The notes under the pieces were generated by a model. That model was not told the origin of the DNA. It saw only the letters and a list, made by a program, of their open reading frames with translations, and searched no databases. A stretch of 60,301 bases of DNA, taken from the IMG/VR virus record IMGVR_UViG_3300042520_001556, positions 1 to 60,301 of that record; one strand, written 5' to 3'. Both the position numbers and the translations under genes were made by a program. This DNA is from a virus (Duplodnaviria; Caudoviricetes). Of this stretch, positions 1 to 60,301 are shown piece after piece. Numbering within the stretch: position 1 is the stretch's first letter; every line of letters starts with the position of its first letter.

Positions 1-30
1 TTCTGTGGACGAGCGAGACAATCAATGCTT

Positions 31-133
31 GGGGATGTAGTTCAACGGTAGAACGCGAAATCAAGCCCCGCGACAGCGCGGGGTGTGCTTCCCTTTTCAG
101 GCGTGAATCCCGGTTCGACTCCGGGCATCCCCA
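31..133 (+). tRNA. tRNA-like element with canonical acceptor, D and T arms but an expanded anticodon arm (identity unassignable)
   Basis: Acceptor stem GGGGATG(31-37)/CATCCCC(126-132); D arm GTTC-AACGGTA-GAAC; T arm CCCGG-TTCGACT-CCGGG(109-125); about 30 extra nt between the D and T arms, including hairpin CCCCGCG-ACAG-CGCGGGG(66-83); no encoded CCA. Confidence 0.7.
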
Positions 134-145
134 TTTTTCATCCAC

Positions 146-160
146 AGAACCAGTGTTTCT
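146..160 (-). repeat. attI-like simple site, left copy (AGAACCAGTGTTTCT)
   Basis: Exact 15-bp match to 1690-1704; minus strand reads AGAAAC-ACTG-GTTCT. Confidence 0.6.
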
Positions 161-178
161 CAACGTAAAGGAGTTTGC

Positions 179-472
179 ATGACGCCTTTTGGATTTGTCC
201 TGTCGGTTGCCACGCTGGTCGTTGGACTGCTGCTTGGATACTTCGCATCTCCGGCGACACCGAAGCCTGTACAGGATGACTACGCTGGTTGCCTGATTCA
301 CCCCGAGACAACGCCGCAGGTCAAGTGGGTGAAAATGACGCGGCCTACGAGGGACGCGATTATCGGCATCTACGCGGCCAACATGGACGAGTGCAAGAAG
401 TTCATGGAGGCGAACGACCGCGTTACGACGGGCGAGGCGGCGATACTGTGGCTCATGGAAAAGGCGAAGTGA
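179..472 (+). CDS. Cassette gene A, hypothetical protein with N-terminal transmembrane/signal segment
   Basis: RBS AAGGAG; hydrophobic N-terminus; TGA stop inside the TGAGAAC box. Confidence 0.75.
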   Translation: MTPFGFVLSVATLVVGLLLGYFASPATPKPVQDDYAGCLIHPETTPQVKWVKMTRPTRDAIIGIYAANMDECKKFMEANDRVTTGEAAILWLMEKAK

Positions 473-518
473 GAACGCCAGCGATCAGTGGCTCGTCCGC
501 TGCATCGCGTGGTTAGCC
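470..518 (-). repeat. attC-like site 1
   Basis: Minus strand GGCTAAC-CACGC-GATGCAGC-GG-A...ACTGATC-GCTGGC-GTTCTCA: AAC box, 5-nt spacer, 8-nt L'' with extra base, 7-nt L', 6-nt spacer, GTT. Confidence 0.8.
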
Positions 519-542
519 GGGTTGATTCACAAGGAGAAAGGA

Positions 543-764
543 ATGGCATACAGCGTGGAGCTCAGCCGCAAAATCTACGACGACGATTGCGGGGCTTGCA
601 TCCAAGTCGGCCCAGACAGCGACGGGCTTGGTTGCGTTGAGATTCGTACACCAGACGCCGACAGCGCGGAGCATTTCGGAGACATTCGATTCACCGTGTC
701 GCCGCAGTTGGCGAAGTTGCTTGGCAAGGCACTGATCGACGCGGCAGCGGATGCAGGGGCATAA
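543..764 (+). CDS. Cassette gene B, hypothetical protein
   Basis: RBS upstream of ATG 543; TAA stop inside the TAAC box. Confidence 0.7.
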   Translation: MAYSVELSRKIYDDDCGACIQVGPDSDGLGCVEIRTPDADSAEHFGDIRFTVSPQLAKLLGKALIDAAADAGA

Positions 765-787
765 CACGCAGGATCAGGAGCGGCGAG
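759..787 (-). repeat. Half (degenerate) attC-like site
   Basis: TAAC-ACGCA-GGATCAGGAGCGGCGA shares GGATCAGGAGCGGCGA with site 2, but no clear partner arm or GTT box follows. Confidence 0.6.
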
Positions 788-789
788 AC

Positions 790-1023
790 ATGAGCAAGGT
801 GGACATCTGCGTCCGGCTGCGGCTCGCTCCGGCGCACCTCATCGGCAAAGTAGACGAGGACACCTACTGGGCCTGCCATGAGGCCGCAGACGAGATCGAA
901 CGGCTGCGGCTCACCGACGCGGAGCGGGAGGCGGTGGCGCTGGCGAAGTCTCGTCTCGGGACTTCCGACGGCGACTGGCAGGCGGACGACGTACTTGCTG
1001 CCTTGCTGGAACGGCTAGGCTGA
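790..1023 (+). CDS. Cassette gene C, hypothetical protein (LTDAEREA...LLER module)
   Basis: ATG 790 after AGGAG; stop inside TGAGAAC. Confidence 0.7.
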   Translation: MSKVDICVRLRLAPAHLIGKVDEDTYWACHEAADEIERLRLTDAEREAVALAKSRLGTSDGDWQADDVLAALLERLG

Positions 1024-1110
1024 GAACGACAAGGATCAGGAGCGGCGAACTATGAACACAGACAACACGCAGGGCGGTGCCGAGCCGTCTCCTGCATCCG
1101 CTGGTTCTCA
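1021..1110 (-). repeat. attC-like site 2 (contains RBS and ATG of gene D)
   Basis: TGAGAAC...GGATCAGGAGCGGC(1033-1046) pairs with GCCG-T-CTCCTG-C-ATCC(1084-1099)...GTTCTCA; two extrahelical bases. Confidence 0.85.
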
Positions 1111-1393
1111 CGGGTCGGCATCGCGCTGGAACGGCGTGCCTGTAGCGTGGGCAGCGGTCGTCCAGAACGGCGTGCCGCTGTGTCTGGCGTACCATCGGCA
1201 GGACGCCCAAGGTGCGGTTGTCGGGATGGCGCAGGTCGTCCCGCTCTACCGCTCGCCCACGCTCACCGACGCGGAGCGGGAGGCGTTGAAGAAGGTGCTG
1301 CGGCGAGTGCGAGAAGACTACTTCGCGGGGCGGTTTGCCGACAGTGTGGAGGTCGCCGCCGTGATCGACGGCCTGCTTGAGCGGACAAAGTGA
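1052..1393 (+). CDS. Cassette gene D, hypothetical protein (LTDAEREA...LLER module)
   Basis: ORF starts inside attC site 2; stop inside GTGAGAAC. Confidence 0.75.
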   Translation: MNTDNTQGGAEPSPASAGSHGSASRWNGVPVAWAAVVQNGVPLCLAYHRQDAQGAVVGMAQVVPLYRSPTLTDAEREALKKVLRRVREDYFAGRFADSVEVAAVIDGLLERTK

Positions 1394-1480
1394 GAACGCC
1401 AGCGATCAGCGGCATCGAACACAGGAGACTGACACATGAACGATGATGATGAGGTGTCCGCTGCATCGCGTGGTTCTCAC
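1390..1480 (-). repeat. attC-like site 3 (contains RBS and ATG of gene E)
   Basis: GTGAGAAC...GCGATCAGCGGCATC(1402-1416) pairs with GGTG-T-CCGCTG-C-ATCGC(1453-1469)...GTTCTCAC. Confidence 0.85.
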
Positions 1481-1690
1481 GGGCAGGCGATCACAATGGT
1501 GATCGACGCGGAAATACGGGCGTTGATGCACGGTGCAGTAAGCCTCCGGCTTCACGCCGCCGAGCGAGCGCGCGGACAACAAGAACTAACCGATGCGTCA
1601 GAGATGTCTGACCTGCTTGCGATGGCAAATGTACTAGACGCGATGCGTCGGGAGCGCGAAGCAAAAGTCATGCGGTGGAAGTCAAGATGA
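1436..1690 (+). CDS. Cassette gene E, hypothetical protein
   Basis: RBS AGGAG 1423-1427 inside attC site 3; stop inside TGAGAAC. Confidence 0.7.
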   Translation: MNDDDEVSAASRGSHGQAITMVIDAEIRALMHGAVSLRLHAAERARGQQELTDASEMSDLLAMANVLDAMRREREAKVMRWKSR

Positions 1691-1719
1691 GAACCAGTGT
1701 TTCTGCGGAACGTGATAAC
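1688..1719 (-). repeat. attI-like site, right copy, with an upstream GTTATCA box
   Basis: Minus strand GTTATCA...CCGCAGAAAC-ACTG-G|TTCTCA; closes the array; no attC hairpin. Confidence 0.6.
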
Positions 1720-1808
1720 GCACGGCACTAGATAAAGAGCCTACGGAAGATTGCAGAAAACCGCATGTTGTGTGCAGCGAAACGTATCACTCCTGATACA
1801 CACCGCAA

Positions 1809-2012
1809 ATGAAAGCCACCCTAGAGTTTGACCTGCCCGACGAGCAGGGCGAGTTCGACGCCGCACGGCTGGGCCACAAGGCACTGCTCGCTCTCTGGGA
1901 CATCGACCAGCGGTGCCGCAGCTTGCTCAAGCACGGCGACCCGAGCGAGGAGACGGCACGGCTGGCGGAAGAGATACGGGGCATGATCGACGGGGAGTTG
2001 CTGGACACATGA
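1809..2012 (+). CDS. Small conserved-type phage hypothetical protein (MKATLEFDLP...)
   Basis: ORF resembling a common small phage protein family; stop overlaps the next ATG. Confidence 0.7.
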   Translation: MKATLEFDLPDEQGEFDAARLGHKALLALWDIDQRCRSLLKHGDPSEETARLAEEIRGMIDGELLDT

Positions 2013-2106
2013 AACTGCGGCTTTTTATGCTCAGTATGGCCCTGTCGGCCGGTCTTCTGGCCTTGGCCCTGGCCGGGGCCTTGGTGTTTCTCAGGTCCGC
2101 GTTCTA

Positions 2107-2121
2107 GGGCATTAGTCCCTA
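2107..2121 (+). promoter_or_regulatory. Putative late promoter motif GGRCAHTA-N4-STA, copy 1
   Basis: GGGCATTA-GTCC-CTA ending 5 nt before ATG 2127; six copies in the window. Confidence 0.6.
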
Positions 2122-2126
2122 GAGCC

Positions 2127-3263
2127 ATGGCATACACCACGTATTTCGATCTTGTCGAATCGCTGATCGTCTCGTCCTACGGCGGGCCCCAGGATGCCGA
2201 GCAGCGGGACATTCGCACGGCCATCCACCGGGCGTACGACGAGCTGACGACCATCCGCGACTGGGCGTATTACCACGTTCACGGACGGGTCATTCTTCAG
2301 GCCCCGTACGACACTGGGAGTGTCACCTCCAGCGGCGTCACCGTAACGCTCACGGGTGGCACCTGGCCCTCTTGGGCGGCCACGGGCGCCTACCTGAAGG
2401 TGGGCGAGGAAATCTGCCGGGTGGCCACCAGAACGTCCAACAGCGTCATCGTCTTGGACTCCGCCCTGTCGCTAAAGGCTAATGTCACCGCCTCTCCGTA
2501 CATCCTGTACCGCACGGTCTACCCCCTGCCCAGTGACTTCCGAAACCTGGACGAGCCCTCCGACGAATACAACTGGTGGAGCGGTCTGTATGTGACGCCC
2601 GACCAGGCCATGAAGCTGGAGCGGGTGTCAAACTCCTCTGGTGAGCCCTACCACTGGACGGTCGTCAAAGATCCAGACTCCACCGGCTGGGCAATCAAGG
2701 TCATTGGGTATCCAACCGGCACCCAGACCCTGGACTTTACCTACCGGCGGGCGGCACGGCCGATTCGCTGGAGCGGGCATGAGGCGAACGCCCGGGCGGG
2801 CACCATCACCTCGCAGTACGTCGCCCCCGTGCTGGACGTTAACGGCGCCGGCACCAACTTCCAAGCCAGCATGGCGGGCTCCATTTTGCGAATCGGTGAC
2901 GCATCAAACCACCCGGGGCCGATAGAGTCGCTCACCCCGTATACGGCCGAGATGCTCATCCTGTCCGTTAACGACAACGAAGAGCTGACCACTCAGGGTT
3001 CGCTGGAGCTGCTGACGCCCACCAAGTACCTCATCACCGATCCCATCGATGTCGCCGCGCATATGGCTGGAGCCATGGATTCTGCTTGCGACTACTGGCT
3101 AGCGCGGATCCGGGGCACGGGAGAGGACAAGGCGTTTTCCATGTACCAGCGTGACCTCCGGCTCGCCATGGAACAGGACCAGCTTGCGCCGCTTTCTGGC
3201 CGGTCCCGCTACGTGTGGCATGACGGCGGCTGGCGTAGCTCCCTACAGGCGGATGCTGGATGA
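2127..3263 (+). CDS. Putative head-tail adaptor / tail tubular protein A-like
   Basis: AIHRAY..W N-terminus and YPLPSDF motif typical of podovirus adaptors; precedes the nozzle. Confidence 0.6.
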   Translation: MAYTTYFDLVESLIVSSYGGPQDAEQRDIRTAIHRAYDELTTIRDWAYYHVHGRVILQAPYDTGSVTSSGVTVTLTGGTWPSWAATGAYLKVGEEICRVATRTSNSVIVLDSALSLKANVTASPYILYRTVYPLPSDFRNLDEPSDEYNWWSGLYVTPDQAMKLERVSNSSGEPYHWTVVKDPDSTGWAIKVIGYPTGTQTLDFTYRRAARPIRWSGHEANARAGTITSQYVAPVLDVNGAGTNFQASMAGSILRIGDASNHPGPIESLTPYTAEMLILSVNDNEELTTQGSLELLTPTKYLITDPIDVAAHMAGAMDSACDYWLARIRGTGEDKAFSMYQRDLRLAMEQDQLAPLSGRSRYVWHDGGWRSSLQADAG

Positions 3264-3523
3264 TCGTCATCGACAAGTGGATGGGCCTGGTGACCAATGC
3301 CTCGCCGTACACCCTGCCTCCCGGGGCGGCGGTGACGCAGGTCAACCTCCAGGTGCTATCCCCCGGTCAGCTTACCGGCAGGCCGGGACTGAATGCCGTG
3401 TCGTTTACCTCCATCACCGCAGGCACAACGGCCATCCGGTCTGCGATGCGATACCCCGACGAAAACGGCCTGGTCTACCAGGACGCTGCGGGTGCCATCC
3501 GTGTCGGTAAGGGGCCATCCTGA
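3260..3523 (+). CDS. Short protein resembling the N-terminus of a tail nozzle / stabilisation protein
   Basis: GLVTNASPYTLPPG...N...GQLTGRPG; TGATG overlap with the next gene. Confidence 0.55.
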   Translation: MIVIDKWMGLVTNASPYTLPPGAAVTQVNLQVLSPGQLTGRPGLNAVSFTSITAGTTAIRSAMRYPDENGLVYQDAAGAIRVGKGPS

Positions 3524-6318
3524 TGCTGATCGGCAACCGTACCACGGGGCAACTGGCGTCGATCCGTATCGTCACCGGGGGTAAGGACTACACCTCCGCC
3601 CCCGGGGTGGTGGTGAGCGGTGCTGGCGGGACGGGCGTTTCTGCCGTAGCCGTGATGGCTGGCACGCGGCTGGACTCTGTGATCATTGCCAACGGCGGAA
3701 CTGGGCACACGGCCAGCCCGACTGTGTCGTTTACCGTCCCGTCCGCCGGGGTGACGATCTCCTCCATCACGGCAGGAACCGCCTCTGTGACGGTGACGCT
3801 GGCGTCGGCAGTCACAGACCTGTCTTGGCCCAAGCTCATCAGCGGTGGCGTGACGGCCAATGCGGTGTTTTTCAACACCACGCAACTCACCGCCGCCACT
3901 ACGGCAACGACCGGCGCGGCGACCCTCATGCACCTGGGTTCCGGGGCGTCAGCGGTGGCATACGCCCACACGGGCGCCCTGCGGCCCATGAGCTTCTTCA
4001 AAGGGCGGTTTGGCACGGTCTACGGCGTGGACGGCATGGGCCGGGGCATCCGCTGGCCAGGTGGGGCAGCGTCGGTTCAGCCCATTGGTCTGCACAAGCC
4101 CGCCCGGGCTCCTGTGGTCACGGCGGGCTCCACCTCCGCCGGCAAGCGAGTGTCGTCCATCCAGATGGTAGACGGTGGGCGGGGCTATTCCTCTGTGCCC
4201 ACGGTGACGATCTCTGGCGGCACGCCCACCCGCCCGGCCACGGCCCAGGCCCTGATCGTCAACGGCTCCGTGGTGGGCGTGCGGGTGTCCGATCCTGGCT
4301 CTGGCTACCAGTCCAACCCGACCGTGTCGTTTTCCGGCGGGCTGGGCTCTGGGGCTGCTTTTGGCGTGGGGGTCAATGGGGTCATTTCTGGCCTCCGGAT
4401 TACCAACCGGGGCTCTGGGTACGTGCAGTCCGGAACCCAGGCCCCGACCATTGCCGTGAACACCAGCAATGGCCTAACGGGCTTCGTCGGCTCCGTGGTG
4501 GTCAACGGCGACGGGCTGGTCGATAGCATCCAGGTAATCAACCCCGGCTCTGGTGCCACCACCACGCCGACCTTCACCATCGGCGCGGGGACGGGGTCCG
4601 GCGCTGCGGCAGCCGGCGATGTCACGTACTCCGTGGTGTCCGTGTCTGCGACCAGCGCGGGCAGCGGGTTCTTCACTGCCCCGTTCATCACCGTCCGGCC
4701 TGCCGCCACCGATCCCTTCGGAGGCGGCGCTGAGCTAGAGGCTACGGTCAACACGGCCGGCCAGGTCACCGCCGTGACCGTGGCCCGGGGAGGTCAGTAC
4801 ACGGCCCCGCCCACGGCGTTGATTGCCGACACGCACGCCCGCGCCCAGGCCAGCGTGGCCGAGCCCATGCGGGGGAAGTACCTGTGTGCCATCCGCTACA
4901 TCGACAACACTGACCCCGAGGTGGGCGGGCCGTTCGCATCCTCTATCTCCCATCTGGTCGAACTAGAGGCAGGGACGGGATCCGGGCAGGTGCTGTGGAC
5001 GTTTGCGCACCCCTACGTGGACGACCGCGTCACGGCGATGGAGCTGTGGAGGACATCGGGCGACCAGGCGGTGGTATTGTTCCGCGTGGCCACCATCCAG
5101 AAGACCGACCCCAACTGGGCCACCACCTACACCGACACACTGAGCGACCCCGACCTGACCGACCCCAAGCGGGAAGGCTACGGCCTCATGCCGGTCACGC
5201 TTCCCAGCGGGCAGATCAACGCCCGGCGATTTGAAGTGCCATCGGGCAAGTTTGCCGTGGGCGTCATGTTCCAGGACCGCACTTGGTACGCCGTGGACAC
5301 CTCTGGCCAGGCCCCCAACAGCCTGTACTACTCCGAGATTGACGAGCCAGAAAGCGTGCCAGCGGCCAATGAGCTGGTGCTGCAAGAAAACACAGGGCTC
5401 CCAGACAGGATTGTGGCCCTCGTCCCCTTTGGCTCCATGCTGCTGATCTGCCAGACTTCGCACATCTACCAGATGATGTACGTGGCCCAGCCCGTCCTGG
5501 ATGCCTCCATCCTGCTGGCCGCGCACCGTGGCGTACTGAACAGCCGCTGCTGGGGTGTCTTGTCAGGGGTGGCCTTTCTGGTGGACTCCGTGGGCCTGTA
5601 CGCCTTCGACGGCAACTCCGAGCAGAGCATCTCTGTCGCCGTCGATAACTACTGGCGGGACCGGATCATCGACTTCTCCAAGTCGGACAAGTTCCACGTT
5701 GCCTGCGACCCCCTGACTCGCACGGTGCGGTTCTATTACTGCCGCTCCGCCGACTCCGAGCCCGTGCGGGCACTGTGCTACTGCACTGCCACGCAAGCCT
5801 GGTGGGAAGAGTCGTACGCCACGGCAGTCACGGCAACTTCCGTGCCGACAATCAGCGGGCAGTTGCGACTGACTTCCGGCGGGGGCGATGGCGCGTGGCG
5901 CAAGGAGTCCGGGACGCAGGACGGCGGGACGGGTGTCTCCTACTCGCTCCGCACTGGCAACATGTCGCTCACCGACGAGCCCGACCGGGGCATCGCCGTG
6001 CAGTACAAGCCCACCACGGGGGACAGCAACCTGAACGTGTCGCTGCACTTCAACAACTCCGACACCGCCCGGCAGAATGCCATTCAGTCCAACACTGGCA
6101 CAGGCTTTACGGTGACCGCTGGCGGGCCGGCGACGATCAATCTGAAGCGGACGCGGTCTGCTCTGGGCGAGGCGACCGGCACGGCAGTGGCGCACTACTC
6201 TGGCCGCAAGAGCGAGCGAAGCGCCGGCGGAGATCAGCATCTTGCCGTGCAGGTCGCCGGCACGCAGGCGGCCGACCCAGTGGCTCTGTTTGGCGTCCGC
6301 ATCATGGGGGTCAAGTAA
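3523..6318 (+). CDS. Putative tail nozzle / tubular protein B-like with repeated beta-rich GGSGY..PTV domains
   Basis: 931 aa; repeated (G/P)GxGYxxxPTV units; C-terminal propeller-like region (LYYSEIDEPES, IVALVPFG). Confidence 0.65.
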   Translation: MLIGNRTTGQLASIRIVTGGKDYTSAPGVVVSGAGGTGVSAVAVMAGTRLDSVIIANGGTGHTASPTVSFTVPSAGVTISSITAGTASVTVTLASAVTDLSWPKLISGGVTANAVFFNTTQLTAATTATTGAATLMHLGSGASAVAYAHTGALRPMSFFKGRFGTVYGVDGMGRGIRWPGGAASVQPIGLHKPARAPVVTAGSTSAGKRVSSIQMVDGGRGYSSVPTVTISGGTPTRPATAQALIVNGSVVGVRVSDPGSGYQSNPTVSFSGGLGSGAAFGVGVNGVISGLRITNRGSGYVQSGTQAPTIAVNTSNGLTGFVGSVVVNGDGLVDSIQVINPGSGATTTPTFTIGAGTGSGAAAAGDVTYSVVSVSATSAGSGFFTAPFITVRPAATDPFGGGAELEATVNTAGQVTAVTVARGGQYTAPPTALIADTHARAQASVAEPMRGKYLCAIRYIDNTDPEVGGPFASSISHLVELEAGTGSGQVLWTFAHPYVDDRVTAMELWRTSGDQAVVLFRVATIQKTDPNWATTYTDTLSDPDLTDPKREGYGLMPVTLPSGQINARRFEVPSGKFAVGVMFQDRTWYAVDTSGQAPNSLYYSEIDEPESVPAANELVLQENTGLPDRIVALVPFGSMLLICQTSHIYQMMYVAQPVLDASILLAAHRGVLNSRCWGVLSGVAFLVDSVGLYAFDGNSEQSISVAVDNYWRDRIIDFSKSDKFHVACDPLTRTVRFYYCRSADSEPVRALCYCTATQAWWEESYATAVTATSVPTISGQLRLTSGGGDGAWRKESGTQDGGTGVSYSLRTGNMSLTDEPDRGIAVQYKPTTGDSNLNVSLHFNNSDTARQNAIQSNTGTGFTVTAGGPATINLKRTRSALGEATGTAVAHYSGRKSERSAGGDQHLAVQVAGTQAADPVALFGVRIMGVK

Positions 6319-7244
6319 TGCTTACCCAGGCCATGCCGGCGTTAGCGCAGGCCATGCAGGGCGTGATGCCCCAAATGGCCGTGCGGCGGATGATGCAGGC
6401 GTTGGGCAACTGCAACCAGCCCCTGGAACACCGGGGGCCAGTTGCGATCCGCCCCACTACCAGGACGCCACAGAACGAGCTGGGCCTGGGCGGCGGGCAG
6501 GGCGGCGGAGGCTCTTTCGGGCCAGGCGTGTACAGCGATGGCGGCGTGTGGAATCAAAACCTGATCAACCAGTTCACTGATGTTTCTCAGGTGTTCAACA
6601 ACAACTCCTTCATCGACATCCCCACGTACAACAACTACTTCAACACCCTGAACAACAACTTCGCTGGCGACGAGTTCCTGTTCAACACCAACGCCAACTA
6701 CAACACCAACCTGTTCCCCACCACCATCATCAACGGCGTCATCGGTTCGGATGGCATCAACGGCATCAACGGCTTTAACGGCGTGGATGGCCAGCCCGGC
6801 GTGTCTGGTGCCGCCGGTCTGGCGGGCGCTGCCGGAGCGGACGGAGCCCCAGGCGTGGCTGGGCCGGCGGGCGCGGCTGGTGCGGCGGGCTTGGCTGGTG
6901 CCGCTGGTGCTGCTGGTGCTGCTGGCCCCGCCGGCGCGGCGGGTGTTGCTGGGCTTCCCGGCATTCCCGGCCTGCCCGGCCTGCCCGGGATTGGGGGCGG
7001 CTACGAACTCCGCCAGGTGGACGGCCGCTTCCAGGTAAACCTCGTCCAGAACGTAACCGTGAAGGCGGCCACTGTTTCTGTGGATGTTCCGAAATATCGC
7101 TTTGACGCCGACAGCTGCGAGCTGGTCCCTGACGGCGTGGATACGGTGGAAGAAAACGTCAACGTGCAACTGAACATCGACCGGGGTCCGGAGGTGTTTG
7201 GGCAAATCCTCTACACGCTCAAGCCCAAGGCCGGTTACCCATAG
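6318..7244 (+). CDS. Collagen-like virion (fibre/needle) protein
   Basis: TAATG-coupled start; Asn-rich segment, then about 29 uninterrupted Gly-X-Y triplets (6735-6995). Confidence 0.75.
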   Translation: MLTQAMPALAQAMQGVMPQMAVRRMMQALGNCNQPLEHRGPVAIRPTTRTPQNELGLGGGQGGGGSFGPGVYSDGGVWNQNLINQFTDVSQVFNNNSFIDIPTYNNYFNTLNNNFAGDEFLFNTNANYNTNLFPTTIINGVIGSDGINGINGFNGVDGQPGVSGAAGLAGAAGADGAPGVAGPAGAAGAAGLAGAAGAAGAAGPAGAAGVAGLPGIPGLPGLPGIGGGYELRQVDGRFQVNLVQNVTVKAATVSVDVPKYRFDADSCELVPDGVDTVEENVNVQLNIDRGPEVFGQILYTLKPKAGYP

Positions 7245-7253
7245 CCGCCTTTC

Positions 7254-7268
7254 GGACATTAGTCCGTA
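7254..7268 (+). promoter_or_regulatory. Putative late promoter motif, copy 2
   Basis: GGACATTA-GTCC-GTA running into RBS GGAG; ATG at 7279. Confidence 0.6.
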
Positions 7269-7278
7269 GGAGTACAGC

Positions 7279-8850
7279 ATGCAGATCCGTGAGCGACAAC
7301 TACCCGGTGGCGGCGTCCTCCGGCACATCCATAACCCCAACGCGGCCAATAATGCCGCCGCCCTCCAGGCTGCGCAAATCAACGCCGCTGCGCAGGTGGA
7401 CGCCGCCCGGGCGGCCGCGGCGGGTCAGGCTGAATCGGGAAGAGCCATGGGGGCCGGAAACGCCATGGCTGGCATTGGCCAGGGCTACGGCCAAGGCATT
7501 GCAGGAATTGCTGGTGCCTATGGCAACCTGGGCGGCTCCATGGCCAACGCATCGGGACAGCACTCCGCTGCCCTAGCTGGCCTGGGCGGGGCTACGGCCA
7601 ACAACTACGGGGCCTACGCCGGCTCCATGGGGAGCATCGCCAACGCCCAGGCCAACGAGCGGGCCGCAGCCATGGCCGCCATGGCACAGTCGGAGAGCGC
7701 CCGTCAGCTCGCCGCTGGGAACATCGCCAACCAGGCCCTGTCCTCCTACGGTGCGTTGGGCAACAGCGCCATGAGCGCGTGGCTGGGCAATCAGCAGGCG
7801 TACAACCAGGCCCGAGCCAACATGGGCCAGTCGGCTGCCGCCGCCTTCGGGGCTATGGCGCCGGCTGTGGCGAACGTCAGCGGTGCGGCATCGAACGCCT
7901 TTGGGGCCAATGCTCAAGCGTTGGCGGCGATGCAGGGCTCCAACCAGATGGCCACCTCCCAGCTTGGCCAGTCTCGCAACCAGGCTCTGGCTGGGCTTGG
8001 TGGGTCCATGGCCCAACTGGGTACTGGACTGGGGGGCGCTAGCCAGGTGTCCAATGTCAACCTGGGCTTCGGTGGCTCTGGTGGCGGCGGTGGCGGGTTC
8101 AGGGCCTCCAGTCCTTCGGGTCAGGTGGCCTCTGGATCCTTCAGCGGCTTCGGCGGTGGTGGCGACATGGGTGGCTCGTCCTACCGTGGCCCCGGGCCAG
8201 AGTTTGCTGGGATCGCCAACCGCAGCTTTGCCGGCATGGGCGGCCTTCAGGGAGGCGTGATGGACTCCTCCGTGTTGTCGGACCTGTCGTCTGGCAACGC
8301 CATGGGGATGAACCGTCTTGGACGCAGCTACGACGCGGCCCGCGGCCAGGTAGACGAGGGATACACCAACCTGAACCGCAGCTTTGCTGACACCAACCGA
8401 ATGCTGGATCAGGGGTCGCAGGCGATTGACGCCCAGCACGCCTCGTCCCGCAGCATGCCGATGGACATGTTCCAGAACTCCTTCGGCAACTTCCGCCAAC
8501 TTGCGGGTGACGGGTACGGCCAGTTGATGGGCGGCATGAATCAGTTCTATGGCAACGTCAACGCCAACCGGGCCAACTTCGCCCCCATGGTGAACAACGC
8601 CCGGGATGGATTTTTCTCATCGTCCCGCGACCTCCGCAACCTGGGCGGCCGGATGAGCGGAGACTTCCGTTCCGGCCTCACTCAGGCTGCCGGCGTGGGG
8701 CAGGGCCTTGGGAATCTCACGCAGAGCCTGGGCGGGCTTGGTGGCTTGATGGGCCGGTTCCCGCAGCCAGCCCCGGCTCCGACAGGCGGGGCGTTGTCGG
8801 ATCTGTTCGCCAGTTTTAACCGACCCGCCAGAGGTGCAGGCCGTGGTTAA
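7279..8850 (+). CDS. Gly/Ala/Gln/Asn-rich putative DNA ejection (pilot) protein
   Basis: Low-complexity helical composition; position after the tail genes. Confidence 0.6.
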   Translation: MQIRERQLPGGGVLRHIHNPNAANNAAALQAAQINAAAQVDAARAAAAGQAESGRAMGAGNAMAGIGQGYGQGIAGIAGAYGNLGGSMANASGQHSAALAGLGGATANNYGAYAGSMGSIANAQANERAAAMAAMAQSESARQLAAGNIANQALSSYGALGNSAMSAWLGNQQAYNQARANMGQSAAAAFGAMAPAVANVSGAASNAFGANAQALAAMQGSNQMATSQLGQSRNQALAGLGGSMAQLGTGLGGASQVSNVNLGFGGSGGGGGGFRASSPSGQVASGSFSGFGGGGDMGGSSYRGPGPEFAGIANRSFAGMGGLQGGVMDSSVLSDLSSGNAMGMNRLGRSYDAARGQVDEGYTNLNRSFADTNRMLDQGSQAIDAQHASSRSMPMDMFQNSFGNFRQLAGDGYGQLMGGMNQFYGNVNANRANFAPMVNNARDGFFSSSRDLRNLGGRMSGDFRSGLTQAAGVGQGLGNLTQSLGGLGGLMGRFPQPAPAPTGGALSDLFASFNRPARGAGRG

Positions 8851-9139
8851 CTATCACTCCAACGCCCAGTTCCCGACCCCGCAATACCCGGAGATGGCGA
8901 AGCAGCCCTCTCCCTATCCGGGTCAGAACCACCAAGACATCTTCAATGCCCAGATGCAGGCCCAGTCCGTAGACATGGACCGCTACGCACAGAAGAAGCG
9001 GGACGAGTATGAGTCGGCCGCCTCGCAAGCACAGCGTGAGCTGGCCCTGAATGGCCTGTCGCAGATGTATCAGGCACGCGGCAACGAACGGGATCTTCAG
9101 ACGGGCCGGATGCGGATGCTGCTGGAGGGCCTCCTATGA
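8834..9139 (+). CDS. Hypothetical virion-region protein
   Basis: Coupled ORF, Gln-rich. Confidence 0.6.
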   Translation: MQAVVNYHSNAQFPTPQYPEMAKQPSPYPGQNHQDIFNAQMQAQSVDMDRYAQKKRDEYESAASQAQRELALNGLSQMYQARGNERDLQTGRMRMLLEGLL

Positions 9140-9528
9140 ATCAGGTGTCTATCGACAACCAGCGGCTGCCCAAGGGGTACACGCCCCGCCAGCAGTCTGG
9201 TGCGTTCAACAACTCCATGGCCCAGGCGATGGCGGCCGGCGACCCCCGCTATCAGATGAAGCAGTACGACCGTGCCGGGTTTTCCCGGGGTGGGGCGCAG
9301 ACCAACCAGGCCGGGATCAAGGGCGCGCAAGACATGGCCAATGGGATCGCCGCCGCGTACCAGGGCCAGATCGATGATCAGCAATACAACGCAATGACCG
9401 ACCTTAACTCCCAGGTGTCACAGGAGCGGTTTGGCCAGGCGCTTGGCGGATTGCAGCAGCAGAACGCCTACGCTGACCAGATGGCCATGCTCCAGCAGAT
9501 GGGCGCGTTGTTCGGATTGCTCGGGTAA
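9136..9528 (+). CDS. Hypothetical Gln-rich virion-region protein
   Basis: ATGA overlap; composition like ejection proteins. Confidence 0.65.
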   Translation: MNQVSIDNQRLPKGYTPRQQSGAFNNSMAQAMAAGDPRYQMKQYDRAGFSRGGAQTNQAGIKGAQDMANGIAAAYQGQIDDQQYNAMTDLNSQVSQERFGQALGGLQQQNAYADQMAMLQQMGALFGLLG

Positions 9529-9542
9529 CCAAGGTAAGGACT

Positions 9543-9770
9543 ATGAAGATCGACTTTTCGCTCCGCGACCTAAACCGCTCCGCCCTGGAAAAGTTGGTGG
9601 AGAAGCTCCTGTCCTCCACCGACAGCGAGGAGCAAGAGATTCTGGACCAGCTGGGCAAGGCCGCCGAGAAGGAGTCCAGCGACCTTGCCGACCTGAAGGA
9701 AGAGAAGAAGGGCAAGCCCACGCCAATCGATCCTGAGGAAGAGCCGACGCGGAGGAAGAAGGATGGCTGA
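9543..9770 (+). CDS. Small charged hypothetical protein
   Basis: RBS AAGGA; coupled to the next gene. Confidence 0.65.
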   Translation: MKIDFSLRDLNRSALEKLVEKLLSSTDSEEQEILDQLGKAAEKESSDLADLKEEKKGKPTPIDPEEEPTRRKKDG

Positions 9771-10881
9771 GTTACTTGGCCTTGGCCGCAAGGTGGTCAG
9801 CGGTGCCCCCAAGGTCCGCGTGACGAGCCCCATCCTGGCCCGCTACCTGGACGACCTGGCGCAGCAGGCCCGGCTAGCAGACGCCGCCGCCGACGCTCGC
9901 CGCCTGGACGTTCACTTCGGCCGCGTGCAGCCAGACGACCCGTTTGCGGGCATTGGTGGCGACGAGATTGCCGACATGGTTGGCGCCACCGGGGCCCCTC
10001 GCCGCTGGCTGGAGGCCGCGGACTACAACCAGTCCATCGGCTCCATGATGCCCGGCGGGCCTGGCGAGCCGATGCTTGACGCCCTGGCCCGCAACGACCG
10101 CACCCGAGCCTTGGTGCAGGGCCGGCTTGACCGGCTCGCCCCGGAGCAAATGCCGGGCTCTCTTGGCCTTGTGGGCCGGCGGTACGAGGCTGACCAGGCG
10201 GCGGCGCGTGCAGCCGACATCCTGTCTGGTCGCAACCGCGACACTGCCATGGCCCTGGGTGCCGCAGGCGCCTTGGGTGCTGGTGCCTTTGGGACGCGGA
10301 TGGCACTGGAGAACCAGCAGAACCAGCAGGATCAGGTGCTGCTTGGGGCCTGGGAAAGCGAACGTCAGCAGCGAGAGGCGGAGCAGCTAGAGGCTGACAA
10401 TCAGGCGGCCGAGGTGGCAAGGGCCGAGCAGGCCAAGACCCATGCAGCCAGGTCACTCATGGCTTCCGTGGACAGGTCCATCTCTGAGATCGACCTTTCC
10501 GACGACGCCCCGGTGGTGATCGACCCGGACATCCCGGGCCCGGACGAGGCCCGCAACTCCTTCCTGGAAACCCCATTCATTTCCCGCACCGCCGAAGGTG
10601 ACTTCCGCCCCAGCGAGGACTATCCGTTCCGCGGCAAGAACACTTACTTTGCCTCCGACTTCCGCCCGCCCAGCCCGGAAGAGTCTGTAGCCGCCGCCCC
10701 CGGGCCGGAGTCGCAGGTGGCGCAGGACCAGGAGCTGGAAGACCTGCCGGGCCCGCAGCTCCGATCCATCCGGGCTCTGATGCGAGGCGGGATCCCTGAG
10801 GGGCGGGCACGGGACATTATCTTGAAGGGCAACTCCATGTCGCCCGACGAGTACCGGATGGTGACGGGAGGCAGACGCTAA
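9763..10881 (+). CDS. Putative internal virion protein
   Basis: 372 aa with central hydrophobic Gly/Ala segment and coiled coil. Confidence 0.55.
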   Translation: MAELLGLGRKVVSGAPKVRVTSPILARYLDDLAQQARLADAAADARRLDVHFGRVQPDDPFAGIGGDEIADMVGATGAPRRWLEAADYNQSIGSMMPGGPGEPMLDALARNDRTRALVQGRLDRLAPEQMPGSLGLVGRRYEADQAAARAADILSGRNRDTAMALGAAGALGAGAFGTRMALENQQNQQDQVLLGAWESERQQREAEQLEADNQAAEVARAEQAKTHAARSLMASVDRSISEIDLSDDAPVVIDPDIPGPDEARNSFLETPFISRTAEGDFRPSEDYPFRGKNTYFASDFRPPSPEESVAAAPGPESQVAQDQELEDLPGPQLRSIRALMRGGIPEGRARDIILKGNSMSPDEYRMVTGGRR

Positions 10882-12545
10882 TGCCACTGACCCTGACAAG
10901 CGGCGGCGAGAGTCGTCTTGACGGCGCGCCGGACCAGCTGCTGCCGCCCTTTGCGGATGGCGTTGAAGCCCTCGCCCAAGCCATCCTGGCCGACGACACC
11001 GACAACGTCTACGGCGGCGACATCAACCTCGCCCGGCAGATCGCCCGGCAGCAGCTGGGCGAGATGAGCGACCGCAGCCGCGCCGGCCAGGCGGCGGCGG
11101 CCCAGGCTGGGGCCGACCGGGATCGCACCCGAGCCGCCCGCCAGGGCGTTTCGCCCGAGTCGCTGCCGATGGACGAGTACGGGGCCGTCAGTGGCCGCAC
11201 CGTCCAGGAGGCCAACCGCCCGCTGCCGGAGGCCGAGGCGGCGCTGGGCCGGGAGCGGGAGGCGGCAGACGCCATCATCCGCGGCCTGCGGGAGGGCACG
11301 CCCGTCTTCGGCCCGCAGGGCGACCTGGATTTCCTCCGCGAGCGTGGCGAACGGAACCCGCTGGAGCCCAACGGACGCACTGACATGGCCATGCGGGCCC
11401 GCATCCGCGAGCGGCGTGGCCAGTTCTCCGAGATGCCTGACGGCACCCGCATCCCTGTGGGCGCCGAGCCAACTGACGCACAGATCCGCGCTGAGCGAGG
11501 GTTTCAGGAGTGGGCCAACAAGACGCCCGGCACGGAGCGTCAGGCTCTGTACGACCCAGAGGCCTACGAAGAGTTCCGAGAGGGCGTGCGGAACGACATC
11601 CGCGACCGGGCTCAGGACGACATGACGACGTATGGCACTGGCCCGGACGACAACGGCCGCCGCGCCCGGCTTAGATTGCCGCCCCTCACGGCCGACCAGG
11701 AAACGCGCCGCGCAGACCGTGCGGAGTCCGAGAACCGCGTGCGTCAGGCGCAGCGTGGCAGGTTCTACGAAGACAAGTTGATGGTCGATGCTGGCATTAC
11801 GCCTCCGAAACCTGGCCCTGACGCTGGGATCCAGGACTTAGAGCGGGCTGCCTTCAGGGGTCGATACGCCCGCCGCCAGGCTGAGCTTGATCGCCGCAAG
11901 CAGAACCGCATCGACCAGGCCATGATGGCTGGCGGCCAGCCAACCGGCGGGCCGTTCGGAACCCGCGCCACCACCACGGCCATCAACCAGCTGGGTCCTG
12001 GATGGCGTGAGATTGCTCTGCTTGACCGGCTGACGAACGGCCGTGTTGGCGGGCCCACACCGCTTGGCGTCGATGCCGTGGGCGCCCAGAACGCGCTGCG
12101 GTTCCTCAACAACGAGGCCATCGCAGGCATGGATCCGCTGAAGAGGCAACAGGCACAGGCGATGTTGGACATGCAACGGCGCCAAAATATGCCGGAGCTT
12201 GCTGGCCAGGCCGACATTGCTGCTGGCAACCCGCAGACACCTGAGGCTGTCGCGCATTTGAACTCCCTGGCTGGGCGATTTGACGACACGTACTTTGGTT
12301 TCAGTTACGAGAATGAAATGGCGCTCGCTGCCGAACTCCAGAAGCCGCCCTACAACATGCCGCAGGCGGAAGCCGAGGCTACGGCGTACCGGCTTGCCGA
12401 AAAGCGTCGATGGCTTTCCGGCGGCACGCCGGGCGGACGCCCGCGGGCTGGCGCCGCGCCGGCGGCACCTCCCCCGCCGCCGCCCGGGGAGGGCGGGCCA
12501 TCAGGCCTAGATTTTGCGCCACCCGGCGGGGACATGTCCTTCTAG
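10881..12545 (+). CDS. Putative internal virion protein
   Basis: 554 aa, TAATG coupling, Arg/Ala/Gln-rich helical. Confidence 0.55.
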   Translation: MPLTLTSGGESRLDGAPDQLLPPFADGVEALAQAILADDTDNVYGGDINLARQIARQQLGEMSDRSRAGQAAAAQAGADRDRTRAARQGVSPESLPMDEYGAVSGRTVQEANRPLPEAEAALGREREAADAIIRGLREGTPVFGPQGDLDFLRERGERNPLEPNGRTDMAMRARIRERRGQFSEMPDGTRIPVGAEPTDAQIRAERGFQEWANKTPGTERQALYDPEAYEEFREGVRNDIRDRAQDDMTTYGTGPDDNGRRARLRLPPLTADQETRRADRAESENRVRQAQRGRFYEDKLMVDAGITPPKPGPDAGIQDLERAAFRGRYARRQAELDRRKQNRIDQAMMAGGQPTGGPFGTRATTTAINQLGPGWREIALLDRLTNGRVGGPTPLGVDAVGAQNALRFLNNEAIAGMDPLKRQQAQAMLDMQRRQNMPELAGQADIAAGNPQTPEAVAHLNSLAGRFDDTYFGFSYENEMALAAELQKPPYNMPQAEAEATAYRLAEKRRWLSGGTPGGRPRAGAAPAAPPPPPPGEGGPSGLDFAPPGGDMSF

Positions 12546-12554
12546 GCCGCAGAC

Positions 12555-15500
12555 ATGTCGCGCTCCCCTCTCTTCGACCTGTACGATCCGTACGGCAACC
12601 TGTCGAACTCCATCGGCACGGACTTAGAAGAAGATCCGTTCGCCATCGTCCCGGTCAGGCGGAAGCCCCGCGTCGAAGACCTCATGTCAGAGGAGGAGCA
12701 GGCCTCCATGCTCCAGAACCTGGCCTACGCGGGAGCCTCTGGGCTAACGGGTATTGGCTGGCTCTTGGACACGCCGGGCTCCATGGTGCGTGGCCTGCTC
12801 TCTGAGGGGCCGATGAAGGCCCTCTCGGCCTTGTGGGAGACGAGCGACGACCGGGTGACGGGGCGTGAGTTGGCGAGGCAGTACGGCCTGGCCGGCAAGG
12901 ATGACAACTGGGCAAACTTCAGCGGCGGCCTGGCGGCTGAGGTACTGCTGGACCCGCTGACCTACGCCTCCTTGGGACTGGCTCCGCTCCTGGGCGGCGT
13001 GGCCAAGACGGCCGCCGGAAAGGCTGCCCAGAAGGCGGCCATGTTCACGGGCGACCTTGGGCTGGTTGCCAAGCAGGCCGTGGATCGGGGGCTTCGCCCG
13101 CAGGGCTTCGGCCGGATGATGCTCCAGCGGGAGACTCCCGAGGCCTACCTGGACCTGCTGCGGAAGCTGGACCCCGCCCGAGCTGACGAGCTGGCCCGCA
13201 ACTTCCGCACCGTGGCCGGCGACCAGGCGAAAGAGCTGCTTCGGCAGCAAATGTCGGCCAGCAACCGCATCTCCATTCCGGGGATCTACGACGGGGCGAC
13301 CGACCTTTGGGACAACCTCATTCCAGGCGCCGGCGACCGGATCACCCAGGCCGCTGACTGGCTGGGCCAGGCGGCACAGCAGACTCCCATCCTGGGTGAC
13401 GCCCTGCGTGGAGCCAGGGCCCTCACCTGGGGCCCGGCCCTGGGGCGAGTGAGGGAGGCCGACCAGTGGCGAGCCCGGGCCACCAGCGAGGCCAGGCGGC
13501 TAGGTGAGGCGGCGTCGAATCGGTGGCTGGGCGAGGTCATGCCGTCCATTGCCAACGAGATCGGCATGGATCGGTTCCAGAAGACCGACTTCCGCCGGCA
13601 GCTCTCAGATGCCTTCGGCCTGGCGATGGAGAACCAGCAGGGCACGGAGGCCTGGAGCAACCTGCCGGACGAGATCCGCGCCCTGTTCGATGGCGGCGGC
13701 GGCAGCATGCTGGTGGACACGGCCCGGCAGTTCCAGGACGACGCCCTTTTCCGGGCCAGGGAACTTGGGCTGCCACTTCAGGAAACGCAACTACCGTTCG
13801 ACATCGGCTACCTCTCCCGCCAGAAGGTGTTCCCGGAAAGCCCCAGGATGGCGCCAGGCTACGAGGCCGCGGCAAGCCGGAACCTGGACTCCGGGCTGGA
13901 ACTGTTCGGCCTGCCGGGCGAAGCATCCCGCAAGGACTGGACGAGGCCCTTCCCTCGCTGGGTCCTGAACAAGATGGCAGGCGACACGGAGTTCCAGACT
14001 GCCCTGCGGAGCATCAACCCCCGGGCTGAGCCGCAGAGCGTGATGGAGTTTGTGGACAACTGGCTCCGCACCAAGACCCCCGACTACTGGACGCAGACCC
14101 AGCGGGACGGCCTGGCGGGTCCGTACTCCTACCTCCGCAAGGGACTGGAGGAGGGCACCCCGGAGGCAGCCGAGGCCCTGACGAAGGCGACCGGCCTGTA
14201 CGAAGAGCTGGCCGACTCCATCGCCTCGCTCCCGCTGAACTACGCCGACGAGGGGCTGCCTTTCTACGGCGACCCCCTGTCGGACTTCACCAACTACGTG
14301 CGTGGCCGGGGCCGCACGGAGCGGGTGGGGCAGACGCTGTATGACGAGCTGGCAAAGGCCGCCGTCAACGCCGGCCGCACCCCCAGCTTCTCTTCGTACA
14401 CGGCCCAAGAGGCCCTGGAGAAGTTCGGCCTGAACCTAAAGGAGGGCCAGGTCCTGGACGATGCGGGCGAGGTTGTCGAACGCAGCAACGCCGAGCGGCT
14501 GTTCCAAGAGGCGCTGGAACGCTACCGCCCGCAGGGCCAGAACTGGATCCAGTCCGGACGGGACGATGCGTATAGGTTTGACATCGACAACCTCCGCGTT
14601 CCGCAGGACATGGTGGAGAGCCTGCTTCAGGGTGTGAAGAAGGCCACCGTGCCCACGGAGGCGCAGGGGCTGCTGAAGAAATACGACCAGTTCCTTCAGT
14701 CCTTCAAGAGCCTGGCGCTGCTTTTCCCAAGTCGCTATACGCGGGACGCTTACTCAGGGTCCTTTGCTGCGGCCACGCAGGGGCTGTTCAATCCGCTGGA
14801 CTCATACGCTGGCTTCCAGGTGGGGAGGGGCAACTACAAGCCGCTGGCTCGCCAGCTGCGAGGCGGATTTTTTGGCAAGGCCGCCCCTGGATACGAAGGC
14901 CTGAGCGACGAAGATGCGATCATGAAGTTCCTGTCGGAGTCTGCCGGCGAACGACTGACAGACTTCAACGTGGCAGACGACCTGGCCCGCAACGCCAGCA
15001 ACCTAACGACGCCGGACCTGTTCCCGGGATCTGCGGGTCCGTACATGCAGGGCGTGCGAGACAAGATCGACCCTCGCAAGCTGGCCACCTACAACATCTG
15101 GGCCCAACGCCGCCGCAGCGGAAACCCAAACTTCCTCCTGGATGCTGGCGACCGCGCCGCCACGGCGAGCGACTCCTGGAATCGCATTGGCACCTACCTC
15201 ACTGCCGTCCGAGAGGGCTACACGCCCGAGGCCGCCAAGAGCATGGCCGACCTGACGCAAGTGGTGTACCGGCCCGAGGCGTTTAGTTCCTTTGAGCGCG
15301 ACGTCGTCAAGCGCATCGTACCCTTCTATTCATACTCCAAGGGCATCGTTCCGCTTGTCGCAGACAACCTTATCAACCGCCCGGCCGGGCTGATGGGCCA
15401 GAGCATCCGCGCCGTCAACCGGGCCGGCGAGCCGTCCGAGGATCGGTTCGTCCCGGAGTACCTGCGACAGAGCGCGGCCATCCCAATCGACGCCTCGTCC

Positions 15501-16169
15501 TTCTTCGGCGTGCAGACGCCCGGAGTGCAGCGGTTCCTGACCAACATCGACCTGCCGCATGAGGGCCTGCTGAACCTGTTCACGCCAGGCAGCGGGAACA
15601 CGCTCACGCAGCAGATTACCAACACCCTGATGAAGACCGGCCAGAACCTCCTTGGCCAGACCAGTCCCGCCCTAAAGGGCCCGCTGGAGTTGCTCACGGA
15701 CCGGCAGTTCTACTCCGGCCGGCAGCTGTCGGACCTGTACAGCATGGCCGAGAAGTACGGCATCCCCGGCGGCCGGCTGGTGGATCAGCTCGTCAGCAAC
15801 GCCCCAGGCGGCAGCCGAGTGATGGGGCTCACTCGCCAGATCCTGGACGACCGCATCAGCCCCACCGAGCGAGCGGGCAAGATCCTGTTCAACACGCTCA
15901 CCGGCCTGAAGTTCCAGGACGTGGACCAGGACAGGACGGTGAGGCTAGCGGCTCGCAGTGCCCTGAACGAACTGCTCTCGCAGACGCCCAACATCGGCAC
16001 CTACGAGAACCTGTTCATCAAGAACGAAGACCTGCTGAAGCTCAGCCCGCAGGAGCAGCGGCAGTACCTGCTGTACCGCGTCTTGCAGGGACGGGCAGCC
16101 CGTGAGGCCCGTGAGCGGAAGAAGCAGCAGGCGGTCATGGATCCGATGGAAATGCTAGGCGTTGTATAA
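12555..16169 (+). CDS. Large internal virion / ejection protein
   Basis: 1204 aa; EVLLDPLTY and SFERDVVKRIVPFYSY motifs typical of large podovirus core proteins; ends the virion operon. Confidence 0.65.
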   Translation: MSRSPLFDLYDPYGNLSNSIGTDLEEDPFAIVPVRRKPRVEDLMSEEEQASMLQNLAYAGASGLTGIGWLLDTPGSMVRGLLSEGPMKALSALWETSDDRVTGRELARQYGLAGKDDNWANFSGGLAAEVLLDPLTYASLGLAPLLGGVAKTAAGKAAQKAAMFTGDLGLVAKQAVDRGLRPQGFGRMMLQRETPEAYLDLLRKLDPARADELARNFRTVAGDQAKELLRQQMSASNRISIPGIYDGATDLWDNLIPGAGDRITQAADWLGQAAQQTPILGDALRGARALTWGPALGRVREADQWRARATSEARRLGEAASNRWLGEVMPSIANEIGMDRFQKTDFRRQLSDAFGLAMENQQGTEAWSNLPDEIRALFDGGGGSMLVDTARQFQDDALFRARELGLPLQETQLPFDIGYLSRQKVFPESPRMAPGYEAAASRNLDSGLELFGLPGEASRKDWTRPFPRWVLNKMAGDTEFQTALRSINPRAEPQSVMEFVDNWLRTKTPDYWTQTQRDGLAGPYSYLRKGLEEGTPEAAEALTKATGLYEELADSIASLPLNYADEGLPFYGDPLSDFTNYVRGRGRTERVGQTLYDELAKAAVNAGRTPSFSSYTAQEALEKFGLNLKEGQVLDDAGEVVERSNAERLFQEALERYRPQGQNWIQSGRDDAYRFDIDNLRVPQDMVESLLQGVKKATVPTEAQGLLKKYDQFLQSFKSLALLFPSRYTRDAYSGSFAAATQGLFNPLDSYAGFQVGRGNYKPLARQLRGGFFGKAAPGYEGLSDEDAIMKFLSESAGERLTDFNVADDLARNASNLTTPDLFPGSAGPYMQGVRDKIDPRKLATYNIWAQRRRSGNPNFLLDAGDRAATASDSWNRIGTYLTAVREGYTPEAAKSMADLTQVVYRPEAFSSFERDVVKRIVPFYSYSKGIVPLVADNLINRPAGLMGQSIRAVNRAGEPSEDRFVPEYLRQSAAIPIDASSFFGVQTPGVQRFLTNIDLPHEGLLNLFTPGSGNTLTQQITNTLMKTGQNLLGQTSPALKGPLELLTDRQFYSGRQLSDLYSMAEKYGIPGGRLVDQLVSNAPGGSRVMGLTRQILDDRISPTERAGKILFNTLTGLKFQDVDQDRTVRLAARSALNELLSQTPNIGTYENLFIKNEDLLKLSPQEQRQYLLYRVLQGRAAREARERKKQQAVMDPMEMLGVV

Positions 16170-16179
16170 GGAGAAAGAC

Positions 16180-16524
16180 ATGCCAGGGCCCGCACGCAAA
16201 TACCTGACCGACATCGACACACCCAGCACCTACAAGCAAAGCTACATTCCAGATGCGTACGCGCTGGGGGATCTGCGAGCGCTGCCGGATGAGCCCGACG
16301 ATCATGATAGCGACCGCTACGCCATGCACAGATCCGGCATGCCCCACCGCTCCGGGGAGGTTGGCGATTACGGCCGGCATGATGGAACGCACCTTACCGC
16401 AACAGAGATGGCAGAGCTGCAACGTAGCGGACGGCTGGAGCAGATGATTCGACGCATCCAGCGTGCCCGCGCCGCCAGGGCGGGCGTGGAGCCGAGCTTC
16501 GCGGAAGAAGAGCCGTACTTTTAA
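16180..16524 (+). CDS. Hypothetical protein
   Basis: RBS AAGGAG before ATG 16180. Confidence 0.65.
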   Translation: MPGPARKYLTDIDTPSTYKQSYIPDAYALGDLRALPDEPDDHDSDRYAMHRSGMPHRSGEVGDYGRHDGTHLTATEMAELQRSGRLEQMIRRIQRARAARAGVEPSFAEEEPYF

Positions 16525-17336
16525 AGCACGCTGGGCAACGGCTCGCCGTTGATCCCGCACTCTTCTTCATACAAGAGCTGGTCAACGTAGTGACGCTCTG
16601 CGAGGCCATCGGTACGGTGACCCAGCTTGGCCTTGGGCGACATTCCCTTGACCTTGGCATAGGTCGCACAGCTCTTACGGAGCGTCTTCGTTGACCCGCT
16701 CAGGCCTGCCCGCTCTACGCACGCTGCCACCCACTGCTGGATGGTATTGATCGCAGCGAAGTCACCGAAGATGCGGGGCCGCTTCGGCAGGGCCCTGCAC
16801 GCGGACAACGCCTCGTCGGTAAAAACCGCAACGTGCGGGGTTGACGTTTTGTTTTGCCGCACATAGATTTTGCGGCCGCGAAGTTGATCCCATCGCATGT
16901 CGATGAGGTCGCCGGCGCGGAGGCCTGTGGCGTAAGCCGTGAGGAACCAGGCCTCCAAGAAGGATGCTTTGGAGAGGTCATGGAAACGACCCGGCGTGCG
17001 ACGAGCCGTCTCTACCAGGTGTTTGATTTCCGTGAGCGACCACGCCACGGGAAGCGGCGCCGGCACCTTGACTCGCCGGAAGCGTTCAACTATACAACAG
17101 TTCAGGCCGAGGCGACGAGCTTCGGCCGTGAGGGTTGTGAGCATTCTGCGGTGGTTGGCGACCGTATTGGGCGCAAGGTTGGTCAGGGCTTCGGTGAGGT
17201 AGTCGTCCACCATCTCGGTGGTCATTTCCTCCACCTTCCAGGGGAGCCGCTTGGTGAACACCAAGAGCTGCTCCAAATAGCCGGGTTTGGCCCCAATCCG
17301 GGTGGCGTATCGCTTGGCAAATTCTTGGAGTAACAT
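16521..17336 (-). CDS. Tyrosine recombinase / integrase (short, Xer-like size)
   Basis: AYATGLR...QNKT...KTLRKS...LGH...HY catalytic pattern. Confidence 0.9.
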   Translation of the reverse strand: MLLQEFAKRYATRIGAKPGYLEQLLVFTKRLPWKVEEMTTEMVDDYLTEALTNLAPNTVANHRRMLTTLTAEARRLGLNCCIVERFRRVKVPAPLPVAWSLTEIKHLVETARRTPGRFHDLSKASFLEAWFLTAYATGLRAGDLIDMRWDQLRGRKIYVRQNKTSTPHVAVFTDEALSACRALPKRPRIFGDFAAINTIQQWVAACVERAGLSGSTKTLRKSCATYAKVKGMSPKAKLGHRTDGLAERHYVDQLLYEEECGINGEPLPSVL

Positions 17337-17383
17337 CTTTGCACCCTGACATTCCCGCCAAAATGAGGCGTGTCAAGTGCGTC

Positions 17384-17401
17384 GGGCAGCTAGCTCAGTT
17401 G
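17384..17401 (+). other. tRNA 5'-end fragment, candidate attachment-site core
   Basis: GGGCAGCTAGCTCAGTTG matches the tRNA acceptor-5'/D-arm start; 47 nt from the integrase start; the rest of a tRNA is absent. Confidence 0.45.
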
Positions 17402-17513
17402 AATAGCTGTTCGATGGCACTTTTCACGGCGGCCACTCTGGCCGCAGCGGCCCTGACCTTGTTGGTCATGGGCTTTCCTCAGGCGTCACTGACGTGCTTG
17501 AGGGAGGCCCTTA

Positions 17514-18392
17514 GTGGACACCGCCACTGGTGACTATACGCCCGGCTGCATCCTGTTTCAGGACGGCCATAAGACCCTCCGGAACCAGGCGGAAATCGAC
17601 CGTCTGTACCGGCTGGAAGACGGACACTTCACCCGCTCCTACGTGACCAGCGTCATGGAGTACGGCGGGCTGGGCCAGGAGATGCTGGACAATGGGGAAC
17701 GTCTGTTCAGCGGCAACGCCGCCACCGACTTCGGCACCCTGGTGGACCGGGCCGTGCCTGCGACGATCTGCGGCCATGACCTGGAGAGCCTGTATGCGGT
17801 GGCTCCGGAGGAGGTCCTGTCGAACGGGGCCCGGCGGGGCAAGCCCTACACCGACTGGAAGGAGCAGCTTGGCGACCGGGCCGAGATCTCCGGGCCGGAC
17901 TGGTATCGGCTTACGAAGATCATCGGCAACGTGTGGCGGCACCCCGCCGCCCGGGAGATCCTGGAGGCAACAGAGGACTGCCAGGCATGCTTCCGGTGGA
18001 CTGACGACGCGGGCCACAAGCGAAAGAGCCTCGCAGACGGGGTGACCCCTGCGTTTCTGTGGGACTTCAAGACCACCAGCTCTAGCTGGAAGGATCTGTA
18101 CCGCAGCTGCATGAACTTCGGCTACCTCGTCCAGGACGCCTGGTACGAGGAAGGGGCTGTGGCCTGCGGCTGGGAGCCGCACCGCCTGCGGTTCGTCTTT
18201 GCCCAGAGCCAGAAGCCGTTTGGCGTGCGGGTCTACACGTTCCCGCAGGACCTGATCGAACACGCCAGGGAGCGGGTCCGCGTCACGCTGGACCAGATTG
18301 CCCTGCGGCGAGAGCTGGGGCTGTATCGCAGCCCTGAGGACGAGGAGTGCATGGAACTGGAGTTCCCTGCTTGGACGAGAGGAGGAGAGTGA
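17514..18392 (+). CDS. PD-(D/E)XK exonuclease, RecE/ExoVIII-like (start uncertain)
   Basis: KSLADG...WDFKTT...YLVQDAWY...FVFAQSQKPF; adjacent to ERF and SSB. Confidence 0.8.
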   Translation: MDTATGDYTPGCILFQDGHKTLRNQAEIDRLYRLEDGHFTRSYVTSVMEYGGLGQEMLDNGERLFSGNAATDFGTLVDRAVPATICGHDLESLYAVAPEEVLSNGARRGKPYTDWKEQLGDRAEISGPDWYRLTKIIGNVWRHPAAREILEATEDCQACFRWTDDAGHKRKSLADGVTPAFLWDFKTTSSSWKDLYRSCMNFGYLVQDAWYEEGAVACGWEPHRLRFVFAQSQKPFGVRVYTFPQDLIEHARERVRVTLDQIALRRELGLYRSPEDEECMELEFPAWTRGGE

Positions 18393-19063
18393 TGATTGTT
18401 GACCATGGACTACCCGGGGTGACTTGCTCCCCGGACACGGCTGATTTGGCAAAGGACCTGGCTCTGGCCCAGGCAGAGTTCCCGGCCATCGAAAAGACGG
18501 GCGAGAACAAGTTTGGCAAGTACCACTACCTGACCTATGCCGGCATTTGCGAGAGCCTGGTCAAGCCGTTGACCAAGCATGGCTTTGCACTGCCGCAGAT
18601 CTGCCTGACCAAGGCCGGCGGGGAGTGGCTTGCGGTGGGGACGCTCCGCCACAAAAGCGGGCAGTTCATCACCAGCCTGTGCCCGCTGTACCTGGGCAAG
18701 GAGAAGGACGGTACGCCCAAGGCGGACATGCAGGCCCTGGGCTCCGCCTACACCTACGCCAAGAAGTACTTGCTTCTGGGCCTGGTGGGAGGCTGGGCTG
18801 AGGAGGACGACGACGGTCAGCGGACGATGCCGGCGGCGGCACCCACGGGCGGCCGGCCTGCCGGGAGGGACCGTGGCCTGGAGATCGAACAGGCCGCCAA
18901 GCATGAGATCGACAAGGCCAAGGGCGACGAGGAGATCGCCAAGGTCCTGTCGCTAGTGAAACTCCGGGTCAGCGAGAAGGTCGCCAGCCCGGATGCGTTG
19001 AAGCGTGTCACCGCGTATGCGGATTCCAAGAAGAAGGAGGTTGCTAATGGCAAGTCTGAATAG
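18392..19063 (+). CDS. erf: ERF-family single-strand annealing protein
   Basis: LALAQAEF..IEK..N..Y; H.SGQFI; QALGSAYTYAKKY...EEDDDG. Confidence 0.9.
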   Translation: MIVDHGLPGVTCSPDTADLAKDLALAQAEFPAIEKTGENKFGKYHYLTYAGICESLVKPLTKHGFALPQICLTKAGGEWLAVGTLRHKSGQFITSLCPLYLGKEKDGTPKADMQALGSAYTYAKKYLLLGLVGGWAEEDDDGQRTMPAAAPTGGRPAGRDRGLEIEQAAKHEIDKAKGDEEIAKVLSLVKLRVSEKVASPDALKRVTAYADSKKKEVANGKSE

Positions 19064-19379
19064 CTGTGCGTTCACGGGGAACCTGACCCGTGACGCTGAG
19101 ATGAAGACCATCGGTGAGAACGAAGTGGCCTCGTTCGCCATTGCGGTGAACGGCCGCAAGGACGGGGACGCGATGTTCTTGAACTGCGATCTGTGGAGGC
19201 CGGGTGGCGTCGGTGGCTACCTGACCCGCGGCAAGCAGGTGGCCGTGAGCGGCGAGCTTCGCTGCAAGCGGTACGAGAAGGACGGCCAGAAGAAGGAAAT
19301 CTGGACGTTGGACGTGAAGAACCTGGCCCTGCTTGGCGGGGCACGGGAGCGTGAGGAGGCGGTTGCCACGCCCTTCTAG
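19047..19379 (+). CDS. ssb: Single-stranded DNA-binding protein
   Basis: N...GNLTRDAE, YLTRGKQVAVSGEL, C-terminal PF. Confidence 0.92.
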   Translation: MASLNSCAFTGNLTRDAEMKTIGENEVASFAIAVNGRKDGDAMFLNCDLWRPGGVGGYLTRGKQVAVSGELRCKRYEKDGQKKEIWTLDVKNLALLGGAREREEAVATPF

Positions 19380-19471
19380 GGCGGGCACTGGCTAAGGAAG
19401 GCCAACGGCGAACGGATTGGCCGGCTGGGGGCGGGATGCCCCCGGCCGGCACCGCCGACACGGAGGACAAG

Positions 19472-20977
19472 ATGCAGGCAAGGGATTACCAGCGGGCGTG
19501 CGTGGACGCCATCATCGACGCCATGGCCGAGGGCCATAAGGCGATCCTGTGCGACCTGTTCACGGGCGCCGGGAAGACGGTCATTTTCTCCCTGCTGGCC
19601 CGGGAGTGCTGCAACTCCAAGGTCCTGATCCTTGGGCCCCAGCGGGAGTTGGTCTGGCAGGCGGCCGACAAGATTGACGCCATCGTTGGCGAAGACGCCC
19701 AGGTGGAAATGGCCCAGTGGTGGGCCCAGGACGGGCGGGTGACGGTGGCTTGCACGCCCACCATCATGCGGGGCCGGCACCGCCGGTTCCTGGGGCACCG
19801 CATCATCATCGTTGATGAGGCCCACCGGCAGATGTCGGAGGCCATGCTGAAGATCCTGCGGGAGTTCCAGGAGCATGGCGGCCACGTGATTGGGTTCACG
19901 GCCACGCCGTTCCGGATGGACGGGCGGCGGCTGATGGACTTCTACGACCACCACGCCTTCTCCATGGGCCCGCAGCAGGGGATTGATAAGGCCTGGTGTA
20001 CGCCCATCCGGGCCAAGATCGTCAAGTGCAAGTACCTGGACCTGAACCAGGTGCGGGTGGTGGGCAAGGAGTATTCGGCCGAGGACCTGGACATGATCCT
20101 GGGCTGCTCCAAGGCCCTGCACCAGATGTGCCTGACGGTCGTCAAGCATCGACAGGGCCCTGCCCTGGCGTTCCTGCCGGGAGTCAACACGGCCATCGAA
20201 CTGGCCAAGCTCGCCAGCAGGGAGTACGGCATCAAGGCGGAGTTCGTCTGCGGCGACACCCGGATCCAGCCGGAGGATGAGCGGAACCGGATCATGAACC
20301 AGTTCCGCAAGGGCGAGATCGAACTGCTGTGCAACTGCATGGTGGCGGCCGAGGGGTTCGATGCCCCAGTGGCCAGGACGGTTTTCATGTTCCGCCCCAC
20401 CCGCTCTCGCCGGCTGGCCCTCCAAATCTGGGGCCGGGTGATGCGGCCCCTGCCCGGCGTGGTTGACGGGCTGGAGACGGAGGACGAGCGGCATGAGGCC
20501 ATCGCTGCCAGCGACAAGCCTGACTGCCTGATCATCGACATGACCGACAGTCTGAACGATCACAGCATCGTCACGGCGGTGGACATGTTCGCCCGGGACG
20601 ACACGCCAGAGGAGGTTCGTCGGGAGGCCCGCAACCAGGCGGCCGACGAGGACGGCGAGCCGGAGGATCCTGCGGACCTGCTGGCTCAGGCGGCGGAGAA
20701 ACTCCGCAAGGCCAAGCTCCTGGAGGAGGGGCTGGCACTGCTGCACGGCCGGGCGGCGGGGTCGCTTCAGGACCAGGAGGTCACGGTCGCCAAGAAGAAG
20801 TGCATCTCTGAATACAAGGTCCCGATCCGAGGCCGGTTCGCCGGCCGCACTATGGGAGAGCTAGACGATGGATTCATTGAATGGGCACTCCGCGCCCCAA
20901 GCATCAAGGGATGGCAGCGGAGCTACTTCAGCCGAGAGCGCCAGAGACGACGCTCTCTTGCAAAGCACGTTGGATGA
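19472..20977 (+). CDS. Superfamily 2 DEAH helicase
   Basis: RDYQ, TGAGKT, DEAH, TATP, EGFD, QIWGRVMR motifs. Confidence 0.92.
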   Translation: MQARDYQRACVDAIIDAMAEGHKAILCDLFTGAGKTVIFSLLARECCNSKVLILGPQRELVWQAADKIDAIVGEDAQVEMAQWWAQDGRVTVACTPTIMRGRHRRFLGHRIIIVDEAHRQMSEAMLKILREFQEHGGHVIGFTATPFRMDGRRLMDFYDHHAFSMGPQQGIDKAWCTPIRAKIVKCKYLDLNQVRVVGKEYSAEDLDMILGCSKALHQMCLTVVKHRQGPALAFLPGVNTAIELAKLASREYGIKAEFVCGDTRIQPEDERNRIMNQFRKGEIELLCNCMVAAEGFDAPVARTVFMFRPTRSRRLALQIWGRVMRPLPGVVDGLETEDERHEAIAASDKPDCLIIDMTDSLNDHSIVTAVDMFARDDTPEEVRREARNQAADEDGEPEDPADLLAQAAEKLRKAKLLEEGLALLHGRAAGSLQDQEVTVAKKKCISEYKVPIRGRFAGRTMGELDDGFIEWALRAPSIKGWQRSYFSRERQRRRSLAKHVG

Positions 20978-21030
20978 GATTGCGGAGCTGTTCCGCATCA
21001 AGGAGGCGTTTCCGTTTACGGAGGAGAGCG

Positions 21031-21621
21031 ATGAGGAAGAAGGAAACAAGGACGTACCGGCAGCGAGAACAGGCCAGGGTCATAGCTGGTGGCGAAGAGT
21101 TGCGGACTGGTGCTTCGGGCGTTCCGCTGGCACTCGCAGCCGACCTGTACAGGACGGTGATCGTCAACCGGCAGCCGCCACGCAAGACGGCCCGTGAACT
21201 GGGCCTGTCCGTGGATCTGTCCGCACGGATGTTGACCCTGATGAAGCGGCACGGCGTGCCCTCACGGGACAGGCTGATCCTGCTGTCGGTGGGTTACCCG
21301 GAACGCACGTACTCCGAGATTGCGGCTGCGTTCCACACCACGGTCGATCACGTCAATGCTGTTGTCCTGCGGGCGTCGTCCATTCGCAGGGCAGAACCCC
21401 TCTCCACGGAGCTGTGGGAGGACATCACCGAGAAGACCATGACGCAGGACGAGATCTCCGTCCGTGCTGCTGAGGTCAGGAGGCTGAATGAGCTGGACAA
21501 AAGAGAAGTTCCTGAACGTCCTGTCGGACGCGCACAAGGCCGAGAAGGCCTGGGTGGACTCAGCCCGCGTCAGCGGTGCCGCCGTGGCCCACGGCAGGAA
21601 GATTGTGCTGCCAAAGCATGA
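21031..21621 (+). CDS. Putative HTH DNA-binding protein (start uncertain)
   Basis: RKTARELGLS and TYSEIAAAF HTH-like segments. Confidence 0.45.
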   Translation: MRKKETRTYRQREQARVIAGGEELRTGASGVPLALAADLYRTVIVNRQPPRKTARELGLSVDLSARMLTLMKRHGVPSRDRLILLSVGYPERTYSEIAAAFHTTVDHVNAVVLRASSIRRAEPLSTELWEDITEKTMTQDEISVRAAEVRRLNELDKREVPERPVGRAQGREGLGGLSPRQRCRRGPRQEDCAAKA

Positions 21622-22081
21622 CCCCCGGAAGGACTTCTGCCCGACACCCGATGCGGTCGCCCTGGTCCAGCTGGAGATCAAGGTCCGCAGCATCAAGTTC
21701 ACGTCCCCGTCCGACTTCCCCTATCCAACGGTATTCGTAGATGACGCCAACGGCCTGTCCAAAGGCCCCGAGCCATTCGCCTGGGTCTTCGTCAGCAAGC
21801 CCACGGGAGCGTGGGTCTGGGCCAGCTGCCTTGACCGCGACGACCAGTGGGTGTTCCAGGACGTGTACGACACCATGCGGGGATTCACCTGCAAAACCCT
21901 CGTCGCCCCCAGCTGCTGCCTCCGACCCGCCGACCAGCTGCTCCGGATGCTGTTCGCTGGAGAAGGCCTCCAGTACGTGGAGGGAGAAATGGGAGCGTTC
22001 AGAGGCGAGGAACGGCCGCCTGACAAGTGCGATCCGTCACCTCCAAGAGGAGGTCGAAAGGCTACGAAAAATCCTGGTTGA
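21488..22081 (+). CDS. PD-(D/E)XK-like nuclease-fold protein
   Basis: PD.......EIK motif. Confidence 0.55.
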   Translation: MSWTKEKFLNVLSDAHKAEKAWVDSARVSGAAVAHGRKIVLPKHDPRKDFCPTPDAVALVQLEIKVRSIKFTSPSDFPYPTVFVDDANGLSKGPEPFAWVFVSKPTGAWVWASCLDRDDQWVFQDVYDTMRGFTCKTLVAPSCCLRPADQLLRMLFAGEGLQYVEGEMGAFRGEERPPDKCDPSPPRGGRKATKNPG

Positions 22082-22140
22082 TAGTTGGGGCGACGTTCCC
22101 GGGGAACACACGTACACTCAGGACACCAAGGAGCGGCATC

Positions 22141-22410
22141 ATGGAAATACGTGAGAACAAGGTGCGGGTGGTGCAGCAGCGGTTTGTGATGGACGCGGTG
22201 CTGGTCTGCGAGGGCGACGATCCCGGCTTTGCCGCGGACCACGCCACCATCCAGCGGTGGGCCGATGACCACGCCGAGATCCTGAACGCAGAGCCCTACG
22301 ACAACATCTGCCGCATCGTCGCCACGCAGTTCCCCCGGGTCGTCACCGTGGAGGTGACTGACTCTGAGACGGGCTGCGGTGTGATCGTCCACGCATGGAC
22401 CGGGGCATGA
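22141..22410 (+). CDS. Hypothetical protein
   Basis: RBS AAGGAG before ATG 22141. Confidence 0.65.
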   Translation: MEIRENKVRVVQQRFVMDAVLVCEGDDPGFAADHATIQRWADDHAEILNAEPYDNICRIVATQFPRVVTVEVTDSETGCGVIVHAWTGA

Positions 22411-22550
22411 GCGGCACGCTGATCATCGTCACTGGCTGCATCTACGCCTACGTGGCCTGGGAGCAGCTCCTGAAGGGCAACGACGGCATGGCCCTGGCAT
22501 ATGCCGGGTACAGCGTCAGCAATATCGGCCTTTGGATGGCGGTTAAATGA
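22407..22550 (+). CDS. 47-aa membrane protein (not in ORF track)
   Basis: MSGTLIIVTGCIYAYVAWEQLLKGNDGMALAYAGYSVSNIGLWMAVK; ATGA overlaps on both sides. Confidence 0.7.
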   Translation: MSGTLIIVTGCIYAYVAWEQLLKGNDGMALAYAGYSVSNIGLWMAVK

Positions 22551-22710
22551 GGCGACCAGTGGGATACCTGGTTCGGCAGCGCGGCCTGGCCGAGTACGCC
22601 GAGATCTGCCGGACCAAGAAGGAGGCGATCCAGGCTGCCAAGGAGTGCTTCTGGTGGTCCAAGCAGGTAACCGTCAGGCCTCTGTACGCAGGCAAGGAGA
22701 TCAGGGTTAA

Positions 22711-22944
22711 GTGATCCTCCAGCTGAACCCGCCGATCCACGTAGCCACCCCGCTTGGCGAGGGCGACACGCTGATGGTCATCGACTACGGCTGCCACCTG
22801 AACAGCGTCTGGGTGGTCTGGCTGTTTGAAGACGGCCGGGTCAACCACTTCGACTCATCCGACATCCGGGTCATGGGGAACGCCATGTATGGCATCCCCG
22901 ACCCACCACCGCACAAAGCGGGCGCGTCATCTCCTGGCCGCTAG
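22711..22944 (+). CDS. Conserved-type small phage protein
   Basis: ILQLNPPI..TPLGEG...IDYG...W pattern. Confidence 0.7.
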   Translation: MILQLNPPIHVATPLGEGDTLMVIDYGCHLNSVWVVWLFEDGRVNHFDSSDIRVMGNAMYGIPDPPPHKAGASSPGR

Positions 22945-23202
22945 CCCCGCTATAGAAATCAAAACAGCGCCAGCCTAAAGCAAAAGCCGGCCCATGCCGG
23001 AGCGGCCAGTCCGCACAAGTCAGAACCAGTCGGTGAAACTCCAGGCAACGGGCGGCTAATCGATGCCGCAATCACCCCTACGTCCTGGTCTTACGCCGAT
23101 GGGCCGAGAGGCCTCCCCCAATAAGCCGTCCTGGTTCCGTGGCCACACAGCGTCACCGACATGGGCTCCTCCCCCATATCGGCAGGGAAGGGGTCTAGCC
23201 GC

Positions 23203-23604
23203 ATGGCAAAAATGAACAAGCATGAGCAGGCCGAGTGCTGGGAATGGGCCCAGCTTCACCGCTGCTGCGGCATCTGCTGGTGGCCTGAGAGCGATGGGCG
23301 GCGAGAGCTGCACGTCCACCACATTTGCGGCGGCGCGGCTCGCAAGCATGACGTTCGCAACTACTGCCGGCTCTGCTCTCGCTGCCATGAGGTTCTGCAT
23401 TCCGGACGGCTTGCGGGTAACTATCCCGACCTGGACACTAGTGCAGTCCTGTGGGCCAAGCAGGAAAGCGACCCGGAGAACTTCGACCCGGAGTTTCTGG
23501 CCAGCCTCAGGAGAAGAAAGTGGCTGGGATACGACCCGACCCCGCCCGACCAGTGGTATCTGGACGAGCGGCAAAGAAACCTAAGCAAGGCAAGGAAGCC
23601 ATGA
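23203..23604 (+). CDS. HNH endonuclease-like protein
   Basis: CGIC...HVHHI...N...LCSRCH. Confidence 0.8.
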   Translation: MAKMNKHEQAECWEWAQLHRCCGICWWPESDGRRELHVHHICGGAARKHDVRNYCRLCSRCHEVLHSGRLAGNYPDLDTSAVLWAKQESDPENFDPEFLASLRRRKWLGYDPTPPDQWYLDERQRNLSKARKP

Positions 23605-23867
23605 TCTGCCATCGGATAGACGACCCGTTCCATGAGCTGGCCGAGGTCAACCCGGAGGCCTTGCTGGCGGACGGGTTTGAAGACGCCTACCTGGGATACG
23701 TGATCAACACCCACCACAAGAGCGTGGCGGTCTACGACTCCATCCGGTGCGTGGAGATCTTGATGCGGGACGGGCTCACGGAGGAGGAGTCCTGGGAGTA
23801 CCTGGACTTCAACACCTTCTGTGCCTACGTGGGCGAGGACGGGCCGCTGTTTATCAGAGGTGAGTGA
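23601..23867 (+). CDS. Conserved-type phage hypothetical protein
   Basis: ADGFEDAYLG...EYLDFN...YVGE.GP; coupled ORF. Confidence 0.75.
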   Translation: MICHRIDDPFHELAEVNPEALLADGFEDAYLGYVINTHHKSVAVYDSIRCVEILMRDGLTEEESWEYLDFNTFCAYVGEDGPLFIRGE

Positions 23868-24370
23868 TGGGCAGATCGCAACGCCAGAAAGGCAAGCGAG
23901 GAGAACGCCTGGCATCGAAGGCCGTGACGGCCGCCCTGGGCGTCAAGGCCCGGCGGGGCGTGCAATACAAGGGCGGTGCCGGCTCTGCGGATATTGAAGT
24001 GGAGATCCCAGGCATTCACTGGGAGGTCAAGTTTGTGGAGCGGGAGTCTGTCCGGGCCTGGATGAAACAGGCCAGGGACGAGTGCGGCGTGTCTGTGCCG
24101 GTGGTGCTTCACAAGCGGAGCCGAGAGGAGTGGCTGGTCACCGTACCGATGGAGCGGCTGTATGAGTTCGTCCAAAGACTGGAGGAGGCCATTGGTCAGA
24201 CGCTTCAAGCGTTGGGCGGAGAGCCGCTTCCCAGTGAACTACCCCTTGCGGTACTACCTCCGGGACCCGAAGCGGCTGCCGGGGATGCACGGGATGTTTC
24301 AGTACGACGAGGAGAACGAGAGAGGAGTGATCGCCGTCGCGTCCAACGCGGTGGCGGATGTGATTCTTGA
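23867..24370 (+). CDS. Holliday junction resolvase (Hjc-like PD-(D/E)XK)
   Basis: SQRQKGKRGER...ADI...EVK...PVVLH. Confidence 0.8.
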   Translation: MGRSQRQKGKRGERLASKAVTAALGVKARRGVQYKGGAGSADIEVEIPGIHWEVKFVERESVRAWMKQARDECGVSVPVVLHKRSREEWLVTVPMERLYEFVQRLEEAIGQTLQALGGEPLPSELPLAVLPPGPEAAAGDARDVSVRRGERERSDRRRVQRGGGCDS

Positions 24371-24500
24371 CACCTTATGCGAGGAGTTAGCCCATGCCCG
24401 AACTGTCCACCTATGCACTGAAGATGAAGACCCCCACACCCCCTCCTTCTGGGCCGAGTACGGAAGAATCGTCATGGCCGCTAGAGAACACAAGTGGTGA
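24162..24500 (+). CDS. Hypothetical protein, possible metallopeptidase-like fold
   Basis: TLCEELAH...H...FW pattern; overlaps the tail of the resolvase ORF. Confidence 0.5.
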   Translation: MSSSKDWRRPLVRRFKRWAESRFPVNYPLRYYLRDPKRLPGMHGMFQYDEENERGVIAVASNAVADVILDTLCEELAHARTVHLCTEDEDPHTPSFWAEYGRIVMAAREHKW

Positions 24501-24765
24501 CCCGTACCGGGAGATCTGCGACGAGCTGTACCGCCTGCTGACCCGGAAGCGGGACTACTACGGGTGCGGCGAGGACCCCCTGGAGAACGCCCTGGGCGTG
24601 GCGGAGGACGGGGTGGAGCCGGTCACCTACCAGGTTGCCCGCATCGGGGAAAAAACCCGCCGGATGCGTGGCCCACTGGAGACAATTACTAGACAGAAGA
24701 CCCTCATGGACATTGCCGGCCACGCTGTGGTGGCCATTGCCTGCGAAAGGAGACTGCATGGTTGA
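24394..24765 (+). CDS. DUF1599 / nucleotide-modification-associated helical domain protein (start uncertain)
   Basis: LLTRKRDYYG...N...RIGEK..R...DIAGHAV. Confidence 0.65.
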   Translation: MPELSTYALKMKTPTPPPSGPSTEESSWPLENTSGDPYREICDELYRLLTRKRDYYGCGEDPLENALGVAEDGVEPVTYQVARIGEKTRRMRGPLETITRQKTLMDIAGHAVVAIACERRLHG

Positions 24766-25087
24766 CAAGTTTATCGTCGTCCGGTGGCTGCTGAGCCACG
24801 CTCAGGTTCTGCGGGAGATCTCTGCCATCGTTGCCGGCTGGTCCGACGCGGCGACCCTGGCTGGCAAGCTGGAGATCGTTCACCGGGTGGCCCAGGCCCT
24901 GCTGCCTGTCATTGAATCCTTCCCCCTGTTCCAGGCCCAGGCACTGCCTGTCAGCCCGGAGGAGGCAGAGGAGGAGCTGCGGCAGGTGGAGGCCCTGGCG
25001 ATCCCGATCCCGATCCTGATCAACGTGATCGCCCCCATCGTTGTGTCGCTGGTCCGCCTGCTCCTGAGCCGACAGGACGACGAATGA
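24758..25087 (+). CDS. Hypothetical protein with C-terminal hydrophobic helix
   Basis: RBS AGGAG; IPILINVIAPIVVSLVRLLL. Confidence 0.7.
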   Translation: MVDKFIVVRWLLSHAQVLREISAIVAGWSDAATLAGKLEIVHRVAQALLPVIESFPLFQAQALPVSPEEAEEELRQVEALAIPIPILINVIAPIVVSLVRLLLSRQDDE

Positions 25088-25977
25088 GCCAGATCGTCCA
25101 CCTGCCCCCGTACCACGTTGACGCCGTCGCACATGCCGTCCCCTCCTCCGGCATCGACTGGCATCTGTCCGGGTACGGGATCCCCTCCCTCTGGGCCAAA
25201 ACCCAGGGGGAGGGGGTGCAGGTGGCGGTCCTGGACACGGGCGTGTGCGAGGCTCACCCGGTCTTCTACGGGGCGGGGCTGATGCACCGCAACTTCACCA
25301 AGGACTGCTCGCCCTTCGACACCAACGGCCACGGAACGCACGTGGCGGGGATTGTGGCGGGGCGTGGTCCGATGATGGGCGTGGCCCCGAAGGCCGACAT
25401 TCTCAGCCTGAAGGTGCTGGGCAACGACGGGGCCGGGTCGATGGACGCCGTGGCCCGAGCCCTGTACTTCGCCGTGGAGATCGGCTGCCACGTGGTGGTC
25501 ATGTCCCTGGGTGCCCCGGTGGGAAGTTCCCACCTGGAGAAGGCCGTCCTGGCTGCCTCCAAGGCCGGCGTGCCGGTGGTCTGTGCGGCGGGGAATGACG
25601 GGGGGCGAGTGTCATACCCGGCCGCCTACGGCTACACCATCGCCGTGGGTGCGGTGGACGAGAGGGGCCAGGTCTGCGAGTTCAGCTGCCGCGGCCGGGA
25701 GGTGGACGTGGCGGCGCCGGGCCACAAGATCCGATCTGCCTGGTGCCACGGCGGCTATGCCACGCTGTCCGGCACAAGCATGGCTGCCCCGTTTGTGGCG
25801 GGGGTGCTGGCCCTGGCCACTGCCAGCTGCGGCGGCAGGCCATTGGGGCTTCAGGCCCGGGCGATCATTGCCCAGACCAGCACGGATGCCGGCCCGCCCG
25901 GCAAGGACAATGACTATGGGTGGGGCCTTATCTCGCCCGCGTCCATGCTGCAAGAGGGGGTCTGCAAAATCCTATGA
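25084..25977 (+). CDS. Subtilisin-family (S8) serine protease
   Basis: VAVLDTG, HGTHVAG, AAGN, SGTSMAAP: full catalytic set; no signal peptide or long propeptide visible. Confidence 0.95.
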   Translation: MSQIVHLPPYHVDAVAHAVPSSGIDWHLSGYGIPSLWAKTQGEGVQVAVLDTGVCEAHPVFYGAGLMHRNFTKDCSPFDTNGHGTHVAGIVAGRGPMMGVAPKADILSLKVLGNDGAGSMDAVARALYFAVEIGCHVVVMSLGAPVGSSHLEKAVLAASKAGVPVVCAAGNDGGRVSYPAAYGYTIAVGAVDERGQVCEFSCRGREVDVAAPGHKIRSAWCHGGYATLSGTSMAAPFVAGVLALATASCGGRPLGLQARAIIAQTSTDAGPPGKDNDYGWGLISPASMLQEGVCKIL

Positions 25978-26186
25978 CACTGCCCCAGATTATCGCCGTC
26001 GCGTCTGCGGTCATCGTTGCCGGCATGTACCTGAAGGACTTTGTTCCTGCGGGTCTTGTCCGCAGGGAGCCGGAGATGCTGCTTCATCTGCGGAACATCA
26101 TTGCCGTGCGGGATGCCTACAAGAACTCTGAGGTCACTGCCCGCTGCAACGCCCTGATGGAGGCCCTGCTGGGCATGAAGCCATGA
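25974..26186 (+). CDS. Small protein with N-terminal transmembrane helix
   Basis: IIAVASAVIVAGMYL; ATGA coupling. Confidence 0.7.
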   Translation: MTLPQIIAVASAVIVAGMYLKDFVPAGLVRREPEMLLHLRNIIAVRDAYKNSEVTARCNALMEALLGMKP

Positions 26187-26593
26187 AGCACATTCTTGCG
26201 GCCGTTGTTGCCGTGGCCCTGGTGTGGTCCTTCATGCCAGCCAGCCCCGTCACCCCTGTGGTGGTGACGCCTACAAGCCCGGTCACTGCTGCCCTGTCAC
26301 CTGCAAGCAGGCAAGACAAGGCCCGCGTGGCCGCCTTCTACTCAGCCCTGGCCGACGTGGTGGAGCGTGATGCCAAGCTGACTCCGACCGTGGGCTCGTT
26401 CCGGGAGCTGCACGCCCGCAGCCTGGACGCCGCCTTCAAGGGGACAGACCTGCCGGGAAAATACCCGGGCCTGGACGTGGCGATCAACGACCGGCTGAAG
26501 GCAGTTGTCGGGACGGACGATGTCCCGCTCCCGCCAGCCAAGCACCAGTCGCTGGTCCAGGCCCTGAAGGGTGTGGCGAACGATGCCAGATGA
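26183..26593 (+). CDS. Secreted or membrane-anchored protein
   Basis: Signal-like N-terminus followed by a Pro/Val/Thr linker. Confidence 0.75.
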   Translation: MKHILAAVVAVALVWSFMPASPVTPVVVTPTSPVTAALSPASRQDKARVAAFYSALADVVERDAKLTPTVGSFRELHARSLDAAFKGTDLPGKYPGLDVAINDRLKAVVGTDDVPLPPAKHQSLVQALKGVANDAR

Positions 26594-27530
26594 GCCCCTC
26601 TTCGACAGTCCCGAAGACCTGGTCCGGGCCTATGAGGCCGGCGGATTCCAGGGCTATCAGCCCTCAGAGCGGGACAAGCAGGAGTTCCTGGCAACCAACC
26701 CCGTCCGCGCCTTCGTCGCCCCCACCAGTGGTGCGGGAAAGCGTGCCCTCCTCTGGGGCTACACGCTGGCGTTGGACCCGGGGGCGTACTCTGAGAGGCA
26801 GACGGTAGGCGATTGTGTCAGCCATGGTAGTCGGAACGCACGGGACCTGACCCGTGCGGTGTCCCTCCTGGTCAACGGTGATCCGTTCTCATGGCACCGC
26901 CGCACCGCCACGGAGCCCACCTACGGGGCACGGGGGCACGGCGGGGAGGGCATGTCACCCGCCCGGGCCAGCCGGTTTGAACGGGACACTGGGTTCTGCG
27001 CCCGGGAGAAGTACGACGGGGTGGTGGACCTGACCACGTACGACGGGCACCTCGGCGCCAAGTGGGGCCGGCAGGGAGGGACTCCGGCCAACGTCCAGGA
27101 GCTGTGCCGCCGCAACAAGGTAGGCACCATCACGCTGATCAACAGCGTGGAGCAGGCAAGAGACGCCCTGTTCAATGGGTACGGGATCCACTCCGGACAG
27201 ATGGCGGCCTGGTCATCGAAGCCTAACAGCCAGAACATCCATGGCAGAAGTTCCCCGGGATGGGCGCATGATATGGCCACAGTTGGTATGGACTTCAGCC
27301 GTACACACTGGCCATTCGATGTCTTCTTCATTGCAAATAGCTGGGGCCGGTGGAATACCCCAGTGCCCAACTGGCCCAGCGACTACCCGCTTCAGGTGCC
27401 AGGCATGATCGTCACCAAGGCCGACGACTGGGATGTCTGTGTCCACGGCGGGGACTGCTGGGTGTACTCCGATGTCCAGGGCTATCCGCCCCGTGCCCTG
27501 CCAGACCTGGGGAGCATCGGCCGCATATGA
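26583..27530 (+). CDS. Papain-like (C1) cysteine peptidase
   Basis: QTVGDCVSHG, HDMATVG, ANSWG motifs. Confidence 0.85.
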   Translation: MPDEPLFDSPEDLVRAYEAGGFQGYQPSERDKQEFLATNPVRAFVAPTSGAGKRALLWGYTLALDPGAYSERQTVGDCVSHGSRNARDLTRAVSLLVNGDPFSWHRRTATEPTYGARGHGGEGMSPARASRFERDTGFCAREKYDGVVDLTTYDGHLGAKWGRQGGTPANVQELCRRNKVGTITLINSVEQARDALFNGYGIHSGQMAAWSSKPNSQNIHGRSSPGWAHDMATVGMDFSRTHWPFDVFFIANSWGRWNTPVPNWPSDYPLQVPGMIVTKADDWDVCVHGGDCWVYSDVQGYPPRALPDLGSIGRI

Positions 27531-27724
27531 TCTGGAACGAATACACCCCGGACTACGTGGCGATCATCGCCACCCAGGCAGCGATCATGTCGCTGCGGGA
27601 CGCGGCCCCCGCTCCGCCCAAGCCTCCGCTGCCCAACTGCCCCAAGTGCAAGGGCACGGGCCAGATTAAGACGGGGGACGGACACACCTGGACGGCCTGC
27701 CCATGCACAGAGAGAGCCGAATAA
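27527..27724 (+). CDS. Small protein with CxxCxGxG zinc finger
   Basis: CPKCKGTG...CPC. Confidence 0.65.
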   Translation: MIWNEYTPDYVAIIATQAAIMSLRDAAPAPPKPPLPNCPKCKGTGQIKTGDGHTWTACPCTERAE

Positions 27725-27912
27725 CGGAGCGGGTCATGCGGGTTGCGGCCAGTGACGGAAAGCATACCTGGATGTACCAGTTCCCCAACGATATGTGGCG
27801 GCGAGCCGTGAAGCGGGTGATGCAGGACATGCGAGAAGCGAAGCTGCCAGAGGAGGCGGCCGGCGGGATCTTGGAACTGATAGCGGAGGGAGTGGCTGAT
27901 GATGCCGACTGA
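27703..27912 (+). CDS. Hypothetical protein
   Basis: Coupled ORF in operon; start uncertain. Confidence 0.55.
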   Translation: MHRESRITERVMRVAASDGKHTWMYQFPNDMWRRAVKRVMQDMREAKLPEEAAGGILELIAEGVADDAD

Positions 27913-28102
27913 CCAGTTAGTTCTCTTGGCGACAGTGATTGCGGCCGTGGTTCCGTGGGCTATGAGCATCCACGCCAAGGTCAGCACCATCGCCCACGCA
28001 ATGGAGGGATTGCCGGAGTTGGTCCGTGAGTCCCAGTTGAAACTAGAGCGGCATGAGCAGGCGATCCAAGCTCTCCAAAAAGCAGCAGCAGCTAGTCATT
28101 GA
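27899..28102 (+). CDS. Small transmembrane plus coiled-coil protein (holin/spanin-like position)
   Basis: LVLLATVIAAVVPW followed by heptad-like helix. Confidence 0.6.
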   Translation: MMPTDQLVLLATVIAAVVPWAMSIHAKVSTIAHAMEGLPELVRESQLKLERHEQAIQALQKAAAASH

Positions 28103-28934
28103 ATACGCCGAGATGGTCACTGTGGTGGCCAGGTGCTTCGTCCAGAACCGGCCGCCATGGCAAAGGTCTGGACTGATCCCGGAGCTGGAGGGCGAGGGCT
28201 ACCTGGCCCTGTGCCGGGCCGCCCGCACCTACAACCCGGCGCTCCTCCCCTACCCCAAGGCCTACTTCGCCAGGGCCATACTCAACGCCATGCTAAAGAA
28301 CGTCCGCAAGCTGACACGCACACCCGGCGAGAGGGTGGGGATGGACGTGGCCGAGCAGGAGGTGGCCGTCTACGATCAGCGAGACGATTTGGCAGAGGCC
28401 ATCGCAGGCATGGATGAGCGAGACAAGGCGATGGCCATCTGCCGGTTCGTCAGGAAGCGACGGATCGTAGACCTGGCGGCGGAGTTTCAGCTGAATATAC
28501 GCTCAGCATCCCTGGCGTCACGTCGCCTAGCAAGGCAGATCGGGCAACGATTGGGAATCCCAGCCGAGCGGCTTGAGCCAAGTTATGAATCTCTGACAGG
28601 GAGTACCAGACGCCCTTGCCCCGGTCGGTGTGCTTCTTCCCGGGCTTCGTCACCCGCTCCCGCATCAGGGTCCAGCCGATCTGCCGGTAAGAATGGCCCT
28701 CGTCCGCCATCCTCGCCACCCGCTCAGCCAAAGCCCGCTCGTCCAGGCAAGGCACGTACCGAGCATCCCGCCCCTTCCCCTGCTTCAGCCACCCGTAAGG
28801 GCGAGCGCCGCCGTAAGGCCGCCCGTGCTTGCGTAGATAGGCGGCAATCTCCCGGGTCCGCTGGCCGATCATCTCCCGCTCAAACTCAGCGAAAGAAGCG
28901 AGCTGGTGAAAAAACATCCGGCCGGCGGGGGTAG
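28053..28934 (+). CDS. RNA polymerase sigma-70-family factor (group 3-like) with long low-complexity tail
   Basis: ELEGEGYLALCRAARTYNP...YFARAILNAM (region 2); region 4-like HTH near 28450-28540. Confidence 0.8.
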   Translation: MSRRSKLSKKQQQLVIEYAEMVTVVARCFVQNRPPWQRSGLIPELEGEGYLALCRAARTYNPALLPYPKAYFARAILNAMLKNVRKLTRTPGERVGMDVAEQEVAVYDQRDDLAEAIAGMDERDKAMAICRFVRKRRIVDLAAEFQLNIRSASLASRRLARQIGQRLGIPAERLEPSYESLTGSTRRPCPGRCASSRASSPAPASGSSRSAGKNGPRPPSSPPAQPKPARPGKARTEHPAPSPASATRKGERRRKAARACVDRRQSPGSAGRSSPAQTQRKKRAGEKTSGRRG

Positions 28935-29262
28935 CCAGGTCGATCCCCAGGTCCATGATGATGCACCGGATGCCCCTCTCCTGCCAGATGTGAACCGTGG
29001 CAGCCGCATCCCGGACGGAGCGGAAGACACGGTCCACCTTGTTGAACACCAGCGTGTCGCCGGGGTCCATGGAGTCCCACAGGATCCGGCCCTTGGGCCT
29101 GTCACGCAGCGGGATCCTGGCCGTCACGTCCTCGTCTACGAAGATCTCCGCAACTGCCAGGCCCTCCTTGGCCGCCAGGTCTTGGATCTTTTCCCGCTGG
29201 TTCTCAACGCTGTTCTCCTGGTCATCGGTGCTGACCCGCACGTAGCCCCATAGCCTGTTCAA
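28450..29262 (-). CDS. Serine recombinase (resolvase/invertase family)
   Basis: GYVRVSTDDQ, RP.G..L, KVDRVFRS, FAEFEREMIGQRT, PYGW; likely TTG start 29262. Confidence 0.93.
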   Translation of the reverse strand: MNRLWGYVRVSTDDQENSVENQREKIQDLAAKEGLAVAEIFVDEDVTARIPLRDRPKGRILWDSMDPGDTLVFNKVDRVFRSVRDAAATVHIWQERGIRCIIMDLGIDLATPAGRMFFHQLASFAEFEREMIGQRTREIAAYLRKHGRPYGGARPYGWLKQGKGRDARYVPCLDERALAERVARMADEGHSYRQIGWTLMRERVTKPGKKHTDRGKGVWYSLSEIHNLAQAARLGFPIVARSALLGDVTPGMLSVYSAETPPPGLRSVAS

Positions 29263-30242
29263 TGCCGCCCCCTTTCCGATACCCAGAAGATGAAGAACAA
29301 AACCGAACATCCGATCAGCACGTCAAGCATCGTTGTCCTCCAGCAGCCGCTTCGCCTGCTCGTCGGTTGCCAGGCCAAGGTCACGCATGTGCTGGACGGC
29401 GTCACGCACACCCTGGTCAGTGACCTCCTTGGACTGCGGCACGTACCTGGCCGGCTGCCAGAAGTTGGATAGCACGCTCCACCCTTCTGGGATGGCGGTG
29501 TAGGGAAACGGGTAGTGATCAGCGGCCTCGTCGTCCAGCATTTCCCACAGCGCCTCCTGTGTCGCAGGCCTGTCCTCCAGCGGGCCGCGGGGGACGAACG
29601 CCCCATACTCCCAGGCGACCGGGATATCCATCAGCCGTAGTCCTTGGTGTGGATCTCCGGCCCTTGCAAGGATCAGATACATGTAACTCATTTGGTCCCC
29701 CTTACCCACCATCTACTCCGCCGCAGGAAGTCACGCGCCGCCCGCTTCATCGACCGCTTCGTCGCCCGGTCGTCCGGGCTCATGCCACGCAGCACACTGA
29801 TGGCCGACTCGCTGAGCATGGTATTCCAGCAGGCATGCACAGCCTCCAGCCATACGACCGTCAGCCCTGCCAGCACGGAGTTGCTCAGGCCACCGTTGAT
29901 GTCCTGGTTTCTTCGATGCTGGTGAGCGTACAGATCATGCACATGGGACCGCAGCGCGTCTGCCACGTCCATGGCGGCCTGATGCGGACACGTACCGGCA
30001 TCCACCTTATCAAAGTCCATCGGCACCTCCTCTTGGGAACCAGTCTACCAACTCAGTGGGGCAGGACCTGATCCTGCTCCACCCTCCGCAACGTCCGCAA
30101 CACCATCTCCCCGCGCGTCGCCTCCAGCATGGCGTAGTCATCCTGTTCTTCACGCCAGCTGCCCTCCTCATACTCTGTCAGCTCCCTCTCCACGCACCTG
30201 ATGAGGTACGCCAGCTCCTGGGCTGTCAGTACCAGGGTTGCC

Positions 30243-30530
30243 TCAGGCATGGCCCACCCCCACTTCGATGGTGAAGGTCATGGGCACCGGCTCAACGACG
30301 CACTCCACCGGCCCGGCCAGGCGGAGGATCGGCTTGGCCGCACGCTTCAGGTTCCCGTTGGGGAGCCTGGGCAGGCGGATGCCACGCTTGTTAAGGGCGT
30401 GCTTCCGCTGGCAGATCTGGCTATAGGAAATGCCCATCAGGTCAGCCACCTCACGCAAGGTCAGGCCAGCCTCAGCGGCCTGCTTGTACTCAGCGATGAA
30501 GGCAGTGGTGTCGAATCCCAGCTTACGCAT
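30243..30530 (-). CDS. Small HTH protein
   Basis: GLTLREVADLMGISYSQI. Confidence 0.65.
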   Translation of the reverse strand: MRKLGFDTTAFIAEYKQAAEAGLTLREVADLMGISYSQICQRKHALNKRGIRLPRLPNGNLKRAAKPILRLAGPVECVVEPVPMTFTIEVGVGHA

Positions 30531-30551
30531 TGCTTCTCTCCTTGAAGAACA

Positions 30552-30577
30552 GGGGGGCGGCCCAGTTGCCGCCCCCC
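30552..30577 (-). terminator. GC hairpin, putative terminator or processing stem
   Basis: GGGGGGCGGC/GCCGCCCCCC 10-bp stem followed on the minus strand by TGTTCTT. Confidence 0.5.
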
Positions 30578-30590
30578 GGGAACAGAACAA

Positions 30591-31319
30591 TCAGAGGGCC
30601 AGCAGCTTGGCCCCCACCTCAGCATCGACCACGCCGTGCAGACGCTGCGTCCGGTAGGCAAGGTCGCCGTACTTCTTCAGCACCTCAGTCACGCTGTTGA
30701 AGTAGGACCACAGCGTGGGAGTCTCAAACTCCGGGTGGCTGGGGGCCTCGTACTCCTCCAGCACTTCGGCAATCGCACGGGCCGGGATGGCCTTGGCCCG
30801 GTAGGACCGCAGCACCAGGTCATGCAGGTGCGGCAGGCCGCGGACCTCGGCCTCCTTGTAGGCGTCGATCCGCTTGGCCTGGTGGCCACGCTTGTCAATC
30901 AGCTGGGCCACGCCCTCATTCACCAGCCGGGGCAGGCGGTCCAGCACCAGGCGGCTGTGCTTGGTCTTGACCACCACCTCAGCCGAGAAGGCCAGGTTGT
31001 CGCAGACGAACACCCGGGAACCCAGGCAGAACGACACGGGGAACGACTTGTCATGGGAGTTGCGGATCCCGATGACAGTGGCGTAGTCCGTGCCGCCGGC
31101 CAGGGTAACGACGCCGAACATCCGGGCCCCGCCCGCAGACAGGGCGAAGTTGGAGTCGGTAATCTCCAGGCCAGACGTGACGATGGACTGCTCCACCATC
31201 CTGACAACGTCACCGTGGGGAACCGGGGTCCAGGTGTGGGTGCCAGTGGGAGTGGGGGCGTCGTCAATCTGGTTGCGATCAACCACCGCACCGCCGGCAT
31301 GAACAATCAGACCAGTCAT
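30591..31319 (-). CDS. DUF932-family protein
   Basis: W.PVPH, RNSHDKS...G.RVFVCDNLAF, TLW..FNSVTE. Confidence 0.85.
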   Translation of the reverse strand: MTGLIVHAGGAVVDRNQIDDAPTPTGTHTWTPVPHGDVVRMVEQSIVTSGLEITDSNFALSAGGARMFGVVTLAGGTDYATVIGIRNSHDKSFPVSFCLGSRVFVCDNLAFSAEVVVKTKHSRLVLDRLPRLVNEGVAQLIDKRGHQAKRIDAYKEAEVRGLPHLHDLVLRSYRAKAIPARAIAEVLEEYEAPSHPEFETPTLWSYFNSVTEVLKKYGDLAYRTQRLHGVVDAEVGAKLLAL

Positions 31320-31336
31320 AGAAACCTCCTCAGGGC

Positions 31337-31370
31337 AAAAGAAAACCCGGACGGCACGCTGCCGCCCGGG
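31337..31370 (-). terminator. Putative intrinsic terminator
   Basis: CCCGGACGGCA/TGCCGCCCGGG stem followed on the minus strand by TTTTCTTTT. Confidence 0.6.
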
Positions 31371-33316
31371 TAATGGGCATCAGTACCGTACTTGCGTACA
31401 GTACCCCGTCGATAAACTAGCCGCTACAGAACTCGGTGGATGTACTCCAGCTTTTCCTTGACGCTCTCTGTCCAGGCCTGGAACTCGTCCAGCGATTCCA
31501 GTGCCACGGCCATGGCCCGATCTGGTTTGGCCTTGGCTACCTTGTCTGCCAGCACCTGATGGATGGCGCGGTACTCGGCATAGCCAACCCGGTCCGGGTC
31601 TGGCATGGCGTACTCACCGATCACCAGCGTCATCCTGCACCTCCTTCCAGTGAGCGTCGGCGTACCGGCTGGCTGCCAGTACCGCCTCCCGCTCCTCCTT
31701 GTCCAGCCCGCCCGCCTCCGCCTCCATCACCGTGGCCGACCGGGCGACGATCAGCCACAGCCCATGCTTCACCTTGTCAGTTAGGCGTGGCTTCATCCTG
31801 CACCCCCTTCTGCCAGGCGAATGGCCGCCAGCGCAGCGGCAACTCCTCGGGCGATATGGTTGTCTTGAAGAACGCTGACTGCAAACTTCAACTCCCGCAG
31901 CAAATCCGGTGCGGCCATAACCAGGCGGGCATCAGCCAGCATCTCGTCGTCGCCCTCGTCAACAAAAACCTGGGCGACCTGCCAGCCAGAGCCTCCGTAC
32001 GCAGTGTGTTCAATCGGCAGGTAGCGGTTAGCCATGCGGCCCTCGCACCCCGTCTCGTCAACGTCATCCGGCCAGGACCAGGCGGCCGGACCAAGGGACC
32101 AGTTGCGTGTCATCTCTCACCTCCCACAAGTACAAGGATCAGCCTCACCACCAGCAACACAACCTCTACCATGCGGTCATCCATGACCTACTCCTTTGAT
32201 GAATCCCTTGTTCTCCCGTACTCCAACGCAGCGCGGATCCTGTCTGCTACCTCGCTTCCGCCGTCCACGGCTGTGCCGTTCTTCCAGTAGACAAGCAGCA
32301 TCTCGCAGGCAGATGTCAGCATGTCAAGCCGCGGAAGAGCATCAGCGCAGCACAGCCAAGGAGCCTCGCCGCGCTCAAGCCAATAGCCAGCAACATCCTG
32401 GGCAGTAGCGTCCAGCTCATCTGCCATCACGCTCAGCTCTTCCTCTGTTGCGCCGGGCGGGTCGTCGTCTATGTGATCCAGCCAGAAAGCCATGGCGTTG
32501 TACTTGTATGAACTGTGATCCATCACTCCCTCCCTTCTGCTTTGGCAAGCCAGTCCAGCACGGCCTGCTCGTTCTCTTGTGACACGGTGTAGAAATGCTC
32601 AACGCAATAGCCGTGATCGTCGTCGCCATCGTACGAGTCCAACAGCCCGGCCTTTAGCATGGCCTTCGCTGGCCTCACCTCGCAGTCCACGTTGAAGTCG
32701 CCGCTCTCGTCGGTAATGCGGGCGAACTCATACCAATCGTCATGCCGCTTACTCATCACTCCCTCCCTTCTGCTTTGGCTATGGCGGCCTTGCACCGCAT
32801 CAAGACTTCGTAACCGTAATCTTCTGGGTCATTGCTGCCTTCGTCGTATGCAACAATCTCTTTGAGAGCAGCCAGCAACTCCGGCGCCGCAGCCATCAAC
32901 CTCTGGCTCTCTCTCTTGTCTCTCCCCCGCAGGATGCTGGGGTACTCACTGTCTCGGTATGGCATCGCTTGCACTCCTGCTTGGTGTCATCGACTCGTCC
33001 TCGCCGTGCCGCAGCGGCAGCCTCAAGCATCAGCAGATGCTCAAGCCATGCGGCGTACTCGTCGGCTCTTTTCTTGTTTCGCAGGCCACGGAACTCTCGC
33101 TGCATCGTCACCTGCTTGCCGCCATTGTCGTACCGGCATACGCACACTCTGTAGAGCGTGGCCTTGCCGGGCTTGTGAGTTTCGGTTGTTTCAACCTTTG
33201 GCATCAGTCGTCCTCCTCGCCAAGAAGCTCTAGCACTTCGACCGTGGTTTCGCACGGCCCGCATAGTTCTTCGTCATCGTCCATCAGTTCCCAGCCGCAC
33301 CGAATGCAGTTAGGCA

Positions 33317-33508
33317 TCACGCAATCTCCAGTAGGTGAAGGATGTCGGACAGGACAGACTTCTCATGGCGATACTGGATGGCGTCGGCATCGTCGGCTCC
33401 GCCCATCCTCTCCGCTGCCTTTATGTCATCGGCTAGCCGGTCGCACTCACACAACAGGGCAGTCCGCAACTCCTCGGCCTGCTCGTCGGTCAGCTCAATC
33501 GTTGGCAT
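33317..33508 (-). CDS. MPTI-family small protein 3
   Basis: MPTIELTDEQAEE; shared junction motif. Confidence 0.7.
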   Translation of the reverse strand: MPTIELTDEQAEELRTALLCECDRLADDIKAAERMGGADDADAIQYRHEKSVLSDILHLLEIA

Positions 33509-33704
33509 TGTGTCTCTCCGTTTGGTGAAGCATGGCTTGGTAGTGCCACTTGCGGGTCAGGTGATCGATGTATGGCGGGTAGAAAACCCTGTCGGAGTCA
33601 TCTGCCCGAAGGTCATCCATCGCCTTGTCTTCTGCGTCAATGGCCTGCCGCAGCAATGGGATCAGCAACCGCAGGCCGGCGTCGGTCAGTCGAATCGTTG
33701 GCAT
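33495..33704 (-). CDS. MPTI-family small protein 2
   Basis: MPTIRLTDAG. Confidence 0.65.
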   Translation of the reverse strand: MPTIRLTDAGLRLLIPLLRQAIDAEDKAMDDLRADDSDRVFYPPYIDHLTRKWHYQAMLHQTERHNAND

Positions 33705-33879
33705 ATGCAGCCTCCAGTTTGGCGAGGATGCCCCGCAGTTCATGGATGAAGTAGGTCCACTGGCTGATGTCTTGCGGATCTGTGGCCTTTTCAGACCGTT
33801 CCTTCATGCGATCTATCCGGTCCAGCATCAGTTGCCGCACCTCCTCGGCCTCGTCGGCAGTCCAGTCAATCGTTGGCAT
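33637..33879 (-). CDS. MPTI-family small protein 1
   Basis: MPTIDWTADEAEE. Confidence 0.7.
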   Translation of the reverse strand: MPTIDWTADEAEEVRQLMLDRIDRMKERSEKATDPQDISQWTYFIHELRGILAKLEAAYANDSTDRRRPAVADPIAAAGH

Positions 33880-35537
33880 CGGCGTTCTCCTCAGGGGCCT
33901 TGTAATACCGAATGCTGTTCAGCGTGTCCCGCTCCATCACTTCGCCTATCCGCTTCAGCCAGGCTGAGCGGGTCCGGGTCGTCACGTTGGTGGACAAGCC
34001 AACCCACCGCCGCACCCACCCCTCCAACTCCTTGGGATTAGGGTCTTCCCCCAACCACATGAAGTCCAGCTTGATCCGATGCTGGTGCCACAGCCGGAAG
34101 ACCCACTCGTCCACGTTCTCCGCCGTGATGCTGCCCAGGTCCAGGCCGATGGCGGCCCAGATCAGGGCGTGCCGGATGCACTTCTCGTCCTCATCCTTGG
34201 GCAGTGGCTCTGCGCAATCGGACGTACTCCAGTCAAGGCTCATTGGTCCTCCTCCTCGTCCACAAGGGTTTCGTAGAACTTCTGCATGCAGTTCCGCATG
34301 AACTCGTACGGATCGACACCTTCCTGGTCGCACAGGTGCATGATGCTGACAACCAGAGTCTCCATCACAGCACCTTGGTCGTTGGTAATCTCGTCATCTG
34401 TGGCGAATGCCCTGCACGCTCGCATGCCCTGCTTCGCCAGTCGCTTGTCTCCGGTCAGCATCACTGGTCCTCCTTTATGGGTTCGTCGCACTCATACTGC
34501 GGGTTGGTCAGCACCTCCGGCCGGTACTTAGACAACCTCTCCGCACGGCAGGCCCGGCAGCACCGCGTCAAGGGGATGCCGCGGGCGTCGTACTCCACGC
34601 AGGACGGCTCGGCTGAGCCGCAGGGGCAGGTCCGGTTCATGCGTTCACCTCGGCCAGGGACTGAAGGGCTTCCAGTAGACGCTCATTCTCACAGGTACTG
34701 CGGTCGTACGCCTCGTCCGCAGAGTGGATGGCATCCACGGACCATGACTCCATGTGGTACGTGGACTCATCCGGGTAGCGGACCATCAGGCGGATCAGTT
34801 GTCGCAAGGCGTCCTGTGCGTTGTCGCAGTTACGCATGCAGACGTTCAGGGTGATGTTGTGATAGGTCATTCGTCATCCTCCTGAGTGCCACGCGGTGAC
34901 TCTAACGCAATCCACTTCTGGGCCGCATCGCACAGCATCATGCCGCAGTAGTTCTCCCCTTGCAGGATGAACTTGCGGAGCCTGCTGCCAAGCGATGCGC
35001 GGTTGCCGACAGGGTCATCCGCATACTGGAACGGGAAGTCCTTGGCAGTCACGCTGGCATGGCACTGCTCATCGACAGCCTTGTTGAAATCTGACAGGTC
35101 GTAGAACCGACCGACATGCAGTCGCTCATTGAACTCCCGGCCCAGCAGCACAACAGAATCCATCAGGTCACCGTACCCATCGTCGCCGCGGTCAAAGCTG
35201 AAGCGGCACCCGTCACCGCCAGCGTAGGCCTTGCGTTGGTAGTCGCCATAGGAGATGGCGAAGTGGACAGCCGCTGGCAGTCGCCAAGAGGAGCCGAAAC
35301 AGGCCGCCTGCCGCATGAACTCATCGGCCGCTGCCTCGGACACACCCTCGGTGCGGTGCTGCATGGTCCGCAGAACCAGCATCCGGAACGCATCCGCCAT
35401 GGGCCAGAAGTGTTCCGGCTCCACCGCTGGGGTTGTCATGCGGAGCATTCGGAACGCCTTGTCGTACCGGGAACGTGCCTGGCGGAAGGCCGCCGCATCG
35501 GCGTTGATGCCATCCAGAATGTTCGTTGTCGTAGCCA

Positions 35538-35756
35538 TCACTCCACCTCCACCTTGCTATCGGTTTCGATCCACACCCTGGCACCGCAGGAGAGCGGGGC
35601 ATCAGGCTCATAACGCACAACGCAAGGACCGTCGATCCGCACGGAGCGTGCATAGCGGTTGTCCTTGTAGGTCTTCACTGTCAGCACGGGGTCACGCTCG
35701 CCAGTCTTCTGGTTCTTGCGGATCACATGCTGGTTCACATGGACGATGGTCTTCAT
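35538..35756 (-). CDS. Conserved-type small phage protein
   Basis: IVHVNQHVIR.N...P.LTVK...PLSCGARVWIET. Confidence 0.75.
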   Translation of the reverse strand: MKTIVHVNQHVIRKNQKTGERDPVLTVKTYKDNRYARSVRIDGPCVVRYEPDAPLSCGARVWIETDSKVEVE

Positions 35757-35790
35757 GGTGTGCATCCGTACAGGTATGGGGAAGACAAAT

Positions 35791-35832
35791 AAAAAACCCC
35801 GGCAGGTACTTAGACGTTTTTCCCTGCCGGGG
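35791..35832 (-). terminator. Intrinsic terminator
   Basis: 10-bp stem CCCCGGCAGG/CCTGCCGGGG followed on the minus strand by T6. Confidence 0.7.
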
Positions 35833-35914
35833 CCCCAACAGGAGCGGGCCCGAAGGCCCACCCACAGTCACTCAGATTCTATCAACCTGCCTCACGGCAC
35901 AGCAAGCCGTTCGC

Positions 35915-36388
35915 TCAGAGGGCTCCTGACTTCACGGCGTGCAGCAGGGCGACGGCCAGTTTCCGGTAGTCGATGTTCTCGGCCACCGAATCCATGTCGA
36001 TATGCCCGGCGATGTCCTCCAGATCCAGCTCGCCGGCAATGTCGGACACGCTGATCTCGCCGGCAATGTCGGACGTGTCCAACGCACTGGCGATCTCACT
36101 GTGGTCAACCTCTCCGGCGATGTCCGCCACGTCGAACTGCTGGGCTAGTTCTTCGATGCTGACGGCCTCGGCCAGGCTCTCGTAATCCAGGGTGTGGCCG
36201 GTCTTCACCAGATCCACCACCCGCTCGGCAATGGGGTCCGTGTCCATCTGCAACTGCACCTTGCTGGCCAGGTCCAGGATGTCCGGCTTTGGCACACGCA
36301 AGGCTGCCAGGGCAGCGATGGCATCCACCTTCTCGGCAATGATGCCCTGGATGTAGGCGTGGAAACGGTTCTTCAGATAGCGAATCAT
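35915..36388 (-). CDS. Acidic 9-residue tandem repeat protein
   Basis: DIAGEVDHS-EIASALDTS-DIAGEISVS-DIAGELDLE-DIAGHIDMD-SVAENIDYR. Confidence 0.75.
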   Translation of the reverse strand: MIRYLKNRFHAYIQGIIAEKVDAIAALAALRVPKPDILDLASKVQLQMDTDPIAERVVDLVKTGHTLDYESLAEAVSIEELAQQFDVADIAGEVDHSEIASALDTSDIAGEISVSDIAGELDLEDIAGHIDMDSVAENIDYRKLAVALLHAVKSGAL

Positions 36389-36400
36389 CAGGGTTCCTCC

Positions 36401-37039
36401 TTAGTCTTGGGCAAGGGGCATGATCACGGACTCAAACTTCACTTCACACTCGGCGCTGAAATGCACGGCACTCTGGCTGTCGGTAGCCGTGGCATGCACT
36501 TGATCGAAGCCACACTGGATGGCCGTCTCGCACATGTCACGGACATACCGGGCATCCAACTTCACCTTGGCCCCGCAGATCTCCAGTTCCAGGGACGGCT
36601 TGGCGCCGCAGTCTGCCTGTTCCTTCAGGGCTTTCCGGGCCTCGTCCCTCAGGGGCTTAACCGCAATCGGCCACCACCCCTGCCCCTCCTTGGGGTACAG
36701 CACCTGCTCAGTCTTGGGCCACTGCTCCAGCTCCTCATGCGGCACAGTGGTCATGCTGTTCTTCCCGTACAGCGTGACCGTGCCGTTCAGCCCCACGGAG
36801 TAGCCGTCAGGGGTGACGCCCACTGCCCGCAGGGTCTTGGCCAGGGTCTTGGACGGCAGCCCATACTCCTTTGGCTCTCCATCACACGGCCAGGTCAGGC
36901 GGCACAGTCGCCGCCCGTCCGTGGCCTCGGCAAACACGGTGCCATCGGCACGCTTCAGTCGGACACAGCCCAGCTGGTAGCGGCTGGCCTCGTCGTCAGC
37001 CCACTTGGGCAGGGCAGCGATTGCTTTAGGCAGGTGCAT
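36401..37039 (-). CDS. DNA polymerase III beta-clamp-like (partial) protein
   Basis: SRYQLGCV...ATDGRRL...WP...LDARYV...VIMPL resembles DnaN middle and C-terminal domains. Confidence 0.6.
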   Translation of the reverse strand: MHLPKAIAALPKWADDEASRYQLGCVRLKRADGTVFAEATDGRRLCRLTWPCDGEPKEYGLPSKTLAKTLRAVGVTPDGYSVGLNGTVTLYGKNSMTTVPHEELEQWPKTEQVLYPKEGQGWWPIAVKPLRDEARKALKEQADCGAKPSLELEICGAKVKLDARYVRDMCETAIQCGFDQVHATATDSQSAVHFSAECEVKFESVIMPLAQD

Positions 37040-37337
37040 CGGAATCCTCCAGGTTGGCAAGGTGGTTGCGGGCCAGTTCACTCCAGTTGACGGCAGAGAT
37101 GGCCGCCCCAAGCAGGTCGGACAGCAGGCCCGACAGGCCAGCCTTCTCGGCGTCGTACTCCACAGACTCCTTCATCTCGTCGGCCAGGTATCGGATCGCT
37201 GCCCCTTGGGAGAAGCAGTCGTTCTCGCCACTATCCCGGGCCTCCTCTGCCCGCTCTTTCCAGAACTCCTGGTCGGCCTGGTTGTTGTCAAACCACAGGG
37301 CGACCAGCCAGGTTTCGACGTTGGTGTAGCCGTTCAC
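37026..37337 (-). CDS. Conserved-type acidic phage protein (NGYTNxETW)
   Basis: NGYTNVETWLVALWFDN...VNWSELA. Confidence 0.7.
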   Translation of the reverse strand: MNGYTNVETWLVALWFDNNQADQEFWKERAEEARDSGENDCFSQGAAIRYLADEMKESVEYDAEKAGLSGLLSDLLGAAISAVNWSELARNHLANLEDSDAPA

Positions 37338-38052
37338 GTAGCACCTCTCTTGTGGGTCTTCAGGAAATGACGCACCAGCAGATCCAAGCCGATCACCCGG
37401 TATCCCAGCGGCATGAACTCCGGTGTCTGCTCCCACCGCTCATCCGCATCGCTGATCCGCACTACGCAGCCGCGGAGGTTGGACCAGGTTTCGCCGTCGT
37501 TCAGAACCACCACAGCCCGGCCGGCATCCAGGTCCGCCAGGGCACGCTCGTCTTCGGCGTCCATCACGCACACTCCAGGATGCCGCACACGTCCTTGTAG
37601 ACCCCAGCACTGCGGCCCTCGTACTGGGGGTACTTCCGAACAAACTGCCGCACCACATAGGCCAGCCGCTCACTGCGGTGCTGCCCGCAGGCACGGGACG
37701 CATGCCAGCACTGGCTGACATAGTTCCGCTCGCACTCCTTGATGAACCGCACCTCGTAGGGAGGCTGAAGGGTCAGGGTCTGCATGTAGTCAAAGTCCAT
37801 GTGTCACCTCCTCGCCTGAAAAGCCGTAGTCAACGCCCATGCCCTGAGTGAACTCGCCGTTGATGCGAACAATCGCACCAGGCTCAAACAACTCGCCCGC
37901 CATGGCGTGCCACCTGTCAAACACCTGCCCGGCAGTGGCTCGCACGTCCGGAAGAACGACAGGGAACTCCGTGGTGTAGAACGCACCAATGGAGCCGCGG
38001 GGCCGCACCTGCACTGACGCCGTATAGCGATACTGTTTCTCCATCACGCACC

Positions 38053-38937
38053 TCACGCTGCCAGGTAGTACTCAGGTTCAGCCTCGGCGGGGTGTACGCT
38101 CCCCACCAGGTCAATGCCGGTCGGCACCGCAAACTCAGACTCACAGGCATCCTCACGCTTGTCGCCGGACGCCTTCAGTCGCAGGCCCACGCAGATGTCC
38201 TGGGGGTCCAGGAACCGCAGGTCCAGCCGGTCACCGTCCACCACCTGCCAGACCTTCCCGTTGGGGTCAGTCCAGGTGGCAGGCAGGTAGCCGAACTCAC
38301 TGCCCCACGGGTTCCACACGGTGTCGAACACCACGGCGATGTTCGATCCGGTGCGGTAGACACGCTCCCAGTCCTTGGCCTGCGTGCCGTCGTTGTAACT
38401 GTATGTCAGGTGGTAGTTAGCTGGAACAGAACCCAGACGCTCAGAGCATTTGGTGTAGTCCCAGAACCGCCAGCCATAGTCAAACATCCATGGGAACAAC
38501 TTCTGCCAGTTGACATCGGAGTCCACATTGGCACGGGCTGCGATGATGTAGTCACTGGCATTGCGGGTGATCCTGTCCATCTCACGCCGCAGGTAGGCAC
38601 CGAACGTCCGGGGGTTCTCACTGAGCCACCGTGTCAGGTTGATCCGGGCCGCACGCACAAAGTCAGACTGACCATGCCCAGCCTCCCAGGTGACACAGGG
38701 GCCAGAACACATGGACAATCCCCTGCGGTTGGCCCACTGTCCAATCTCATAGACATCCTTGCCATCATCCAGCATCTGCTGCATCACAGACCTTCTCAGG
38801 GCCCGTGGGCAGGTATTGACACCAGAGCTGTCAGAGGAGGCCAGGGAGATCGTATAGACCTTGTATTCCTCTCCGTGGTGGCTGATCTTCGTATTGCTGT
38901 CACCGTCCTGAATGATCTGGGCGATCTTGTATGACAT
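38053..38937 (-). CDS. Gp88-like phage protein
   Basis: NTCP.A...C...C....G.G...ARI..T...R.N..SD..W...DYTK...NYHLTYS...DGD..DLRFLDP...GLRLK. Confidence 0.75.
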   Translation of the reverse strand: MSYKIAQIIQDGDSNTKISHHGEEYKVYTISLASSDSSGVNTCPRALRRSVMQQMLDDGKDVYEIGQWANRRGLSMCSGPCVTWEAGHGQSDFVRAARINLTRWLSENPRTFGAYLRREMDRITRNASDYIIAARANVDSDVNWQKLFPWMFDYGWRFWDYTKCSERLGSVPANYHLTYSYNDGTQAKDWERVYRTGSNIAVVFDTVWNPWGSEFGYLPATWTDPNGKVWQVVDGDRLDLRFLDPQDICVGLRLKASGDKREDACESEFAVPTGIDLVGSVHPAEAEPEYYLAA

Positions 38938-39268
38938 GGCTAACTCCTGTTGGCTGTCCGCATCACACTTGCCCGCATCGCTGTCCGCATCACCCACGGA
39001 AACCGTGGGGGGGCTGGCCGTGGCCCGGCAGTGTACGCTGGTACACTGCGGGGCCGGAAAACTGCGGAAAACGCGGGGAAAACGGCCGAAAACGGCCGCG
39101 GCGGCGCCGAGCGATTTGGCCGCCTTAAATAGTCCCGCGCCGCTCGCCCAAAAAAAACGCGGCGGCCCGGAAGATTTTCCCGGCGGCGGCGCGGGAGTCT
39201 AGATGTCGGCCGAACGAACGGCCGACCGGCCGCCCCGCCGATCCGGGGCACCAACAGGGAACCCAACC

Positions 39269-39472
39269 ATGTCCGCGACTTACGAACTCCGCCCCGCGAC
39301 GAAGACCGCCCCCGCCACGCTTGTGGTGACGATCCCCGTGAACGCCGACGCCCCGCTCAGTAGCACCGGCAAAACGCGGCTTGTGGCCACCACGCACGGC
39401 AACCAGCCCACGCCCATCACTATCAACGGGCAGGTGGTCAAAGTCGGTTTGACCGCCTTTTACAAGGCCTGA
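39269..39472 (+). CDS. Small conserved-type protein (SSTGKT.LVATTHGN)
   Basis: Clean ORF with recognisable motif. Confidence 0.7.
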   Translation: MSATYELRPATKTAPATLVVTIPVNADAPLSSTGKTRLVATTHGNQPTPITINGQVVKVGLTAFYKA

Positions 39473-39549
39473 CCCACCGCAGCCGCCGCCGGGGTTGCAA
39501 TGTCGCAGCCCCGGCGGCCCGGCCGCCTCACCCCACAGGATCCCCACCC

Positions 39550-39768
39550 ATGGCCTTTACCCTAGAACTCTCCGCCGACTACCACGGGCCGCAGGGCCGC
39601 ATTGTGACCGACTACCACCAACACCGATTGCCCACCATGGCCGACACGCTCCAGATCATGGATGCACACTGGCAGCGGATCAGCCGCCGCCGCGGGACAC
39701 AGTTGCATGTGCGAATCACGCCCGACCATGGAACGCCCATAGTCACAAAGAGATTCCGCCGAGACTAA
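39550..39768 (+). CDS. Hypothetical protein
   Basis: AGGA RBS; protein-like composition in a GC-rich context. Confidence 0.55.
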   Translation: MAFTLELSADYHGPQGRIVTDYHQHRLPTMADTLQIMDAHWQRISRRRGTQLHVRITPDHGTPIVTKRFRRD

Positions 39769-39855
39769 CGAAATACTAACTTGCAACCCCCGCCCGAGCC
39801 GATTACAATCACAGAACCACGGCCGACACCGTGGAACCCCAACGGAGCCGATACC

Positions 39856-40533
39856 ATGAACTTTCCCCACGCCACCGCCGACCAGTGGACCGCCGCCCAG
39901 CGGATCCTCCGCGGGATCCTCAGCCGTCACGGCGTCTATGGACCGGACGCCGACGACACCGTCCAGCAGTGGACGTTTAAGGCGATGACCAAGGCCCACC
40001 GGAAGGTATGCCCGGTTAGCCCCACCGCCGCGGCAGTAGGCATGAAACGGCTGGTGGCCAAGTACGGGATCGGAAGGCTGCTCCGTGAGACGCAGCCCAA
40101 GGCCCAGACATACGCCCGCCCGGTGGGCCGGACGGGGCTGGACGAGTCGCAGCCCGACCACGTGTTCGACGTGGCCCCGGGGAAGGCACCGGCCAGCAGC
40201 AACCCGGCCACCATGGCCGAGGCCGGGGAATCGCTTGCCGAGCGTATGCCCCGCTTCGCCCAACGGGCCAGGGCCAGGGGCATGACGCCCGCCGCGCTCG
40301 CCCTGGTAGCGGCGGGGTGGGGGCCGCTTGATGACGAAGACGCCGCCAAGGCTTCGCCAAGCGTCCCGCAATGCGGCCCCGGCTACACGCCGCCGGGCCG
40401 GGGATGCCCGGGCTTGCACGCCAGCCGCCGCCCGACCGGAGAGCCGATGCACATGGCCGCGCCGGTCACCTACCTTGATGGAGTGAACCTCACGGCGTAC
40501 CGGGCAGAACTGGCCCGATACTACGGACGTTGA
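39856..40533 (+). CDS. Hypothetical protein, weak sigma region-2-like N-terminus
   Basis: RGILSRHGVYGPDADDTVQQ; GGAG RBS. Confidence 0.5.
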   Translation: MNFPHATADQWTAAQRILRGILSRHGVYGPDADDTVQQWTFKAMTKAHRKVCPVSPTAAAVGMKRLVAKYGIGRLLRETQPKAQTYARPVGRTGLDESQPDHVFDVAPGKAPASSNPATMAEAGESLAERMPRFAQRARARGMTPAALALVAAGWGPLDDEDAAKASPSVPQCGPGYTPPGRGCPGLHASRRPTGEPMHMAAPVTYLDGVNLTAYRAELARYYGR

Positions 40534-41310
40534 CCAACCGCCCCGGCCGCAGCAGACCCGACACGGGGAGCGCGGCCGGGGCCGACTGAACCCGCGACCA
40601 ACCGCGGCCCCAGCCGGGAGGGGTGATCCAGGCCGACCGGCCCCGGGGAAACCCGGGGCCGCCACCGTACACGCTCCGCAGCAGACCCGCCGCCGCCTGA
40701 TCACCGGCCGCGGACGAGCGATCCCCAGCCGGGGAACGAACGGACGGCCGAACGAATCGCCACTGGGCGAGGGGTGGCCGCGCCGAACGTCAGGAGCGAA
40801 TCCCCCGCCAGCGCAGCGGGGGACACGCCGCCGGGGGCCGTGGCCGAAAGAAGGCCCGCCCCGGCGGCCACCGTACACGCGGCCCCGGCACCAGTGCGAC
40901 CGCCGACAGGCGACCACGCACGGCCGGGGCCGCACGGGCGGGCGATGCACCACCACCGACCCCGCCGCCACCACCGCCGGCCGGCCCGGCTCGCCCGGCA
41001 CCAGGCCGACGCACCCGGCGAGGGGGGGTGGCAGCATACGAACCGCCACCGAACACGTAACCCAAGGCCCGGCCGAGGCTTGCGGCTTCCCGCGACCCGG
41101 CCTGGCCATGGCCCGCGACCGTATCGCCGGAGGGTACCGGGAGCCTACCGTGACCGGCGGCCCGACACGCGGCAGCGGCACTCGCTTCGCTCGCGGCTCC
41201 GGCGGGGCCCCTACCCCCCCGGAGCAAAGACAGTAGTTTAGTCAATCCGCCGCGCCGATTTTTTGAAAACTCCGGGTTTTGCGTGACCGCTTAACCGCCG
41301 TCCGCTGTAC
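40534..41310 (+). repeat. GC-rich non-coding region with dispersed direct repeats
   Basis: CCGCAGCAGACCCG (40547, 40676); CCCCAGCCGGG (40608, 40723); GCCACCGTACACGC (40661, 40867). Confidence 0.65.
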
Positions 41311-41321
41311 GCTTGGCCACC

Positions 41322-41864
41322 ATGGGCATGGCGTACGAAGACGACCTTCGGAAGCGGCGGGAGGATCCGCGGCGAAATGCGTACGGCCGCGACTACTACC
41401 AGAAGAACAAGGACTACTTCCGGGAGTACCAAAAGGAGTACAAGAAGTCCGGCCGGCGGAAGCCTGGAGGCTGGGGCAACTACAAGGCAGACACGCATGA
41501 GAGCCGCTGCTGGGCCGTGGCGGCCGGGATGTGCGGGTCGTCCAGGGCCCGCTCCCGCCGTGAGAAGTGGCCGTTTGGCCTATCCACCGAGTGGATCGCC
41601 AGGCGGATACGGGCAGGCAAGTGCGAGCTAACGGGCGTGCCGTTCGTTCTGGAGCGGAAGTCTCCGTACATGCCATCCCTGGACCGGATCGACAGCAGCA
41701 AGTTTTACACCGCTGACAACTGCCGGGTCATCCTCCTCATCCTGAACCTGGCCAAGCGGGACTGGCCAGAGGATGTTTTCCAGGCCGCGTTCCTGGCTGC
41801 GGCCGATGGGCTCCGCGGGTCCCTTCCCGGTTCTGGAGCGCCGCCACCTCCGGGATCCCCGTGA
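41322..41864 (+). CDS. HNH-type endonuclease
   Basis: GKCELTG...PSLDRIDSSKFYTADNCRVI....N. Confidence 0.8.
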   Translation: MGMAYEDDLRKRREDPRRNAYGRDYYQKNKDYFREYQKEYKKSGRRKPGGWGNYKADTHESRCWAVAAGMCGSSRARSRREKWPFGLSTEWIARRIRAGKCELTGVPFVLERKSPYMPSLDRIDSSKFYTADNCRVILLILNLAKRDWPEDVFQAAFLAAADGLRGSLPGSGAPPPPGSP

Positions 41865-41987
41865 CCGGGTCCCCTTCTGCTCCCGGAGTTTCCCGCCCCC
41901 CGGGTTTTGCGTGGTCGCTCGCTGGGCACTGACCACCATGGGCGGACTCGCTGATCGACTGGTTGCGTCTTCAGGCTGATGCCCGCT

Positions 41988-42002
41988 GGGCATTAGCCTG
42001 TA
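41988..42002 (+). promoter_or_regulatory. Putative late promoter motif, copy 3 (possibly leaderless)
   Basis: GGGCATTA-GCCT-GTA; the last A is the A of ATG 42002. Confidence 0.55.
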
Positions 42003-42679
42003 TGGGGACGCCGATCAGGCTTAGCTACGCGCAGCAGTTGGGCAAGGCGCTCACCAGCCCGCCCAGCTCCGCGGCAGAGGCGTCGATTCAAGCGTTGGCC
42101 CGGATGCATAGCGCGGCCCCTGGCGGTCAGGGCGGTGCGTTGGCGGCGAGCCTGCTCATGAAGCCCCAGGCCTCACGGGCGCTAGAGGCGGTGGACGCCA
42201 TCCTGGCCCGCCAGGGGTTCCCGCTGGGCGAGCCGATAGGCGCGGGTGGCGAGGCGGCGGTCTTTGGGTCTGGCGACCATGTCGTCAAGATCTCGGCGGA
42301 CCCATTCAACGCCGGGCCCTACCACCTCCCAGACATCCCCGGAGTGGCGCCGTATGTCTACGCCGACCGTGCGGGGCCGTTCCGGATTGGCGTTCAACCC
42401 CGCGCGTCCGAGGTGGCGTCTCCGGCCATGATGGCGGCGGACCCCAACAACTACCGGATGTGGCGTGACCGGGCGGACACGCTGTACGACGTAATGGCCC
42501 GCCAGGGGCTTCACTGGGACGACGCTAAGCCGCACAACCTGGGCATCATGCCGGCCGGCAGCATGGCCGTGATTGATGGCTGGCTTCGCCCGGACAAGGG
42601 CGTGGAGTACCGCCGGGCCAGGGAGCGTTACCCCACTACGGAAGATGCCATCCGGGCCCTGCTAGTGAGGCCGCAGTAA
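42002..42679 (+). CDS. Protein-kinase-like fold protein
   Basis: IGAGGEAAVF (Gly loop), VVK, DAKPHN (catalytic loop), IDG. Confidence 0.75.
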   Translation: MGTPIRLSYAQQLGKALTSPPSSAAEASIQALARMHSAAPGGQGGALAASLLMKPQASRALEAVDAILARQGFPLGEPIGAGGEAAVFGSGDHVVKISADPFNAGPYHLPDIPGVAPYVYADRAGPFRIGVQPRASEVASPAMMAADPNNYRMWRDRADTLYDVMARQGLHWDDAKPHNLGIMPAGSMAVIDGWLRPDKGVEYRRARERYPTTEDAIRALLVRPQ

Positions 42680-43530
42680 TGGGTGGTCCGCTTCGCCCCA
42701 GTCTCCTGCCTCGCCTGGCCGGGCAGTCGTCGCCCAAGATCATCGCCTACCACGGCAGCCCGCACAGCTTCTCCCGGTTTGATGCGTCCAAGATCGGTAC
42801 GGGTGAGGGCCAGCAGGCGTATGGCCATGGGCTGTATTTTGCTGGCAATGAGAAGGTGGCCGATGGCTATCGGGAAGCACTAAGTGCCGGGGGGCTTGTG
42901 AGGCACACGCCGGAAGAGAAGGCCGAGTTTCTGTGGAGGTATATGGCAAATTCCGGCGCCACAGACCCAAGGCAAGCTGTGCTTAAAACCCTAGCCAACG
43001 ATCAGGCGACTCTGGGCGTGGACAACCGGGCGGCCATCGAATACCTGATGTCGCTGCCGTCAGATTTTGTCCCTCCGCCCCCAAGCCCTCCGCCAAGACT
43101 TGGCCACATGTACGAAGTGGAGATCGACGCTCCGGAAGGCCAGCTGCTGGACCTGGACCTTCCGGTGCAGAGCCAGTCCCAAGTCGTCCAAGATGCCCTG
43201 GGCAAATACGTAGAGGCGCCTCGCTGGTTCTCGCTGGGCCAAGAAGGGTGGGCCGGGGAGAACGCCTACATGCGGATGGCCGGCGACATGGCCAATGCCA
43301 ACCCGCGGATCGTCGGCGGCTATCACGTCACCCATGACCAGCCGGCCGCCTCCGCGGCACTGCTGCAACGAGGCGTCCCCGGCATCCGCTACCTGGACCA
43401 GGGCTCCCGCTCCGCAGGCGAAGGCACCCACAACTACGTGATGTTCCCCGGCACAGAGGATCGCATTCGCATCCTCCGCAAGTACGGCCTGCTAGCCCCT
43501 ATGGCGTTGCCGGCTATGAGCGAAGAGTAG
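42679..43530 (+). CDS. ADP-ribosyltransferase-like (polyvalent-protein type) domain protein
   Basis: AYHGSPH.F.RFD.SKIGTGEG.QAYG.GLYFA...MYEV.I...GIRY.D..SR...NYVMF. Confidence 0.7.
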   Translation: MGGPLRPSLLPRLAGQSSPKIIAYHGSPHSFSRFDASKIGTGEGQQAYGHGLYFAGNEKVADGYREALSAGGLVRHTPEEKAEFLWRYMANSGATDPRQAVLKTLANDQATLGVDNRAAIEYLMSLPSDFVPPPPSPPPRLGHMYEVEIDAPEGQLLDLDLPVQSQSQVVQDALGKYVEAPRWFSLGQEGWAGENAYMRMAGDMANANPRIVGGYHVTHDQPAASAALLQRGVPGIRYLDQGSRSAGEGTHNYVMFPGTEDRIRILRKYGLLAPMALPAMSEE

Positions 43531-43532
43531 CA

Positions 43533-43547
43533 GGGCAATAACCACTA
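43533..43547 (+). promoter_or_regulatory. Putative late promoter motif, copy 4
   Basis: GGGCAATA-ACCA-CTA, then AGGAG and ATG 43559. Confidence 0.6.
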
Positions 43548-43558
43548 AGGAGAACGCC

Positions 43559-43903
43559 ATGAATCCGGAAGATCGCATTCGCCAGCTGATGGAAGAGAAC
43601 GCCATGCTGCGAGCGCAGCTGCAAGGCGGGTCGCGCTATGGGGACTACCAGGGCCCCACGGGCATTCCCAACGCCCACGGCGTTACCCCTGAGGAATACC
43701 GGGCCGACATGGACGAGGCCGAAGCTGCGGCGGCGGCTAGTTACATGGGCAACGGCATGAGCGACCTCATGTACCGCACGCCGCCCCGCCCCTCGCAGTA
43801 CATGCGGCCGGAGCGGAAGCAGCCTCCGCAAGGTAATCGCCCGACTCCGTACGTCCGCAAGGAGGGCAAGAAACCTGCCGGCCGCAGCGTGGGGCTGGAC
43901 TGA
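43559..43903 (+). CDS. Hypothetical protein with N-terminal EDRIRQL
   Basis: Strong RBS. Confidence 0.75.
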   Translation: MNPEDRIRQLMEENAMLRAQLQGGSRYGDYQGPTGIPNAHGVTPEEYRADMDEAEAAAAASYMGNGMSDLMYRTPPRPSQYMRPERKQPPQGNRPTPYVRKEGKKPAGRSVGLD

Positions 43904-43945
43904 TGTTCGACCAAATCGAATGGATGGACTGGGAGGGCGACTTGT

Positions 43946-44170
43946 ATGGCGACTGAAGACAACATTCGCCGCCTCCGCCAGCCGGAGAAGAACGTCTTTG
44001 AAGAGCTGGAAGAGCATGAGCGTGAGATGAAGGACTGGGCTGAACGCCGCAAGGGGCAGTCACGCTTTGTGCCCGGCAAGACGGCCGAGCTAAACATCGG
44101 CAACCGCGGCTACATCTGGGCCCGCGGCCAGCGGCCCGCCAAGAAGCGATCCAGTCCGAGCGACACATGA
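43946..44170 (+). CDS. Hypothetical protein with N-terminal EDNIRRL
   Basis: GGAGG RBS; coupled to the next gene. Confidence 0.7.
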   Translation: MATEDNIRRLRQPEKNVFEELEEHEREMKDWAERRKGQSRFVPGKTAELNIGNRGYIWARGQRPAKKRSSPSDT

Positions 44171-44313
44171 GCAGCGAGAACAACATCCGCAAGCTCCGCC
44201 CGGGGCTGTGGGCGAACATCCACGCCAAGCGTGAGCGGGGCGAGCCGCCTGCCAAGCCCGGCGACAAGGACTATCCCGACAAGAAGCAGTGGAGGAAGCT
44301 GAGTGGCAAGTGA
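44167..44313 (+). CDS. 48-aa basic protein (GLWANIHAKR type) with N-terminal ENNIRKL (not in ORF track)
   Basis: MSSENNIRKLRPGLWANIHAKRERGEPPAKPGDKDYPDKKQWRKLSGK. Confidence 0.75.
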   Translation: MSSENNIRKLRPGLWANIHAKRERGEPPAKPGDKDYPDKKQWRKLSGK

Positions 44314-44569
44314 GGATAACATCCGCCGCCTCCGCTCTCCTGCCTGGACTCGCAGCGAGGGCCAGGATCCTGATGGCGGCCTGAACGCTAAGGGCCGTGC
44401 GTCTTACAACCGTGAGACTGGTGGCAACCTGAAACCACCCCAGCCCGAAGGTGGTCCTCGCCGGGACTCGTACTGTGCCCGCAGTGCCGGCCAGATGAAG
44501 ATGTGGCCAAAGGCCGCCAAGGACCCTAACAGCCGACTCCGGAAGGCCAGGCGTGCCTGGGATTGCTAA
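44303..44569 (+). CDS. DUF6321-like basic protein with N-terminal EDNIRRL
   Basis: SPAW.R.EG..P.GGLNAKGRASY...RRDSYCAR...KDPNSR...W.C. Confidence 0.75.
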   Translation: MASEDNIRRLRSPAWTRSEGQDPDGGLNAKGRASYNRETGGNLKPPQPEGGPRRDSYCARSAGQMKMWPKAAKDPNSRLRKARRAWDC

Positions 44570-45207
44570 TGGGCTGTTGTCGCTGCTGCACAACGACGGG
44601 CGCGTGCTGCAATGGAGGCGTGTGTACCGAAGAGACATGCGCCGACTGTGAAGACGCGGGCGGTGTGTTCCAGGGCGTAGACACGGAGTGCGTCTCTGGC
44701 CTGTGCCCCTGCGACCCGCCGGCCGATCCATCCTTGTGCCAGAAGTGCGTGGACGGCGAAGCGGTCGTCTACTGTCCGGAGTCGAAGCCCTATTGCTGTG
44801 ACGGGGTGTGCCAGGCGGAGCCGTGCTGCGAGGTGATCTCCCTCGGAGGCTGCGGAACAAATAATCTATACTGCACGCTTGAGGAAGCCCAGGCCGCACT
44901 CGCTGGCCTTCGCTCCAACCTTATAGGCTGCCTGGATGGATTTGAAGCGGCGCTGACTGGTGGGGGGTACTCCAACGTGATCATCGACGTTCAGGAGGTT
45001 GCGCGGCTGACAGATTGCTTTCCCGCCGGAGAGGGCCAGGAGTGCGAGGAGGTGTGCTACATCGCGGAGGTGTTTGTGACCGTCACTGCGGAGTGCTGCG
45101 GCTATCAAGACTGGGAAGCGGAGGAGTATCCGTGGGAGTCCGATACGTGCGTGACGTGCCCGATAGGCAGCATCCCGCCCTGCGAGCCCGGGGAGCCTCC
45201 GCCGTGA
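44569..45207 (+). CDS. Cysteine-rich acidic protein (GACC motif)
   Basis: MGCCRCC..GACC.GGVC...C...GG.FQG..T.C; very high Cys content. Confidence 0.7.
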   Translation: MGCCRCCTTTGACCNGGVCTEETCADCEDAGGVFQGVDTECVSGLCPCDPPADPSLCQKCVDGEAVVYCPESKPYCCDGVCQAEPCCEVISLGGCGTNNLYCTLEEAQAALAGLRSNLIGCLDGFEAALTGGGYSNVIIDVQEVARLTDCFPAGEGQECEEVCYIAEVFVTVTAECCGYQDWEAEEYPWESDTCVTCPIGSIPPCEPGEPPP

Positions 45208-45623
45208 GCCTGGTCGGCATTGCCAAAGACGCACTGGCGAAGCGCGCGGCAATCAGGGGCGACTACCTGGAGGCTGTCATGGGGCATGTTGTCAGGCAGA
45301 GCGACACGCATGTCTTCCTGCCGCGGGACGAATATGAGGCCTTGTGCGAGCGGTTTAGGTCTTACCCGCGGGGCCCAGGCACAGAACTCAAGGCCCTCCT
45401 GAAAACCATCGGCATCGTCGCCAAGCCCAACTGCTCTTGTAACAAGAGGGCAAAGATCATGGACGAAAAGGGCTGCGACTGGTGCGAGGAACACATTGAC
45501 GAGATCGACGGCTGGCTGGCAGAGGAGGCGAAGAAACGGAAGTTGCCTTACCTCTCCTTGGCAGGAAAGACATTGATCCGCCTGGCGATACGCAGAGCGC
45601 GGAAGAAGGGCACTAAGACGTAA
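45204..45623 (+). CDS. Hypothetical protein (GPGTELK...CSC...WC)
   Basis: GTGA overlap with the Cys-rich gene. Confidence 0.7.
   Translation: MSLVGIAKDALAKRAAIRGDYLEAVMGHVVRQSDTHVFLPRDEYEALCERFRSYPRGPGTELKALLKTIGIVAKPNCSCNKRAKIMDEKGCDWCEEHIDEIDGWLAEEAKKRKLPYLSLAGKTLIRLAIRRARKKGTKT
45608..45622 (+). promoter_or_regulatory. Putative late promoter motif, copy 5
   Basis: GGGCACTA-AGAC-GTA, then AGGAG and ATG 45634. Confidence 0.55.
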
Positions 45624-45633
45624 GGAGACTGCC

Positions 45634-45999
45634 ATGGCCTGGGCTGAGTTTTTGCAGAATCAGATGTTCCCTGACGCCGCCGCCGCCGAGCGGGAACGGG
45701 AGGCGGAGGAACGCCAGCGGCAGCAGCGGATCAACCGCGGCCAGGCTGCTGTTCGCCCCGGAGTGACGCCTGGCGTGCAGGGGCCGATGCCGTTCCTTAA
45801 CTTCGCCAACGCCATGATGGCGCCGGGCATGAACGCCCACTCTGCGGCCATTGGCCAGGTAAACGACGTGATCTCCCGGGAGATGCAGTCCCGGGTGGCC
45901 CAGGCCCGGGAGGCCCGCCGCATGCAGCATGAGAAGGACATGAAGCGGATGGAGATTGATGCCATGCTGGAGCGGGTTCGCCAAGCTGGGGGGCGCTGA
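45634..45999 (+). CDS. Hypothetical protein
   Basis: Strong RBS; helical Gln/Arg-rich. Confidence 0.7.
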   Translation: MAWAEFLQNQMFPDAAAAEREREAEERQRQQRINRGQAAVRPGVTPGVQGPMPFLNFANAMMAPGMNAHSAAIGQVNDVISREMQSRVAQAREARRMQHEKDMKRMEIDAMLERVRQAGGR

Positions 46000-47090
46000 T
46001 GGCTGAAGAGTTTGGCCCAGACCAGGAGCTGGCGTCCCGGGCCGAGCGGCTTCGGCAGGCCCGCCTTGCACTGGCTAAGATCCGCCAGCCTGAGTGGCAG
46101 CTGCGGGAGGGCCTTGGGCTTCCCTACGGCCCACTGCTCCCCGGCCAGGACGTGGCGGTAGCCCGGGCGGACTCGCAGGCATACTACGGCAGCCCCGAAG
46201 CCGGGGCTGTGGAGTTTGCGGAGAAGTCTCTGGAGCAAGGCGTCGAAGACCACCCCCAAAACCTCCTGGCCTCTGCCATGGCCGGCGCGGAGAAGGTGCG
46301 GGTGCCGGAGCTGTCAGGTTTTCAGTGGGCGTACGCCAACCCCAGCCTACTGACCGCCGTGCCGCGGTCGGACGACGATAGGCTGGCTAACGCCCGCCAG
46401 ATGTACATCCTGGACAAGATTCGACCTCACACTCAGCGGCACCCACCCGGCAGCCCCCTTGCGATTGACAACTACTACGGCCCCGGGAAGGACATCCTGG
46501 CGGACGCCATGGTGGAAGACAGGTACTTCCAGGAAAATCCGGCCATCCGCAAGATGCTGGCATCCCCCTATGAGTACGTGCCGGACGGTTATTCGCCGGA
46601 AATGGAGAAGCTATCGCCCGAGCAGCTAATCACTGACCCGCTGAACCGCGCCACTAGCGCAGTGTATGGCGGCCTGTCGCGGTTCTCTGACAACTACCTC
46701 GCTTTCGGGCGGGACATGGCGCGCGGGCAGGGCGGATCTGCCTTCAAGGACTTTGTTTACGGAATCCCCAACCTTGTCAGTCCGGTTTTCCACCGCGGTG
46801 GTCCCGGGTCCGAGCAGGACTGGCGGCCTGATGCCGGTTCGATGGCCGCGCCTATTGAAGTGGCCGGCCAGCTGCCGTTCTTGTTTTACCGGGGCGTCAT
46901 GCCCAAGCGAGCCTTGCCGGCCGGAGAGCGAATCCGCCAGCTGGTCGATCCGGACGTACTGAACGCCGCATACAGGTCCGCGGCCCGGCGTCACCACCCG
47001 GACGTGGGCGGCACCACCGAGGCCATGCAGATGCTCAACCGCCTGCGAGACATGGGCGACGTGCAGGGCATCGCTCGCATGGCTCAGTGA
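45999..47090 (+). CDS. Protein with C-terminal J-domain-like segment
   Basis: LNAAYRSAARRHHPDVGG..EAMQMLN (HPD motif). Confidence 0.75.
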   Translation: MAEEFGPDQELASRAERLRQARLALAKIRQPEWQLREGLGLPYGPLLPGQDVAVARADSQAYYGSPEAGAVEFAEKSLEQGVEDHPQNLLASAMAGAEKVRVPELSGFQWAYANPSLLTAVPRSDDDRLANARQMYILDKIRPHTQRHPPGSPLAIDNYYGPGKDILADAMVEDRYFQENPAIRKMLASPYEYVPDGYSPEMEKLSPEQLITDPLNRATSAVYGGLSRFSDNYLAFGRDMARGQGGSAFKDFVYGIPNLVSPVFHRGGPGSEQDWRPDAGSMAAPIEVAGQLPFLFYRGVMPKRALPAGERIRQLVDPDVLNAAYRSAARRHHPDVGGTTEAMQMLNRLRDMGDVQGIARMAQ

Positions 47091-47162
47091 AAATCGGATT
47101 ACGCCCCAGGCATTCCGGGCATTCTTTCCACAGGCAACCCCCCCTAGCCTGAAAGGAAAGAC

Positions 47163-48167
47163 ATGAGCGAAGAGATCCAGCAGGTTGACTCGCCGGAGAT
47201 GCCGGCACCTGAGGTTCCTTCCCAGTCCTTTGACAATCCGACACCGCAGCACACGCCGGCCCCCGCCGGTAGTGTGTACGACGCCTTCAAGGCGCTCCCT
47301 GAGTTTCAGGGCGCCGACGACGTGTCCATCGCCCGCACGCTGTATCAGTCGATGCAGGGCTACCAGCAGGCCCAGAGCCAGCTCCGCCAGTATCAGGAAA
47401 CGATGCCGGCGACGATGGAGTACATGCAGAACCGGCAGCGTTACCAGGAATGGGTGAACGCTCAGCAGGCTCAGCAGCAGAAGGCCGCCGAGCCGCCGAA
47501 GTGGTGGAACCCGCCCCAGGTCAAGGACACCTGGCGGAACTACATCATCCGCGACCCGCAGACGGGCAAAGAGGTCATCGACGCCAACGCTCCGCTGGAA
47601 GCCAAGATGGCGCTCCAGGAGTATCAGACCTACACGGCCGACTTCGCCAAGCGATTCGTCACCAACCCCGAAGACACGCTCAAGCCATTTGTCGAACAGG
47701 TGGCCATGCAGAAGGCCCAGGAGCTGGTTCAACAGCACCTTGGCCAATACACCGCACAAAACTACGTCCAGAGCCTGGAGCAGCAGAACGCTGACTGGCT
47801 CTACGACCAACGAGGCCAGGTCAGTCCGGAGGGCCGGGCGATCCAGGGCTACATCGATCAAGCGGCGAAGTCAGGGATCTCGTCTCCCGATGCCCGGTGG
47901 CAGTACGCCACCAGCATGCTGGAGCGGGACCTGCTGAACCTTCGCTACCAGCAGATGATGGCAGGCATGCAGCAGCCTCCTCCTCCCCAGGAGATGGCGC
48001 CTCCGCCAGCAGAGCCGGTAGCACAATCGAACATGCAGTTCCTGAGGGAGCGTGCCACTCGCACGCCCAGCAGGAGCGGCGGGGCATCGGAGCCGCGGGC
48101 TCCGCGGCCGAAGATGACCTTGGAAGAGCGCCTCAAGAGCCAGCTTGTGAAAGACGGCCTGATCTAG
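47163..48167 (+). CDS. Putative capsid scaffolding protein
   Basis: Gln-rich helical protein directly upstream of the major capsid gene. Confidence 0.7.
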   Translation: MSEEIQQVDSPEMPAPEVPSQSFDNPTPQHTPAPAGSVYDAFKALPEFQGADDVSIARTLYQSMQGYQQAQSQLRQYQETMPATMEYMQNRQRYQEWVNAQQAQQQKAAEPPKWWNPPQVKDTWRNYIIRDPQTGKEVIDANAPLEAKMALQEYQTYTADFAKRFVTNPEDTLKPFVEQVAMQKAQELVQQHLGQYTAQNYVQSLEQQNADWLYDQRGQVSPEGRAIQGYIDQAAKSGISSPDARWQYATSMLERDLLNLRYQQMMAGMQQPPPPQEMAPPPAEPVAQSNMQFLRERATRTPSRSGGASEPRAPRPKMTLEERLKSQLVKDGLI

Positions 48168-48176
48168 GAGTAAGAA

Positions 48177-49283
48177 ATGCCGAGTACGACCGACTTCGCT
48201 CGTTCTATCGCCACTACGCTGGTTAACCACCTGCGTGAGGAGGAGATTGCGTCCCTTCGCAAGTACATGGTGTTCGCCGCCATCGAAAGCCGTGGCAACA
48301 TCCGGATGAACATGTCCGGCCGCGGCTTCGATTGGGAGGTGTCGTACCGCCTGCATCAGCCGCAGGGGAACAACGGAGAAACGCCGCGTTCCTTCAGCCG
48401 TCAGAACCTCTGGAAGAAGGCGGAGCTGGAGTACCGGGGCTACCAGGCCACGGACGCCATCTTCCGCAAGGAGCTTCTGGAGAACCGGGGCACCAACGCC
48501 CTGGTGAACGTGGCTGGCAAGATGAGCAGCCGGCTGCTCACCAGCATCGAACAGTACCTGGCCAATGAGATCTACATTGACGGGTCGGCCGCCGGCAATG
48601 AGCTGAGATACCACGGCCTGGAAAGTTTTTTCGGCACCAACGGCACGCTGAACGTGGCCACGGGTGCCCAGCGGTCGGCCAACGCGGCGGACCCGTTCGG
48701 CTCGCCGTCTGACAGCTACGCCTCGCTTAACACGGGGCTGGGCTTCTACGGCGGCTCGCAGCTGGAGGGCGTCTGGCCCGCCGGCAAGGCTGACAGCGAG
48801 TATGACTTCTACAGCCCGCTGGTGGTGAACTACACCAGCACGTACTTCGGCGGCAGTAGCTGGGCTGCCAACTGCGTGAAGGCTCTCCGTGAGGGCCTCC
48901 ATTTTGCCAAGCGGAATGACACCAAGGAAGACGCCGTCGATCTGGTGGTCATGGACCGGAAGTTGTACATCGACTTCCTGAACGCCCAGGACGCCAAGGA
49001 GCGGGTGACGATCTCCAGCGAGAACAGCCTGAAGAGCTACGGCTTCAACACCGTGCAGCTGGACGGCGTGGAGCTGGGCACGGAGTACGCGGTGCCGGCC
49101 AACTGTGCGTACGGCCTTGCGGTTGGGAACATCGAACTCCTGAACATGGAGGGACAGATGTACAACAGTGAGGGCCCCTTCTACGACGAGACTACGCAGT
49201 CTTATCGTTACTGTGTGTCCACTCTTGGCAACCTGAAGTTCAAGTCGCCTCGTAACTTTATCAAGTGGGTCAACCTCGCCTGA
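48177..49283 (+). CDS. Major capsid protein
   Basis: 368 aa; HK97-type features (IYIDG, GLES, GF..V.LDGVE, GNL...SPR); position. Confidence 0.85.
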   Translation: MPSTTDFARSIATTLVNHLREEEIASLRKYMVFAAIESRGNIRMNMSGRGFDWEVSYRLHQPQGNNGETPRSFSRQNLWKKAELEYRGYQATDAIFRKELLENRGTNALVNVAGKMSSRLLTSIEQYLANEIYIDGSAAGNELRYHGLESFFGTNGTLNVATGAQRSANAADPFGSPSDSYASLNTGLGFYGGSQLEGVWPAGKADSEYDFYSPLVVNYTSTYFGGSSWAANCVKALREGLHFAKRNDTKEDAVDLVVMDRKLYIDFLNAQDAKERVTISSENSLKSYGFNTVQLDGVELGTEYAVPANCAYGLAVGNIELLNMEGQMYNSEGPFYDETTQSYRYCVSTLGNLKFKSPRNFIKWVNLA

Positions 49284-49300
49284 CCATAGGAGCAGCCTGA

Positions 49301-49855
49301 ATGTCACTGAACGTAGATCCTCCCTTCGCTCTTGGCCAGACCCTTGGCGTGTCGTCCACCGCGGACGGCGTCGGCTGGGTGGGCGTGGTGAAGCAGTTTC
49401 CTGACGTGAATCCCGTTACGGGCAAGATCCGGTCGAATCGGGTCAAGACCTGCATCGCCGTGCGGAACGTCTCTGGCGTCACCCTCCTGCCCAAGCGGGT
49501 GGTGACGTTTAAGAGCGGCTCGCTCTCGGAGGTGGACGGCTATACCCGTCTCACGGACGCCGCGTCGGCCGGCGTGGTGGACGAGCATATCCCGGCATCG
49601 GGCGTGGCCAACAACGATGTGTTCTGGGTCACGGTCAACGGCCCGACTGAGATCAAGCTGGGCCCTGCCCAGGAGGCTGCGGTGGATACCTCGCTTGTCG
49701 CCCTCACGGCGGCGGCCAGCACCCACAGCACCACCGCTGGCCAGGCCCAGACTGCCGCGGCCACGTTCCTCCAGGCTGGCTACATCGGCCGGGCGCTCTC
49801 GGCCGGCACTACGGGCCAGAACGTCCTGGCGGTAGTTAACCTCGTCCGGAGTTAA
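49301..49855 (+). CDS. Putative capsid decoration / cement protein
   Basis: GVVDE.I...V..NDVFWV.V.GP; follows the capsid gene. Confidence 0.6.
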   Translation: MSLNVDPPFALGQTLGVSSTADGVGWVGVVKQFPDVNPVTGKIRSNRVKTCIAVRNVSGVTLLPKRVVTFKSGSLSEVDGYTRLTDAASAGVVDEHIPASGVANNDVFWVTVNGPTEIKLGPAQEAAVDTSLVALTAAASTHSTTAGQAQTAAATFLQAGYIGRALSAGTTGQNVLAVVNLVRS

Positions 49856-49857
49856 GC

Positions 49858-50124
49858 ATGAGCGCCGACGCCAATCTCTTGCGGAAAATCGTCATCGGCC
49901 TGGCTGACCAGCAGGCCGGTGACGAGGTGGGGGCGGTGATTCGCCACACCACCGGCAATGTCACCGCGCTGACGGTAGCGCCGACCTCGCTCCGCCTGGG
50001 CGTGACGGGCGGCACGGTGGCGTTCTTTGGCGGCACGGGTTCGACCCGGGCCACCAGTGCGGCCGTGACGGACTTTGCCACGCTGAAGGTAGCCCTCCAG
50101 AACTACGGCCTGGTTGGAACTTGA
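49858..50124 (+). CDS. Small virion-type protein
   Basis: VAFFG...ALQNYGLV. Confidence 0.6.
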   Translation: MSADANLLRKIVIGLADQQAGDEVGAVIRHTTGNVTALTVAPTSLRLGVTGGTVAFFGGTGSTRATSAAVTDFATLKVALQNYGLVGT

Positions 50125-50152
50125 TACGTGCCCTTTCGGGGGCTAGGGGGAG

Positions 50153-50186
50153 GCCTCTGACCTGGGCAACCGGGTCAGAGGCTTTT
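50153..50186 (+). terminator. Intrinsic terminator after the capsid operon
   Basis: GCCTCTGACCTGG-GCAA-CCGGGTCAGAGGC-TTTT. Confidence 0.85.
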
Positions 50187-50191
50187 CTATT

Positions 50192-50338
50192 ATGGACGAC
50201 TCCGCAATCCAGAATCTGGACTACCTCCGAGAGCTGATCGCCCTGGTGCGAGGCAGCGAGATGGAGGACATGGCCCGCCTGCGGATGATCTACGGCATGG
50301 GGGTGGGGACGGACGCAGTGACTGAGGAGGATCGCTAG
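50192..50338 (+). CDS. 48-aa hypothetical protein (not in ORF track)
   Basis: MDDSAIQNLDYLRELIALVRG...; stop overlaps the next GTG. Confidence 0.55.
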   Translation: MDDSAIQNLDYLRELIALVRGSEMEDMARLRMIYGMGVGTDAVTEEDR

Positions 50339-52350
50339 TGGGAGACGCCATAAACCCAATCACGGGGCGACATCTCTCTGGCCGTCCGGCTGGAAGAGGC
50401 GCAGCGCAGACGGCGTGGGACCAAGCCAATCCTAACTACTTCACCACAGGTGCCGGTTCGTTCCTCCCCTCGCAGCAGACGCAGCAGATGGCCGACAGCT
50501 ACAAGCAGCGTATTGGCTCCGGCCAGACGGGGTTGACTCGCGGCCCTGAGAGCCTTGCATACCAGCAAGTGTATGGCGGTGGTCCTGGCGGCGCTAGCAA
50601 TGGCTACCTGCAAGACGGCGGCGTTGACGCTCGCAAGATCGACGGCCAGATCGCAGACCCGAGGTATCGCCAGGGCCCGCAGTCGAATGCCGGCGGAGGA
50701 GCGTATGCGGCCTATCGCCCAGGCCAGGCCCAATCCCAGCAGAGCCCCTACGCCAACTCCACGGCATACGGGCAGTCCGTGAGCAACACGCCCAACGTCC
50801 AGGGCGGGCAGATGCACTCCTTCTACAGCCAGCCCGCAGGCCAGGGCCCCGCCTTCCAGCAGCAGATGCCCTCCTTCCAGTTCGCTGGCGGCACGGACTG
50901 GATGGGCAACCAGTACACCGACCCCAACGCCATGATGGCCCAGACAGGAGCCATGGCGCTGGCGTTGAACCAGCAACGTCAGGGCATGATGGGCCAGGGG
51001 CAGTTTGGATCCCTGAATCCCCAGATGGCCTACAACCAGGGCATGGAGATGCTCCAGCAGGGCTGGCAAAATCCGTTTGCCCAGCAGCCCCAAGACCCGG
51101 GCGGCAACATCCGCGACCTGATTCAGGGGCCGCAGCCGGGCAAGCCGGGCCCCACGCCTGGCCTGCCTTCGGGCCTGTATCGCCCAGACCGCATGAAGGT
51201 TGACCGTGGGCCAGACTGGCATACCACCTATTACAACCCATCGACCGGCGAGACTTTCGACTCCTACAAAAACACAGTCCGGCCCGAAGAGGGGTCCGGG
51301 TGGGTTAACCAAGGCCGCCAGCGGACCCAGGAGGCCGCACCCGAGATTCCAGACGCACGCGGCGGATTTACCCCCCCCGGCCAGGCCCAGCCCGCCCAAG
51401 ACCCCTACGGCTCGTCCACGCCGTACCGCATCAACGACTACGATCCGATGAGGTCCGACTACGGCATTAACGAGACGATGTATAGGCCCTGGATGGACAA
51501 AGACGGGGTGGCCCGCGATCCCATGAATGGGGAGCGGGACATGGACATGGATGGGGTAGTTGACCGAAGCCCGCCCCCCGGCGGCGGCCCCGGCCGTCCG
51601 ATCAACCGCCCGCCGCCCACTGCCGAGCAGTTCCGCCAAGACCGGCAGGAGCAACAGCAAAGGCAGTCCGTGAACGACCTGTACCGCCGGGCCAACCTCC
51701 AGCCCGGTGCGTCCACGGACGAGCTGATGCTGGGGCTGATTAACAACAGCCGAGGCGGGACGCTTGTGCGGCCGGAAGAGATGGCTGGCCTGCCTGCGGA
51801 TATCCGTGGGGCAGTGTCTCAGTACCAGGATCTGGCTGGCATGGCGCAGGGCTTGGATCGGTCCACGGCTCCCGGCGCCCAGCAACGCCGGCAGGACATT
51901 GGCGCTGCCATGGAGCAGATGAAGAGCCGCATGACCGAGCGCGCCCAAGCCTCCCAGGCCCTCCAGCGGGACTATGGAATGTCGCCGGCCGACGCCGCCG
52001 CCTGGGTGAACCGTGAAATGCCCATGCCCGACCAGGCCGCAACCATGCGGGGGCTGGAGCAAAAGCAGACGGCGTACCGGGACCAGGCGAGGTCTGCCTC
52101 GCTGGACAGGCGGGCCAAGCAGGATATGGAGGCCGCCAAGCCCAAGGCTCCGTCAGCCACCGACCAGTGGAACCGGATTAAGGCGACGACGAACACGCAG
52201 ACCAAGCCCCTGTCTCCGGCCCACCAGCGGGTCTACGAGGCCATGGTAGCCGAGCAGATGAAGTCCAGGGGCATGGGCGACACCTGGACTTCAACGGGCA
52301 GTCCGATTGCCAACTGGGGCCGGGCCAGGAACGCACGGCGAGGGCCCTGA
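50338..52350 (+). CDS. Gln/Gly/Pro-rich low-complexity protein, possibly virion-internal
   Basis: 670-aa ORF with GGAGG RBS. Confidence 0.65.
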   Translation: MGDAINPITGRHLSGRPAGRGAAQTAWDQANPNYFTTGAGSFLPSQQTQQMADSYKQRIGSGQTGLTRGPESLAYQQVYGGGPGGASNGYLQDGGVDARKIDGQIADPRYRQGPQSNAGGGAYAAYRPGQAQSQQSPYANSTAYGQSVSNTPNVQGGQMHSFYSQPAGQGPAFQQQMPSFQFAGGTDWMGNQYTDPNAMMAQTGAMALALNQQRQGMMGQGQFGSLNPQMAYNQGMEMLQQGWQNPFAQQPQDPGGNIRDLIQGPQPGKPGPTPGLPSGLYRPDRMKVDRGPDWHTTYYNPSTGETFDSYKNTVRPEEGSGWVNQGRQRTQEAAPEIPDARGGFTPPGQAQPAQDPYGSSTPYRINDYDPMRSDYGINETMYRPWMDKDGVARDPMNGERDMDMDGVVDRSPPPGGGPGRPINRPPPTAEQFRQDRQEQQQRQSVNDLYRRANLQPGASTDELMLGLINNSRGGTLVRPEEMAGLPADIRGAVSQYQDLAGMAQGLDRSTAPGAQQRRQDIGAAMEQMKSRMTERAQASQALQRDYGMSPADAAAWVNREMPMPDQAATMRGLEQKQTAYRDQARSASLDRRAKQDMEAAKPKAPSATDQWNRIKATTNTQTKPLSPAHQRVYEAMVAEQMKSRGMGDTWTSTGSPIANWGRARNARRGP

Positions 52351-52413
52351 ATCCGCTAGCGGCCATCTGTTCAGTTCTATATACTTGTCCACCTCCCCCC
52401 CCTAAGGTGACAC

Positions 52414-53805
52414 ATGCAGCAGAAGTTTAACGTCGGCATCGTTACGTTCTCTTACGGCGGCAACGGCGGGATTTCCTCTGAAGTCCCCGACATCCGAGAG
52501 TGGATGGTCCCGCTGGTGGCCAACGCCTCCAAGGATCCCCGGATCGACCAGATCCGCATCTGGAACCTGGCGGATACGCCGATCACCATGACTCGCAACC
52601 GGGCAGTCATGCAGGCCCGTCAGTTCGGCGTGGACTGTCTCATCATGGTGGACAGCGACATGAAGCCAGACATGCTCGCCGGCCAGGCGGACGCCAAGCC
52701 GTTCTTCGACTCGTCGTTCGACTTCTTCGTCAACCACTACCACAAGGGGCCGTGCGTCATCGGGGTGCCATACTGCGGCCCGCCCCCTGTGGAGTGCGTG
52801 TACGTGTTCCGGTGGAACAACCTCCAGTCCCAGAACCCAGGGCCGGACTTCCAGCTGGAGATGTACGACCGGCACACGGCCGTGAAGATGGCCGGCATCC
52901 AAGAGTGCGCTGCGCTTCCCACCGGGCTGATCATGTACGACATGCGGGTCTTTGAACTCACTGAGCCCAAGACCCCGGAAGACAAGCCATGGTTCTATTA
53001 CGAGTGGAAGGACATGTACGCCGCCGAGAAGGCGTCCACTGAAGACGTAACCATGACCCGGGACGTGTCCTTGGTGGGCGCGCAGAAGCTGGGCTACAAC
53101 CCCGTGTACTGCAACTGGGACGCCTGGGCCGGTCACTGGAAACCCAAGTGCGTGGGCAAGCCCCAGGTGATCACCGCCGAGGGCGTGTCCAAGAAGATGA
53201 AGGACTGCTGGGAGGCGAATGTAGAAAGTGGAGTCAAGATTGTTGACTTCAAATCCCCCGTCCTGGACAAGCTGCCCAAGCCGTTCGACGGCATGGGGAT
53301 GGAGCTTCCGGGCGAGGACGCCAACGCCCTGACCGCCATGGTGACGCAGTTCATCAAAGACCACGGCCACGCACCAACGGTGTGTGAGGTCGGTTCATGG
53401 GCCGGCAGGAGTGCCATCATCATGGCCAAGGCTGGGGCCAAGGTGACCTGCGTGGATACGTGGGAGGGCTCAAAGAACGACGACGGCTGCAAGGCATACG
53501 ACGGCTCCAGGGGCCGACCGCTACATGTGTTTTTCCGCAACACCGCCGGGCTCCCCATCACAGCCCACGTTGGCAGGTCGCCGGATGCGGCCAGGGATTT
53601 CGATGATCATTCATTCGACATCGTCTACATCGATGCCGAGCATGACTACGAATCGGTCAAGGCCGACATCGCAGCCTGGAGGCCCAAGGCCAGGCATGTC
53701 TTGGCGGGCCATGACTACGGCTGTTTTCCTGACGTACGGCGAGCCGTGAAGGATTCCGGCATCACCCCGCACGTCGAAGGCAACGTCTGGATGACGCAAG
53801 TGTGA
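52414..53805 (+). CDS. Glycosyltransferase-A-like domain fused to a class I SAM methyltransferase
   Basis: TRN.AV...MVDSDM...TGL...TED; then EVGSWAGRS, VDTW, DIVYIDAEHDYESV..D, LAGHDY. Confidence 0.8.
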   Translation: MQQKFNVGIVTFSYGGNGGISSEVPDIREWMVPLVANASKDPRIDQIRIWNLADTPITMTRNRAVMQARQFGVDCLIMVDSDMKPDMLAGQADAKPFFDSSFDFFVNHYHKGPCVIGVPYCGPPPVECVYVFRWNNLQSQNPGPDFQLEMYDRHTAVKMAGIQECAALPTGLIMYDMRVFELTEPKTPEDKPWFYYEWKDMYAAEKASTEDVTMTRDVSLVGAQKLGYNPVYCNWDAWAGHWKPKCVGKPQVITAEGVSKKMKDCWEANVESGVKIVDFKSPVLDKLPKPFDGMGMELPGEDANALTAMVTQFIKDHGHAPTVCEVGSWAGRSAIIMAKAGAKVTCVDTWEGSKNDDGCKAYDGSRGRPLHVFFRNTAGLPITAHVGRSPDAARDFDDHSFDIVYIDAEHDYESVKADIAAWRPKARHVLAGHDYGCFPDVRRAVKDSGITPHVEGNVWMTQV

Positions 53806-53808
53806 CGC

Positions 53809-54336
53809 ATGGACGGCACCAAACGCTGCACCAAGTGCCAGAAGGAGCTGCCGGCCCATGCCTTCCATGTGGCCGAAGACGGCCGGCGGCACGCCATGTG
53901 CAAGACCTGCCGCTCCGAGCGGGAGCGGAAGCGAAGGAAAAAGGGCAAGGATGAGCGGCTGGATCGGATCGAAGCCGACGCGGTGGACGCCTTCTGCCAG
54001 GTGGCTCGCCTGGGAGGGAGCAACGTCCCCCACTCAGCCGAGCTGGTGGAGACGATCCTGGAGTACATGGGCGGCGTGGCTGGGTTCAGTAACCTGTTCA
54101 TGAAGCAGTATTACGACTCCCCTCCTGGCGGCGCTCACCGGACCAGGATGCTGGAAACGATGGTACGGCTGGTGACGAACAACACCGCCATGGGCGGTGC
54201 CAAGAAACCCCTGTCGCACTGGTCCGAAGAAGAGCTGGACGACGAGCTGCGGCAGCGGCTGCTAGAGACGGCGACTGTGATCAACGCCCTGCCGGCCCCG
54301 GAGAAGCGTGAAAAAGCACCCGCGCAAGATACCTGA
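53809..54336 (+). CDS. Putative terminase small subunit (N-terminal zinc ribbon)
   Basis: CTKC...CKTC; WSEEELDDEL C-terminus; directly upstream of and overlapping terL. Confidence 0.5.
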   Translation: MDGTKRCTKCQKELPAHAFHVAEDGRRHAMCKTCRSERERKRRKKGKDERLDRIEADAVDAFCQVARLGGSNVPHSAELVETILEYMGGVAGFSNLFMKQYYDSPPGGAHRTRMLETMVRLVTNNTAMGGAKKPLSHWSEEELDDELRQRLLETATVINALPAPEKREKAPAQDT

Positions 54337-55987
54337 ACAGCCGAAGCCTCCGGTTGTTCCTGGCATTACCCAGCACCGCCTGAACGTCCTGAAGGAGGTT
54401 CAGGCAGAGCTGAAGAGCCGCAAGATAGAGGCCCTCCGGCTGTACAAGCCGATGCCGCACCAGGAGGAGATGCACGCCTGTCTGGCGTCTGAGCGTGTGG
54501 TGCTTGGCGGCAACCGATCCGGCAAGAGCCTCAGCACCTTCGTAGAGGACGCCCGGGCCCTGACGGGCCAGGACCCGTACGGCAAGTACCCCGCAGAGGG
54601 CGGGAACCTGGTGGTGATCGGCAGGAACTGGCCACACATTGGCCTGGTCTGCTACCCCATGCTGTTCAAGGCCGGGGCGTTCAAGATCATCAAGGACCTA
54701 GAGACTGGAGCGTGGCGAGCCTTCAATCCCGTCACAGACGCCGAGCGGAAGAAGGACGCCAAGCCTGCTCCGCCGCTCGTCCCGCCCAGGTTCGTAGAAG
54801 AGACATCCTGGGTCCTGAAGAACGCCGGCTACTGCCAGCGTGTCGTCCTGTCGAACGGCTGGACGGTTCATTTCTTCTCCTCAGAAGGTGAGCCGCCCCA
54901 GGGTTTTCAGGCCGATTTGGTACACCTGGACGAGGATATATCTAACCCCGCGTGGGTGGGGGAGATGCAGGCCCGTCTTGCTGACCGTAAGGGCCGCTTG
55001 CTGTGGAGTGCGATGCCACATTCCAAGAACGATGCCTTGCTGGGGCTGTGTGAGCGGGCCGACAAGGAACTGGAGGAGCGGAGAGATCCGCCCCGCATCA
55101 AGAAGTTCACCTTCCGGTTCCTGGACAACGCCCACATTGACGCGGAGGAGAAGGAGAAGAACATCTCCCGCTGGTCTTCTCTTGGCATAGACGAGCTTCG
55201 CATGCGGGCGGAGGGCGAGTTCACCCAGGACTCCATCCTGATGTACCCGTCCTTCAATCCCACGGTCCACACCTTCCCCCGGGAGGCCTTGCCGTCCGGC
55301 ATTCCGCCGGAGTGGACTCGCTACGTGTCCATCGACCCTGGCCACACAGTGATGGCATGCTTGTTCGGTGCCGTCCCGCCCGACGAGAAGATGCTGCTCA
55401 TCTATGACGAGCTGTACATCCGCAACGCCAACGCCCTGATCTGGGGCGAGGAGTTTGCCAAGAAGGCCCAGGACCAGCACTTCTACGCTCTCATCATGGA
55501 CATGCACGGTGGCACGCTGCGGGACCTTGGGTCCGGCCGGCTGCCGTGCGACCTGTATTCGGAGCAACTCCGGGACCGCGGCATCCGGGCCCAGATGACG
55601 GGCCACCAGTTCATCCCCGGCTCCGACGACATTCCCGCCCGTACCGCCCTGGTCCGCCAGATGCTGCACATCCGGGGCGACGGCAGCACGCAGCTGAAGT
55701 TCCTGGAGGGGGCCACGCCGGAGCTGATGCGGGAGCTGAAGCGATACAAGAAGAAGGTGATCCAGAGCAACTCCGGGCCGTTCATCACGGACGTGCCCAA
55801 CACGCGGGGCGACGTGCATGCCGTCCAGTGCTTGGAGTACCTCTGTGCCTACGAGCCGAAGTACCACCAGCCGCCCCTGAGGCCTGGCAAGGAGCCGTGG
55901 TACGTGAAATGGCTGGCGGAGAAGAAGAAACGCCAGGGAGACGATGGCAAGGGTTATGTGGTCTTAGGTCCTAGCAGAAAGGGATGA
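54308..55987 (+). CDS. terL: Terminase large subunit
   Basis: GGNRSGKS Walker A, VHLDED Walker B, SIDPG nuclease motif. Confidence 0.92.
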   Translation: MKKHPRKIPEQPKPPVVPGITQHRLNVLKEVQAELKSRKIEALRLYKPMPHQEEMHACLASERVVLGGNRSGKSLSTFVEDARALTGQDPYGKYPAEGGNLVVIGRNWPHIGLVCYPMLFKAGAFKIIKDLETGAWRAFNPVTDAERKKDAKPAPPLVPPRFVEETSWVLKNAGYCQRVVLSNGWTVHFFSSEGEPPQGFQADLVHLDEDISNPAWVGEMQARLADRKGRLLWSAMPHSKNDALLGLCERADKELEERRDPPRIKKFTFRFLDNAHIDAEEKEKNISRWSSLGIDELRMRAEGEFTQDSILMYPSFNPTVHTFPREALPSGIPPEWTRYVSIDPGHTVMACLFGAVPPDEKMLLIYDELYIRNANALIWGEEFAKKAQDQHFYALIMDMHGGTLRDLGSGRLPCDLYSEQLRDRGIRAQMTGHQFIPGSDDIPARTALVRQMLHIRGDGSTQLKFLEGATPELMRELKRYKKKVIQSNSGPFITDVPNTRGDVHAVQCLEYLCAYEPKYHQPPLRPGKEPWYVKWLAEKKKRQGDDGKGYVVLGPSRKG

Positions 55988-56301
55988 TCATGGATGCGTG
56001 GAAGATGCCGGAAGTGAGCCTGGGCGACACGGTGCTGTACCGCCCCCATGAGGGCGCCCCGGCCCAGATGGCCTTTGTGTCCAAGGTGGGCCAGGACACT
56101 CTGGAGCTGTGGGTCCTGGCGCCTGGCTACGGCGGAACGGAGAGGCCGTCAGTCCACCACAAGGACGACCCCCGCCTGGAGACGAGCGTGGAGTGGAAGA
56201 AGTTTGGCATCTGGGAAAGCCGGCCCCGGGATCCTCGCCTGGCCCAGCTCTCCGAGCGGCTTTCGGCCCTGGAGAAGGCCGTTCAGGGCAATAAGAAGTA
56301 G
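55984..56301 (+). CDS. Hypothetical protein
   Basis: Coupled ORF between terL and portal. Confidence 0.7.
   Translation: MIMDAWKMPEVSLGDTVLYRPHEGAPAQMAFVSKVGQDTLELWVLAPGYGGTERPSVHHKDDPRLETSVEWKKFGIWESRPRDPRLAQLSERLSALEKAVQGNKK
56286..56300 (+). promoter_or_regulatory. Putative late promoter motif, copy 6
   Basis: GGGCAATA-AGAA-GTA ending 15 nt before the portal ATG. Confidence 0.55.
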
Positions 56302-56315
56302 CCCAGGAACCGCCC

Positions 56316-58316
56316 ATGTCTGACCAGAACCCGCTCCGGCCCCTTGTCCAGGGGTGGCTGGAGAAGCTGAAGCTCGCCAAAGACCACAAGCGCCCGTTCC
56401 AGGAAGACGCCGATGAGGCGATGAACTTCTACGACGGGGACAACGCCTGGATGTTCCGGTCGGAGTACGCCCGCGGGGAGAAGGGGTTCATCAAGGGCAT
56501 CTCCCCGCCCGCCTTTCGGATGACCATCAACCGTGTTTGGGAGGCCGTTCGGCTCTTCGGGTCCGTCATCCATCACCGGAACCCATCCCGGCGGTGTACC
56601 CCCAGGACCTACCCGGTCATCTCGCCCCAGATGCTGGGTGTCTTCCCGCAGCCGCCCGTGCCCCAGATGGGGCCTGACGGTCAGCCAGTCATCGGCCCTG
56701 ACGGCCAGCCGGTGATGATGATGGACCCGATGATGCAGATGTACCAGCAGCAGGTCCAGCAGACCCAGATGTTGTCGGAGCGGCGGGACATCATTTGCAA
56801 GCTGCTGGAAGACTACCTGAACTACACCCCCAATGAGCTGAACCTGAAGAACCACAACCGCAAGGTGGTGGACGAGGCCCTGATCAAGGGTGCGGGGTGC
56901 TGGTTTACGGAGCTGTACCAGGTGCCCGGCGGCGAGTCCCGGATGGCCGGCAGCTTCTATGAGAGCTTCGACAACGTCTTGTGGGACCCGGACGCCGACG
57001 ACCAGGAAGACATCCTGTGGATGGCCCGGCGGCGGTGCCACCCCAAGGAGTTTGTGGCCGCCAAGTTCGGCCTGGACCCCGAGCAGCTGAAGGGCCACGC
57101 CGAAAGCTATGACTCTCGCAGCACCCGCAAGGAGCGGGGCTACGAGACGAAGAAGAAGATGGGCAAGACCAACGACCTGGTCACCTACTGGGAGATCTAC
57201 TCCAAGACCGGATTCGGCGACCGGCTGAAAGACGCCCCCAAGGAGCTGAAGGGCAAGTTCGACGCCCTGGGCGAGTACTGCTACATCGTCGTCTGCGAGG
57301 GCGTGGATCACCCCCTGAACATCCGCCCGGACATGCTCCAGGAGGAGGTGGACGAGACGGGGGTCCCTCCCGCCTTGTTCCAGGCGGCCCAGTGGCCGAT
57401 CCCCTTCTGGGCCGAGCCCAATGGCTGGCCCTGCACCATCCTCCAGTGGCACGGCAAGCCCGGGTATTCGTACCCCATCTCGCTGATCAAGCCGGGCATT
57501 GGTGAGCTGCGGTTCATCAACTATGCGATGAGCTTCATGGCGACCAAGATCGCCACCTCCAGCCAGACCCTGATCGGCGTAGCCAAGGCCGCCGACAACG
57601 ACATCAAGGCCAAGATCCTGGACTCCGACGAGTCGGGCTTCAAGATTGTGGAAATCTCTGAGGCCATCGGCCGCAGCGTCAACGACATCATCAGCGTCTT
57701 CCAGCTTCCGGGCGTACCCACGGACCTCTGGAACATCGTCGCCGCCGTCACTGAGCTGTTCGACCGCCGCGTCGGTTTGACAGAGCTGGTCTACGGCATG
57801 ACCAGGGCATCCTTCAGGTCAGCTGCTGAGGCTACCGTGAAGGCTGAGCAGATCTCTGTGCGGCCAGACGACATGGCCAACCAGCTAGAGGACGCCCTGT
57901 CGGAGCTGGCCCGCAAGGAGGCCTTCCTGGCCCGCTGGCTGATCCAGCCGCAGGACGTGCTGCCGCTGATGGGCCCCCTGGCGGCGCAGGCCTGGGCCAT
58001 GCACGTGCAGTCCATGGACCCGGAGCAGCTCCTGCGGGAGTTCGACTTCCGCGTGGAGGCCGGCAGTGCCAGGAAGCCCAACCCGGGGACGAAGGTGGAG
58101 CAGATCAACTCCGCCATGCAGATCATCATGCCGGTGGCCCAGGGCCTCTTGCAGGCCGGCCAGCCGCAGCTCTTCAACGCCCTGATGGCCGACTGGGGCC
58201 GGGCAATGGACATGGACGTGGCGAAGTACGCGGTGCCGCCCCCGCCGCCGCCACCACCGCCGGGGCCGGAGCAACAAGGTGGAAATCCCCCAGGAAGTCC
58301 TCCGCCGGGGCCGTGA
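56316..58316 (+). CDS. Portal protein
   Basis: 666 aa after terL; FYDG, WDPDA, SAAEA, FRVEAGS motifs; Pro-rich tail. Confidence 0.85.
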   Translation: MSDQNPLRPLVQGWLEKLKLAKDHKRPFQEDADEAMNFYDGDNAWMFRSEYARGEKGFIKGISPPAFRMTINRVWEAVRLFGSVIHHRNPSRRCTPRTYPVISPQMLGVFPQPPVPQMGPDGQPVIGPDGQPVMMMDPMMQMYQQQVQQTQMLSERRDIICKLLEDYLNYTPNELNLKNHNRKVVDEALIKGAGCWFTELYQVPGGESRMAGSFYESFDNVLWDPDADDQEDILWMARRRCHPKEFVAAKFGLDPEQLKGHAESYDSRSTRKERGYETKKKMGKTNDLVTYWEIYSKTGFGDRLKDAPKELKGKFDALGEYCYIVVCEGVDHPLNIRPDMLQEEVDETGVPPALFQAAQWPIPFWAEPNGWPCTILQWHGKPGYSYPISLIKPGIGELRFINYAMSFMATKIATSSQTLIGVAKAADNDIKAKILDSDESGFKIVEISEAIGRSVNDIISVFQLPGVPTDLWNIVAAVTELFDRRVGLTELVYGMTRASFRSAAEATVKAEQISVRPDDMANQLEDALSELARKEAFLARWLIQPQDVLPLMGPLAAQAWAMHVQSMDPEQLLREFDFRVEAGSARKPNPGTKVEQINSAMQIIMPVAQGLLQAGQPQLFNALMADWGRAMDMDVAKYAVPPPPPPPPPGPEQQGGNPPGSPPPGP

Positions 58317-58812
58317 GGCCTGCGAGACATACGAACGGGCCCTGCCGCACGGCGAGCGGTGGGCGCTTATGTGCGCCACCCAGACCCCTCCTGGCACTAG
58401 AGGCTCTGACAGGGCCTTTATGGAGGGCCGCCTGAACCAGCAGTGGCTGGACGACATGCCCAAGAAGCAGGCCAACACCATCCTCAGGGAGGCCCGTGCA
58501 GCAGGGATCCCAGTGGCCGGCAAGGTCTACATCGGCGGCCTGGCGGACAGCCGAGCCCACCGGGACCCAATGGCGTGGGTGGACTCCACGGCGGACATTA
58601 AGAGAGTAGCGAGGGCTCGCAATCTGACGGTGGAGGGGGCCGTGACCCACAAGGGCACCCTCATGCCGCCCAAGAGGACGGTCCTGAATGAGCGGATCGT
58701 CCAGGAAGAGCTGCCTCGCTACCGCAAGCAGAACCCTGGCAAGAAGGACGGCGAGCTGCGGGAGATGATTATCAACCGCCAGGCCCACCCACTGAAAAGG
58801 AAAGGTAAATGA
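58279..58812 (+). CDS. Hypothetical head-region protein
   Basis: ORF overlapping the portal end. Confidence 0.65.
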   Translation: MEIPQEVLRRGREACETYERALPHGERWALMCATQTPPGTRGSDRAFMEGRLNQQWLDDMPKKQANTILREARAAGIPVAGKVYIGGLADSRAHRDPMAWVDSTADIKRVARARNLTVEGAVTHKGTLMPPKRTVLNERIVQEELPRYRKQNPGKKDGELREMIINRQAHPLKRKGK

Positions 58813-59135
58813 TCGAAATCACCCGCTTCCAAGAGACGGTCACTGTCACGGCGGCCAGCTCTGCCGCCACGTCAAGCCCCCGCTTCAGTTTCCAGCACAT
58901 GGCCGGGGCGGGCGTTCTGATCGGCAACACGGGCGGTGCCACGCAGATTGCCTGGCACGGTGCCTCAGAGCATGAGGCGACCCCCCTCCAGATCTTCTCC
59001 GATGGCTCCGCGGTGACCACGGCCGTCACGGTGGGTGCCCACCCCGTGCCGGACGCCTGCTTCTCATTCCCGTACGTGGTGCCCGTCATTGCCGGCGGGA
59101 CCAGCTGCCAGATGACGGTTGTGGCCAAGGGCTGA
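58809..59135 (+). CDS. Small beta-rich virion protein
   Basis: ATGA coupling; Thr/Val/Ala-rich. Confidence 0.65.
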   Translation: MIEITRFQETVTVTAASSAATSSPRFSFQHMAGAGVLIGNTGGATQIAWHGASEHEATPLQIFSDGSAVTTAVTVGAHPVPDACFSFPYVVPVIAGGTSCQMTVVAKG

Positions 59136-59174
59136 CCCCTCCTTCGTCACATCACCACTCTTGCGACATTCACC

Positions 59175-59978
59175 ATGCCGATGAATCCGAGACTATTACG
59201 CCCGCTGGCAAAGGGTAGAACTCTCTATTTCAACGGCGCGGTCGATAGCGACTGGGCCACGCTCGGCAACTGGTGGACGAGCGGTGCGTTCACCACGCAG
59301 GCGTCTGCCCTGCCGACTAGCGGCGACAGCGTTGTTCTCAGTGCAACGTGCGGCACTAACAGCGGCAGTGCGCCGACCGTTGTGAACTTTACGTTAAATG
59401 ACCCTGATTACTACGCATTCTATCTCTTCGTTGCAATCACCGTCACCGGCAACGCGACGTTCAACGACGGTTCGTACAACTACGGCACCGTCACCGGCGA
59501 CGCCACGTTTAACGACAGTTCGAACAACAGCGGCACCGTCTCCGGCGACGCCACATTTAACGACAGTTCGTACAACGACGGCACCGTCAACGGGAACGCG
59601 ACGTTCAACGACAGTTCGAACAACAACTACGGCACCGTCTCCGGAGACGCCACGTTTAATGACACATCGTACAACTACGCCGGCACCGTCACCGGCGACG
59701 CCACATTTAACCACAGTTCAAACAACACCGGCGGCACCGTCTCCGGAGACGCCACGTTCAACGACAGTGCGTGGAACAACTACGGCACCGTCACCGGCGA
59801 CGCCACGTTCAACGACAGTTCGTACAACAGCGGCACCGTCTCCGGAAACGCGACGTTCAACGACTTGTCTGTCAACCTCACTGGGGTCGTCGCTGGCGAC
59901 GCCACGTTCACCGGCTCTGCCTGCAACGACGGCGGCACGGCTGGCACGTTCGTCCCCAACCCACCGCCGTCCTGCTAA
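59175..59978 (+). CDS. Beta-helix-like repeat protein, putative tail fibre / adhesin
   Basis: Ten 16-17 aa repeats TV(T/S)G(D/N)ATFNDSSxNxG; N-terminal MPMNPRLLRP. Confidence 0.75.
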   Translation: MPMNPRLLRPLAKGRTLYFNGAVDSDWATLGNWWTSGAFTTQASALPTSGDSVVLSATCGTNSGSAPTVVNFTLNDPDYYAFYLFVAITVTGNATFNDGSYNYGTVTGDATFNDSSNNSGTVSGDATFNDSSYNDGTVNGNATFNDSSNNNYGTVSGDATFNDTSYNYAGTVTGDATFNHSSNNTGGTVSGDATFNDSAWNNYGTVTGDATFNDSSYNSGTVSGNATFNDLSVNLTGVVAGDATFTGSACNDGGTAGTFVPNPPPSC

Positions 59979-59992
59979 TAGGAGATATCACA

Positions 59993-60298
59993 ATGCAACT
60001 TCCGCAACCCGTTACGATCCAGCCGCCGACCATCACTCGCAGCACGGGCGAGGTTCGCGTCCAGAAGCCGGTCACGCTCACGGAACTGGACATCACCATC
60101 ATTGACAACGCCAAGCGGAAGTCCTGCGTGGCGAGGATTCGCCCCTGTCCGCAGCCCGTCACGCTCTGGAGCGGCGCTGCCTACGACGCGGCGGGCGACT
60201 ACACGCAGGCGCAGGTTGAGGCGAAGGTGCTGGAGGCGATTGGGCCTGACGTTAAGGCCGGGCTGGAGGCGTTGTTTGTGCCTCCGGCGCGGCGTTAG
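59993..60298 (+). CDS. Hypothetical protein, possible fibre chaperone
   Basis: AGGAG RBS; follows the repeat protein. Confidence 0.65.
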   Translation: MQLPQPVTIQPPTITRSTGEVRVQKPVTLTELDITIIDNAKRKSCVARIRPCPQPVTLWSGAAYDAAGDYTQAQVEAKVLEAIGPDVKAGLEALFVPPARR

Positions 60299-60301
60299 AC
60301 G

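Follow-up and report, generated by a model that had tools for sequence, protein, structure and literature searches.

An integron-type gene-cassette array in a phage genome, probably assembled from Planctomycetota-type attC hairpins that may double as translation starts

Introduction

Integron cassettes are usually described as a promoterless gene followed by a non-coding attC site. Repeated stem-loops also border small phage genes in the PeSL cassettes of T4-like phages, and palindromic repeats become translated in the in-frame palindromic elements of Rickettsia; we know of neither with an integrase-type AAC/GTT core, flank pairing at the level of the cassette, or homologues beside intI. In one account of the attC site (PMC5371416), AAC/GTT marks the cleavage end of an imperfect hairpin that also has a spacer left unpaired, an extrahelical base and a loop of variable sequence. 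Clusters of attC sites lacking an integrase (CALINs) have been described in phages by Qi et al. (2023, PMC9892861), who report 17 of them in phage genomes, in canonical orientation or in mixed directions. Translation has been linked to the recombination sites of integrons through ORF-11 and ORF-18 in attI1 and through short ORFs in attC: as presented in PMC8876359, a site with a Shine-Dalgarno sequence (SD) and an ATG aids cassette translation, attC hairpins in the mRNA affect ribosomes, and termination-reinitiation has been proposed. Finally, cassettes with a truncated attI (delta-attI) are described from clinical class 1 and class 2 integrons and were tested with IntI1 (Gonzales Machuca et al., 2026, PMC12901181).

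Here we analyse a stretch of 60,301 nt from a Caudoviricetes virus (Duplodnaviria; IMG/VR record IMGVR_UViG_3300042520_001556, positions 1-60,301), referred to as the window. We consider it likely that positions 1-1720 are an integron-type gene-cassette array within the phage genome, that its hairpins belong to the attC family of integrons from Planctomycetota (Pirellulales and relatives), and that the array ends on an attI-like sequence, lacks a phage intI and moves through a host IntI.

The sites resemble attC of sedentary chromosomal integrons, as far as these are described, in the AAC/GTT hairpin, the spacer, the extrahelical base, the variable loop and the R-box halves paired across the cassette, and they have homologues beside Planctomycetota IntI. 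They depart from classical attC in that the phage gene lies on the opposite strand with the attC at its 5′ end, an SD and ATG in the loop and a 3′ arm that would be coding. Like the phage CALINs of Qi et al. (2023, PMC9892861), the array consists of clustered attC sites without intI, its relatives include DNA methyltransferase cassettes, and exchange of cassettes with bacterial integrons is proposed; unlike them, it adds an attI-like site and attC sites that may act as translation starts, and the main text of that paper contains no mention of Planctomycetes, start codons, ribosome binding or antisense. ORF-11 and ORF-18 share with the present sites an SD and ATG carried by a recombination site; as described, however, they are short helper ORFs coupled to the next gene, whereas the phage site would hold the putative real start and the first 13-20 codons of its own cassette protein (PMC8876359). 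Delta-attI cassettes are units bounded by a short attI remnant, just as the tRNA and gene A units of the window follow a 10-11 nt attI-like core, with the difference that the window units are known from sequence alone (PMC12901181). Our literature search, with few subscription journals within reach, returned no paper in which the SD and ATG of a cassette gene lie inside its attC.

Results

Layout and gene content of the array

The features of the array are collected in Table 1. Genes A, C, D and E share the ending TGA-G-AAC in the list of open reading frames, and the right flank and 5′ UTR of gene B accompany its homologues in three other loci (L230, L184 and L203). A Pfam search with 12 proteins from the array and the neighbouring structural genes returned nothing, the small array genes had no match in PHROGs (gene A being without a match in either collection), and a search of INPHARED phages gave two short weak matches only.

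Table 1. Coordinates of the array features in the window.
Feature	Position	Strand	Description
5′ R-box half of tRNA unit	1-10	+	TTCTGTGGA..; pairs with 141-149 (inverted repeat I10)
tRNA gene	31-133	+	Rfam RF00005, 48.2 bits; 44 nt against 13 in the model (anticodon region)
Junction before gene A	141-160	+	cassette end TCCACAG, AAC (148-150) and 10-nt attI-like core (151-160); truncated-attI type
Gene A	179-472	+	97 aa; ends TGA-G-AAC
Putative attC S1	470-518	+	compact; AAC 474-476 to GTT 512-514, 41 nt, 5-nt loop; non-coding; right flank GTTAGCC; R1 45.8 bits, E 6e-14
Gene B	543-764	+	73 aa; own SD AAGGAG 531-536, placed after the compact attC
Decayed attC	763-790	+	5′ arm (AAC 763-765 .. GGATCAGGAGCGGCGA) intact, 3′ arm degenerate; direct repeat D6 with 1032-1058
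Gene C	790-1023	+	77 aa; paralogue of gene D (LTDAEREA .. LLER)
Putative attC S2	1021-1110	+	long; AAC 1025-1027 to GTT 1104-1106, 82 nt; R1 40.2 bits, E 6.4e-12
Gene D	1052-1393	+	113 aa; cassette D 1027-1396
Putative attC S3	1391-1479	+	long; AAC 1395-1397 to GTT 1473-1475, 81 nt; R1 48.7 bits, E 5.6e-15
Gene E	1436-1690	+	84 aa; cassette E 1397-1693
Array end	1688-1719	+	stop TGA, G, AAC (1692-1694), then attI-like sequence CAGTGTTTCTGCGGAACGTGATAAC

The window holds three imperfect hairpins, S1, S2 and S3. In S2 the SD (AGGAG, 1038-1042) lies in the 5′ arm, the ATG of gene D (1052) in the loop, and the 3′ arm corresponds to codons PASAGS; in S3 the SD (AGGAG, 1423-1427) and the ATG of gene E (1436) are both in the loop, and the 3′ arm corresponds to codons SAASRGS. 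These coordinates bear out a sequence-only reading of the locus, which had placed the ribosome-binding site (RBS) and ATG of both genes inside the hairpins and had taken the second arms to be translated as related peptides, PSPASAGSHG and VSAASRGSHG, as the ORF translations indeed read. It had also assigned AGGAG to the arm itself in site 2 and in a half site, and the decayed copy at 763-790 does carry the signals of gene C in this way, with an AGGAG SD (776-780) within its 5′ arm and the ATG at 790. The fold of the decayed copy is not significant (z -0.61), and it was not detected by the covariance model described below. With up to three mismatches allowed, the left-arm 18-mer has 3 matches against 0.06 expected. 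For the right-arm 18-mer there are 2 against 0.12 expected.

The hairpins are related to attC sites of Planctomycetota arrays

Folding energy was significant for S3 (RNA z -3.18, 1/200 shuffles; DNA z -3.26 and -3.48) and not above that of shuffled sequences for S2 (RNA z -1.26, 23/200) or S1 (RNA z -0.45, 57/200); covariation and covariance-model matches are the stronger evidence for the hairpins. The model, R1, was derived from an alignment (A1) made solely of 31 sites in chromosomal arrays of Planctomycetota, the host assignment being taken from the titles of the metagenome-assembled genomes, and over the 60-kb window it matched S3, S1 and S2 on the + strand and, besides these, gave one weak match. 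In the alignment 96.8% of cells are paired, as against 92.8% after shuffling (reached in 0/500 shuffles), and double-change cells number 25 against 6.9. A scan with the attC pattern gave 179 matches compared to 9 in the reversed-sequence control, and the 183 elements show 25 different inner-stem sequences with a bulged C that is invariant in 181 of them. Genomes bearing such sites also tend to encode the enzyme: of 13 host genomes with sites, 9 have an IntI that passes the TIGR02249 cut-off, compared to 0 of 14 control genomes, and in G027, G026 and G028 intI adjoins the array on its 3′ side in the orientation of the sites. The intI of G027, one of the Pirellulales genomes, encodes 378 aa.

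In their details the sites are atypical. Behind AAC the spacer is free to vary although the sequence opposite it is conserved, loops run from 5 to about 46 nt, and the phage sites fall into two sharp length classes, compact (40-43 nt) and long (79-84 nt), the former shorter than the 57-141 bp given for attC in PMC5371416. The extrahelical base is C, where the same account gives G as the conserved base of classical attC. The R′ box (GTTCTCA in S2 and S3, GTTAGCC in S1) does not follow GTTRRRY, nor do those of host sites beside IntI (for example GTTCGGC and GTTCTGA); this motif is treated in PMC5371416 as a consensus and not a requirement, with three nucleotides conserved in attC. Scans of viral contigs with a half-site 14-mer returned mostly chance matches, and 60 of 130 matches to a right-arm 15-mer were without a left arm.

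The bases outside AAC/GTT pair across the cassette and not within the site, which is the signature of a circular cassette. Among viral sequences the Watson-Crick run outside AAC/GTT averages 4.23 across the cassette (69 cassettes, 14 flank types). Within the site it averages 1.95 (125 sites), and with the partners shuffled 1.90, the highest of 2000 shuffles giving 2.55; in host contigs the means are 3.41 and 1.01 (32 cassettes, 12 types). Because the flanks pair at the level of the cassette, a linker of the PeSL type, which would have an early promoter and a terminator stem-loop common to the cassettes, is disfavoured. A MITE or REP-like palindrome was considered and rejected: terminal repeats with a direct target-site duplication were not found, the flanks being complementary across cassettes and not direct repeats. 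Judged by these comparisons of sequence, S1-S3 are integron attC sites, as had been proposed for them, being homologous to sites of host integron arrays beside IntI and showing R-box complementarity at the cassette level. On its own the flank test is equally compatible with strand exchange at AA↓C and at G↓TT.

Phage genes run in the sense opposite to host cassette genes

At 102 of 114 viral sites the AAC side is where a + strand ORF with 50 or more codons ends. In host arrays, Pfam families were matched by 8 of the 20 ORFs on the minus strand and by 0 of the 22 on the plus strand, the eight coming from two loci. The matches support the view that phage genes occupy the strand opposite to that of host cassette genes, so that the attC is ‘reverse’ relative to the phage genes, as the earlier reading had it. 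Counts of ORF ends in host contigs were indecisive on orientation (16 versus 15 of 55, then 7 versus 11 of 44). From the opposite strands it follows that each attC stands 5′ of its gene; the AA↓C unit boundaries hold. The proposed units 1027-1396 and 1397-1693 stand, with edges exactly at AA↓C, an attI-like site and host intI on the 3′ side, and homology to cassette E that ends at the next AAC. The phage coding strand would then equal the attC bottom strand, the one that IntI recombines in folded single-stranded form, a cassette would read 5′-C, attC, gene, stop, AA-3′ with the crossover probably at AA↓C, and the stop codon of the preceding gene would sit in the other R-box half (TGA-G-AA↓C).

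The crossover of the same attC cassettes might instead fall at G↓TT in the right arm, the position used on the top strand of classical integrons; the attC, with its loop ATG and leader codons, would then be part of the upstream cassette and be passed on in frame to the next gene. The flank complementarity fits this equally well, in the viral attI-like core a GTT stands 4 nt beyond AAC, the same downstream gene families are found behind differing loop families, and in-frame swaps would require the one fixed frame that all loop families have. We nevertheless regard it as unlikely, given that arrays close with AAC and attI-like sequence, without a right arm, in 10 of 12 viral contexts, with host intI on that side; that host attI candidates keep AAC in 4/4 cases and miss the nearby GTT in 2/4; that Pfam-matching host cassette genes stand between each site and the attI side; and that in another phage, between two different neighbours, cassette E still has its attC, the stem carrying compensatory changes. 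Of the 25 pairs that are homologous downstream, 44% have a core identity of at least 0.9; the share is 17% for the 6 pairs homologous upstream and 9% for random pairs. This test of attC-gene linkage is weak, and its pairs are non-independent. Linkage by whole cassette bodies could be scored for 3 pairs only.

The array ends on an attI-like sequence and has no integrase of its own

A terminal attI-like site follows the cassette end in 12 viral contexts, 10 of them closing arrays and 2 at internal junctions. It resembles host sequences located between the last cassette and intI, including one 230 nt from the 3′ end of intI in L427; AAC is common to the 12 viral contexts and 4 host attI candidates, and the core (C)AGTRTTT recurs in three of the latter. 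An attI would be expected once, on the integrase side of the array, with the crossover triplet alone conserved and with likeness to sequences beside intI; the sequence that closes the array is attI-like and a putative attI. Such sequence also delimits the left part of the array: in L071, a 100%-identical contig, a cassette end, AAC and a 10-nt attI-like core precede the R-box half at 1-10, and the junction at 141-160 shares an exact 15-nt repeat with 1690-1704. The tRNA unit behaves as a cassette-like unit; its tRNA gene was found by Rfam, whereas ARAGORN found no tRNA.

IntI (TIGR02249) was absent from all 20 viral records searched, the window included, 7 of which are at least 90% complete. 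With three intact sites within 1 kb the array has the make-up by which CALINs are defined (at least two attC, no intI nearby; PMC4889954), and it is not a complete integron, as no intI adjoins it; the absence of intI from the viral records makes the phage array CALIN-like. The tyrosine recombinase of the window, P0001 (16521-17336), was considered as IntI and rejected, since it scores far below the NCBIfam cut-offs for IntI and Xer and lies 15 kb from the array. A role for it in acting on the sites was dropped as unsupported, its homologues (24-30% identity) occurring in 11 of 25 site-bearing records and never beside the arrays. As the phage is without an integron integrase, we infer that cassette movement would need host IntI, during infection or lysogeny, and that host IntI may recombine the phage sites.

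Cassettes are shared among unrelated phages

Cassette D is 89% identical over 228 nt to sequence of a 96-kb phage with an unrelated terminase (L120/L227), and cassette E with its attC is 84% identical over 294 nt to L278/L180, whose phage terminase is not detectably related, the homology stopping at the next AAC. Among 33 loci of the phage's own relatives, sites occur in L007 and L071 only, and the array is therefore sporadic. A literal scan for GAGAAC...GTTCTC in 39 related loci found no pattern, and a fuzzy arm scan found L007 only.

Alternatively, the sites might be relic attCs that no integrase uses any longer. Much as in the shuffling linkers of T4-like phages, their conserved arms would serve the phage's own recombination genes as short homologies and would double as portable modules for translation initiation. 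The phage does encode ERF (18347-19063), SSB (19005-19379) and a PDDEXK nuclease (17514-18392), IntI is missing from the viral records, hybrid sites exist (in L185, for example, the left arm of one family is fused to another), and linkage of the attC core to either neighbour is imperfect. Against this, exchange inside the arms would not preserve complementarity across cassettes, which 14 viral flank types do while in-situ pairing is at chance, and neither the attI-like end nor the bulged C nor the stem covariation has been lost. We judge it improbable that the sites are such relics.

Probable translation starts within the long hairpins

The sequence-only reading had called for a search for unrelated phage proteins beginning with ...ASxGS over a reverse attC, and such reading frames exist. 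Of 71 long viral attCs, 59 have an ATG in the loop, and in 55 it is in the ASxGS frame, open through the arm, and opens a gene. The ORFs so begun reach at least 50 codons in 51 of the 55 cases, an SD-like 4-mer precedes the ATG at a spacing of 5-9 nt in 53, and blastp sorts the 51 protein bodies of 30 aa or more into 18 families (at least 18 overall). In the methyltransferase cassettes of L055, L099 and L209 the conserved N-terminal motifs start directly after the site. These data suggest that the loop ATG is the true protein start of D, E and others. The long loop would then supply both SD and ATG, and the 3′ arm and GTT box would be read in one frame, GCA TCG CKT GGT TCT, or ASxGS; compact attCs would provide no start, the genes behind them bringing their own SD and ATG after the GTT box. 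Since the long hairpin would hold RBS, start codon and first codons, gene and start signal would move together, and each such protein would have a site-encoded leader.

It is quite unlikely that the loop ATGs are unused, with the true starts downstream of the GTT box and the shared peptides as untranslated by-products of a DNA site. In favour of disuse, the leader residue over the unpaired spacer can be R, L, A, G, D, T or V, a free variation that gives no sign of protein-level selection on the leader, and gene E has an in-frame ATG 21 codons in. However, of the three possible frames 55 of the 59 loop ATGs use the same one, with an SD suitably placed in all but two of these, the three methyltransferase cassettes have their conserved motifs directly behind the site, L209 shows no ATG, GTG or TTG between site and motif I, and protein conservation in D and E begins at the boundary.

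The SD could be masked by the hairpin until a ribosome terminating upstream opens it, a coupling that the earlier reading had proposed for the units in general. Over 53 sites, predicted SD pairing is at least 0.7 in 11 and at most 0.3 in 30. In S2 it drops from 1.0 in the free RNA to 0.17 with a ribosome at the upstream stop, whereas in S3 there is no release (0.39 versus 0.43). In silico the idea is upheld for site 2 and not for site 3; a masked SD is predicted just for site 2 and the family it belongs to, and general translational coupling is not supported. In the CAGGAG family, to which site 2 belongs, the hairpin would bury the SD and a ribosome ending the upstream gene should free it; at most other sites the SD is predicted to be unpaired in the loop.

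It is very improbable that the hairpins act purely at the RNA level, as a processing site, terminator or translational operator that is kept for gene expression instead of DNA recombination. In favour of this, the sites are co-oriented with the genes, with a stop codon at one foot and a start inside or just downstream, and the CAGGAG family buries its SD; against it, the outer stem is not conserved in situ (1.95 versus 1.87 random) and is conserved across cassettes, the same sites are antisense to genes in host arrays beside intI, and the SD is unpaired in 30 of 53 sites.

Discussion

Taken together, our results favour attC cassettes bounded at AA↓C, several of which may bring their own translation start. 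A broader model, which we put forward tentatively and with a little less than even confidence, is that phages of Planctomycetota run a mirror-image, integrase-less integron, made up of an attI and of attC cassettes with genes antisense to those of host cassettes, that host IntI shuffles these units, and that the cassette pool is silent in host arrays and expressed only in phage operons. The attC loop would be a portable initiation module that provides a common leader to at least 18 unrelated families, and the classes of ~41 and ~82 nt would correspond to units without and with this module.

A single DNA element would then have three roles, as recombination hairpin, ribosome-binding region and protein-coding sequence, and its presence across many viral contigs, joined to no fewer than 18 protein families, would offer a concrete case of the structure of a recombination site shaping protein N-termini. 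The array extends what is known of integron parts in phages and provides a simple sequence signature for finding others. A further suggestion is that accessory genes of phages, methyltransferases included, can be reshuffled by way of a host integrase; if the model is true, phages and their hosts would keep two separate cassette pools of opposite orientation on one attC family.

The small-gene region and its hairpins

The window is a complete IMG/VR virus record of 60,301 bases, listed as linear with a CheckV completeness of 100, that encodes terminase, portal, major head protein and helicase; no close relative was found among the deposited phages searched. Five small genes (A–E), none with a Pfam or PHROG match, lie within its first 1.7 kb. 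Genes A, C, D and E share the 3' end TGA-G-AAC, and three related imperfect hairpins (S1–S3) occur in this region. The AGGAG and ATG of gene D are located in the hairpin loop of S2 and those of gene E in that of S3, conceptual translation of the 3' arms giving PSPASAGSHG and VSAASRGSHG, respectively; the AGGAG belongs to the 5' arm both in S2 and in a decayed copy (763-790) ahead of gene C. The sequence-only reading had described these attC sites as doubling as translation starts, and its description held when hairpins, SD, ATGs and translated arms were re-read. Recurrence of the arms in the window exceeds chance (3 matches vs 0.06 expected; 2 vs 0.12 expected). By folding energy S3 alone was significant (z -3.18 as RNA; -3.26 and -3.48 for the two DNA strands), S2 (z -1.26) and S1 (z -0.45) being non-significant.

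Features of the window, with coordinates and strand
Feature	Position	Strand	Remarks
tRNA gene	31-133		Rfam model match
Gene A	179-472	+	small gene
S1	AAC 474 to GTT 514	+	41 nt, 5-nt loop; 3' of A
Gene B	543-764	+	small gene
Gene C	790-1023	+	small gene
S2	AAC 1025 to GTT 1106	+	82 nt; 3' of C
Gene D	1052-1393	+	small gene
S3	AAC 1395 to GTT 1475	+	81 nt; 3' of D
Gene E	1436-1690	+	small gene
Closing attI-like copy	1692-1719
Recombination cluster	16521-19379		small tyrosine recombinase (-), PDDEXK protein, ERF, SSB
Serine recombinase	28450-29310	-

Kinship with Planctomycetota integrons

An 18-nt right-arm (3', GTT side) pattern scanned across prokaryotes, with one genome per species, matched many contigs, and those with true sites were mostly titled Planctomycetota MAGs, host identity being taken from these titles. 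A structural scan of the matched prokaryote contigs gave 89 sites, part of them in arrays, and the integron integrase model NCBIfam TIGR02249 scored above its curated cut-off in 9 of 13 site-bearing genomes compared to 0 of 14 control genomes. In the host genome G027, an array of five sites is followed by the last cassette, AAC, ~140 nt and a 378-aa IntI, and G026 and G028 share this layout. On the G027 contig (C19, L433; 6021-7890), intI (6754-7890, minus strand) is co-directional with and upstream of its cassette genes, an arrangement reported for Planctomycetes as the 'inverted integrase' layout; the last cassette of this integron holds a ParE-like toxin pair.

A covariance model was built from 31 host sites only, an alignment in which 96.8% of cells were paired vs 92.8% after shuffling (0 of 500 shuffles reached 96.8%), with 25 double-change cells vs 6.9. 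On the window, this host-only model recovered S3 (E 5.6e-15), S1 (E 6e-14) and S2 (E 6.4e-12), all on the plus strand; elsewhere it gave one weak match (28379-28455, 13.1 bits, E 0.048), which abuts the 3' end of the serine recombinase gene. By these sequence comparisons, the phage hairpins are members of the attC family of Planctomycetota integrons. TIGR02249 detected IntI in none of 20 viral records with sites, among them the window, and the phage array is a CALIN as defined in PMC4889954. The tyrosine recombinase of the window (16521-17336) was ruled out as an IntI and also lies 15 kb from the array.

Viral contigs contained 130 distinct matches to a 15-nt right-arm pattern; a left arm stood at the correct distance in 70, with frequently several such sites in one contig. 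The structural pattern (AAC, spacer, GAT+6 ... 6'+N+ATC, spacer, GTT) yielded 179 sites (136 distinct) vs 9 in reversed-sequence controls. Site lengths fall into two sharp classes, compact (40-43 nt, four at 48) and long (79-84 nt), the latter with at least eight unrelated loop families. Covariation is seen in the six-base inner stem, with 25 versions in 183 elements (for example CAGCGG/CCGCTG, CAGGAG/CTCCTG, CAACAG/CTGTTG and GAATGG/CCATTC), and a single bulged C is present on the 3' arm of 181 of the 183.

Cassette signature, orientation and unit boundaries

Circularisation of an integron cassette joins its ends into a single, restored R box. In 69 viral cassettes, distinct by sequence but phylogenetically non-independent, the GTT side of one site pairs with the AAC side of the next (mean 4.23, compared to 1.90 for shuffled partners and a maximum of 2.55 in 2000 shuffles), a complementarity that spans 14 different 5-nt flank pairs. 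Within a site, pairing outside AAC/GTT is at chance (mean run of 1.95 Watson-Crick pairs vs 1.87 for random pairs). Bacterial contigs likewise gave 3.41 vs 1.01 across 32 cassettes. Flank pairing across cassettes is the signature of integron cassettes; neither homology exchange inside the arms nor an RNA hairpin acting in place would yield it. In the window it is seen for cassette D (GTT-CTCAC ... GTGAG-AAC) and the tRNA unit (TTCTGTGGA ... TCCACAGAA), and with a one-base slip for B, while C has lost its 3' arm.

Host arrays follow the classical gene-then-attC order: 8 of 20 ORFs on the minus strand relative to the site had a Pfam match (including ParE, PemK, DUF2442 and DUF4160) vs 0 of 22 on the plus strand. 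In viral contigs, as opposed to these, 102 of 114 sites have a plus-strand ORF ending at the AAC side, and the phage coding strand is therefore equivalent to the attC bottom strand; it carries the extrahelical base on its 3' arm.

A common sequence without a right arm, CAGTGTTT(C/A)T.., comes after a cassette end and AAC in 12 viral contexts. This attI-like sequence closes the array in 10 of the 12, the internal junctions being the window copy at 148 and a copy in the related contig L071. In host genomes, AAC and a similar sequence lie between the last cassette and intI; one such sequence (L427) is identical to a phage copy (L230) at 17 of 20 bases, and the host attI candidates retain AAC in 4 of 4 cases and a nearby GTT in 2 of 4. 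These patterns suggest that an attI-like site lies on the 3' side, and we infer a crossover between AA and C, in which case a unit would consist of C, attC, gene, stop and AA. The units proposed from sequence alone, 1027-1396 (cassette D) and 1397-1693 (cassette E), match these boundaries exactly, backed by the 3' attI-like site and by recurring cassettes. A copy of cassette E, attC included, is present in L278 at 84% identity (294 nt); L278 is a phage with a completeness of 92% in which no relative of the window's terminase was detectable. This copy has compensated stem changes and different neighbours on both sides, and its homology extends no further than the next AAC. Cassette D has an 89%-identical counterpart in a phage of 96 kb. 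Such recurrence in other phages directly supports the boundaries, and a linkage test was weakly in favour (44% of 25 vs 17% of 6 vs 9% random).

Surroundings of the array

L071 matches both window 59114-60301 and 1-850 at 100% identity; between these two parts it has 822 additional bases, with two extra small genes and another AAC with attI-like core. Since the window ends are joined through these bases, the array is internal to the genome; the two ends are genomic neighbours in a region that is polymorphic or was assembled incompletely, and part of the array may be missing from the window. A neighbouring 378-aa structural gene relates 39 loci with common flanks and a hypervariable middle; among 33 sources related through it, sites occur in just L007 and L071. 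Genes C and D belong to one small-protein family (.. LTDAEREA .. LLER[TL][KG] stop) that is frequent at this locus (L004, L007, L008, L009), including relatives without attC sites, and is the largest among attC-led proteins (22 of 51).

The tRNA gene, uncalled by ARAGORN, has 44 nt around the anticodon arm where the Rfam model has 13. Inverted repeats of 9-10 bp (1-10 / 141-149) flank its unit, as do copies of the 10-nt attI-like core, and the unit appears cassette-like, with a minimal site. Just upstream of the array, 59175-59978 encodes a 267-aa protein with ~ten tandem repeats (GDATFNDSS.N..GTV) and weak beta-flower or bactofilin-like Pfam matches; copies of this protein vary among relatives. 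The motif TAGATAAAGAG (window 1728-1738; L004 223, L008 3870, L009 5100) is conserved in several related phages directly 3' of the variable small-gene region, where it may serve the structural genes as a promoter or another signal. Relatives carry a near-perfect inverted repeat of 13-14 bp, GCGATCCCGGCGGG ... CCCGCCGGGATCGC with loop GATAAAGCGG, 5' of C/D-family genes (L071, reverse strand ~1680-1745; L008, 3205-3270); in L178 and L234, similar strings stand ahead of arrays. The phage is probably temperate, with recombination genes of its own.

Predicted start signals inside long sites

A loop ATG is present in 59 of the 71 distinct long viral sites, and in 55 it is in a single frame (GCA TCG CKT GGT TCT) open through the arm; an SD-like 4-mer precedes 53 of these 55, and 51 open ORFs of at least 50 codons. 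All 55 proteins have a common site-encoded leader, acidic residues followed by S/P-x-A/P-S-x-G-S. By blastp, the 51 bodies long enough for comparison group into 18 families. Three of the proteins are DNA methyltransferases, with conserved N-terminal motifs that begin just past the site, and in L209 no alternative start codon was read between the site and methyltransferase motif I. The protein N-termini would be expected at the loop ATG. Any of R, L, A, G, D, T and V can occupy the leader position that corresponds to the unpaired spacer, with no sign of constraint, so that the leader seems to be a by-product of the DNA site. Among compact sites, 31 of 32 have a start opening at least 40 codons within 120 nt downstream, as gene B does.

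It had further been proposed that the hairpin hides the RBS until a ribosome terminating upstream opens it. In partition-function folding of 53 sites, 11 had a probability of SD pairing of 0.7 or more and 30 had one of 0.3 or less; the mean was 0.92 in the CAGGAG family, whose stem is formed by the SD itself. Blocking 12-15 nt past the upstream stop, to mimic the terminating ribosome, lowered the predicted pairing of the S2 SD from 1.0 to 0.17, while that of S3 was unchanged (0.39 to 0.43). Coupling by unmasking is plausible on these predictions for gene D and its attC family, but would not be a general feature.

Short ORFs inside attC and attC hairpins hindering ribosomes are already described (PMC8876359, PMC11511950), as are attI-remnant-bounded cassettes (PMC12901181). 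In the literature searched, with few subscription journals covered, we found no report of an attC loop with SD and ATG of its own cassette gene and a translated arm, nor of phage arrays antisense to host cassettes. attI1 is a known recombination site with translation signals (ORF-11 and ORF-18; review PMC8876359). According to Qi et al. (2023, PMC9892861), phages can harbour integrase-less attC clusters and in some cases complete integrons, and IntI1 recombines attCs of phage origin. For the phage arrays studied here, we infer that the cassettes are recombined by a host IntI.
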